DNA from: Clostridia bacterium | GTDB lineage: Bacteria > Bacillota > Clostridia > Caldicoprobacterales > UBA3941 | Length of the DNA stretch: 33,816 nt | NCBI GenBank assembly: GCA_035647175.1 | Contig: DASRNX010000065.1 | Location: 1 to 33,816 of the forward strand | Direction of reading: 5' to 3' | Shown here: positions 1-33,816 of the stretch, in pieces | Position numbering within the stretch: the stretch's first letter is position 1 | Layout: each line of letters opens with the position of its first letter | Notes under the pieces: generated by a model | What the model was told of the DNA's origin: nothing | The model's input: only the letters and a program-made list of their open reading frames with translations | Database searches by the model: none | Made by a program: the position numbers and the translations under genes

Positions 1-1839
1 TCCGGTTATGTTGATAATGAATACCCTAAACAGCAATTGATAGATTATCATGTTCGGAGAGTAATAGGCGGATGCGCTATGAATATTGTAGAGATTGCAG
101 CCGTTCATCCAACAACGAAATCCCCCACGATTTTAGGGATATATGATGATAAGTTTATACCGGGCCTTACCGAATTGGCAAAAGCAATTAAGGATGCCGG
201 AGGTATTGCCTGCATTCAGATTTGGCACGGGGGCAGACAGACATCAGGTAAGCCCTTTGGCGGGCAACCCGTAGCTCCGTCCGTAGTTACCAGTGCATTT
301 ATTGGGGAAGAGCCCAGAGCCTTGACCCTTGAGGAAGTTAAGGAGATGATCTCGAGCTACGGCGATGCTGCGGTAAGAGCAAAGAAAGCCGGCTTCGACG
401 CTGTTGAAATTCATGGTGCACATGGCTATCTAATAGATCAATTCCTCAACCCCTACACCAACCATAGAACCGATCAATACGGAGGCAGCCTCGAAAACAG
501 GGCTCGTTTCGGTTGTGAGGTAATTAGGGATGTCCGTTCAAAGGTAGGTAACGATTTCCCGCTTATTCTGCGAATGAGCGCGATCGAACATGTAGAAGGC
601 GGTATAGAGCTGGAGGAGGCTATCGAGGCGGCAAAGCTATATGTAAAATCCGGGCTTGATGCGTTGGATGTTTCGCAGGGTTGCTACGATGCATTGGCGT
701 ATACCGTTCCGCCTTACTATTACCCACAAAAGCTAAATGCCTATAACGCTTCTCAAATAAAAAAGCATACAGGTGTTCCTATGATCGTGGCCGGAAGAAT
801 TACCCATCCGGAGCTTGCCGAGGAAGTGCTTCAAGACGGTATGGCGGACTTTATCGGCCTGGGAAGACCGCTGCTGGCAGACCCGGATTTTATTAAAAAG
901 ACCACGGAGGGAAACACCGATGATATTGTACGCTGTATTGCCTGTAACCAGGGTTGTGTCGGGAGAATGTTTAATGGCCTTGGGAACAGTTGCATATTCA
1001 ACCCCGCCACCGGCCACGAGAGGGAAGTAATAGTAAAGCCCGCCTCGCAAAAGAAAAAGGTACTGGTTATAGGGGGAGGTCCTGCGGGATTAGAAGCAGC
1101 TAGGATAGCAAAGATCCGAGGTCATGAAGTTATTCTTTTAGAGAAAGATGTTGCCTTGGGCGGACAATTTATCGAAGCCGGGCATGCACCCCATAAGGAC
1201 ATTTTCTCCAAAGCGGCAATCCATATGGGGTACCGAGCATTTAAAGCAGGTGTCGATATAAGGGTCTACACTGCCGCAAATAGGGAAAGAATCAGGGAAA
1301 TTAACCCTGATGTAGTCATTGTGGCTACCGGGGCCGATCCCATTATACCGAATATCCCGGGAATCCATGGCCCCAACGTGTTTGAGGCAAGGAAGGTTAT
1401 AGTTTCAGACCAATTGATCAGGGCAGATCATGTAGCTATTATAGGCGGAGGGCTTATCGGGCTCGAAGCTATGGAAATCCTCAGCTACCAAGGCAAGAAG
1501 GTGGAAATAGTGGAGATGACGGGCGAGATTGGCAAAGACCTTGAGATGTATATAAAGCCTTATGTCTTCGGTGTTATAGATGAAATGTCCGTGGTGGTCC
1601 ATAAGAATACGAAATGTATTGAAATTAATGATGAATCCATCACTGTAGAAAAGGAAGGAAAACAACACAGGATTCCTTGTGGTGCGGTTGTCATTGCCGT
1701 GGGCTCTAAGAGTAACACATCCGTTGCGGATATGGCAGAGGAACTAGGCTACGAGTATTATATAATTGGCGATGCCAAGGAACCATCAAAACTCTTGCCT
1801 GCCATATGGGGAGGAAACGAAATCGCCAGAAGCATCTAG
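1..1839 (+). CDS. NADH:flavin oxidoreductase of the 2,4-dienoyl-CoA reductase / 2-enoate reductase family (5' end lies outside the window)
   Basis: Frame 1 is open from base 1 (SGYVDNEYPKQQL precedes the ATG at 37), so the N-terminus is cut by the window edge. It has an OYE-type barrel motif HGAHGYLIDQFL and a 4Fe-4S motif CIACNQGC...C. Two GxGxxG folds follow (VIGGGPAGLEAA, IIGGGLIGLEAM). Confidence 0.85.
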   Translation, partial: SGYVDNEYPKQQLIDYHVRRVIGGCAMNIVEIAAVHPTTKSPTILGIYDDKFIPGLTELAKAIKDAGGIACIQIWHGGRQTSGKPFGGQPVAPSVVTSAFIGEEPRALTLEEVKEMISSYGDAAVRAKKAGFDAVEIHGAHGYLIDQFLNPYTNHRTDQYGGSLENRARFGCEVIRDVRSKVGNDFPLILRMSAIEHVEGGIELEEAIEAAKLYVKSGLDALDVSQGCYDALAYTVPPYYYPQKLNAYNASQIKKHTGVPMIVAGRITHPELAEEVLQDGMADFIGLGRPLLADPDFIKKTTEGNTDDIVRCIACNQGCVGRMFNGLGNSCIFNPATGHEREVIVKPASQKKKVLVIGGGPAGLEAARIAKIRGHEVILLEKDVALGGQFIEAGHAPHKDIFSKAAIHMGYRAFKAGVDIRVYTAANRERIREINPDVVIVATGADPIIPNIPGIHGPNVFEARKVIVSDQLIRADHVAIIGGGLIGLEAMEILSYQGKKVEIVEMTGEIGKDLEMYIKPYVFGVIDEMSVVVHKNTKCIEINDESITVEKEGKQHRIPCGAVVIAVGSKSNTSVADMAEELGYEYYIIGDAKEPSKLLPAIWGGNEIARSI

Positions 1840-1853
1840 GCTAATGCTTTTTT

Positions 1854-1909
1854 GTTAACCTGTTGTGCTAGCTCAATATGTCGGTAACGAACTAGCACAA
1901 CAGGTTAAC
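1854..1909. repeat. Perfect 18-bp inverted repeat (gttaacctgttgtgctag / ctagcacaacaggttaac) with a 20-nt loop between convergent gene ends; possible atypical terminator
   Basis: Arms at 1854-1871 and 1892-1909 are exact reverse complements. A T-run precedes rather than follows the stem on the + strand, so it is not a canonical intrinsic terminator. Confidence 0.6.
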
Positions 1910-2298
1910 TAATAAATCGCTACCGGCCCGTGGGGTCCGCGGATAATTTCTATTTCCGTATCAAAAATATCGGTTAAAATTTCTTGATCCATTACTTCTT
2001 CTACCGGTCCAAATACCGCAATTTTTCCGTCCTTCATAGCACAGATCCTATCGGAATATTGCGCCGCAAAGTTTATATCATGCATCACGGTTAAAATCGT
2101 TCTTCCAAACTCATTGGCAACGTGTCTCAAGTGCTTCATCATCTGTACAGATCGGGCAACATCAAGGTTGTTGAATGCCTCATCCAGAAGCAGGTATTCG
2201 GTCTCTTGGCTTAAAGCCATAGCCACATATGCCCTTTGCCTTTGTCCCCCCGAGGAGCTCATCTAAATATCTGTTTTCCAGATCGGTGAGGCTCAAGT
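1909..2298 (-). pseudogene. Remnant of an iron-siderophore-type ABC transporter ATP-binding gene (C-terminal half only, frameshifted)
   Basis: The ORF at 1909-2262 encodes SGGQRQR (ABC signature), LLLDE (Walker B) and VMHD (H-loop). It has no Walker A or Q-loop. The preceding segment LSLTDLENRYLDEL lies in another frame (about 2255-2296), which implies a 1-nt frameshift near 2250-2256. Homology stops at the tRNA terminator. Confidence 0.75.
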
Positions 2299-2300
2299 AG

Positions 2301-2342
2301 AAAGAGAAAAGCCATGTATGGATTTTCCCATACATGGCTTTT
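2301..2342 (-). terminator. Rho-independent terminator downstream of tRNA-Leu(GAG)
   Basis: On the minus strand the stem is gccatgtatgg / ccatacatggc (2311-2321 and 2328-2338) with a 6-nt loop. It is followed by ttttctcttt. Confidence 0.8.
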
Positions 2343-2346
2343 AAAA

Positions 2347-2432
2347 TGGTGCGGGTGATGGGACTTGAACCCATACGTCGGTTAGACATACGGCCCTCAA
2401 CCGTACCTGTCTGCCAATTCCAGCACACCCGC
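2347..2432 (-). tRNA. tRNA-Leu (anticodon GAG), class II with long variable arm, CCA encoded
   Basis: The reverse complement reads GCGGGTG..TACGG-TTGAGGG-CCGTA..ATGGG-TTCAAGT-CCCAT-CACCCGC-A-CCA. The acceptor, anticodon and T arms pair correctly. The anticodon loop gives GAG with G37. Confidence 0.93.
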
Positions 2433-2524
2433 AAATATTGATTTTGATATCACCAAATAGATAATTGATGAGCTTGGGTTTCAAAAAATGAAATTATCAA
2501 TATTATAGACTAAAACGCCATCTA

Positions 2525-2666
2525 TTATAACATCGGAAGCAATTGCATTGGCAATTGCAACACACAGGTTTCAACGAGGCGGGTGATTTATACCCACCGC
2601 CTGTTTTACTAATCGGAGCTTACTCGCCGCTTATAAAAGCGGGAGACATCTTACCGACTCGTTATA
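2525..2666 (-). repeat. Family A interspersed structured repeat, copy A1
   Basis: It shares ordered blocks with 21585-21724 and 25334-25472. These are the end motif ttataacatcggaag / cttaccgactcgttata, hairpin gcaattgc-attg-gcaattgc (2539-2558), a GC-rich hairpin (2577-2602) and hairpin ctcgccgctt-ataa-aagcgggag (2623-2645). Confidence 0.8.
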
Positions 2667-2711
2667 TTTTTGAAACTCCCTCGCTGCATCTATTTTAGAG
2701 TAACAAGTTAT

Positions 2712-2740
2712 ATTATAATATCCCATGGGGCTCCTGTCAA
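2712..2740 (-). promoter_or_regulatory. Consensus sigma-A promoter (TTGACA-17-TATAAT) reading toward copy A1 and tRNA-Leu(GAG)
   Basis: The minus strand reads cTTGACAggagccccatgggatatTATAATa, with -35 at 2740-2735 and -10 at 2717-2712. An A/T-rich tract (ataaaaatttt) lies upstream like an UP element. Confidence 0.6.
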
Positions 2741-2899
2741 GGGCGAAAATTTTTATCCCCCGGGCACCAGCTTGCAGTATTGTGCGGACTGGAAACTTGT
2801 GAAATTAGCTATTTTAAAACCCCACCAAACCGCACATTGAAGCTTCTGAGTATTTGACAAGTTTTTCCCTCTGCTATCAAGATCCCCGTAGGCTTCGGG

Positions 2900-4585
2900 T
2901 TATTTATTTAAGTACCATTCGCTTATATCCCGAAAAACCATGAGCTCCCTAGGGGCCCTAATTCCGTGAACCCTTTCGTTAGCAATAAGGGATGATGTCC
3001 TATAGTACAAGCTGAGGATCGGCAGCTCGTCAACCAAAATTTCTTGCACTTCCCTATATGCATCTTTGAATTCTGACGGATCATCGGTCTGGGCTATTCG
3101 GTCTAATAAATCATCCAACTCTTCGTTACTATATCCGGCATAATTATTAAATCCATCCGGAATATCCGATGAATAAAACAAACGTCTGAGATCAATGGCC
3201 ATATCGGAATAGTATTCTACGAATACCGCCTCAAAGTCTCCTTCCTCGAGGGCTATAATATACTCCTCCCAAGGTAAGAGTCTGATTATAACTTCTATCC
3301 CCACTTCCTCCAATTGTTTTGCAATTAGATTTACAGCCTCCTTATGCAAGATATTGTCCATATGAACATTAATGGTAAATGTGGGGTGCAGGGTCTCCTC
3401 ATCATCGTCATCCGAAATGTCATCATAAGAATCCACCCATCCGGCCTCGGCAAGGAGTTGTCGCGCTTTTTGTGGTTGATGGTCATACATCCTTAAATCA
3501 GAATCATAATACCAGGCATCCGGGGGTATGGGGGCATCAACCGCTTGGGCATTACCGGAATATACCCTGGGGATAATGTCCTTTCTGTCTATTCCATAGG
3601 CTATTGCTTGTCTGATATCGCTATCTCTCAGTATCCCGGGAAAATTATGATTGATACCGATGTAGTTGAAATGCTGGGTCAGATAAGGGTATGATTGGGC
3701 CTGACCCTCCGTCCCGTAGGATTTTCCGTATATTACATGGGTATCCACCAGGTCCACTTGCCCCTTCTTAAAAGCCTCCAAAGATTGTACATTATCCTCA
3801 TACACCTTAACAATAATGCTATCAATATAAGGCTTTGATATACCCCACCAATCATCATTTCTTATTAACTTAACCTGTTCACCAATTTCCAGACTGCCGG
3901 AGTCTACTTTATATAGACCCGTCCCGTTGAGGGATTCTATTTCATCCGGATCGAAATCAAACTCCCCCTCATCGGCAGGCAGTATAGGAAAAGTCATGGC
4001 TTCCAACAGCCCCCTCCCTGCCGGCTCATTTAGCACCAAATCCACTGCATAAGGATTATTTATGACAAATTCCATGCGTGCGACGCTCCTGTCGTCAAAT
4101 AATCTTCTTGCATAGACGGACCCTGGATCTTGTCCTTCCAACTCCTGCGCCAGATTAAACAACATATCAAAGGTGAATTTTACGTCCTTGGCTGTTAGTT
4201 CATTCCCATGATGCCAGCTAACCCCCCTGCGGAGTTGGAACCGCCATAATTTCCCTCCATCGGTCACTTCCCATGATTCGGCTAACATCGGAACCAAGTT
4301 CAGGTCCTTATCATACGAAAACAGGCCTTCGTAGATAAGCCCCGAGAGATTAATGAAATCCCTTGATTTGGTTAAAAGCGGATTAATACTCTCGGGCAAT
4401 GAAACAGGAATTCTCAGTTGACCCCCTGCCTCCGGTAACGTAGGCTGAGGGGACGAGCCTATTTCCTCTTTGGGATCTTCTTGGATTTCATCCTGCGGTA
4501 TCGGCAAAATGTTTGACATACTGCACCCCATTATAGAAAATAGCATGGAGAATGTAACTAAGCTGTATAAGATTTTGCGTATCAT
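2900..4585 (-). CDS. ABC transporter substrate-binding lipoprotein, family 5 (peptide/nickel type)
   Basis: The 561-aa ORF has a signal peptide with lipobox LFSIMGC. Its overall sequence resembles OppA/DppA-type binding proteins. A GGAAGGA RBS lies 9 nt upstream. Confidence 0.8.
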   Translation of the reverse strand: MIRKILYSLVTFSMLFSIMGCSMSNILPIPQDEIQEDPKEEIGSSPQPTLPEAGGQLRIPVSLPESINPLLTKSRDFINLSGLIYEGLFSYDKDLNLVPMLAESWEVTDGGKLWRFQLRRGVSWHHGNELTAKDVKFTFDMLFNLAQELEGQDPGSVYARRLFDDRSVARMEFVINNPYAVDLVLNEPAGRGLLEAMTFPILPADEGEFDFDPDEIESLNGTGLYKVDSGSLEIGEQVKLIRNDDWWGISKPYIDSIIVKVYEDNVQSLEAFKKGQVDLVDTHVIYGKSYGTEGQAQSYPYLTQHFNYIGINHNFPGILRDSDIRQAIAYGIDRKDIIPRVYSGNAQAVDAPIPPDAWYYDSDLRMYDHQPQKARQLLAEAGWVDSYDDISDDDDEETLHPTFTINVHMDNILHKEAVNLIAKQLEEVGIEVIIRLLPWEEYIIALEEGDFEAVFVEYYSDMAIDLRRLFYSSDIPDGFNNYAGYSNEELDDLLDRIAQTDDPSEFKDAYREVQEILVDELPILSLYYRTSSLIANERVHGIRAPRELMVFRDISEWYLNK

Positions 4586-4603
4586 TGGGGCATTTCCTTC
4601 CCG

Positions 4604-5164
4604 TTAAATTTCATATAGTTTTTTATATTGTTTAGAGGCATCATCTACCCTCTCAAGATAATCCCTGGTCTCCTTAAAAGGTATACTCTTAAGGTGCCTT
4701 CCGTCATCGCTGTATCTGTCATCTTTAAGCCATTTCTTAACGTTGCCCATCCCGCCGTTATAGGATGCCAAGGCCAACTCCACATCGCCGTCAAACAACC
4801 CCAACAAATAGGCAAAATACCAGCAGCCGAAGCGAATATTGGTCTCCGGATCATAGAGGCTCTCCTCGTCATATTCATCCATACCTATCTGATCTGCGAT
4901 CCACTTACCTGTGTTAGGAATGATTTGCATAAGGCCTTTGGCGTCCTTATTGGATGTAGCCTCGGGAACAAACTTGCTCTCTACCCATATAATCCCCATG
5001 ACCAAATGTGGATCCAGATCATATTGCCGGGAAAACTCCAATATCTCTTCCTCATACTTTAACGGATAGATTCTTTTTTGCATTATGGGAGATTTTAAAA
5101 ACCAGTATATAAAAACAATTCCTATTAAAAACAGTAGCACAACCCAATATAAAATTTTCTTCAT
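4604..5164 (-). CDS. Membrane-anchored lytic transglycosylase (SLT domain)
   Basis: It has an N-terminal TM helix and SLT motifs VESKF, GLMQI and ASYNGG. It sits downstream of coaE, as is common in Firmicutes. Confidence 0.85.
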   Translation of the reverse strand: MKKILYWVVLLFLIGIVFIYWFLKSPIMQKRIYPLKYEEEILEFSRQYDLDPHLVMGIIWVESKFVPEATSNKDAKGLMQIIPNTGKWIADQIGMDEYDEESLYDPETNIRFGCWYFAYLLGLFDGDVELALASYNGGMGNVKKWLKDDRYSDDGRHLKSIPFKETRDYLERVDDASKQYKKLYEI

Positions 5165-5186
5165 GGTGTTCCCCGCTATCCCTTCA

Positions 5187-5795
5187 CTACCTATATATTT
5201 CTTTCAGAGTCTGGTTCCAGGCTCTATCCACCTGACTGCGCAGGTTATCCATATCGGAGTCATTAAGAATAATCCTGTCCGCCTTAGCGTTCTTATCCTC
5301 TTGGCTCATCTGGCTGTCCATTCGTTTTAACGCCCCATCCCTAGATAGGCCGTCCCGATCCATAAGCCTTGTTATTCTCATCTCCAAGGGTGCATCGACC
5401 ACCCATACTTCATCCGCTATATCATCCCATCCCACTTCAAGCAATAGAGCTGCATCAATTACTACGATTCCCGTGTAGTTCTGGATTTTTAGTTCGTCAA
5501 GCCTGTCTATTATATTGTTTCTTATGGCAGGATGGACGATATGATTCAGTCTTTGCAGTGCATGCCTATGGGAAAACACCAATTCCCCCAACTTTCTTCG
5601 GTTTAGCTCCCCGTCTGCCTGAAAATATCCCAGCCCGAATTCGTCCCTTATCTTTTTCCATGCCGGGCTCTCCTTTGCTACTATTTCCCTGGCTATAATA
5701 TCGGCGTCGATGACCTTAGCCCCAAGCTTGGATAAAATTTTTGACACCCGAGATTTCCCGGCGGCAATTCCACCCGTTAATCCAATAATTCTCAT
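5187..5795 (-). CDS. coaE: Dephospho-CoA kinase
   Basis: The P-loop IGLTGGIAAGKS is at the N-terminus. The start is set at the ATG at 5795 because GGAGG lies 6 nt upstream. The longer track ORF adds 10 unsupported residues. Confidence 0.9.
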   Translation of the reverse strand: MRIIGLTGGIAAGKSRVSKILSKLGAKVIDADIIAREIVAKESPAWKKIRDEFGLGYFQADGELNRRKLGELVFSHRHALQRLNHIVHPAIRNNIIDRLDELKIQNYTGIVVIDAALLLEVGWDDIADEVWVVDAPLEMRITRLMDRDGLSRDGALKRMDSQMSQEDKNAKADRIILNDSDMDNLRSQVDRAWNQTLKEIYR

Positions 5796-5875
5796 TATAG
5801 CCTCCAATTTGCCCTCCATCTGCACCTTCTGTAAATTTATAAAATGTTTACTTGGGAAATTAAAGCCCGGTAGGT

Positions 5876-8464
5876 CTATTTTACATCGTACCAGCTGGAC
5901 CCTACCCCAATATCCACAATTAATGGAACGGACAGCTCCATAGCATTTTCCATCTTGTCCCTCAGTATCTCCTTTACCTCTTCCAATTCGGGTCTGTAAG
6001 CATCGATAATCAATTCGTCATGGACCTGGAGTACCAGCTTTGATCTCAGACCTCTTGACTTTAGTTCATAATAAACATCATTCATGGCCTTTTTGATAAT
6101 ATCCGCTGCAGTCCCCTGGATCGGAGTGTTCATGGCAATCCTTTCCCCGAAGGATCGAATATTATAGTTTCTAGAAGATAACTCCGGAAGGTTGCGTCGT
6201 CTTCCCATAAGGGTTTTAATATAGCCCTGTTCCTTGCCCTTCTCTACCACATTATCCATATACTCCTTTATACCGGGATGCCTCTTTAAATAGCTCTCTA
6301 TATATAGGCGAGCCTTATTCCTCGATATTCCTAGATTTCTGGCCAGACCAAAGTCGCTTATTCCGTAAACTATTCCAAAGTTCACTGCCTTTGCATCATT
6401 TCGCTGTTCCGATGTTACTTCCTCTAGGGGTATTCCCAGTACCTCAGCCGCCGTCCTGCGATGAATATCCTGATTGTTTTCAAACCCATGGATGAAGGTA
6501 GGATCCTTTGATATATGGGCTAATACCCGCAGCTCTATCTGGGAATAGTCTGCGTCTAATAGGACATGATCCTCATCGCTGGGCACAAAAACCCTTCTTA
6601 TCCTCCGACCCATCTCCATGCGTACGGGAATGTTTTGAAGGTTGGGCTCGGTACTGCTAATTCTGCCCGTAGCCGTTATAGTCTGATTAAAGCTAGAGTG
6701 GATTCTGCCGTCCTTAGGGTCAATCACATTCAAGAGTCCATCTACATAGGTGGATTTTAGTTTCATTACCTGCCTATATTCCATTATCTCTCCGATAATC
6801 TCATGTTGATCCTTTAGCTGCTCCAAAACTTCTATATTGGTGGAGTAGCCGGTTTTTGTCCTCTTAACGATGGGCAATCCCAGCTTTTCAAAAAGTATCT
6901 CACCCAATTGTTTAGGCGAATTGATATTGAATTCCTGACCCGCTATTTCATATATACTCTTGGTCAGCCCCTCCAAGATGGCCGTAAATTCTACATCCAA
7001 TTCCCTGAGGATTTCACCGTTAACTTTGAAACCCGCTAACTCCATATCCGCCAGTACCTGAATCAATGGATGCTCGACCTCATTATAGAGATCATCCATA
7101 CCCACCTCTTCCAGCCTCTTCTTTAGATCATGGGCCAATAATAACAGATCTGCTGCGTCTACAATATCAACTTCTATTCCAAGGTACTCGTGGAGCAGGT
7201 ATTTCACATCATATCTGGTGTGGGTAGGATCCAACAGATAGGCCGCTATAAAGGTATCAAAGGATAGATTATTCAATTCTATATTGAGCTTTGAAGCCTC
7301 TAATAACAGTTTCTTCCCGTCATGAACAATCTTTCCTATCTCTCGGGCCTTGAGGATGGGCTCTAGGGCCTTCAATACTTCGTAATAGTCCAGCCCTCCA
7401 TCTAACATATCCCTAAATAGTTTAACGTAGTAGACCTGTCTCTTGTCCCAGGAGAAGGTAATGGCATCATCATCAAATATGAAGGCGATCCTCCCCTTAT
7501 TAAGCCCCTTGGCTACCCGAGCTTGCAGCCCATCCAAGGTCTTAACCTCTATAGTCTCCTTTACCCGCTCTAAAACTTCTAGTGATGGCCCCTGGTCATC
7601 TAAATCCAATTTATTAATAATACTGGTAAATTCCAGCTCCTCCAGTATCCCTTTTAATTCCGCAGATTTGGGCATATCATAACAGCAGTCCTCCAAATTA
7701 AAATCAATGGGCACATCCGTTATAATGGTTGCTAATTCTTTGCTGAGGAATGCCTGTTCCCTGTATAGGGTCAGGTTCTCCTTTAATCTCTTTCCGGAGA
7801 TCTGATCAACGTTATCCAAAACTAAGTCTAAGGTTGGATATTGGCTAAGAAGCTTGAGGGCAGTCTTCTCACCTACCCCGGGAACCCCGGGTATATTGTC
7901 TGAGCTATCCCCCATGAGGGCCTTAAAATCGATCATCTGGTCAGGCCTTAACCCGTAGACCTTTTCTACCTCCTTGGGATCGAAGATATGCATATCAGTG
8001 GTGCCCCTACGATTTAGCAAAACTGTGGCATCATGGGATACCAACTGCATAGCATCTCTGTCCCCGGTAACCAGATATGCATGAAAATCCTGGTTTTGTG
8101 CCAATCTGGAAAAGGTCCCTAAAATATCGTCTGCCTCGAAGCCTTCCATTTCATATACGGCTATGTTCATGGCTTTTAGCAAAGTCTTCAATAATGGAAA
8201 CTGAGGCAGCAATTCCTCAGGGGTCTTTTGGCGATTCGCCTTATAGTCCTCATATATCTCGTGCCTAAAGGTAGGTCCCTTTAAATCAAAGGCCACCCCT
8301 ATATAGTCGGGATGATATTGTTCTATTAAGTTGAGCAGCATATTGGTAAAGCCAAACACTGCATTGGTAAACACCCCTTTACTGGTGGTTAAAGCCCGAA
8401 TACCATAAAAGGCCCTATACATCAAACTGTTACCGTCTATGATTATCATTTTCTTTTTATCCAC
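5876..8464 (-). CDS. polA: DNA polymerase I
   Basis: The 862-aa ORF has a 5'-nuclease N-terminus (IIDGNSLMYRAFY) and polymerase motifs DYSQIELRVLAH and QVHDEL. The start is a GTG with a GAGAGGA RBS. An ATG five codons downstream is possible. Confidence 0.95.
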   Translation of the reverse strand: MDKKKMIIIDGNSLMYRAFYGIRALTTSKGVFTNAVFGFTNMLLNLIEQYHPDYIGVAFDLKGPTFRHEIYEDYKANRQKTPEELLPQFPLLKTLLKAMNIAVYEMEGFEADDILGTFSRLAQNQDFHAYLVTGDRDAMQLVSHDATVLLNRRGTTDMHIFDPKEVEKVYGLRPDQMIDFKALMGDSSDNIPGVPGVGEKTALKLLSQYPTLDLVLDNVDQISGKRLKENLTLYREQAFLSKELATIITDVPIDFNLEDCCYDMPKSAELKGILEELEFTSIINKLDLDDQGPSLEVLERVKETIEVKTLDGLQARVAKGLNKGRIAFIFDDDAITFSWDKRQVYYVKLFRDMLDGGLDYYEVLKALEPILKAREIGKIVHDGKKLLLEASKLNIELNNLSFDTFIAAYLLDPTHTRYDVKYLLHEYLGIEVDIVDAADLLLLAHDLKKRLEEVGMDDLYNEVEHPLIQVLADMELAGFKVNGEILRELDVEFTAILEGLTKSIYEIAGQEFNINSPKQLGEILFEKLGLPIVKRTKTGYSTNIEVLEQLKDQHEIIGEIMEYRQVMKLKSTYVDGLLNVIDPKDGRIHSSFNQTITATGRISSTEPNLQNIPVRMEMGRRIRRVFVPSDEDHVLLDADYSQIELRVLAHISKDPTFIHGFENNQDIHRRTAAEVLGIPLEEVTSEQRNDAKAVNFGIVYGISDFGLARNLGISRNKARLYIESYLKRHPGIKEYMDNVVEKGKEQGYIKTLMGRRRNLPELSSRNYNIRSFGERIAMNTPIQGTAADIIKKAMNDVYYELKSRGLRSKLVLQVHDELIIDAYRPELEEVKEILRDKMENAMELSVPLIVDIGVGSSWYDVK

Positions 8465-8726
8465 AGATCAAATTCCTCTCATCATAAGCATTATCCATAA
8501 CTTACCTATCGCTTTCCTATGCCCGCCTGCTTGAAAAACAAGCCCGAGGCTAGACACCATCAACTTTACACTATGATTCTATCATATCACGTCTTCAAAT
8601 CCAATCACAGTGTTTTACCAAATTTTGAACAGTGCATCTTTGTTACAAATGTGTTAAGATGTATTACAAATGATATACAAGTTATTACTACAATGTTTAA
8701 CAAATTACTTTTCAGGAGGTAAATTT

Positions 8727-9557
8727 ATGAGGAAATCATTAGTAGCTTTTATATTAACTTTAACCCTGGCTTTCAGCCTGTTATCAACACCTGCTATGGC
8801 ATATTACGGCAGGGATTGGAACCAAGGTCAGCATGTTAACAATTACATCAATTCGGGTAGCGGGTACAGGTCGATTCCCTTCTTTCGTCAAGATACAAAC
8901 GGAATGCTACTTAGGTTTAACAATTGGTATGTGAACTCCTTTAACAGAGTATATCAATCGGGATCCGGCGGGAACATTCAAGCGCCGCAGCCGGAAACAA
9001 GACCCGAAGCACCCGCTCCGGCACCTGAAGCAAAACCGGAACAGCCGGCGCCTGCTCCTGAGTACAACCCGGGGCCTACGCAACAGCCGTCACAACCCAC
9101 CCCGGCGCCACAACCCGAAGCAAGGCCCGAGCAGCCTGTCCCTGCACCACAGCCAGCTCCTACACCACAAGGCATAGGCGGACAACAAGGTCAAATGCTG
9201 GATATGGTAAACCAGGAGAGAATAAAGGCCGGTTTAAAGCCCCTAGCATGGGACTCTGACTTGGCCAATGTAGCACAGGTTAAAGCTAAGGATATGAGCG
9301 ACAATAACTACTTTGATCATAACTCACCTACCTACGGAAGTCCTTTTGAGATGATGAAAAAGTTTGGCATAACCTACAGAGCAGCAGGGGAAAACCTGGC
9401 AGGATCTGGCGGCGTGGACAGAGCCCATGTCGGGCTTATGAATTCCGAAGGTCATAGAAAGAATATCCTAAACCCCAACTTTACACATTTGGGGATCGGG
9501 GTTGAAAAGAGCACCCGCTATGGCTACGTATATGTCCAGATGTTTGTAGGCAGGTAA
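8727..9557 (+). CDS. Secreted CAP/SCP-domain protein (YkwD-like) with Pro-rich linker
   Basis: The start is moved to the ATG at 8727, which has an AGGAGG RBS and gives the signal peptide MRKSLVAFILTLTLAFSLLSTPAMA. A PxPxP-rich linker follows. The C-terminal CAP domain has motifs YFDHNSP, GENLA and GHRKNIL. Confidence 0.85.
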   Translation: MRKSLVAFILTLTLAFSLLSTPAMAYYGRDWNQGQHVNNYINSGSGYRSIPFFRQDTNGMLLRFNNWYVNSFNRVYQSGSGGNIQAPQPETRPEAPAPAPEAKPEQPAPAPEYNPGPTQQPSQPTPAPQPEARPEQPVPAPQPAPTPQGIGGQQGQMLDMVNQERIKAGLKPLAWDSDLANVAQVKAKDMSDNNYFDHNSPTYGSPFEMMKKFGITYRAAGENLAGSGGVDRAHVGLMNSEGHRKNILNPNFTHLGIGVEKSTRYGYVYVQMFVGR

Positions 9558-9633
9558 TAGGACGAATAGCACCCGAGATAGAAGATTATTTAAGCTTATT
9601 TAGGCTTATTCAAAACAGATAGACTCCTTGTTA

Positions 9634-9668
9634 AAGGCGATGATACTCGGTATCATCGCCTTTTGTTC
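9634..9668. terminator. Bidirectional rho-independent terminator between the CAP gene and the SIMPL gene
   Basis: The 13-bp stem is aaggcgatgatac / gtatcatcgcctt (9634-9646 and 9650-9662) with a 3-nt loop. T-rich sequence follows on the + strand. Confidence 0.7.
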
Positions 9669-9752
9669 GTGATCCAAAAAGGATATTCAATTACAAAACG
9701 ATCAGACAATCCGGCCTTTATATTTATCAATCCCAAATTGCAAGGATTAATC

Positions 9753-10529
9753 TTACCGCACCTTATATATTATGGTTATATGGGCCTCTATTTCCAGCTC
9801 ACCGGAAGCTATGGGAACCCCACCGTTACTGTCCATCTCGTCTTCCACAAAATTTATTCCAGTCATACCCCTGGGATAAATCTCATTGGGTGTATTTCCC
9901 TCATAGACAGCCAATGGCTTTTCTAAGATAACGCCCGCCTTTTTTGCCATTACTTCCGCCTTGGCCTTCGCCTTATCCATCGCCTTTTCCAGTGCCTCTT
10001 CGTAGACGGCAGCGGTGTCCAGTATCCCGAAGCTTATTCCATAGGACCTATTGGCCCCTTCCCTGGAGACTGCATCCAACACCTCCCCTACAGAATCAAT
10101 TTTACGGACGGTAACCCTAAGCATATTTTCCACTTCATAACCCTCTAAAATCTCCCTGTTGCCATTATAGTTGTACCTAGGCCATATATTATAAGCTGAT
10201 GTCTGAATGTCCTTATCTTCGATGTTCAGCGAAGCCAGTTTTCCCACGATCTTGGTCATTATATCCTTGTTCTCATCCTGTGCTATTTTGGCATCCTTAT
10301 CTACTGTCCTGACCCCTACTTCCAAGTAGGCAACATCGGGCTTTATGCTGACCTTTCCCGTCCCTGTCACTGTTAGGGTATTATCCCTTGCCCTGTCATC
10401 AACCCTGTCGGTGCTTAAGTTCACCTCTGATCCGGCGACTCTCCCGGCAGTAATTATGCCGGTTATTGCTACCGCACCTATCACAAGCAGGGTACCCACC
10501 AGTAAATAGATAAGTTTTTTATTATCCAT
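9753..10529 (-). CDS. SIMPL-domain (DUF541) membrane-anchored protein
   Basis: It has an N-terminal TM helix followed by sequence typical of the SIMPL / 26-kDa periplasmic immunogenic protein family. The start is set at the ATG at 10529, with AAGGAG 8 nt upstream. That ATG overlaps the upstream stop as ATGGATAA. Confidence 0.8.
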   Translation of the reverse strand: MDNKKLIYLLVGTLLVIGAVAITGIITAGRVAGSEVNLSTDRVDDRARDNTLTVTGTGKVSIKPDVAYLEVGVRTVDKDAKIAQDENKDIMTKIVGKLASLNIEDKDIQTSAYNIWPRYNYNGNREILEGYEVENMLRVTVRKIDSVGEVLDAVSREGANRSYGISFGILDTAAVYEEALEKAMDKAKAKAEVMAKKAGVILEKPLAVYEGNTPNEIYPRGMTGINFVEDEMDSNGGVPIASGELEIEAHITIIYKVR

Positions 10530-11799
10530 CACGGTCACTCCTTCCCTTTCTGATCCGCCTACTTTTTAACCATGCCCCCAGCAGCCATATTATCCAGCCA
10601 AGGGGAATCAATAAAACGAAAAACGGCAAGGCGCCTGCCAGGAATATAGTCATATTCTCCAAGAATCTTCCCATCCCCTTTAATGAATCCTTAAAGGCAT
10701 GGGCTATCCGTTCCCCTAGGGTCTCGGGCTCCGGTTCAGTAGGCTTTATCTCCTTGACCTCATACACATCTACATTGACCCGTGAGAAATTGACCATTTT
10801 CTCAAGCCCTTTTAAGGTGCCCGTATAGTTTTCAATCTCGTACCTTACCCTTGAGAGTTCGCTCTCCAATTCTATAATATCCTGCAGGATCTCCGCCCTT
10901 TCGAGTATGCTGAGAAGCCTCTCTTCCTGGATTGTAAGGGATTTGACCCTGGCCTGGGTATCCAGATACTGCCCTGTTACATCCTCGCCGCTGATTTCCT
11001 TGGTTATAAGATTGCCCAGCTCCCCTACCTCATTATTGAATTGTTCAAACTTTTTGTTGGGGATTCTGATCTCATAATTAGCTTGTCTGGGACGAAAACT
11101 ACCCATGGTTTCCTTGGATATCCCCTGGATATTGGAGGATTCAATATATCCCCCCATGAGCTTTACCTTTCCTTCGAGATTTCTGGTAAATACATCAAAT
11201 TCCAGGGTTTCTATGCCCAGATAAGCGGCTTTGATAATCATTCGTTGGGCATTACTTATATGTTCTTTGCCCATATCATAGGATATATCACTGTCGTCAC
11301 TCCCCCATCCTACATCGCTCTTTTGGTCCATTTCCCCCTGCTCCATACTGGGCATTTCCATATAGTCTTCTTCGCTTTCAACATATCCGTCTGCCTGTGG
11401 GGCCTCCGGTTGCCTATTTGATTGGCTTTGGGCTAGGTCATAGGCTGGGCTTTGAGATTTCATCCATCCCAATCCCAAAGTGTTTACCATGGTAATCCCT
11501 ATTGCTATAACCACCAATACCGAAGCCAATCCAATGAATATTGGCACCCTGTGTTTCCTTCCTAACATTTCATTCTCCCCCTTTTTATATAACTTTTCGC
11601 TCAGTCTGCTATGAAAACCCGGAGGTACTTCTACGGTGCCCAGCTCCTTACAAGAGTTCTTGATTTTCATAACGTCCTCGTAGTATTCTCTGCAATCAGG
11701 GCACCGATTAAGGTGGGCCTCTACTTTATTAAGATCCCGGCCAACCAGCCGGCGGTCTATATACAGTGAAAGTTCATATCTGATTTTCTTGCAGCCCAT
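10522..11799 (-). CDS. zf-HC2 anti-sigma-factor-like membrane protein with C-terminal DUF4349-like coiled-coil domain
   Basis: The N-terminus is CKKIRYELSLYIDRRL...HLNRCPDCREYY (zf-HC2 pattern) and is followed by one TM helix. The extracytoplasmic domain has a coiled coil and terminal TM helices, as recalled for DUF4349. An AGGAGG RBS is present. Confidence 0.7.
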   Translation of the reverse strand: MGCKKIRYELSLYIDRRLVGRDLNKVEAHLNRCPDCREYYEDVMKIKNSCKELGTVEVPPGFHSRLSEKLYKKGENEMLGRKHRVPIFIGLASVLVVIAIGITMVNTLGLGWMKSQSPAYDLAQSQSNRQPEAPQADGYVESEEDYMEMPSMEQGEMDQKSDVGWGSDDSDISYDMGKEHISNAQRMIIKAAYLGIETLEFDVFTRNLEGKVKLMGGYIESSNIQGISKETMGSFRPRQANYEIRIPNKKFEQFNNEVGELGNLITKEISGEDVTGQYLDTQARVKSLTIQEERLLSILERAEILQDIIELESELSRVRYEIENYTGTLKGLEKMVNFSRVNVDVYEVKEIKPTEPEPETLGERIAHAFKDSLKGMGRFLENMTIFLAGALPFFVLLIPLGWIIWLLGAWLKSRRIRKGRSDRDG

Positions 11800-11861
11800 C
11801 CTTATTCGCCTCCTGTTTTTGCTTCCTATATCTATTGACGCTATATATGTTAAATAGTTGC

Positions 11862-11893
11862 AAAAAAAATTCCTGTCTGCGATCAGACAGGAA
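11862..11893 (-). terminator. Rho-independent terminator of the YdjM-like gene
   Basis: The minus strand reads ttcctgtctg-atcg-cagacaggaa followed by tttttttt. The upstream arm overlaps the last codons and the stop codon. Confidence 0.85.
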
Positions 11894-12827
11894 CCTTTAT
11901 TTCCCTTTGCTTGTTATAAGGCTGAAACGCCGAATATATAGGTTCAAATTGGGAGTTAAAGAGCGCAGTAGCGTGGTGTAGATAGCTTCCCTTAACATAA
12001 TATCTTAGATCAGTGATAATAGCTCTATGATTTTTCCCGTCCTTTATCCAGTCCACATGATAGTGGGGAGAAAAGTCTTTAAAAAATCGGCCTATATTGG
12101 TATCCATCACCAAACTTTCGAGCCCCGAACTGCTCCGCCTTAAGCGATCCCTCACCTCGATATCGCCCCTTAAGGTATTGACCCGTCCTGTTATGACCTC
12201 TGCACTCTTGTACAGGATAAAGTCCCATTTAAAGAGCCTCAGCATAGAGGGCATGACAACTATCTCCTGATCCGCTTCATTCCCAAAATATCGAATCAAA
12301 TTTTTGTATACCCGTCTCTTGAGTAACCATCTAAATATGAGATACAGGGCAAAGAACACTATACTGCCCACTATTCGTCCCATATGCGCCCCCTTGGAAA
12401 ATGATATTATTCCGGCCGAAATCAGCAGGGCGGGATCAAAGATCAACAACAAACCCGACTCAATTTTCTTACGATTTAAGGGCCATAGGATATTTGCGCC
12501 GTAAGAATTAAAAACATCCAATCCTATATGAAGCATATAGCCTCCAAAGGTCCAGGCAAAGATACTCCAAAAAGAAAAATCATGAAATAATCCCCTGAGG
12601 ATCCCGGAAATCATCAATGATATTATCGTTCCCATGGCTATAGAATGGGACGGTCCCCTGTGGTGCTTTAAATAGGTGTAGTCCCCCTTCAACTGGTAGA
12701 TTATATCGCCGTCGGGTATTACAGAGCCTATGAGACTGCCTATAGCCAATGGGTTATTTATTATGCCGGGCACCCCGGTTAAGCTGCCAAGCGCCAGGCC
12801 TACAACCCCATGTGTTATCAAATCCAT
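11883..12827 (-). CDS. Membrane-bound metal-dependent hydrolase, YdjM/DUF457 family
   Basis: Motifs are MDLITHG, PDGD and HRGPSHS in a polytopic protein. The start is set at the ATG at 12827 (AAGGTGA RBS), which matches the usual MD..TH N-terminus of the family. Confidence 0.75.
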   Translation of the reverse strand: MDLITHGVVGLALGSLTGVPGIINNPLAIGSLIGSVIPDGDIIYQLKGDYTYLKHHRGPSHSIAMGTIISLMISGILRGLFHDFSFWSIFAWTFGGYMLHIGLDVFNSYGANILWPLNRKKIESGLLLIFDPALLISAGIISFSKGAHMGRIVGSIVFFALYLIFRWLLKRRVYKNLIRYFGNEADQEIVVMPSMLRLFKWDFILYKSAEVITGRVNTLRGDIEVRDRLRRSSSGLESLVMDTNIGRFFKDFSPHYHVDWIKDGKNHRAIITDLRYYVKGSYLHHATALFNSQFEPIYSAFQPYNKQREIKVPV

Positions 12828-13034
12828 GTTATCACCTTTCATTTGCTTTACGATAAACATACTATATTAATGCACTGTACCGGTTAAACACCCAAATGAA
12901 CCGGCATCACAGATTACATTATGCTTCTGGCATCATAAAACATCATTACTTATATGCTGCTTATATCTATATGCTGCGAAAAATGCGTCGATCCAAGGCA
13001 GGATCAAAGGGCTCAATCGACCTTGAACCGCTAG

Positions 13035-13181
13035 ATATGTTACGAAAAAGATCTTTCAATACAAAATCAGTTAAGTTATCTGATTTTGTGTTAAAGCAAT
13101 GTATTTTTCGTAACATATGAATTGAGGATAATGTTTTACGACACCCCTATGCTAATGTAGAATGTTTGTCGTAAAATATAG
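13035..13181 (+). repeat. Family B composite inverted-repeat element, copy B1
   Basis: Roughly four-fifths of positions match the reverse complement of 19361-19508 by eye. It has a long two-tier hairpin. The outer tier is 15 bp (13035-13049 / 13104-13118) and the inner tier is 10 bp (13061-13070 / 13080-13089). A second hairpin pairs ttttacgaca / tgtcgtaaaa (13134-13143 / 13167-13176). Confidence 0.8.
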
Positions 13182-13330
13182 ACCCCCATGGAACGTACAT
13201 AGTTTACATAATATATTTTTACAGACATGATACGATTATAACATGGACTTATAGGCGTAGGCAACAACAATATGTTTTACGACAAACATTACCTATATTG
13301 GTACACAGGTCTGCTGTCTCAAAAAAGTTG

Positions 13331-13359
13331 TTGCATTTCTTCACAGGTTATGCTAATAT
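13331..13359 (+). promoter_or_regulatory. Sigma-A-type promoter with extended -10 for tRNA-Leu(CAA)
   Basis: The sequence is TTGCAT-17 nt-TAATAT, preceded by TGc (tgcTAATAT). It ends about 30 nt upstream of the mature tRNA 5' end. Confidence 0.55.
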
Positions 13360-13390
13360 ATTTTTACTGCGTCCCACGGTACGGATATTT

Positions 13391-13477
13391 GCCCGAGTGA
13401 TGGAATTGGCAGACGTGCGGGATTCAAAATCCCGTGGTAGCGATACCGTGTCGGTTCGAGCCCGACCTTGGGCACCA
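13391..13477 (+). tRNA. tRNA-Leu (anticodon CAA), class II, CCA encoded
   Basis: The sequence reads GCCCGAG..CGGGA-TTCAAAA-TCCCG..GTCGG-TTCGAGC-CCGAC-CTTGGGC-A-CCA. All arms pair, with one G-U in the acceptor stem. A long variable arm is present. Confidence 0.93.
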
Positions 13478-13481
13478 AAAT

Positions 13482-13521
13482 AAAAATCCTATAGGCTCAA
13501 TGAGCTTATAGGATTTTTTTC
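13482..13521. terminator. Bidirectional rho-independent terminator (tRNA-Leu(CAA) / convergent hypothetical gene)
   Basis: A stem of about 15 bp (aaatcctataggctc / gagcttataggattt) is flanked by an A-run on the left and a T7 run on the right. Confidence 0.85.
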
Positions 13522-13532
13522 TGTCTCCGGTT

Positions 13533-14255
13533 CTACTCTTCCACTTCATCCTCCTGCCCTAACAATCTGGGTCTGGGACATGGTTTTGGATCTATCGGCA
13601 TATCCTCCAGCTGTGGCGGAAATAAAGGTAGTCTGAAGAATTCGTCGCATACGTTGGATGCGAATTCTTCACAAGGAGGAATCTCGCAGAAACCGAATGC
13701 GGGAATTAACAGTTCGACCTTCGCAATAATCTTGAGTATGATGGTTATGCATACATCCAGATCAAATCTAAATGCATCGCCGGGTATAAACATCCCAGAA
13801 ACACAGATGGCGTTGACAACGCTTTCCAGTTGGAATGGGATTACTGATTCATCCGGCACAAACATTATTACATCCTTAGGTATACATATAACGGCCCTAC
13901 CGACCCCCTGTTTTCCCCTTGAATCCTCAAACACAACTTCGATGGGTATTTCTACTTTAGTCCTGACTCTGGCAAAGTTCGGTCTGTCTTCCAGCCTTTG
14001 GATTACGGTTCCTACCAGCTTACCCGTGACCGAAGTGCTCCTGCAGCTGACCAGGGTAAGGGGCGGATCAAACCCGGAACCCTTTACATGGGTAAGATTC
14101 ACCCTAACATTTTCTAGAACTTCCTGTTGCAGGCAAGAATCATAGACCTTGTTGACTTGAATACAAACCCGTTCCTTAATCCTTTTTAACCCATCGAAAC
14201 CAATTAACGAAGGACAACGTTCATTCCCCTGATTTTGCTGAGAATAAAAAGACAT
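13533..14255 (-). CDS. Hypothetical Cys-rich protein (family not recognised; possible spore-surface protein)
   Basis: The 240-aa ORF has a GAGGGGG RBS 7 nt upstream. Cysteines are scattered through the protein and cluster at the C-terminus (CEIPPCEEFASNVC). The tail is acidic. The functional guess is inference only. Confidence 0.6.
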   Translation of the reverse strand: MSFYSQQNQGNERCPSLIGFDGLKRIKERVCIQVNKVYDSCLQQEVLENVRVNLTHVKGSGFDPPLTLVSCRSTSVTGKLVGTVIQRLEDRPNFARVRTKVEIPIEVVFEDSRGKQGVGRAVICIPKDVIMFVPDESVIPFQLESVVNAICVSGMFIPGDAFRFDLDVCITIILKIIAKVELLIPAFGFCEIPPCEEFASNVCDEFFRLPLFPPQLEDMPIDPKPCPRPRLLGQEDEVEE

Positions 14256-14479
14256 CTTATAACCCCCTCAAATAAGTGGTCTCATATATAAGAGCATGTG
14301 CGCTCCTTATATTGCATAGTATGTATGGGAAGCAGCTTTTGTGAATAAGGAAGTTTCTAAAATGTTTTTGCAATTTGTTATAGATAAATTTAGTTGACCT
14401 ATTGTTTATCTACAGATAATCAACTACAACTATAAAAGGGGAACCATTCCTACAATGGATTTTTGGGGAGGTTACAGTC

Positions 14480-16429
14480 ATGGATGGGATTATTAACTTT
14501 GAATCGACTAGTTTTCTACAGGATCGGGAAGGGACCATATGGTTCTTCTATTTGTCCGATAATCAAAGAATTGGGTATGCTGTCAATATTCAGGGCGATT
14601 GGTCTGCCCATGAACATATCGATTCTCAGCCCATAAAGGGTTATTCGGCGACCCTAGACAGCAAAGGCATTATCCGATTGATTGCCTATACCGCTACTCA
14701 TCAATTAATCTATTACGAATTCGTGGGGGGTAAATGGAATAGCCAGGTGATAGAGCGAATCTATTCCAGATATCAGGATATCCCCTATTATTCTATACGA
14801 TCTTCGGTATTGGGCATTCATATTCTGTATTACATAAATCATTCCCTCAGCAGAAGCGGTGAAACCCTGATCCATTACTATCTGCAAGATGGGAGATGGA
14901 ACGGCGGAAGGCTCTGGAAATTTGTATCGGACCAGATGACTATGGTCCGGGATCTATATATCGATTCCCATAACAACCTCCAGCTTCTATTCACCCAAAG
15001 ATGGAGACAAAAACACCATCTTTATCACTGTGTATACGACCATGCCACCTTATCCTGGATGGATCCTGTCAATATCCATTCCGCGGTCTCTAGCTATGAC
15101 TACAGGTTGTTTGTAGGTTCGTCAGATGATCCCCACATCCTCTGGCATACAGAAATGGAGGGAAACCGACATATACACCACCTGTTTAAATCGGGGCCAC
15201 CACAAGATAGCCCCTCATGGCAGGAAGCATTGATTCATGAGACCCCACACAGCATTGATACACCGGTGCTCATGGAAGACGATAATGGGCTGTATTGTAT
15301 CTGGAAGGAGGATGGTCTAATATACAAAAGGCTTTCACATGATCTTGGGAGAACCTGGTCTACCCCTCAAGTGGCCACAGACAGCATGAATTATGACGCC
15401 AGCCTCCTTGATTTTGCATACTTAGACAACGGTATACCCAGATCCCTAAGCCTATGGGGGCAGGGCTACCCGGCTATGAGACTTGCAGTAGCCGACGATA
15501 AGATAGTGATAGATAGGGTAAAGATGCAAGATTCACCAAAACCTCCGCAACCCTCACCGGATCTTGACCAGGGAAAGAGGGATTCATTGGCTATTGCTGA
15601 TATTAAAAGAACAATCGCTTCCATAAGGAGAAAAAACAGCGGTCTTTCGGAGGACATTGGGAATCTGTCTGTCCAGGTGGATCGTCTAAATGCATTGGTC
15701 TACACCCTTCAGGAGCAGATACAGATAAATGACCGCTCACTTTTCAATATCCATGCACAGATTAAGCAGTTAGACTTTCAGATAAAACAGCTTCAGCTTA
15801 GGTCTCGTCAGGTAAGCCCCAGGGTGTATAGTGCGGACGATAGCCGATATAGACCTTTGCCCATTACCTTGGATCAGGATGGAAAAATCCTTGTAGAATC
15901 TCAGCATCTACCGGCAGATGTATCGGCGGATGTAGAGGAGGACGAAGGAATGGAGCCGTTGGAGGAAAATGAAAGCAAATTAATTCATAAAGAGGATTCT
16001 AACCCCCTAAATAACAATCAGACTTACGCGGAATCGAAATCATCTCCAAAGGTAAAACCGCCGCAAACAGGTGATTCAACCGGGGGGCCGAAAAAGGATC
16101 CCCCTATGGGGGGTGGGAACACCCCAAAGGAAACCAAACCCAAAGTCCATGGTGATGGTCCCGTAGTCAGCGAAAGTACGGGAGATAGCATAAGTATGGA
16201 AGATAGCATAAGTACGGAGGATAGGAAAAGTATGGGGGATAGGAAAAGCACCAAGGAAAGCACCAGCCCAAGGGCTATAGTCACCGTCGAGGCCGTAGTA
16301 AGTCCCGAAGATGACGATCCCCCGGAAACCGATAGCCATCCGGAAGATAAAAGCAACAGGGATATTGAAAGGATATCCCTAGGCAATACCACTATACTTA
16401 TAAACCCTGAAAATCCAGAGGATTTTTAA
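14480..16429 (+). CDS. Hypothetical protein: N-terminal BNR/Asp-box beta-propeller-like region, central coiled coil, long disordered Ser/Pro/Asp/Glu-rich tail
   Basis: The 649-aa ORF has a GGGGAGG RBS. It contains a canonical Asp-box, SHDLGRTW (S-x-D-x-G-x-T-W), and repeated aromatic-rich strand-like segments. A heptad-like stretch (LSVQVDRLNALVYTLQEQIQ...QIKQLQL) is followed by low-complexity sequence. Confidence 0.65.
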   Translation: MDGIINFESTSFLQDREGTIWFFYLSDNQRIGYAVNIQGDWSAHEHIDSQPIKGYSATLDSKGIIRLIAYTATHQLIYYEFVGGKWNSQVIERIYSRYQDIPYYSIRSSVLGIHILYYINHSLSRSGETLIHYYLQDGRWNGGRLWKFVSDQMTMVRDLYIDSHNNLQLLFTQRWRQKHHLYHCVYDHATLSWMDPVNIHSAVSSYDYRLFVGSSDDPHILWHTEMEGNRHIHHLFKSGPPQDSPSWQEALIHETPHSIDTPVLMEDDNGLYCIWKEDGLIYKRLSHDLGRTWSTPQVATDSMNYDASLLDFAYLDNGIPRSLSLWGQGYPAMRLAVADDKIVIDRVKMQDSPKPPQPSPDLDQGKRDSLAIADIKRTIASIRRKNSGLSEDIGNLSVQVDRLNALVYTLQEQIQINDRSLFNIHAQIKQLDFQIKQLQLRSRQVSPRVYSADDSRYRPLPITLDQDGKILVESQHLPADVSADVEEDEGMEPLEENESKLIHKEDSNPLNNNQTYAESKSSPKVKPPQTGDSTGGPKKDPPMGGGNTPKETKPKVHGDGPVVSESTGDSISMEDSISTEDRKSMGDRKSTKESTSPRAIVTVEAVVSPEDDDPPETDSHPEDKSNRDIERISLGNTTILINPENPEDF

Positions 16430-17006
16430 AAAGAGAATCCAGGGATTTTAAAAGGACTTCCCTCCCCTGCCCGGTACTCGAGGAAAATGGAATCATTGGA
16501 CCATCTGCCGAAAGTCCCAATTTGTTCCGCAACTTGTCAATTTGCGGTTTGATTCTGGTTTTTCCCAGTTTATCGGCCTTTGTAGCCACGATGATTAGTG
16601 GCATATCATAGTGACCTATCCAATTGAGCATAGTAATATCATCATCGGTGGGGTTATGTCTTATATCTATGAGTTGGATTATTCCCAAGAGATTTGGGGA
16701 GGCAGAGAGAAACGTCTCAATCATATATCCCCATCTCTCCTTTTCTTTTCGGGACACCCTGGCAAACCCATAACCCGGAAGATCCACCAGATAGAAAGTC
16801 TCATTAATCCTATAAAAATTTACCAACCGGGTCTTCCCCGGCTGACCGCTGGTCTTGGCCAGCTTAGACCGCCTAGTAATTGTGTTTATAACGGAAGACT
16901 TGCCCACATTAGATTTTCCCGCCAAAGCGATGTAGGGCAGATGATCCGTCGGGTATTGATGCGATTCTACGGCACTGGTTATAAATTCAGCCTTTACTAT
17001 CTCCAT
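16398..17006 (-). CDS. engB: Ribosome biogenesis GTP-binding protein YsxC/EngB
   Basis: The G1 motif is GKSNVGKSS and DLPGYG is also present. Its position downstream of lon matches the Bacillus arrangement. The start is set at the ATG at 17006 (G-rich RBS), which overlaps the lon 3' end by 20 nt. Confidence 0.9.
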
Positions 17007-19344
17007 CTCTATCCCCTTCCCTCCCTGATAGCGCATGTTCTAGGATCTCATCCATATTTTGAACCGCTACTATCTCTATTTCTTCCTTAATGTTATCCGG
17101 TATCTCCTCTAAGTCCTTGGTGTTCTCATCGGGAATTATAACTTTGGCAATCCCCGCCCTATGTGCTGCCAAGATTTTTTCTTTGAGCCCCCCTATGGGC
17201 AATACCCTGCCCCTTAGGGTAATCTCGCCTGTCATCGCTATGTCCCGCCTTACCGGCGTTTCCGTTAGGGCGGAAATAATGGCGGTGGCTATGGTAATAC
17301 CCGCCGACGGGCCGTCTTTGGGAATAGCTCCTTCGGGTATGTGGATATGGATGTCCGTATTATTATAAAAATCCGGATCTATATCAAAATCTTTGGCTTT
17401 GGATCTAATATAACTGAGACCTGCCCTGGCAGACTCCTTCATTACATCTCCCAATTGCCCCGTCAAAACCAGCTTTCCGGTCCCTACCATGGGAGTTACC
17501 TCTATATAGAGGGTATCCCCGCCCACAGCCGTCCATGCGAGCCCGGTAACCAAACCAACCTCGTCCTTCTGGTTTGCCTTATTAAAGCTAAAGCGTGGGA
17601 TCCCCAGATATTCATGAAGGTTTTTTGGCGTAATTCGAATTCGCTTTCTGCCGGCCTCCAATAGGAACCTTACCCCTTTTCTGCAGATGGCAGCTATCTG
17701 TCTTTCCAGGTCCCTTACCCCAGCTTCTCTGGTATAGTGATTGATAATGCTTCGGATGGTTTGTTCAGGAAATATGATGTTCCCTCTCTTTAATCCGTGC
17801 TCCTCCAGCTGCTTTGGTATTAGATATTTTAATGCAATATTTGTTTTCTCCTCCTCTGTGTACCCTGCGATGCGTATTACCTCCATCCTGTCCAACAGCG
17901 GGCGAGGTATCGTATCTAAGGTATTGGCGGTGGTTAAAAACATAACCTTTGACAGATCATAGGCCAGTTCCAGATAATGATCCCTAAAGGTAAAGTTTTG
18001 TTCCGGATCTAATACTTCCAGCATGGCAGACGCCGGATCTCCCCTAAAATCGCCGCTCATCTTATCTATCTCGTCCAATATAAAGACCGGATTTTTTGAT
18101 CCCGCCTGTTTAATGGAGGATATTATAGTGCCCGGTATAGAACCTACGTAGGTACGCCTATGTCCCCTGATTTCGGCTTCGTCCCGGACGCCGCCCAATG
18201 ACATGCGCACAAAGTTTCGGCCAAGAGCCCTGGCAATGGATTTTGCGATAGAGGTCTTCCCCACCCCCGGCGGCCCTACAAAACAGAGTATGGGGCCTTT
18301 CATATTCTGAGTAAGCTGCAGGACAGCCAAATACTCCATTACCCTCTCTTTTACCTTGTCCAGTCCATAATGATCCTGATCCAAAATGCGCGCCGCAGAC
18401 TTTAGGTTATGGTTATCCTTGGTCTCGTGATTCCATGGCAAATCCAATACCCAGTCCAAATAGGTACGGATAATGGAACTTTCCGGCGAGGTTAAAGGTG
18501 TCCTCGAAAAACGCTCCAATTCACTTACGGCCTTCTCATGGACCTCCTCAGGTAGTGAAGCCTTTTCTATCCTCTTGTTATAGTCCTCAACGTCAGAGGA
18601 TATACTGTCACTTTCCCCTAATTCTTTTTGGATAGCCTTCATCTGCTCCCTAAGATAGTATTCCCTTTGGACTTTATCGATCTGTTTTTTAACCCTGAGG
18701 TTGATCTTCTTTTCGATCCTCAGTATTTGAATCTCGTTTTCCAAAAATTTATGCAATATCTGAAGCCTTTCCATGGGCCTGAAGGCTTCAAGGATCTCCT
18801 GTTTATTACTGTTTTTCACTAACACATTGGCAGCTACTATATCGGCAAATTGGCCTATATCGTCTACTGTATTAACCGATACCAGAGTATCCGGGGATAT
18901 CTTATTGCTCAGCTTGATAAATTCTTCAAAGGCATCCATTACGGTTCTCATCAATGCCTCTTCTTCTAAGGGATCGCTATCCTCCTGGTCCGGTTGTTCC
19001 TCTATAAGTACCTCAAAGAACTTATCGTTGTCTAAAAACTCTACAATCCTGCCCCTGTTTATACCCTCAACCAATACTCTGATGGTATCTCCCGGCAGTT
19101 TAAGTAGCTGTTTTATCTTAGATACCGTCCCTACGGTAAATAGGCTATCCTTGTCAGGCTCTTCGACCTCTGGTTCCTTTTGAGTTACTAAAAATATATC
19201 CTGATTATTTACCATTGCATCTTCCAATGCTGAGATGGATTTTTGTCTGCCTACATCAAAATGTAGGACCATATATGGAAAAACCGTTAGACCCCGAAGG
19301 GGTAATAGGGGCATTTGTCTGGTTTTTATGTCTTTCTTTGACAT
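16987..19344 (-). CDS. lon: ATP-dependent protease Lon (LonA type)
   Basis: The 785-aa ORF has a LON N-domain, the AAA+ Walker A motif GPPGVGKTS and the protease motif DGPSAG with a downstream Lys. An AGGAG RBS is present. Confidence 0.95.
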
Positions 19345-19360
19345 CTTTCATTGCTCCTTT

Positions 19361-19508
19361 CTATATGCTTCACGACAAACATTCTACATTAATATGCCGG
19401 TGTCGTAAAACATCATGCTCAATTCATATGTTGCGAAGAATATATTGTCCCCACACAAGATCAGATGATTTAACTGATCTTGTAATGAAAGGTCTTTTCG
19501 TAACATAT
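19361..19508 (-). repeat. Family B composite inverted-repeat element, copy B2 (ends 17 nt upstream of the lon start codon)
   Basis: Its reverse complement aligns along the full length of 13035-13181. The inner stem carries a compensatory change, acaaGatcag/ctgatCttgt versus acaaAatcag/ctgatTttgt in B1. Confidence 0.8.
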
Positions 19509-19708
19509 GGAGATAACAGTCTATATGGGATGAACCAAAACGCACTTAGCATGAATCCGGAAAACTATCGGGTATCATCAAATAAACATTGTGTAGTCAA
19601 AGTCCAAAAAGTTGAATTATCCATACCGTGGATCGGCATCGTATAATATATTTTTTGAAACTTCCTCGATGAGGCCATTATATACTCAACAATAAATCGG
19701 TGCAAGGC

Positions 19709-19737
19709 AAAAAAATGCCGGCAGTGTGCCCGGCATT
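19709..19737 (-). terminator. Rho-independent terminator of lonB
   Basis: The minus strand reads atgccgggcacactgccggcat followed by ttttttt. Confidence 0.8.
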
Positions 19738-19761
19738 TAAATATCAATTAGAAAAGCCAAG

Positions 19762-21450
19762 TTAAGTTGTATAATGCCTTCTTCCGGAGGCGCTGAGGAG
19801 ACCCGCATTCTGTATCATGGGTTCTAAATTTTGCTCCTCCCGCCCTTTGCACACCACCTGTTCTATGACCTCTTCTATTCTTCTAACCGGTATTATCTCT
19901 ATACCGTATGCCGAGTGCTGTTCATTCCAATTGTCCTTAGGGATGATTACCTTCTTGACACCGGCCCCTACCGCCGCATGCAGCTTTGCATTGATACCTC
20001 CCACCGGCTTAACCTCTCCCCGAATGGATATCTCACCAGTCATGGCCGAATTGTTGTCGATGGGAAGACCCGTTATGGCCGAATAAATAGCGATTACTAT
20101 GCTTATTCCCGCTGACGGCCCGTCAATGGGAATCCCCCCGGGAAAATTCAAATGTATGTCATAATCCCTTGGATCCACGTCCAGGAACTTCCTTATCACG
20201 GTCATTACGTTATCTACTGAACTCTTAGCAGTACTCTTACGCCTGCTTTTTTTGACTCCAGAACCGATTTCTTCCTCGTCGACAATTCCGGTGATGGTGA
20301 CAATACCGCCGCCTTTAATGCTTGGCAGGGCCGATGCCTCCACCTCGATTAAGGTCCCTAGGTTAGCGCCATATACCGCCAGACCGTTAACATATCCTAC
20401 TTGAGGAGAATCCAGCACCTTTTTTTCGGGTCGGGGCGAATAATGTCCGCTGTTTATCACCCATTCAACATCCTCCACCAGTATATGATTCCGGTTTTCT
20501 GTCAGGGCCAAGCCCACGGCTAATTGAATTATATTTACGGTATCGCGTCCGTTGGATGCATATTTACCTATTAGCTCCACACTGTCCTCACCCATATGGA
20601 ACCCGGCCTTATCAGCGGCATTTCGGGCTATTATCATATTCTCTTCCTGGGTTAAGCCCCTAAAATAGATTTCAAGGCACCTGGACCTGATGGCCGGGGA
20701 TATCTCCTCGGGATTTCTGGTCGTAGCTCCGACCAATCTAAAATCTGCGGGTAATCCCCTTTTAAAGATTTCATGTATGTGCCTTGGAATATTGCTGTCT
20801 TCCGAGTTATAATACGCGCTTTCTAAAAAAACTTTGCGGTCTTCCAATACCTTAAGGAGCTTATTCATTTGGATTGGATGTAATTCGCCTATTTCATCAA
20901 GAAATAGCACGCCGCCATGGGCTTTGGTGACAGCTCCGGGCTTTGGCTGCGGTATGCCGGCTACCCCCAACGGGCCGGCTCCCTGGTAGATCGGGTCATG
21001 CACCGAACCAATTAGCGGATCTGCGATGCTCCGCTCATCAAATCGGACGGAAGTGGCATCCATCTCTATAAATTTTGCATCCTTTCGAAACGGTGACATG
21101 GGATTCTTCTTTGCCTCGTCTAAGACGATGCGAGCGGCACATGTTTTGCCTACACCAGGCGGCCCGTATATCAATATATGCTGGGGATTAGGTCCGCACA
21201 GCGCCGCCTTTAAGGCTTTAATACCCTCTTCCTGTCCGACTATATCGTTAAAGACGTTGGGCCTTGTCTTTTCGGACAGGGGTTCACTGAGGGAGATCTC
21301 CCTGAGCCTTTGGAGTCTCTCCAGCTCTTTTCGCGATTCCCTTTCTACGGCCGACTTGTTTCCCTGTTGCCCCTTTAATAGATTAAGAAAATACAGACCT
21401 ATCACAACAGCAAAGAATAGGTTTATAACAGCCAATATATTTCCCAGCAA
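19762..21450 (-). CDS. lonB: Membrane-anchored Lon-like ATP-dependent protease LonB (sporulation type)
   Basis: It has an N-terminal TM helix, Walker A GPPGVGKT and the protease motif DGPSAGIS. At 562 aa, lying between clpX and lon, it matches B. subtilis. The start is a TTG with an AAGGAGG RBS 7 nt upstream. Confidence 0.9.
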   Translation of the reverse strand: MLGNILAVINLFFAVVIGLYFLNLLKGQQGNKSAVERESRKELERLQRLREISLSEPLSEKTRPNVFNDIVGQEEGIKALKAALCGPNPQHILIYGPPGVGKTCAARIVLDEAKKNPMSPFRKDAKFIEMDATSVRFDERSIADPLIGSVHDPIYQGAGPLGVAGIPQPKPGAVTKAHGGVLFLDEIGELHPIQMNKLLKVLEDRKVFLESAYYNSEDSNIPRHIHEIFKRGLPADFRLVGATTRNPEEISPAIRSRCLEIYFRGLTQEENMIIARNAADKAGFHMGEDSVELIGKYASNGRDTVNIIQLAVGLALTENRNHILVEDVEWVINSGHYSPRPEKKVLDSPQVGYVNGLAVYGANLGTLIEVEASALPSIKGGGIVTITGIVDEEEIGSGVKKSRRKSTAKSSVDNVMTVIRKFLDVDPRDYDIHLNFPGGIPIDGPSAGISIVIAIYSAITGLPIDNNSAMTGEISIRGEVKPVGGINAKLHAAVGAGVKKVIIPKDNWNEQHSAYGIEIIPVRRIEEVIEQVVCKGREEQNLEPMIQNAGLLSASGRRHYTT

Positions 21451-21584
21451 AACACTGCCTCCTTACAAAAGTATAACCTTTAGATCCGCCGAAAACATGC
21501 AAATTCTCGCTATGACAGCGGTGGCGACCCTGCCGCAATGGCTCTATTTTACCGCATAAAGAAAGCGTTTATACATGGAAGCCA

Positions 21585-21724
21585 TTTATAGCAGGCAAAG
21601 CAATTGCTACGGCAATTGCATCAGGCTGGTTTAAGCAGGGCGGGAATATATGCGCACCCCCTGTTGTACAAATCATAGCCCAATACTTATGGGAGTGAGA
21701 AACATATTACCGCCCCGTAATATT
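21585..21724 (-). repeat. Family A interspersed structured repeat, copy A2
   Basis: It has the same block order as A1. These are hairpin gcaattgc-tacg-gcaattgc (21600-21619), a GC-rich hairpin around 21636-21663, hairpin ccca-atactta-tggg, and the end motif attaccgccccgtaatatta. Confidence 0.75.
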
Positions 21725-21775
21725 ATGGTGTAAATAAGTGGTTTTTATCCCATAAGGCTGCCGGGAAGTATTCCC

Positions 21776-21803
21776 ATAAAAAAGGAGCCGTACTAGGCTC
21801 CCT
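21776..21803 (-). terminator. Rho-independent terminator of clpX
   Basis: The minus strand reads agggagcc-tagtac-ggctccttt followed by a T run. It begins directly after the TAA stop. Confidence 0.85.
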
Positions 21804-23090
21804 TTAAGATACTGATTCTCTCTTATCCTTTGTCTTTTTCATACCCTTTCGGCTTCTCTGGCCTTCGGATAGAATTAGTATAGGATCGCTATTGTTAATT
21901 ATGGTTTCCTTGGTAATTATGCATTTCTCGACATCATCCCTGGAGGGGATATCGAACATAACATTCAGCATAATCCTTTCAAGAATTGCTCTAAGACCCC
22001 TTGCGCCCGTCTTCCTCTCGACGGCTCTTTTTGCGATAAGCCTAAGTGCTTCATCCTCAAATTCCAGTGCGACCCCATCCATCTCCAACAGCTTCTGATA
22101 TTGTTTTACCAATGCGTTCTTGGGCTCCTTTAGGATTTGGACCAGCGCCCCCTCGTCCAGGGAATTCAGCGTAACAACCACGGGGATACGACCCACAAAC
22201 TCCGGTATCAATCCATATCGGAGCAGGTCTTCCGGCAAAATCTTTTCCAAAGTCTCGCCTACGTCGTAGTTTACGTTGCTACGTATCTCGGCCCCGAAGC
22301 CCATTGATTTTTTGCCTATCCTGTTTTGTATTATCTTGTCTATACCGTCAAAGGCTCCGCCACAAATAAAGAGAATATTGGTAGTATCAATCTGAATGAA
22401 TTCCTGATGAGGGTGCTTTCTCCCCCCCTGGGGAGGTACACTGGCAACAGTCCCTTCCAGAATCTTTAGAAGAGCCTGTTGGACCCCTTCCCCGGAAACG
22501 TCCCTTGTTATGGAGGGATTTTCAGATTTTCTGGCTACCTTATCAATCTCGTCTATATAGATAATGCCCTTTTCTGCCCTTTCAACATCGTAGTCAGCCG
22601 CTTGTATAAGCTTTAATAGGATATTCTCCACATCCTCACCGACATATCCTGCCTCTGTGAGGGATGTCGCATCGGCAACTGCAAAAGGTACATTTAAAAT
22701 TCTTGCCAAGGTCTGGGCTAGGAGAGTCTTGCCGGAGCCGGTGGGTCCAAGCATTACAATATTGCTCTTGTAGAGCTCAACATCATCCTTTGCCACGTCA
22801 CTGTTTATCCTCTTGTAGTGATTGTATACCGCCACCGACAAGGTCTTTTTAGCAGCTTCCTGGTCAATCACGTATTGATCAAGGATTTCCCTGATCTCTA
22901 TGGGTTTTGGGATGTCCCTGATATCCAGATCAGAGGCGTCATCGAATTCTTCCTCTATTATTTCTTGACACAGCTCAATACATTCATCGCATATATAGAC
23001 CCCGGGGCCGGCTACCAAACGTCTGACCTGATCTTGGGTCTTGCTGCAAAATGAACACTTGAGTTGCTTTTTGTCATCATATCTAGCCAT
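21804..23090 (-). CDS. clpX: ATP-dependent Clp protease ATP-binding subunit ClpX
   Basis: It has an N-terminal zinc ribbon (CSFCSK...CDEC), Walker A GPTGSGKT, Walker [10 protein letters not shown] and the IGF-loop region. Confidence 0.95.
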
Positions 23091-23336
23091 ACTTTCACCT
23101 CTTCTTTAACTATATGTTTCGCATTAAATATTGTGTCAGATTATTTCCTTATCGCGAACCATACCGTTCTTTAATAGAGTGTTCTGTATCAGTAATGTGT
23201 GTATGCGGACAACTTAAAGTCGCCCTTGCCAATCTATGCCAATCTATGGCCTTTCCTTACATTTCGGATGTTAAAAATCATCCCGTCTCCGCCATAATAT
23301 TATCATATCGGAGGATTAAAAGCTAACCTCATACAT

Positions 23337-23921
23337 TTATTTACGGGAGACAATTACATCGTCAATAATTCCATAGCTCTTAGCGTCCTCAGCTGACATG
23401 AAAAAGTCACGATCCGTATCCTTTTCAATCCTATCCAAGGGCTTGCCTGTTCTTTCGGCTAAGATTTCATTTATCTTTTTCTTTAGCTTCAGAATCTGTT
23501 CGGCCTGGATCGCAATATCAGAGGCTTGGCCCTGTGCGCCGCCTAGAGGCTGGTGGATCATGATCTCACTGTTAGGAAGCGCCAAACGTTTGCCCTTGGT
23601 TCCTGCAGCCAGTAAAAAAGCGCCCATGGATGCGGCCATCCCTACACAGATGGTAGACACATCGCATTTTAGGTACTGCATAGTATCAAATATCGCCATC
23701 CCGGCAGTGACTGATCCCCCCGGACTGTTGATATAGATGAGTACATCCTTATCCGGATCCTTTGCCTCTAAAAACAATAATTGGGCAACAACTAAATTGG
23801 CCGTCAAATCGCTTATAGGACCACCTAAAAATATTATTCGATCCTCAAGCAGCCTGGAATATATGTCATAAGACCTCTCACCACGACTGGTTTGTTCAAC
23901 AACAATAGGCACTAAATTCAT
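23337..23921 (-). CDS. clpP: ATP-dependent Clp protease proteolytic subunit ClpP
   Basis: The 194-aa ORF starts [22 protein letters not shown]. The catalytic Ser context is GMAASMG and the His context is MIHQP. Confidence 0.95.
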
Positions 23922-23969
23922 TTTGCCGTTCCCTCCTTATATATTTCGGCGGTTTAGGTATTGGTATTC

Positions 23970-25304
23970 CTAACCTTCCTGTGTCTGTTGCTCCTCGGGT
24001 TTTGCATCTTCTTCCGGGGCTTCAACAATTACCGCTTGCTCCATAAGAAAATCTATGGTTTTTTGTATGGATAGGCTGTGTCTCAGCCCATCTTCTTGGC
24101 CCTCGTACCTTTTCTTTACCTCATCGAGGTCCAATTTATATTCTTCGGCAATGGTGTTGTATTCCTTTTCCACATCCTCGTCAGTTGCCTCTATTGCCTC
24201 TTCCTTATTTATCTGTTCAAGAGCCAGCTGAAGCCTGACCCTGTGGTTCGCCTCGTCACTCATATCGGATCTAAAGTTATCCATAGACGAGCCTATCATG
24301 CCCAGATAGCTATTTAAATCCATGCCCTGATACCTCATCCTCGTATCCATTTCTCTGATGGATGTATCTATTTCCCTCTCAATCATGACCTCGGGTACAT
24401 CCGCTTCCATATTTTCAACTATCTTCCTAAGGAGGAGGTTTTCCATCTCGCTTTTCCCTCTGCGTGCCGCGTCCTCGTCCATGCGCTCTTTTAAATCTGC
24501 CCTATATTCTTCCACGGTATCAAACTCACTGATGTCCTTGATGAATTCATCATCTAATTCGGGCAACTCTTTTTCTTTTATTTCATGGACTTTAACCTCG
24601 AAAATAGCATCCTTGCCTTTTAAATCTTCGGAATGGTATTCCTCAGGGAAAGTGACCTTAACTTCACCTTCACTGCCGGCATCCATACCAACCAACTGCT
24701 CTTCAAATCCGGGTATAAATTGCCCCGAACCTATCTCTAGGGTTTGGTTTTCCGCAGTGCCCCCCTCAAAGGCTTCACCGTCAACATAGCCTTTATAATC
24801 AAGGGTTATACGATCGCCCTCTTCAACGGATCTGTCTTCAACGGTTATCCATCTTGCATTCTGTTCCCGGGACCTCTCAAGCTGATCGTCTATATCCTGG
24901 TCTGTAACATTATACTCAACCTTGTTAATTTCTATTCCCTTATACTGGCCCAGAACAACCTCAGGTTTTACCGCTACTTCTGCAGTAAATATAAGGTCCT
25001 GACCGTCGCCGATCTGCACAACATCAAAGTCCGGCTGATCCACTGGGAACAGCTCATGCTCCTCTACAGCCTCATCATATATAGTAGGTAAGGTTTCTGC
25101 TAAGGCGTCCTCATAGAATATTCCTTCGCCATAATAGCGTTCAATTATCTGGCGGGGTGCCTTTCCCTTCCTAAACCCGGGGATGGATATGCGTCCCCTA
25201 TTTTTTAAATATGACTTTTGCATTGCCTCATCAAACTGCTTTGCGTCTACCTCTATTTCCAGTTTCACCTTGCTATTTTCGAGTCTTTCTACATTCGCTT
25301 TCAC
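23970..25304 (-). CDS. tig: Trigger factor
   Basis: The start is set at the GTG at 25304 (the TTG at 25307 is possible), with AAGGAGG 8 nt upstream. This gives the typical N-terminus (M)KANVERLENSKVKLEIEV. The ribosome-binding motif GFRKGKAP and an FKBP domain are present. The longer track ORF runs into repeat A3. Confidence 0.9.
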   Translation of the reverse strand: MKANVERLENSKVKLEIEVDAKQFDEAMQKSYLKNRGRISIPGFRKGKAPRQIIERYYGEGIFYEDALAETLPTIYDEAVEEHELFPVDQPDFDVVQIGDGQDLIFTAEVAVKPEVVLGQYKGIEINKVEYNVTDQDIDDQLERSREQNARWITVEDRSVEEGDRITLDYKGYVDGEAFEGGTAENQTLEIGSGQFIPGFEEQLVGMDAGSEGEVKVTFPEEYHSEDLKGKDAIFEVKVHEIKEKELPELDDEFIKDISEFDTVEEYRADLKERMDEDAARRGKSEMENLLLRKIVENMEADVPEVMIEREIDTSIREMDTRMRYQGMDLNSYLGMIGSSMDNFRSDMSDEANHRVRLQLALEQINKEEAIEATDEDVEKEYNTIAEEYKLDLDEVKKRYEGQEDGLRHSLSIQKTIDFLMEQAVIVEAPEEDAKPEEQQTQEG

Positions 25305-25333
25305 CAAAAAGTCCTCCTTAGTTCGTATATACC

Positions 25334-25472
25334 TTAAGATATCGGGAGTAATTGTTCTAACAATTGTATATACAGATTTCAACGAGGTGGGGATTTTTAT
25401 CCGCCGCCTGTTTTAGCTAATCGGAATCCACCACTTGAAGAAACAGTAATTGTCTTTCCGTCCCGTTATAAT
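25334..25472 (-). repeat. Family A interspersed structured repeat, copy A3 (inside the predicted tig 5' leader)
   Basis: It has the same block order as A1 and A2. The hairpin is taattgt-tcta-acaattg (25349-25366). The segment tttcaacgaggtgggg...ccgccgcctgtttta..ctaatcgga and the end motif ccgtcccgttataat follow. Confidence 0.75.
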
Positions 25473-25479
25473 CTTTAAT

Positions 25480-25508
25480 ATTATAACACATCATTCATGG
25501 TTGTCCAA
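25480..25508 (-). promoter_or_regulatory. Sigma-A-type promoter with extended -10 reading toward tig
   Basis: The minus strand reads TTGGAC-17 nt-TATAAT, preceded by TGt. The -35 is at 25508-25503 and the -10 at 25485-25480. Confidence 0.55.
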
Positions 25509-25558
25509 CATTATTATAGTGTAATTTGCTAATCATCGCGTAATTTACTAATATTCCT

Positions 25559-25588
25559 TTGACAATGTCTGAGAGTCTCCATTATAAT
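25559..25588 (+). promoter_or_regulatory. Sigma-A-type promoter of fabI (TTGACA-18-TATAAT)
   Basis: Both hexamers match the consensus exactly, at 25559-25564 and 25583-25588. It lies back-to-back with the tig promoter. Confidence 0.6.
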
Positions 25589-25654
25589 TTATATAACCGC
25601 CCGGAGGATAAAATAACACAATCGATTCCTTGAGTGGGTAATATCCAATTTAAG

Positions 25655-26446
25655 ATGAAAGGAATGGCGCAATTGAATACTTTATTGAAGGATAAAACGA
25701 TCCTCATCATGGGGGTAGCTAACAAATGGAGCATTGCATGGGGTATCGCAGAGGCCTGCATCGATGCAGGGGCCAATATAATTTTTACATACCAGGGGGA
25801 GAGAAACCTATCCAGCCTTCAAAAGCTTACGGCAAATCTACCCAATGCTTCTTTATATAAGTGCGATGTGACGGTGGATCAAGATATTACAGACCTATTC
25901 CATGATATTGGCAACGATTTTGGGACTGTCCACGGTATAGTACATAGTATAGCTTTTGCAAAGAAGGAAGAGTTAGAGGGGGCTTACTACAACACCAGCC
26001 GGGAAGGATACCATCTGGCCCAGGACATTAGCGCCTACTCCCTGGTGGCTGTCAGCAGGCATGCCAGGCCTCTTATGCAGGATGGGGGCAGCATCCTTAC
26101 CTTAACCTATTTGGGAGGAGAGAGGGCCGTCCAAAATTATAATGTCATGGGAGTGGCCAAATCCGCCTTAGAATCGTCAGTCAGATACCTGGCGGCTGAT
26201 CTGGGCCCGGAAAATATTCGGGTTAATTCCATCTCAGCAGGCCCTATTAAGACCTTGGCAGCCCAAGGCGTCAAAGGGTTTGGGTCTATCTTAAAGGTCT
26301 ATGAGGAAAAGGTACCCCTTCGCAAAACCGTTACCCAAAGGGAAGTGGGGGATACAGCCGTCTTTTTGCTAAGCCAAATGTCTCGCGGCATAACGGGGGA
26401 AAATATCCACGTCGATGCGGGTTATCATGCCATGGGTCTTCTATAA
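25655..26446 (+). CDS. fabI: Enoyl-[acyl-carrier-protein] reductase (NADH), FabI
   Basis: Sequence resembles B. subtilis FabI as recalled (GVANKWSIAWGIA, the Y-x6-K region VMGVAKSALE, ISAGPIKT, GENIHVDAGYH). The start is ambiguous (GTG 25634, ATG 25655 or ATG 25664) because none has a well-spaced RBS. Confidence 0.9.
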   Translation: MKGMAQLNTLLKDKTILIMGVANKWSIAWGIAEACIDAGANIIFTYQGERNLSSLQKLTANLPNASLYKCDVTVDQDITDLFHDIGNDFGTVHGIVHSIAFAKKEELEGAYYNTSREGYHLAQDISAYSLVAVSRHARPLMQDGGSILTLTYLGGERAVQNYNVMGVAKSALESSVRYLAADLGPENIRVNSISAGPIKTLAAQGVKGFGSILKVYEEKVPLRKTVTQREVGDTAVFLLSQMSRGITGENIHVDAGYHAMGLL

Positions 26447-26517
26447 CTTGTGTGTTGCAATTGCTTCCGATGTTATAACGGGTCGGCAAGATGTCTCCCG
26501 CTTCTATAAGCGATGAG
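26447..26517 (+). repeat. Family A repeat, permuted junction copy A4 (right-end block fused to left-end block)
   Basis: The sequence cttgtgtgttgcaattgcttccgatgTTATAAcgggtcggcaagatgtctcccgcttctataagcgatgag corresponds to the two ends of A1 joined at TTATAA. The central GC hairpin block is absent. It starts at the base after the fabI stop codon. Confidence 0.7.
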
Positions 26518-26541
26518 TTCCTGTTATTTATTTAATGACAC

Positions 26542-26826
26542 CTAGAACAATTCCCCCAAGCATTCCTTGAGTATGAAAAAGCCCATTACTAAAAACATTA
26601 TTCCGGCTGCCATCTTTAAAATGGCGGCCGGTATATATTTGCAGACAAAACCGCCCATAAAAGCACCCAACAGGGTCACTACTGTCAGCCCTAAAGATGC
26701 ACCCAGAAAAATTGGCCATGGCTGCTTATGCTGGGTTACAAGCGTAAATACCGCCAACTGAGTCTTATCCCCCAGCTCCGCTACAAACAACAACCAAAAT
26801 GATAGGAAAAATAATTTTAAATCCAT
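26542..26826 (-). CDS. UPF0016/GDT1 (TMEM165-like) family membrane protein, single-domain form; putative Mn2+/Ca2+ transporter
   Basis: The signature motif ELGDKTQL lies in the first TM segment of a protein with three TM segments. The start is set at the ATG at 26826. The track ORF begins at a GTG three codons upstream. Confidence 0.8.
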   Translation of the reverse strand: MDLKLFFLSFWLLFVAELGDKTQLAVFTLVTQHKQPWPIFLGASLGLTVVTLLGAFMGGFVCKYIPAAILKMAAGIMFLVMGFFILKECLGELF

Positions 26827-26857
26827 TACCCTCACCCTTTTTCATCGTCCTTGGAAT

Positions 26858-28006
26858 CTAACAGCGTGAATACTGCCTACCTATAACTTCATATATCGTT
26901 TGGGTTGTTTCCCTTATCATGTCCTCTAGACGAAACTTAGTCAGAATTTCCGCCCTTCCTACCTTTGCATATTCATATGTCCGTTGTTCATTTTCCAGAT
27001 AGAACAATAGAGCATCCGCCAATTCCCCACTATCTCCGGGTGGAATCAAGTACCCGTTTCGATTATGATCAATAATTTCCCTTATACCGCCAACATTTGT
27101 TGCGATAACCGGCTTGCCCATAGCCATAGCCTCCAGGATGGAGATACCCAATCCTTCGGATAGGGACGGGAGCACAAAAATATCAAAGGCTTCGTAATAG
27201 TACCATATATATTCACTATGTCCCGCAAATATAATGTTTTTGCTGCAATTTAAATGGGCCGCCTTATCCATTAGGTTTGATCTATCCGGGCCGTCCCCCA
27301 CGATCATAAACTTTGTATCGGGGAACTCCTCCAAGACCGGCGGTACCGCATCTATTAGCACATCTAGGCCCTTGGCCGGAATCAGCCTTGCTACAGTTCC
27401 CACCAGTTTCTCTTCCGGCTCGATTCCCCACATCTGCCTGATATCATGATCATCACCTATATAATTGGGGGGATCGATCCCGTTATAGATGATCTTTATC
27501 TTATCGGGATCGATGGCCAGCCCCTTGGCGGTATATTTTTTTAGGGCGCCGGATACTGTTATTATATTTTTTGTTATTCCGGACAACCTTTTTTCTGCCC
27601 AAGCGATTCCCATTGTTCCCAATTTCCCTAAGCTTTTGGGGAAGAAGTTATGTATAGTGTAAATACATGGACACCTTACAAACAGGGCTGCAATCCGTCC
27701 TATGAGTCCTGCTCTAAATCCATGGCAGTGGAGGATATCAACCCTATATCTTCTTAGAAGTCTGGCCAGCCTTAAAATGGCCAATATATCCCTTATAGGA
27801 CTGATTCTGCCGCGTATCACAAAGGGGACAACCGTTGCCCCCCACTTTGACAGTCTCTTTCTATCCCCTCTAGACAGGCTGCAAAGGGCTATTACATCCA
27901 TGCCGTTTCCTATTAACCCCTCTGTAAGAGCCATGTAGTGCTCCTTCATTCCCCCCTCTGCCCTTCTAATCAGTTCGGCGACCCTGGGCCTTGAATCTGA
28001 TTCCAT
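26858..28006 (-). CDS. Glycosyltransferase family 4 (GT-B fold)
   Basis: The C-terminal motif is PSLSEGLGISILEAMAMGKPVIATNVGGIREII..NGYL (E-x7-E type). The N-terminal GG motif follows the first strand. The gene overlaps the upstream gene by 41 nt. Confidence 0.85.
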   Translation of the reverse strand: MESDSRPRVAELIRRAEGGMKEHYMALTEGLIGNGMDVIALCSLSRGDRKRLSKWGATVVPFVIRGRISPIRDILAILRLARLLRRYRVDILHCHGFRAGLIGRIAALFVRCPCIYTIHNFFPKSLGKLGTMGIAWAEKRLSGITKNIITVSGALKKYTAKGLAIDPDKIKIIYNGIDPPNYIGDDHDIRQMWGIEPEEKLVGTVARLIPAKGLDVLIDAVPPVLEEFPDTKFMIVGDGPDRSNLMDKAAHLNCSKNIIFAGHSEYIWYYYEAFDIFVLPSLSEGLGISILEAMAMGKPVIATNVGGIREIIDHNRNGYLIPPGDSGELADALLFYLENEQRTYEYAKVGRAEILTKFRLEDMIRETTQTIYEVIGRQYSRC

Positions 28007-30284
28007 CTTCCCATACTCCGTTCATGACTTTTCTTTGGACCTCATCCCCTATGAGTAACACGAAGGGCGGCGCAACAAATATCATAGCCGTTGCCGCGGA
28101 TACTATCCCGGAATCGTTGAATATAAGGGCTGCTACGGCCCCAATTATGGCGCCCATCAATCCCCTTAAAAATATCCTGTGCACTCTATACATATCCCTA
28201 AAAATCCCCACAGGTCGATAGAGGAGTAAAACCATAACCCCCAGGGATGTAAAAAGTACCCTTGTCCATATGGTGGTTCTAAAGAGCCTGATATTCATGG
28301 ATATCTTCCTATGAAATATGTCCAGCAATTCCCCGAGACCGTTTTCTTTTACGGCGTTTGCCGTCTGGCCCATGTGGCTCTGACTGTCCACAACCCTGAG
28401 GGAATCATAAAAGAAAATTCCCGCCAGCAATACTATCATTATGGCAGCCATGGATATTACGCTGTGAATTCGGATCTTTCTGTTCCGGATTATCAAAGCC
28501 AAGGAGGACAGGGCGGCAAACATTGCCATTGTGCCCCCGACATTGGCCCCTAACCCAGGTGACGCCAAGGTAAATAATGCTAATGATCCGGTGATCAGCA
28601 TGAATACAACGGCAACCCTTTTGCGATTTATAAACCTCTGATACACCGCTGCAATAGTCGTACAAGCTGCCCCGACCATAACCCCCATATACTCGTTTCC
28701 CATGCCATAGAACCTGGCCCCGGCTATTACGTCGTACCCTAAGGGGGACGCCTTAATGAGCTGCATACCCAACCACTGGTCAAGCATTAAAGCTCCGAGG
28801 GTCAAACCGGAGATTATCAGAACCTTATCCATGGTAGATTTAATCCATCTGCATAATATGCCGGTTATTATTACGGACAGGGATATGGCTATCAGGGCGG
28901 TTCTGTAAAGCTGCGGCTTTTGGAGCATCGGCAAAACCAGGTATACAAAAGGCATGACCATGATGTAGATTAGCATGGGCTTTATATGCCCCAGGTATTT
29001 TCTCTTAAAAAGAAGAACAGCCGCCGCCAAACCCAGAATGGGTATGAGGGTATATACATATCCCTTTATCAAGAAGGGCCTTTGGTTGTAGATGTCTACA
29101 AGCCCGCTATTAAATCGGACCAATTCATCCTTCCCTGTATTACCCGGCAGAGAATAGATGGGGGCCCCGCCTTGACCCGTCAAGGGCATTAAATCAAAAA
29201 AGTTCAATATACTGGCCCCGACATCTAAATTGGTTACTATTCCTCTTCTGTGGGTAGAACCCGATGAGAGCCAGCCCCCTTGGATGCCCCGCCCTGCCAG
29301 GATTATTGGGGTCAGCCTATTGTTATTTCCTATTTCCTTAGCCGGACCCACCGGTGTAAGGACCATCATATAGTCGTTTTGAAGATCCGCGTATTCTAAA
29401 ATCCCGCCGATAAATTTATCCCCCGCTTCCAAGGCCCTTCTTTTGTGATATTCAACCCTGGAATCCATGGACTGGTGACGAAAGTCCTCAGCTCTGGATG
29501 TATCCCCTAGCTGAATTGCTATGACATGGGATTCGCCGCTAAACTCATTAAAGGCCTTTAGCATACCGTCATAGTCGGTCCTAATCCCCATGGGCCAATG
29601 AGGATCATCTGTTAAAAGAGATTGACTTATGTCCCCATGGGGTACTATTCCCCTCTCGTCCATCATCATGGAAACAAGAAAATGCTTGCCGCCGACCTCT
29701 CCTTCCGCCACCCTATAGTTGTCACAATTGCCCAGAACCGCAACTCCAACACCAGCCTCCCTTAGGGCCATGCCCAGGGCGCCAACCTTTACCCTATATG
29801 GTCTGTTTTCATTGTTTCTATGCAGCTTTGCTATGGACGGGTTGGCTATCGCCCCTTCATCCATCCTATATCCTGTGATCTGATGCATTAAATTCTCGAT
29901 CTTCTCCCCCCTATATGGGTATCCATAGGATGCTGCCACCTGGGAACCCGCCAACCCGGTAACCCGGGCTCCGGAACCTAGGGTTAAATAGGCATTATTT
30001 TGGGAAAGGCTCCCACCGGTATTGGTGGTCATCATTCCGGCAGCCCCAATGCCCATTAGTCTGTCCAAGTTTGGGGTGTCGGCATCATGGATATCCTGCC
30101 AGCTGACACGGTCTAAAAGAATGAGGATGACTCTTCCCCTGTCCTCTATTTTATGGTCCCTTTGTCTTAAGGCTTCCGGCCTGTGACCGCACAGGATAGA
30201 ATTGTTGGGGATAGCCAATATAGGGAGCATCAACAGAAAACAAAATGTTATCTTTAGGATGGGATAAGTATGGATTCTTTTCAA
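27966..30284 (-). CDS. Large membrane protein: N-terminal alkaline-phosphatase-superfamily-like ectodomain plus C-terminal polytopic domain (about 10 TM)
   Basis: The 772-aa ORF has a TTG start with GGAGG 6 nt upstream and a signal or anchor helix. Segments ILILLDRVSW..TPNLDRL and GSTHRRGIVTNLDVGASILNFFDL resemble the first and last conserved blocks of AP/phosphodiesterase-type domains. The C-terminal half is hydrophobic. The family is not recognised with certainty. Confidence 0.6.
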   Translation of the reverse strand: MKRIHTYPILKITFCFLLMLPILAIPNNSILCGHRPEALRQRDHKIEDRGRVILILLDRVSWQDIHDADTPNLDRLMGIGAAGMMTTNTGGSLSQNNAYLTLGSGARVTGLAGSQVAASYGYPYRGEKIENLMHQITGYRMDEGAIANPSIAKLHRNNENRPYRVKVGALGMALREAGVGVAVLGNCDNYRVAEGEVGGKHFLVSMMMDERGIVPHGDISQSLLTDDPHWPMGIRTDYDGMLKAFNEFSGESHVIAIQLGDTSRAEDFRHQSMDSRVEYHKRRALEAGDKFIGGILEYADLQNDYMMVLTPVGPAKEIGNNNRLTPIILAGRGIQGGWLSSGSTHRRGIVTNLDVGASILNFFDLMPLTGQGGAPIYSLPGNTGKDELVRFNSGLVDIYNQRPFLIKGYVYTLIPILGLAAAVLLFKRKYLGHIKPMLIYIMVMPFVYLVLPMLQKPQLYRTALIAISLSVIITGILCRWIKSTMDKVLIISGLTLGALMLDQWLGMQLIKASPLGYDVIAGARFYGMGNEYMGVMVGAACTTIAAVYQRFINRKRVAVVFMLITGSLALFTLASPGLGANVGGTMAMFAALSSLALIIRNRKIRIHSVISMAAIMIVLLAGIFFYDSLRVVDSQSHMGQTANAVKENGLGELLDIFHRKISMNIRLFRTTIWTRVLFTSLGVMVLLLYRPVGIFRDMYRVHRIFLRGLMGAIIGAVAALIFNDSGIVSAATAMIFVAPPFVLLIGDEVQRKVMNGVWEDGIRFKAQGRRTD

Positions 30285-30375
30285 TGTGGACCTCCGCTTA
30301 AAATAGATATTTATGTCTTTTGTCTAACATTATTCCCCACTTCCCCCTCCGCAACCCAAAAATATGCCAAAATGA

Positions 30376-30467
30376 AAGGGATGTTTATTTTAAATATACA
30401 AAACACAAGGGACGATTCCTTAAAATAAGCAAAGTTAAGGAAATTATTCTTTAAAATAGGCAAAACT
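30376..30467. repeat. Three contiguous 30-31-bp direct repeats upstream of the 772-aa gene
   Basis: The units are 30376-30406, 30407-30436 and 30437-30467. Each begins AAGG(G/A)A and contains TT(A/T)AAATA..CAAA. Confidence 0.65.
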
Positions 30468-30507
30468 AAAGGACGGCTCTTTTTGCCACCAAGCAAAAAG
30501 CACCGTC
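30461..30507 (-). terminator. Probable rho-independent terminator of the EamA gene
   Basis: The minus strand reads gacggtgctttttgc-ttggtg-gcaaaaagagccgtc (15-bp stem with 2 mismatches). It is followed by ctttagtttt. Confidence 0.6.
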
Positions 30508-30575
30508 CCCTACGCTTTGTCTAGATTTGAACGCCATACTGACATTTCATAATTTCGTTATAGATACCCGCGACT

Positions 30576-31511
30576 TTAGTCATGGGTTATTGACTCCCCT
30601 TTGTTGATTAGGAGTATCCCCAGGGATACTAAAATTGCAGCTGCGATAATATTTGCTCCCAAGAACCTCTCCTTTAGGATTATATAGGATAACAGAGTGC
30701 CAAACAGGGGTATGGTAAACTTATATATACTGACCCTGCCGACGCCATTGTGCCTAAGAAGGATGGACCATAGGGTAAAGGCCGCCGCGGATATAAACCC
30801 TAGGTATAATAAAAGAAGGATACCCATGGGCGTAAATGTAATGCTTCTTCCCCCACCCAGCCATCCGAAGGATATCAATAACAGGGAACCGAAAAACAAC
30901 TGGTATCCGGATATGGCAAAGGGAGATATATCCTTGGATATCTTTTTTGTATAGAACCCCGCAAAGGCGCCTACAAGGCTTGAGATTATTATAAAGCCTT
31001 CGCCTGTCAGTGTAAAATCCGTCCCAAGGCCGGTTCCTGTCATGTTGGCCGTGATGACGCCTATAAAGCCTAGGACAGCCCCGGCAATCCTCTTATGGGT
31101 CAGCTTGTCCTGGGAGAAGAAAAAGTGCGCCAACAAAACGGTAAAAAAAGTGCTGCTGGCCGATAGTATGGAACCTAAGGTGCCGCTGGTATTTGAAAGT
31201 CCTATGTAGAAAAACACATATTGGATGCTGGTCTGCATAACCCCCAGGGACACGACCTTACGGACATGGGCCCTCTTCAGCTTCAAGGACCTGCCCGTAA
31301 CCAAACAAAACCCAAATATCATCATAGAGGACAGGAAAAACCTATACCCCGCAAAGACAATCTTCTCATAGGTAGCGTCGGGCCCTATGGAAAACAGCTT
31401 ATAGCCCGATTTAACCGATGGAAATGCGCTCCCCCATAGGAAACAGCTTATTAAGGCCAAAGCCATAAGTACGTACGAATTTGTAAATATTGATCCTTCT
31501 TTTTCTTTCAA
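30576..31511 (-). CDS. EamA/DMT-family transporter
   Basis: The 311-aa protein has about 10 TM segments and the two-fold EamA repeat architecture. The start is a TTG with a GGGGGA RBS. Confidence 0.8.
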   Translation of the reverse strand: MKEKEGSIFTNSYVLMALALISCFLWGSAFPSVKSGYKLFSIGPDATYEKIVFAGYRFFLSSMMIFGFCLVTGRSLKLKRAHVRKVVSLGVMQTSIQYVFFYIGLSNTSGTLGSILSASSTFFTVLLAHFFFSQDKLTHKRIAGAVLGFIGVITANMTGTGLGTDFTLTGEGFIIISSLVGAFAGFYTKKISKDISPFAISGYQLFFGSLLLISFGWLGGGRSITFTPMGILLLLYLGFISAAAFTLWSILLRHNGVGRVSIYKFTIPLFGTLLSYIILKERFLGANIIAAAILVSLGILLINKGESITHD

Positions 31512-31618
31512 TTGAATCCCCCCGATATTGAGGTATATATACCCAACCCCAATGGATATATAACTAAATTTTGCTTATTCTATCATACCCGTTTTCGGGG
31601 TGTCTAATTGGCCTTGGG

Positions 31619-32593
31619 CTATTCCCAAAGAAGATCGGTCCACCTTTTTACGCAGATATCGTCCCCGCGGCGGAAGAAGGTGGTAAAATTCGTTTCCTCC
31701 CTGCCTATGAGTTCCCGGGTTATCAGCGCATTACCTGAGCTGTCTTGTTTATGGGTTTCTACTATTATATATTCGGTTTGTTTGTTTGGGGCTAATCTAT
31801 CCGGTACTTGGCCTGGGGAATATTCTCTATGGGATAAAACAGATCCGTTTTCATCCATCTCCAAAATAGCAATTTTCACAGGAGAAAACATCGTCTCTAG
31901 GGAAATCTTGACCGAAGTACTGTGCTTTTTGCTCTCACCGTTTTCGGTGATGGTTGTGGTTTCCTCTATGGTCTGTGAGAAAGCTCCACCCTCATTTTCG
32001 GCCCCATCCATGGTCATCCCGGAACCGCTTACGGCATAGACCCTACCGTCTGCGCCCTGGTAGACCGGATTAATATAGCGGCTTATCATGCCCGGAGTGG
32101 CGGCAATATAGATGATCCCCTCTAGGGTTGTTTTCTCCTCGTCGTCTCCAATAAAAATACCGGTATGTCCGTCGCTGATTGTCTCATCAGAGCCGGTGGT
32201 AGTATAGCTTGTATTACCGTCCTCTTCCGTAATAGTCGCCGCAAAGTATGATGCCCCGTTCACACCTTCAAATACATATTCCTTTGTGGTGCTTGTTTCA
32301 CCGGTTTCTTCGTCAACTAACTCCAGCTCCTTTAAAACCGCGTATAATCGGCCTTCATACCTTCGGGATTGATCTTCAGTTATTATCCCGCCATCGGAAA
32401 TCCCGCCAAAGTTGTCATTAAGGTATCCCTCAAAGTCAAACAAGTCGAGGTATTCGTCTGTTACAAAAACGCCTATGAGCCTGTCCCCCGTCGGCTCTTC
32501 CCCGGCGTCTGCCCGGGCAAGTTGGCATCCGGCCAGAGCGAATATGCACATCGCAACGAACAGCATCCCAATAAACCCCTTATGCTTCATCAT
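31619..32593 (-). CDS. Hypothetical lipoprotein
   Basis: The start is set at the ATG at 32593 (GGAGGA RBS), giving the signal peptide MMKHKGFIGMLFVAMCIFALAGC with a lipobox. The mature part is rich in Thr, Glu and Gly, and no family is recognised. The start overlaps the 3' end of the HTH gene. Confidence 0.7.
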   Translation of the reverse strand: MMKHKGFIGMLFVAMCIFALAGCQLARADAGEEPTGDRLIGVFVTDEYLDLFDFEGYLNDNFGGISDGGIITEDQSRRYEGRLYAVLKELELVDEETGETSTTKEYVFEGVNGASYFAATITEEDGNTSYTTTGSDETISDGHTGIFIGDDEEKTTLEGIIYIAATPGMISRYINPVYQGADGRVYAVSGSGMTMDGAENEGGAFSQTIEETTTITENGESKKHSTSVKISLETMFSPVKIAILEMDENGSVLSHREYSPGQVPDRLAPNKQTEYIIVETHKQDSSGNALITRELIGREETNFTTFFRRGDDICVKRWTDLLWE

Positions 32594-32810
32594 CCTCATC
32601 CTCCAAATTACCGTCAAATTTTAAGATATCGCCCACATCACATTTAAGATGCCAGCAGATCTTGTTTATGGTATTAAACCGAACCCCTTTGGCCTTACCG
32701 CTGCGGAGTATGGAAAGATTGGCTTCGGTAATTCCCACAAGGGCGCTCAATTCCTTAGAGGTCATCCCCCGGTCCTTTAGAACTTCCTCAAGATGAACCT
32801 TTATCGCCAT
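32580..32810 (-). CDS. Small XRE/YozG-type helix-turn-helix transcriptional regulator
   Basis: The 76-aa protein contains VLKDRGMTSKELSALVGITEANLSILRSGKAKGVRFNTINKICWHLKCDVGDIL. This matches the YozG-like pattern (..LS.L..GKAK..RF.TL..IC..L.C.PGDIL). Confidence 0.85.
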   Translation of the reverse strand: MAIKVHLEEVLKDRGMTSKELSALVGITEANLSILRSGKAKGVRFNTINKICWHLKCDVGDILKFDGNLEDEDDEA

Positions 32811-32819
32811 TTCTTCACC

Positions 32820-33788
32820 TCATATAATACTGTCGCTGTCTTCTTTAAGCACTTTATTTTCTGCGGTAATTCGAGAAAATAACAACACCGCCAATACAAA
32901 AACGATTGAAAACAATGGAATTTGCACCTGGCTATTGATGTTATGAAGGAATTTTGAAAAAATCAATTGCAGGATATTAAACGCTATTGTGCCGAGCACC
33001 GTAATTACCAGAGAAACCCTGCAGATTATTGAGAGGTTTTCCGCTTCAGAAACCGAAGCTACGGAGTATCGGTTTTCTGCCAGTTCCCCAATTAAGGCGA
33101 TCCCTCTGTTGACTATTAAGATATTCAGCATAAGGGGTATATTATCTACCAAAAACTGCAGAACCAAGAACACATAGTCCATGCCTAAAAGGCGCTCGTT
33201 CCCCAGATTGCCCACCCTTAAGGCTTTAAAGGAATTTATCAAATTGTTTGCGCCCGGACCAAATATAATAAAAACAAATAATGCATTAACGAGAACCAGT
33301 AACCCTATCATATACTTATGCAGCTTTTTTGTATCGCTGAAAAAGAATAACCTCAGCGCGCGCAGTATAGCATAGCCGCCTATAACGGAATAGACGGTGA
33401 CTCCAAACACGCCTTTCGCAAATAAAATGCCGCCGTTGCTGCCAGAGTCCTGATTAATCAAGCCGGGATTGATAAGAAGATACATGATAACAAAGAGTAA
33501 GGCCGAGAAGACCAAGAGCAGAATATCCTCTTTATAAAAGTCCCTTTTCCTTTTATGTATAAGAAGCGCAGCGCAGGGCGCAATACAGAATGCAATATAA
33601 AAAAGGATTGCCGCTACGTTGCCTACTTGACCGGATAGGGATAGGATTCGCAGCCCCGATCCAAGCTGCGCAAAAGGAAATGACACTACGGCGGGAAAAA
33701 GCTCATGGGTTAAGGAGCCCATAGCAGCGAATATCAAGCATACCGCAGCTTCTGTAGCCAAGATAAGGGAATATATTCTCCGGTTCAT
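32820..33788 (-). CDS. Polytopic membrane protein, possibly DUF2975-like (typical upstream partner of YozG-type regulators)
   Basis: The 322-aa ORF has about 8 TM segments and lies 9 nt upstream of the HTH gene. The DUF2975 assignment rests on gene context and topology, not on recognised motifs. Confidence 0.55.
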   Translation of the reverse strand: MNRRIYSLILATEAAVCLIFAAMGSLTHELFPAVVSFPFAQLGSGLRILSLSGQVGNVAAILFYIAFCIAPCAALLIHKRKRDFYKEDILLLVFSALLFVIMYLLINPGLINQDSGSNGGILFAKGVFGVTVYSVIGGYAILRALRLFFFSDTKKLHKYMIGLLVLVNALFVFIIFGPGANNLINSFKALRVGNLGNERLLGMDYVFLVLQFLVDNIPLMLNILIVNRGIALIGELAENRYSVASVSEAENLSIICRVSLVITVLGTIAFNILQLIFSKFLHNINSQVQIPLFSIVFVLAVLLFSRITAENKVLKEDSDSII

Positions 33789-33816
33789 TTCAACACCCCC
33801 ATTATTGTTTTACGAT

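Follow-up and report, generated by a model that had tools for sequence, protein, structure and literature searches.

The closest analogue of the repeat family described here is bcr1, a group A repeat of Bacillus cereus. Two published accounts describe bcr1 as a sequence of about 155 bp that has no coding capacity, is present in many intergenic copies, occupies positions that are not conserved between related strains, and is flanked by direct repeats of a fixed pentamer, TTTAT, whose duplication may accompany insertion (PMC3184786, PMC6542083). They also report a cruciform-like structure of independent stem-loops that is kept by compensatory changes and transcribed with neighbouring genes (PMC3184786, PMC6542083). 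Classical bacterial MITEs are also often co-transcribed and influence neighbouring genes (PMC3184786). The family examined in this study, hereafter family A, resembles bcr1 by description in its AT-rich 5-bp repeats, compensated stem-loops and non-conserved positions. Their pentamers differ (TTTAT in bcr1, TTATA in family A), and so do their hosts: bcr1 belongs to the B. cereus group, and family A occurs in thermophilic, anaerobic Clostridia and on a single plasmid of Selenomonas. Furthermore, family A is distinguished from bcr1 by its three hairpins with a closing stem and by frequent modular deletion forms.

Other small repeats share part of this description. Correia/NEMIS, RUP, ERIC and Nezha are, like family A, short structured repeats that occur in many intergenic copies and duplicate their target. 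In these elements the terminal inverted repeats are clear, at 15-30 bp, and the duplication is a palindromic TA; a recognisable parent insertion sequence (IS) is known for RUP and Nezha, whereas family A has marginal inverted repeats, a 5-bp non-palindromic duplication of fixed polarity, and no parent IS in the searches given below. BOX of Streptococcus pneumoniae and the BIMEs of enterobacteria are similar to family A in having modules that are present, absent or repeated, but they have no sequence relation to it and no defined TTATA boundaries. The IS200/IS605-derived PATEs have in common with family A a fixed-polarity AT-rich target, the absence of real inverted repeats, subterminal hairpins and a strand bias; family A differs from them in its dissimilar end hairpins, in having no associated tnpA/tnpB, and in a bias whose polarity is contrary to expectation. 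With a probability of roughly 85%, family A is a small, non-coding, non-autonomous mobile element of anaerobic Bacillota, approximately 135 nt in length and bounded by TTATA. A literature search returned no paper with the sequence strings of the element and none describing a bacterial MITE with a TTATA duplication, and the family is apparently undescribed so far, although the kind of element is already known.

The window, i.e. the whole 33,816-nt stretch of Clostridia DNA that was analyzed, contains one repeat family consisting of three full copies (A1, A2 and A3) and a composite partial copy. Aligned end to end on the + strand, A1 to A3 are approximately 137-142 nt long and have a mean column identity of 75%. 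For an independent test, a family profile was derived solely from 21 copies outside the window, all of them in other genomes or in metagenomes. This profile recovered A1 (E 1.8e-28), A3 (E 7e-14), A2 (E 4.5e-13), and the two pieces of the partial copy (E 1.5e-5 for 26479-~26529 and E 3.7e-3 for 26442-26478), with no further match in the whole window. The original prediction of a repeat at four places, made from the window alone, is therefore confirmed by 75% column identity and by a profile that owes nothing to the window (E 1.8e-28 to 3.7e-3).

Copy A1 (2525..2666, + strand) is the best-preserved full copy. Both of its TTATA pentamers are perfect (2525-2529 and 2662-2666) and enclose a body at 2530-2661, in which hairpin 1 occupies 2539-2558, hairpin 2 occupies 2578-2601 and hairpin 3 occupies 2623-2645, while the closing stem is formed by 2573-2578 pairing with 2658-2663. 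Copy A2 (21586..21722, + strand), a degenerate full copy in the clpX-lonB spacer, retains TTATA at the left (21586-21590), with a right pentamer (21718-21722) that now reads TAATA and hairpin 1 at 21600-21619. Copy A3 (25334..25470, + strand), a degenerate full copy upstream of tig, has a left pentamer (25334-25338) that now reads TTAAG and an intact TTATA at the right (25466-25470). The blocks listed from the outset, namely an end motif, a GCAATTGC-N4-GCAATTGC hairpin, a G+C-rich hairpin and a further hairpin, were all found. The GCAATTGC-N4-GCAATTGC arrangement is present at 2539-2558 and 21600-21619, with 0.13 matches expected by chance. Hairpin 1 of A3 is TAATTGT-TCTA-ACAATTA/G, and inspection of the sequence bears out the compensatory change proposed there, the loop-closing C-G pair having become T-A.

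The fourth place had been read as a permuted partial copy. It is indeed partial, but the apparent permutation is a tandem remnant in which a truncated and a minimal copy share one pentamer. The minimal copy (26442..26478, - strand) has the left end, one GCAATTGC where hairpin 1 has collapsed, and then AACACACAAG; its pentamers, TATAA as read on the + strand, lie at 26442-26446, where they contain the fabI stop codon, and at 26474-26478, on either side of a body at 26447-26473. The 5'-truncated copy (26479..~26529, - strand) comprises hairpin 3 and the right end, includes 45 nt that are 89% complementary to 2622-2666, and is joined head-to-tail to the minimal copy via the shared pentamer 26474-26478. 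Read along its own top strand (the - strand of the window), the region is thus a truncated copy, TTATA, a complete minimal copy, and TTATA. A head-to-tail junction with a single shared pentamer was also present in loci L244 and L272, and the minimal architecture of 26442-26478 in loci L249, L253, L283 and L295. Metagenome contigs assembled from the same organism end exactly at 26478, and the breaks fall at element edges.

The only point in favour of a local segmental duplication, which the original prediction had allowed for, or of chance similarity within the window is that no more than four places could be seen at first. A census for further copies, which had been proposed as a check, yielded approximately 50 more in at least 10 Clostridia genomes or metagenome-assembled genomes (MAGs), several metagenomes and a Selenomonas plasmid. 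These copies in unrelated genomes and metagenomes, the sharp boundaries with unrelated flanks, and E values down to 1.8e-28 with the independent profile rule out local duplication or chance similarity, the probability of which is negligible. A degenerate pattern derived from the left part of the element retrieved 33 loci in species-representative genomes and MAGs, all of them Clostridia. Four of the 33 belong to the complete genome of Petroclostridium sp. X23, several MAGs hold 3-6 loci each, and the other hosts include Lutispora, a Syntrophomonadaceae MAG and a Ruminiclostridium MAG. A second pattern retrieved 21 metagenome loci. Two simpler patterns were discarded: GCAATTGC-N4-GCAATTGC is a palindrome that matches random genomes, with only L056 representing a real copy, and its combination with GRTTT gave chance matches, mostly a Nitrosotalea coding region, with a Thermoclostridium match that is also coding.

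Plasmid pSRC1 of Selenomonas ruminantium was found by blastn to carry the element's right two-thirds attached to another left module, and this was the only match when the family consensus was compared by blastn with 72,556 PLSDB plasmids. The Selenomonas copy has a tyrosine recombinase gene 1.3 kb away, a single case. Searches of phage and viral collections returned no copies. All copies are intergenic, lie among unrelated genes, and have units of 48-219 nt. Proteins that recur in the neighbourhood are two-component regulators, transporters and metabolic enzymes, with no transposases among them. The distribution of family A is patchy and multi-copy: when a 21-kb syntenic region was compared across 80 Clostridia, a copy was present in only one, yet several genomes carry multiple copies.

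The consensus of the family is TTATA-ACAACGGAAG-GTAATTGC-GTAA-GCAATTAC-AACACACCGTTTC-AACGAGGC-GGGAGATATGCTCACC-GCCTGAAAATCCAAATCGGTA-CCCGCCACCTATAGAGGTGGGGG-ACATCTTTT-GCCTCGTT-ATA. Its layout, from 5' to 3', is TTATA, a body made up of ACAACGGAAG, hairpin 1, AACACACCGTTTC, a closing stem around hairpins 2 and 3 and the motif GCCTCG, and a second TTATA. Modular variants of this layout are frequent. Forms of 80 nt are devoid of hairpins 2 and 3, with the identical deletion found at different loci of one genome (L262 and L270), and further shortened forms measure 70 nt and 48 nt. Extra inserted hairpins are present in L056, L252, L258, L276 and L281, while a sibling family represented by L272 and L281 has a different first hairpin. 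A related mosaic repeat in L276 and L290 has the hairpin-3 module in common with family A.

The window belongs to a member of the Caldicoprobacterales, and its LonB protein shares 89% identity with the LonB of a Caldicoprobacterales MAG and 75% with the one of Caldicoprobacter oshimai. Of the relatives found, the two closest (L163 and L165, with LonB 89% and 88% identical to the window, respectively) retain the gene order GT-orf97-fabI-tig-clpP-clpX-lonB and have no element at clpX-lonB, upstream of tig, or after fabI. Upstream of tig, the relatives have the empty site GTATATACC-TTATA-ATCTTTAAT, where the window has GTATATACC-TTAAG-(132-nt element)-TTATA-ATCTTTAAT. In the clpX-lonB spacer, the relatives have TCGT-TTATA-TTATG and the window has CCAT-TTATA-(element)-TAATA-TTATG. 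The fabI-orf97 spacer is approximately 15-20 nt in L163 and L165 versus 95 nt in the window. Because the empty sites carry a single TTATA, insertion is precise, turns one TTATA into two, and is polymorphic between related genomes; the comparison draws on a pair of related MAGs with two or three empty sites between them, and movement is deduced from presence and absence. The proposed search for empty sites in relatives was thus borne out at the A2 and A3 sites, where a single TTATA stands in place of TTATA-element-TTATA. A2 and A3 are approximately 25-35% diverged from A1, while their flanks differ from those of the relatives by approximately 10% (read by eye from the aligned flanks), and therefore these copies either came from already diverged sources or are fast-evolving. 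Taken with the multi-copy family and its deletion and tandem forms, the precise presence or absence and the duplicated TTATA uphold the earlier suggestion of a MITE-like mobile repeat.

The copies are situated among core housekeeping genes (tig, clpP, clpX, lonB, lon, fabI and tRNA-Leu) whose synteny is conserved in relatives. A1 sits between tRNA-Leu(GAG) (2347-2432, - strand) and a predicted promoter, TTGACA-N17-TATAAT (2740->2712, - strand), that matches the consensus at 12/12 positions. The right pentamer of A2 overlaps the last two bases of the promoter-like GGATA-N18-CATAATA (21750->21721, - strand) upstream of lonB. This motif is conserved in all relatives compared and has the look of a forespore sigma-G/F promoter, the type known for lonB in B. 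subtilis. A3 is placed upstream of tig, 30 nt from the start codon (GTG at 25304, - strand), with a promoter-like TGGACA-N16-(TG)TATAAT (25507->25480, - strand) about 10 nt before it. Each of the three full copies is consequently 0-40 nt downstream of a predicted -10 box, that of tRNA-Leu(GAG), lonB or tig. Since the copies sit downstream of predicted promoters, the bottom strands of A1 to A3 would most likely be transcribed within long structured 5' leaders of tRNA-Leu(GAG), lonB and tig, and the copies are very probably co-transcribed within host leader RNAs. Through the duplicated pentamer, lonB kept its -10 box and fabI its stop codon. There was no evidence of function in the window beyond such side effects, i.e. 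longer leaders and a preserved -10 box and stop codon.

The secondary structure was examined with 24 distinct full-length copies, for a model of three hairpins plus the closing stem (AACGA/TCGTT). In this alignment 88% of cells were paired, versus 37-49% when partners were slid by 1-3 columns, and pairs changed on both sides numbered 13, versus 7.3 +/- 1.6 in shuffles, a value reached in 0/500 shuffles. For example, 13 copies have U-A and 10 have C-G as the second pair of hairpin 1. These findings support the maintenance of the three hairpins by compensatory changes. Folding z-scores for the top and bottom strands were -4.9 and -4.5 for A1 and -4.2 and -3.7 for a consensus-like copy; the copy in L257 folds strongly like A1 (z about -4 to -5), and the decayed copies A2 and A3 have z-scores of -1.0 to -2.4. 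The ratio of G-T to A-C cells was 4:0 in hairpin 1 (7:0 with partial copies added by hand), 14:17 in hairpin 2 and 11:19 in hairpin 3. Both strands fold about equally and G-T and A-C cells are balanced in hairpins 2 and 3, so that either strand could be the folded one. Compensatory changes can also arise without any folded strand, via template switching or a dimeric DNA-binding protein. The folding constraint could act on DNA, as a transposition-intermediate hairpin or a dimeric protein site, and not on RNA.

Conserved hairpins with compensatory changes, the strong folding of A1 and L257, and the position of A1 to A3 in predicted 5' leaders downstream of promoters are also what would be expected of a functional structured RNA, either a cis-regulatory leader or a small RNA, that had been copied to several genes. 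However, the corresponding leaders of the closest relatives that were found have no copies, and the neighbour genes across approximately 50 copies are unrelated, with the element in both orientations. Truncated and tandem copies exist, and the strands fold equally well, with G-U and A-C cells balanced in hairpins 2 and 3. A search of the window against Rfam 15 gave no match at the gathering score or at E<=1 besides two tRNAs, and a consensus-like copy gave only chance-level matches at E<=10, including weak ones to MIR5269 and CRISPR-DR16 that were rejected as chance. A structured RNA of this kind is thus very improbable. The original prediction was right in not recognising the repeat as a known RNA family, while its alternative of a dedicated transcribed RNA module is disfavoured by the lack of an Rfam match, the unrelated neighbours, the non-syntenic positions, the occurrence of both orientations and the lack of a clear G-U strand preference in hairpins 2 and 3.

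A terminator-like appearance had also been attributed to the G+C-rich hairpin, with avoidance of termination offered as the reason for its orientation. In a simple terminator scan only hairpin 2 of A3 passed; the other copies failed, and the tail after the hairpin is T-rich in 7 of the 24 full copies and mostly A-rich (read from the alignment). A SPRITE-like intrinsic terminator repeat was consequently rejected, only A3 passing the scan and the U tract not being conserved. Terminator avoidance was likewise dismissed as a general cause of the orientation, as the T-tail is not conserved across the family.

The boundaries of the element are defined by the pentamer. Of the 29 copies that have both ends, 23 carry TTATA at the left and 27 carry it at the right; the pentamer is never inverted, and the sequence beyond it is unconserved. 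The inverted end motif originally described is a property of the window subfamily, in which it reaches CGG.AAG; across the family the ends consist of a TTATA direct repeat and a weak inverted repeat. The TTATAA ends, first taken as element sequence, are mostly target pentamer, and the true terminal inverted repeats are weak. These features bear on whether family A is a classical MITE, that is, a deletion derivative of an IS whose DDE transposase, supplied in trans, would bind the terminal inverted repeats and make a 5-bp staggered cut at TTATA. Such an origin would account for a small element that encodes nothing, has many intergenic copies and is flanked by a 5-bp direct repeat that is single in empty sites. 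In addition, the ends TTATAAC...GTTATAA look like an imperfect inverted repeat in which approximately 11/15 positions match (by-hand count), and which extends to CGG.AAG in the window subfamily. However, the duplicated target makes up five of the seven terminal bases that match well, and beyond these the ends barely match (approximately 4/8 positions, by-hand count). A symmetric transpososome would give both polarities, whereas the pentamer has one polarity and 3/3 tandems are head-to-tail, and the preference for T at -1, observed in approximately 90% of copies, is mirrored by A at +1 in only 48%. Neither the 8-20 kb around copies nor the plasmid and viral/phage collections revealed a parent IS. 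A classical MITE is therefore regarded as a possible but doubtful origin.

Several more specific mechanisms were considered and rejected. Duplication of a TA dinucleotide of the IS630 type is at odds with empty sites that hold the whole TTATA, and Xer/dif-type integration with insertion at more than a single site. Integron attC sites have similar AAC...GTT ends, but there are no cassettes. Within 8-20 kb around each copy, no transposase or recombinase recurred and no left and right ends enclosed an ORF, and when the ORFs of all loci were clustered, the resulting families were exclusively housekeeping ones. A second left-end match in L268, considered as a partner end, falls inside a pyruvate formate-lyase gene and is attributed to chance.

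The orientation of the copies is biased. Genes of the window are nearly all on the - strand and its GC skew is negative throughout, and A1, A2 and A3 are all antisense to the surrounding genes. Across the family, copies between co-directional genes were antisense in 18 cases and sense in 11 (16:9 without duplicate loci), which is not significant. The top strand is on the negative-GC-skew strand in 34 of 46 loci (34:12), while TTATA in intergenic DNA is 1.26 times commoner on that strand, so that the orientation excess over TTATA availability is modest (p ~ 0.02, normal approximation to the binomial). An orientation bias of about 3:1 thus exists but is modest and not absolute, and in loci of 8 kb replication and transcription are confounded. 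The orientation selection suggested for the window therefore holds in part, for A1 to A3 and by GC skew, and is incomplete in the family as a whole (18:11).

A strand bias of 34:12, exceeding the 1.26:1 target availability, would be natural for a PATE-like derivative of IS200/IS605, in which a Y1 HUH transposase would excise one strand and insert it 3' of the pentamer at the replication fork and the second pentamer would be the element end. IS200/IS605 elements such as IS608 and ISDra2 characteristically have an AT-rich tetra- or pentanucleotide target of fixed polarity, subterminal hairpins and empty sites that are precise, and they have no real inverted repeats. Family A has the fixed-polarity AT-rich target, the subterminal hairpins, the precise empty sites and weak inverted repeats, and tandems with one pentamer would be the natural outcome of a right end that recreates the target. 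However, a single transposase would be expected to bind similar hairpins at the two ends, and hairpin 1 (GTAATTGC/GCAATTAC) is unrelated to hairpin 3 (CCCGCCACC/GGTGGGGG) or to the closing stem. The short forms without hairpins 2 and 3 (L262 and L270) have spread nonetheless. Furthermore, the 4:0 ratio of G-T to A-C cells in hairpin 1 places the folding strand on the negative-skew strand, opposite to the lagging-template prediction, while hairpins 2 and 3 have no wobble asymmetry, and no tnpA gene was found near copies. Descent from an IS200/IS605 element is accordingly considered unlikely.

The family A element would be moved by an enzyme encoded elsewhere. If it is a mobile element, oriented integration is favoured, at close to even odds, and might proceed either by conservative recombination at a TTATA core or by single-strand peel-and-paste of the HUH type. 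Oriented integration is preferred because the invariant pentamer is not a palindrome and keeps a fixed polarity, because the inverted repeats are weak and tandems share a single pentamer, and because the flank preference is asymmetric and the strand bias is 3:1. A classical DDE transposase with a 5-bp staggered cut is the second choice on the same premise, at appreciably longer odds, and some other mechanism is improbable.

A wider relationship between family A and bcr1 can be proposed only tentatively. Both would belong to a Bacillota class of hairpin-rich elements with a fixed-polarity AT-rich pentamer (TTATA or TTTAT) and little or no terminal inverted repeat, integrating in one orientation with a strand bias and moved by a recombinase or single-strand transposase, possibly a host enzyme; we regard such a class as rather unlikely. 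Sequence similarity between the two was not detected in an indirect test of homology: the family A consensus gave no Bacillus match among the PLSDB plasmids, which should include those of B. cereus that are reported to carry bcr1.

Family A is an ordinary kind of element, of modest interest as a mobile repeat with strict polar TTATA targeting. Since TTATA is the reverse complement of TATAA, with which the -10 hexamer TATAAT begins, this target tends to put insertions beside promoters. Units of family A break metagenome assemblies, lengthen the leaders of tig, lonB and tRNA-Leu, and could pass for regulatory RNAs, and the family profile allows their masking and annotation in Clostridia MAGs from anaerobic digesters. 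The question of the mobilising enzyme is common to bcr1 and family A, and a second, unrelated family gives comparative leverage on it. If the bcr1-like class is true, a search for the enzyme would be directly feasible in Petroclostridium sp. X23, whose genome is complete.

The insertion point of A2, a window copy of the Family A repeat, was located at the 3' edge of a promoter-like motif upstream of lonB, GGATAAAA-N14/15-CATAATA (window 21721-21750, - strand). This motif is kept in all Caldicoprobacterales relatives compared (L163-L179) and resembles a forespore sigma-G/F type promoter, and its -10 box was left intact by the duplicated pentamer of A2. A Family A copy was also found on the Selenomonas ruminantium plasmid pSRC1 (L296, 185,5xx-185,740), where the insertion site is a TTATA at the centre of a palindrome (CTTTAGCA-TTATA ... 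TTATA-ATAATGCTAAAG); a tyrosine recombinase gene is located 1.3 kb from this copy.

The organism of the window was found in five public sequencing runs at 99.7-99.98% identity, as Logan assemblies (SRR5678805-SRR5678812; contigs L297-L301) aligned to window positions 14379-26478. Contigs ended at the junction of a tandem Family A remnant (26478), next to the Family A copy A3 at its edge (25481 and 25501), and within another short repeat, D2/I3 (14379-14382). Since the contigs end at repeats, short-read assemblies are broken by these elements.

The window carries a second repeat, a 135-nt unit that is unrelated to Family A, at 13046-13180 and 19364-19498, with the two copies mutually inverted and 82% complementary; further places listed for it are 12841-12861, 13161-13180, 13270-13290, and 19363-19383. 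One copy immediately precedes the start codon of lon (19344, - strand), and its counterpart is situated approximately 210 nt upstream of tRNA-Leu(CAA). Within the unit are multiple boxes resembling ATGTTTTACGACA/TGTCGTAAAACAT as well as an extended palindrome (ATATGTTACGAAAA...TTTTCGTAACATAT), and the unit looks like an operator or promoter module common to both places rather than a Family A relative.

Both tRNA-Leu genes of the window (2347-2432 and 13391-13477) scored 45-48 bits in an Rfam E-value search, above the gathering score of 29 bits; that a search at the gathering threshold missed them looks like an effect of the tool's filter. What registers as inverted repeat I4 (30 nt; 2409-2438 paired with 13385-13414) is simply the 5' part common to these two genes. 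A probable bidirectional terminator at 1848-1915 is formed by a separate 27-nt inverted repeat (89% complementary, 14-nt loop), on which the ORFs 37-1839 (+) and 1909-2262 (-) converge from either side.

Repeats related to Family A were identified outside the window. A sibling family (L272, 1430-1500 and 3-174; L281, 3952-4077, - strand), found in tandem with Family A copies, has the Family A layout and TTAT-type ends, but its first hairpin differs (GTTTTGC-N4-GCAAAAC). A mosaic repeat of approximately 190 nt, TTCAATGAGCGCTTGCGCGAATTG...TTTGATAAA (L276, 3826-3889, - strand; L290, 1410-1600, + strand), has only the AATCGGT...CCGCC-TATAGAGG-GGGG hairpin module in common with Family A, which suggests that repeat families exchange modules.

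Follow-up and report, generated by a model that had tools for sequence, protein, structure and literature searches.

The two inverted repeats B1 and B2 of the window (the whole 33,816-nt stretch of DNA that was analyzed) are probably copies of a non-coding, non-autonomous, MITE-like mobile repeat of about 145 to 150 bp whose family occurs in several orders of Clostridia. Insertion polymorphism, multicopy spread over several genomes, decayed copies, flanking repeats and covariation all support this reading. The two complete copies are located as follows.

13032 to 13183, + strand: B1, complete copy (core 13037-13178; 147.1 bits with the covariance model)
19359 to 19511, - strand: B2, complete copy in the lon 5' leader (core 19506 to 19364; 134.5 bits)

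B1 (13035-13181, +) and B2 (19361-19508, -) were 82 to 86% identical over ∼147 bp and shared a common two-hairpin fold. The inverted-repeat finder paired the arms 13046-13180 and 19364-19498 (135 nt, 82% complementary), and mean column identity across the aligned part was 86% (MAFFT). Because the likeness is just 82 to 86%, neither insertion is very recent. Two independent same-species assemblies from Logan (L111 and L112) contain B2 in identical form, and B2 is therefore not an assembly artefact.

In B1, the outer stem (helix 1) consists of a perfect 15-bp pairing between ATATGTTACGAAAAA (13035-13049) and TTTTTCGTAACATAT (13104-13118), which encloses an inner palindrome formed by ACAAAATCAG (13061-13070) and CTGATTTTGT (13080-13089). 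A linker, GAATTGAGGATA (13119-13130), leads to hairpin 2, whose arms (13131-13143 and 13167-13179) include TTTTACGACA paired with TGTCGTAAAA (13167-13176). The inner stem of B2, ACAAGATCAG / CTGATCTTGT, shows a double change from A-T to G-C relative to B1, and hairpin 2 of B2 is maintained via G-U wobbles. Folding energies on the forward strand were -46.8 kcal/mol for B1 (z -8.3) and -44.4 kcal/mol for B2 (z -5.1) compared with shuffled sequences. The reverse strands also folded well (z -7.5 and -3.6, respectively), and the palindromy is thus not strand specific. The repeat, its two-hairpin fold and the compensatory and wobble changes had all been described in the first-pass annotation, and inverted-repeat search, alignment, folding and reading of the sequence confirmed them as real.

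The element was absent at both lon and ydjM in five syntenic Caldicoprobacterales genomes or MAGs, whose Lon proteins are 91, 90, 85, 83 and 80% identical. The lonB-lon spacer measures about 150 to 220 bp in these five relatives versus 417 bp in the window, and the tRNA-ydjM spacer measures about 336 bp in the three relatives where ydjM still directly follows the tRNA (L104 to L106) versus 672 bp in the window. The alignments showed one clean gap per locus, ∼146 nt long in the case of lon and 358 nt long in that of ydjM, and each gap stopped precisely at the ribosome-binding site. The promoters, leaders and ribosome-binding sites of the two genes were otherwise conserved across relatives. Nowhere in the relatives' loci did the covariance model detect a copy, and the motif TTTTACGACA was not found there either. 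At both loci the element thus appears to be a lineage-specific insertion, and the comparison of lon upstream regions spoke against conservation of the hairpins, which close relatives lack at both genes. An unrelated second repeat, family A, likewise forms a clean insertion of ∼125 nt in the window genome.

At lon, two promoter-like sites bear on how B2 would be transcribed.

19677 to 19705, - strand: native lon promoter-like site, TTGCAC-N17-TATAAT, identified by reading and present in all relatives
19381 to 19409, - strand: promoter-like site inside B2, TTTACG-N17-TAGAAT (9/12), directed toward lon; the B1 counterpart lies at 13135-13163 (+)

The native site follows immediately after the lonB terminator (19738-19713) and lies ∼170 nt upstream of B2, which places B2 within the lon 5' UTR; it is missing from the promoter-scan list because its -35 hexamer matches the consensus at only 3/6 positions. 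On the right, B2 ends in CATA|TAGAA, directly next to the ribosome-binding site of lon (AGGAG; start codon at 19344), and no matching direct repeat was visible on its left side (TCCAT). The left flank of B2 is homologous to the end of the relatives' leader, so that the insertion consists of B2 alone. This excludes an insertion of ∼200 nt, the further extra length of the leader being due to other indels.

The ydjM locus is more complex. Its features, two of which the first-pass annotation had missed (E3 and the solo motif), are listed here.

12841 to 13031, - strand: main part of E3, a third, decayed family copy, in the same orientation as ydjM and ending at the ydjM ribosome-binding site
13184 to 13198, - strand: left end of E3, ATGTACGTTCCATGG.., a degenerate helix-1 5' arm cut off from the remaining E3 by the nested B1
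13235 to 13264, - strand: native ydjM promoter-like site, TTGCCT-N18-TATAAT with an upstream TG, kept in relatives
13270 to 13290, + strand: solo 21-nt right-end motif of the window type, ATATGTTTTACGACAAACATT

B1 is nested inside E3, a third point that the first-pass annotation had missed, and lies antisense to the ydjM-like gene within its 5' leader. Its earlier description as an element upstream of tRNA-Leu(CAA) is therefore misleading, since the tRNA has a separate promoter of its own that is kept in relatives. E3 and B1 together occupy the space between the ydjM promoter-like site and the ydjM ribosome-binding site, where E3 ends in ..CGTAAAGCAAAT|GAAAGGTGA (ydjM start at 12827). Recognizable remnants of E3 include the 3' arm of helix 1 (TTTTTCGCAGCATAT) and the 5' arm, loop motif and 3' arm of hairpin 2 (ATGTTTTATGATG, TAATGTAATCTG and TATGTTTATCGTAAAGCAAAT, respectively), the hairpin-2 loop being enlarged by ∼48 nt (about 12862-12909). 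After in silico excision of B1, E3 aligned to B2 in the forward direction with a z of 5.3; the reverse score of 31 was within the shuffle range. Homology to the relatives' ydjM leader (..TTATGTAAACTA) restarts at 13199.

The solo motif is 95% complementary to the right end of B1 (13161-13180), and the two enclose a 90-bp segment that contains the ydjM promoter and leader. One could thus suppose that 13161-13180 and 13271-13290 are sites of a site-specific recombinase, forming an invertible ydjM promoter switch, and that the orientation of B1 results from an inversion. Such a 20-nt pair around a promoter is what that model would predict, and the solo motif, located 5 nt upstream of the ydjM -35 hexamer, substitutes ancestral sequence without a change in length, which is odd for a transposon remnant. 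We nevertheless regard this model as highly improbable: the ydjM promoter is in its ancestral orientation, 90 bp is short for an inversion, the window contains no recombinase gene, and the flanking direct repeats of B1 itself fit insertion rather than inversion. Only one orientation was seen, same-species contigs stopping short of the site.

The preferred reading, a mobile repeat, predicts copies at unrelated places elsewhere. Pattern searches with the arms and the linker showed that the ∼150-nt two-hairpin architecture is multicopy in other Clostridia, with at least four copies in Pseudobacteroides cellulosolvens (L119, L123, L124 and L129), at least four in the Pseudobacteroides MAG OH_CBlB_339 (L121, L126, L127 and L130) and two in a Lutisporaceae MAG (L128); these numbers are lower bounds, since copies were retrieved through exact-pattern matches. 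Together with the two full copies and one decayed copy within the 33.8 kb of the window, they argue that B1 and B2 are not the only copies, contrary to one outcome that had been considered, and the family appears, from these sequence matches, to span several orders of Clostridia. Full copies scored 85 to 163 bits with the covariance model. Truncated or decayed copies occur as well: L129 has no inner palindrome, L127 consists of a 3' half and the second copy of L128 has a degenerate 5' arm. The neighboring genes are unrelated to one another (lon, ydjM, folA, an ECF sigma factor, TerC, a DUF6530 neighbor and membrane proteins). The copy of OH_CBlB_339 between thyA and folA provides a third pair of filled and empty orthologous sites, besides the lon and ydjM leaders, as the same spacer is empty in P. 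cellulosolvens (ThyA 95% identical; 110 bp) and in another Pseudobacteroides sp. MAG (89%; 81 bp). Ten of 11 copies face a start codon 13 to 140 nt away, and all five copies located between co-directional genes are co-oriented with them.

The element core spans 143 to 150 bp and forms two stem-loops that are independent of each other. The outer stem of hairpin 1, TATGTTACGAAAAAG / CTTTTTCGTAACATA, is invariant in sequence and surrounds a variable inner palindrome; the hairpin is followed by a conserved unpaired linker, ATGAATCAAGGAAAA (ATGAATTGAGGATAA in the window). The arms of hairpin 2 vary by lineage yet always pair (ATGTTTTGCAATAAT / ATTATTGCAAAACAT in Pseudobacteroides, ATATATCGCACTA / TAGTGCGATATAT in Lutisporaceae), and its loop keeps AATGTA(A/G)AATG. 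The unit terminates in CATATAG. Terminal inverted repeats are short (∼6 to 7 bp, TATGTT / AACATA), and the long palindromes are subterminal, each confined to one element half. Flanking direct repeats of 3 to 5 bp are present in four of nine complete copies. Three of these are perfect 5-nt repeats, TAGAT/TAGAT (L119 and L126) and TACAT/TACAT (L121, with the same variant on both sides), and the fourth matches at 4/5 positions; the flanks of B1 are TAGAT (13032-13036) and TAGAC (13179-13183). In the remaining complete copies, the flanks match at 1 to 3 of 5 positions. The register of the repeat (3, 4 or 5 bp) is not fixable because neighboring bases are identical, and the right TAG, which is better conserved than the left, may belong to the element rather than to a duplication. 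The element has no coding capacity, being crossed only by short unconserved ORFs, and a 51-amino-acid read-through translation of B2 had no relative among 5.8 billion proteins. Neither the window nor the ∼100 kb of copy-bearing loci contained a transposase, a recombinase or an autonomous partner with matching ends. Our results thus agree in part with the suspicion that the sequence might be part of a known IS or MITE: it behaves as a MITE-type mobile repeat, but is not a member of any named IS or MITE family.

The sequence of helix 1 does not vary, and helices 2 and 3 covary. Compensatory changes were found in 11/35 pairs, and 0/500 shuffles reached the observed covariation. Such a pattern might indicate a structured cis-regulatory 5' UTR RNA of lon and ydjM (a stabilizer, processing site, thermosensor or riboswitch-like leader) that is kept for its fold. 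B1 and B2 lie between native promoter and ribosome-binding site and should be transcribed, folding is best on the forward strand, linker and loop sequences are conserved, and every informative copy points the same way as the gene downstream of it. However, the covariation is equally expected of a DNA palindrome, with both strands folding and the reverse strand nearly as well as the forward one. Moreover, the same leaders exist without the element in five close relatives, the downstream genes of the family are functionally unrelated with no constant gene family or pathway, B1 is antisense and nested in another copy, and truncated copies exist. There is also no obvious switch, since the Shine-Dalgarno sequence was unpaired in the centroid structure and only marginally paired in the minimum free energy fold. 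Rfam scans at gathering threshold and at permissive settings returned nothing or generic hairpin (miRNA-precursor) noise, and literature searches did not find the element described; the first-pass annotation had thus rightly left it unrecognized. Taken together, we consider a function as a cis-regulatory RNA to be unlikely. The helix 2/3 covariation, the conserved unpaired linker and loop and the orientation bias give a hint of some structure-dependent function or mechanism.

The arms of both window copies had been described as variants of one motif, ATGTT(T)TACGA(A/C)AA, in a + - + - array. This holds in the lineage of the window but not in Pseudobacteroides or Lutisporaceae, where the hairpin-2 arms are unlike those of hairpin 1. 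Such an array could represent a promoter-operator module in which the motif (right end ATGTTT-N6-AAACAT) is a regulator site shared by lon and ydjM. Consistent with that, the motif is locally overrepresented, the 18-mer ATGTTTTACGACAAACAT occurring five times in the window with ≤3 mismatches versus 0.00 expected. Full palindromic sites adjoin the ribosome-binding sites of lon and of ydjM, the solo motif is found near the ydjM -35 hexamer, the promoter-like TTTACG-N17-TAGAAT is positioned between two motif copies, and the block TAATGTAGAATGTTTGTCGT is identical between B1 and B2. Nevertheless, no relative has the motif in its lon or ydjM region, the divergent hairpin-2 arms of other lineages make the single-motif pattern a local peculiarity, no candidate regulator is encoded nearby, and the exact 18-mer is at chance level (23 matches in 185,579 genomes). 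The spacing of the internal promoter-like site is also not kept in the family (13 nt in Pseudobacteroides; not kept in the Lutisporaceae copies either). A shared operator is thus unlikely. By-eye comparison with LexA/Cheo, CtsR, CIRCE, Spo0A, cre, sigma-I and sigma-H sites gave no fit to the motif. The ydjM gene is SOS regulated in E. coli; a reading as SOS box was rejected, the motif not being GAAC-N4-GTTC.

Under the preferred reading of a mobile repeat, insertion would presumably be catalyzed by a trans-acting transposase or recombinase at TA(G/C)A(T/A)-like sites and leave 3- to 5-bp direct repeats. Such a target would here lie next to the Shine-Dalgarno sequence, as in cTAGAAGGTGA at ydjM and TGAGAAAGGAG in relatives at lon; the ancestral lon and ydjM sites carry TAGAA or TGAGA directly beside the ribosome-binding site, which would explain the position of the elements. 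B2 would have landed immediately 5' of the lon ribosome-binding site and E3, an older copy, immediately 5' of that of ydjM, with B1 inserting into E3 later and in opposite orientation. As the native promoters are retained upstream of both genes, the elements should be transcribed as strongly folded 5' UTR additions of 150 to 360 nt. The internal promoter-like site of the window copies may, judging by its sequence, add transcription toward lon. The preferred target would thus coincide with Shine-Dalgarno-proximal sequence and extend the 5' UTR by 150 to 360 structured nucleotides while leaving promoter and ribosome-binding site intact, a natural experiment in how leaders tolerate or exploit insertions. 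For annotation, the hairpins upstream of lon would be classified as a mobile repeat, neither as a conserved lon control element nor as part of the tRNA-Leu locus.

More speculatively, the mobility machinery might read structure rather than end-to-end terminal repeats, with local co-option of the right-end palindrome, a combination that we consider rather unlikely though conceivable. Candidate machineries would be single-strand DNA hairpin recognition or site-specific recombination, with helix 1, which is conserved across orders, as the sequence-specific recognition site. The co-opted palindrome, ATGTTT-N6-AAACAT, which is present at the lon and ydjM ribosome-binding sites and solo beside the ydjM promoter, could couple lon and ydjM expression as an operator or a recombination site.

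Among known systems, the closest analogue by description appears to be bcr1 of the Bacillus cereus group. bcr1 is a non-coding element of about 155 bp whose distribution differs between close strains and whose fold is kept by compensatory changes; it is often transcribed within UTRs or operon spacers, and no transposase has been assigned to it (PMC3184786; PMC3446304; PMC6542083). Size, non-coding nature, patchy distribution, compensatory changes and lack of a transposase are all seen in the Clostridia family, for which transcription is predicted. In contrast, bcr1 is confined to the B. cereus group, targets TTTAT and reaches 11 to 130 copies per genome, whereas the Clostridia family is found at TAGAT/TACAT-like sites with at least four copies per genome known. 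When a Pseudobacteroides copy was searched by blastn in a set of 72,556 plasmids, which includes bcr1-bearing B. cereus plasmids (PMC6542083), no match was obtained; the comparison with bcr1 is otherwise one of descriptions. The two-hairpin layout of this undescribed small repeat family has so far been documented mainly for bcr1, and a mobilizing enzyme, if found, could illuminate how bcr1-type elements move.

Correia elements (CREE/NEMIS) of Neisseria are 100- to 157-bp MITEs inserted beside genes, with which they are co-transcribed in the form of long hairpins; they can contain outward-facing promoters that are functional, and close strains differ in their presence (PMC3184786). The Clostridia family resembles them as a small MITE-like repeat next to genes with presence/absence differences between close relatives. 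In Correia elements, 26-bp inverted repeats at the two termini pair with each other to form one hairpin, and a TA duplication and an IHF site are present as well. The ends of the Clostridia family, in contrast, pair with internal partners, giving two hairpins, a terminal repeat of ∼6 bp and a flanking repeat of 3 to 5 bp. IS200/IS605-derived palindrome-associated elements (PATEs) and REP/BIME units, which HUH (Y1) transposases move, are similar in having a separate hairpin at each end, stems that covary with structure kept, and an orientation bias along the leading strand and with genes. The flanks of the Clostridia family, which also recall these elements, are asymmetric: the pentamer on the left varies but ends in AT, and the TAG on the right is conserved. 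Such flanks would be consistent with insertion on the 3' side of a short target together with an element-borne right cleavage motif. However, the two hairpins of the Clostridia family are unlike in sequence, the hairpin-2 loop is 20 to 30 nt long, and the TACAT/TACAT copy looks like a true duplication, which the IS200/IS605 group does not make. None of the family copies was seen to have a tnpA or RAYT gene in its vicinity. ERIC/IRU and RUP-type elements are palindromes too, long and imperfect, of about 107 to 127 bp and in transcribed intergenic regions (PMC3184786, Table 1), but they differ from the Clostridia family in taxa, in forming a single long hairpin and in their TA flanks, and they share no sequence similarity with it.

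Plasmid, phage and viral collections yielded no match (by exact-pattern scans for viral and metagenome data), and a metagenome scan with the gapped hairpin-2 pattern gave 0 matches. A metagenome match to the linker pattern proved to be cobQ coding sequence, L131 being the same chance match, and L136 is an unrelated contig-end palindrome. The sequence ATATATTATGTAAACT in the ydjM leader equals the XerD half-site of B. subtilis dif; a dif site was rejected, as relatives do not conserve the second half. The near-match at 23114, upstream of clpX, belongs to ancestral, conserved sequence whose spacing differs in relatives, and is not a family member. Three further arm-pattern matches, in Alistipes (L120), Ignavibacteria (L122) and Bacteroidia (L125), are without the rest of the element; the Ignavibacteria match scored 38.5 bits with the covariance model and may be a distant relative or due to chance.

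The first-pass annotation had described a repeat of ~147 nt in two inverted copies, and both segments were recovered. An inverted-repeat finder paired 13046-13180 with 19364-19498 (135 nt, 82% complementary), and MAFFT alignment of the two copies, here B1 and B2, gave a mean column identity of 86%. Folding likewise reproduced the two-tier hairpin and second hairpin claimed there. In B1, the outer stem of hairpin 1 (helix 1) is a perfect 15 bp (13035-13049/13104-13118) and the inner stem is 10 bp (13061-13070/13080-13089); a 12-nt linker separates this structure from hairpin 2, whose arms in the window copies are TTTTACGACA/TGTCGTAAAA. Both reported differences were present, namely the double change of an inner-stem pair from A-T to G-C and the G-U wobbles that preserve hairpin 2 of B2. 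Fold energies were -46.8 kcal/mol for B1 (z -8.3) and -44.4 kcal/mol for B2 (z -5.1), with the reverse strands nearly as well folded (z -7.5 and -3.6, respectively). B2 recurred without a single base change in two independent assemblies of this species from Logan.

The source of the window belongs to Caldicoprobacterales (Clostridia). The best named relatives of Lon belonged to Caldicoprobacterales and Caldicoprobacter, and the surroundings of the repeat were read as follows.

Features around the repeat copies
Minus strand: tig, clpP, clpX, lonB, lon and engB
Minus strand, further along: anti-sigma/DUF4349 gene, SIMPL gene and ydjM-family gene (PF04307)
12827, minus strand: ATG, the real start of ydjM, behind the ribosome-binding site (RBS) GAAAGGTGA
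12841-13031, continuing at 13184-13198, ydjM orientation: E3, a third copy with recognisable family pieces
13032-13183, plus strand: B1, complete copy
13264-13235, minus strand: ydjM promoter-like site
13270-13290: solo 21-mer of the right-end motif, matching the reverse-complemented B1 right end at 20/21 positions
13391-13477, plus strand: tRNA-Leu(CAA)
19359-19511, minus strand: B2, complete copy
19705-19677, minus strand: lon promoter-like site TTGCAC-N17-TATAAT, directly after the lonB terminator

B2 thus lies between the lon promoter-like site and the lon RBS, and B1 lies antisense between the ydjM promoter-like site and the ydjM RBS. B1 had earlier been placed upstream of tRNA-Leu(CAA); since this tRNA has a promoter-like TTGCAT-N17-TAATAT of its own, which is kept in relatives, B1 is not a tRNA element.

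We compared the lon neighborhoods of relatives whose Lon identity was 91% (L104), 90% (L105-L107), 85% (L113), 83% (L114-L116) or 80% (L108-L110). Gene order around lon was the same in these relatives; their lonB-lon spacer measured ~150-220 bp, compared to 417 bp in the window. Terminator, promoter and RBS could be matched up, and the window and the conspecific contig L111 carried an extra block ending exactly at AGAAAGGAG. Since the left flank of B2, ATATAGACTGTTATCTCC, is recognizable as the leader end of the relatives, TTGTAGGCTGCTATTGAG, the insertion at lon is B2 itself. At ydjM, four relatives shared a promoter and a leader ending ..TTATGTAAACTA, followed by GAAGGTGAT; exactly between these two sequences, the window has 358 extra nt (13198 to 12841). 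The covariance model found no family copy in these lon and ydjM loci of relatives, and motif TTTTACGACA occurred nowhere in them. Two other features were seen in these leaders. The lon leader (19512-19676, minus strand), B2 not counted, exceeds that of the 90-91% relatives by ~60 nt and has lost their second promoter-like TTGATGATATAAT, reading TTGATGATACCCGAT instead. The ydjM leader ends in ATATATTATGTAAACT (13200-13215, minus strand), with TTATGTAAAC kept in L104, L105, L108 and L114. TTATGTAAAC equals the half of dif in Bacillus subtilis that forms the XerD arm; because the other half differs between relatives, it is probably a ydjM-specific regulatory site rather than dif.

The ydjM insert proved to be composite. 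E3 retains a helix-1 3' arm (TTTTTCGCAGCATAT), a hairpin-2 5' arm (ATGTTTTATGATG), the loop motif (TAATGTAATCTG) and a 3' arm (TATGTTTATCGTAAAGCAAAT). After in silico excision of B1 plus a single flanking repeat, E3 aligned with B2 in forward orientation at z 5.3, whereas in reverse orientation the score was only 31, within the shuffle range. B1 is oriented opposite to the surrounding E3 and is flanked by its own direct repeats, TAGAT (13032-13036) and TAGAC (13179-13183). The 358 nt therefore consist of E3 and a nested B1, making three insertions of the same family within 6.7 kb of the window. The E3 hairpin-2 loop contains ~48 extra nt (~12862-12909) with a small hairpin of their own (CCGGTT...AACCGG), which may be a further small insertion. 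L118, a same-species contig from another sample that begins with a Nextera adapter remnant (TAAGAGACAG), differs at 12-85 from window positions 12895-12965 by 5 transitions in ~70 nt, whereas the following 100 nt have none. The cause is either strain variation that clusters in the decayed element or errors at low coverage.

An exact 18-mer of the window-type motif occurred at chance-level frequency among 185,579 genomes. The outer-arm pattern TGTTACGAAAA N40-70 TTTTCGTAACA matched three times in Pseudobacteroides cellulosolvens and twice in a Bacillota MAG, itself a Pseudobacteroides (ThyA 95% identical to that of P. cellulosolvens), and a linker pattern yielded further copies, two of them in a Lutisporaceae MAG. 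All copies share one layout, namely TATGTTACGAAAAAG, an inner palindrome, CTTTTTCGTAACATATGAATCAAGGAAAA, a second hairpin and CATATAG. Full copies scored 85-163 bits with the covariance model (window copies, 147 and 134.5 bits), and decayed forms had lost the inner palindrome (L129), the 5' arm (the second copy in L128) or all but the 3' half (L127). The neighboring genes were unrelated to one another (folA, an ECF sigma factor, TerC, a DUF6530 neighbor and membrane proteins). Metagenome, viral, plasmid and phage collections held no further copies. In an Ignavibacteria MAG (L122, 5835-6000), the stretch between recF/DUF721 and the next gene contains a single TTATGTTACGAAAAAA and a pair of TTTTTCGTAACATGAGTTAC repeats, separated by short tandem units; at 38.5 bits with the covariance model, this may be distantly related to helix 1 or a chance match.

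Across ten copies, 95% of cells were paired and 11 of 35 pairs had changed on both sides. None of 500 shuffles attained the covariation score of the real alignment; sliding the 3' partners by 1-3 columns left only 32-52% paired. Helix 1 is invariant in sequence across three orders, and helices 2 and 3 vary in sequence while pairing is kept. Also conserved are the unpaired linker, with a Shine-Dalgarno (SD)-like AAGGA or GAGGA, and the loop AATGTA(A/G)AATG. The suggestion that all arms are variants of one motif arranged + - + - does not hold for the family, because the hairpin-2 arms differ between lineages (TTTTACGACA in the window, TTTTGCAATAAT in Pseudobacteroides and ATATCGCACTA in Lutisporaceae). 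Judged from these sequences, the window pattern arose locally, either by coincidence or through convergence of hairpin-2 arms on helix-1 arms.

The thyA-folA spacer provided a further filled site. The Pseudobacteroides MAG named above (the Bacillota MAG) carries the element there as AATTTAC-TACAT-[ATGTTACG...CAAAACATA]-TACAT-GAAATG; the spacer without it measures 110 bp in P. cellulosolvens, with a single TATAT at that place, and 81 bp in another Pseudobacteroides MAG. TAGAT flanks the copies in L119 and L126 on both sides, as TAGAT/TAGAC does B1, and in the remaining five complete copies the two flanks agree at 1-3 of 5 positions. Because the bases adjoining the repeat are identical on both sides, the duplication could be 3, 4 or 5 bp. 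Of 9 copies, 7 keep TAG on the right and only 3 keep it on the left. TAG may therefore be part of the element itself, and insertion would then be targeted to the 3' side of TANAT, by analogy to single-strand (HUH) transposition. The ancestral sites, cTAGAAGGTGA at ydjM and TGAGAAAGGAG (relatives; TAGAAAGGAG in the window) at lon, are both TAGA-like and touch the SD sequence, which explains why both insertions abut an RBS; selection need not be invoked.

We conclude that the copies are inserted DNA from a non-coding family that is dispersed and decaying. The element is probably a new MITE-like family that inserted in this lineage specifically. Mobilization would have occurred in trans, by an enzyme; neither the window nor the surroundings of any family copy contained a transposase or recombinase. 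The closest described system is bcr1 of the Bacillus cereus group, a ~155-bp repeat with two independent stem-loops, 5-bp direct repeats, compensatory changes and a distribution not conserved between strains, often found in UTRs and operon spacers and of unknown mechanism (PMC3184786 section 8; PMC3446304; PMC6542083). An indirect test showed no sequence similarity between bcr1 and the B family. Correia, ERIC and RUP elements resemble the B family in size and in sitting in transcribed spacers but form one end-to-end hairpin with TA flanks. IS200/IS605-derived elements and REP/BIME have a hairpin at each end, as the B family does, but make no duplication. We file the B family, which the first-pass annotation had also not recognized, as a new MITE-like small dispersed repeat family outside any named one. 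An Rfam gathering-threshold scan of the whole window gave no match; it also missed both tRNA genes found by ARAGORN (2347-2432 and 13391-13477) and should be weighed accordingly.

The earlier interpretation as an array of protein-binding sites was not supported. An operator or recombination site at lon/ydjM is an unlikely reading that rests on the solo 21-mer, which lies 5 nt upstream of the ydjM -35 hexamer and forms with 13161-13180 a 20-bp inverted pair around the 90-bp ydjM promoter segment. The 21-mer replaces ancestral sequence, which differs from it, at almost unchanged length (a single 1-nt gap relative to relatives). It may have arisen by conversion or may serve as an operator or recombination site.

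As to effects of the inserted repeats, both genes keep upstream promoters, and the elements should therefore be transcribed within the lon and ydjM leaders. In predicted folds of the lon leader, the SD sequence was free in the centroid and only marginally paired in the MFE structure; effects on mRNA stability or processing, rather than translation initiation, would be likeliest on these models. The window copies also contain TTTACG-N17-TAGAAT (9/12 consensus) pointing at lon, a possible but unproven extra promoter, since copies in other lineages have a different spacing (13 nt). All five copies between co-directional genes are oriented like the genes, and a start codon lies 13-140 nt ahead of 10 of 11 copies. 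This bias may stem from target choice, strand-specific insertion (the genes in the window follow the leading strand) or selection.

Other repeats were also observed. An unrelated family with a GCAATTGC core (2525-2666, 21586-21710, 25389-25415 and 26445-26518) is probably the family A of the first-pass annotation. Compared to L104 and L105, in which the site is empty (CATAATATAAAC), its clpX-lonB copy adds ~125 nt as a clean insertion between CATAATAT and TATAAA, so that this genome harbors at least two families of small insertions. The same-species Logan contigs L111 and L112 end at 14379-14382, ~100 nt upstream of a 649-aa gene, and coincide exactly there with repeats D2 and I3 (~14354-14405; also 9706-9743), possibly another multi-copy repeat that breaks short-read assemblies. 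Finally, a 117-aa ORF (1909-2262, minus strand), which adjoins a family-A repeat and tRNA-Leu(GAG), looks like a gene fragment, its match to an ABC-transporter ATPase domain being confined to the C-terminal end.
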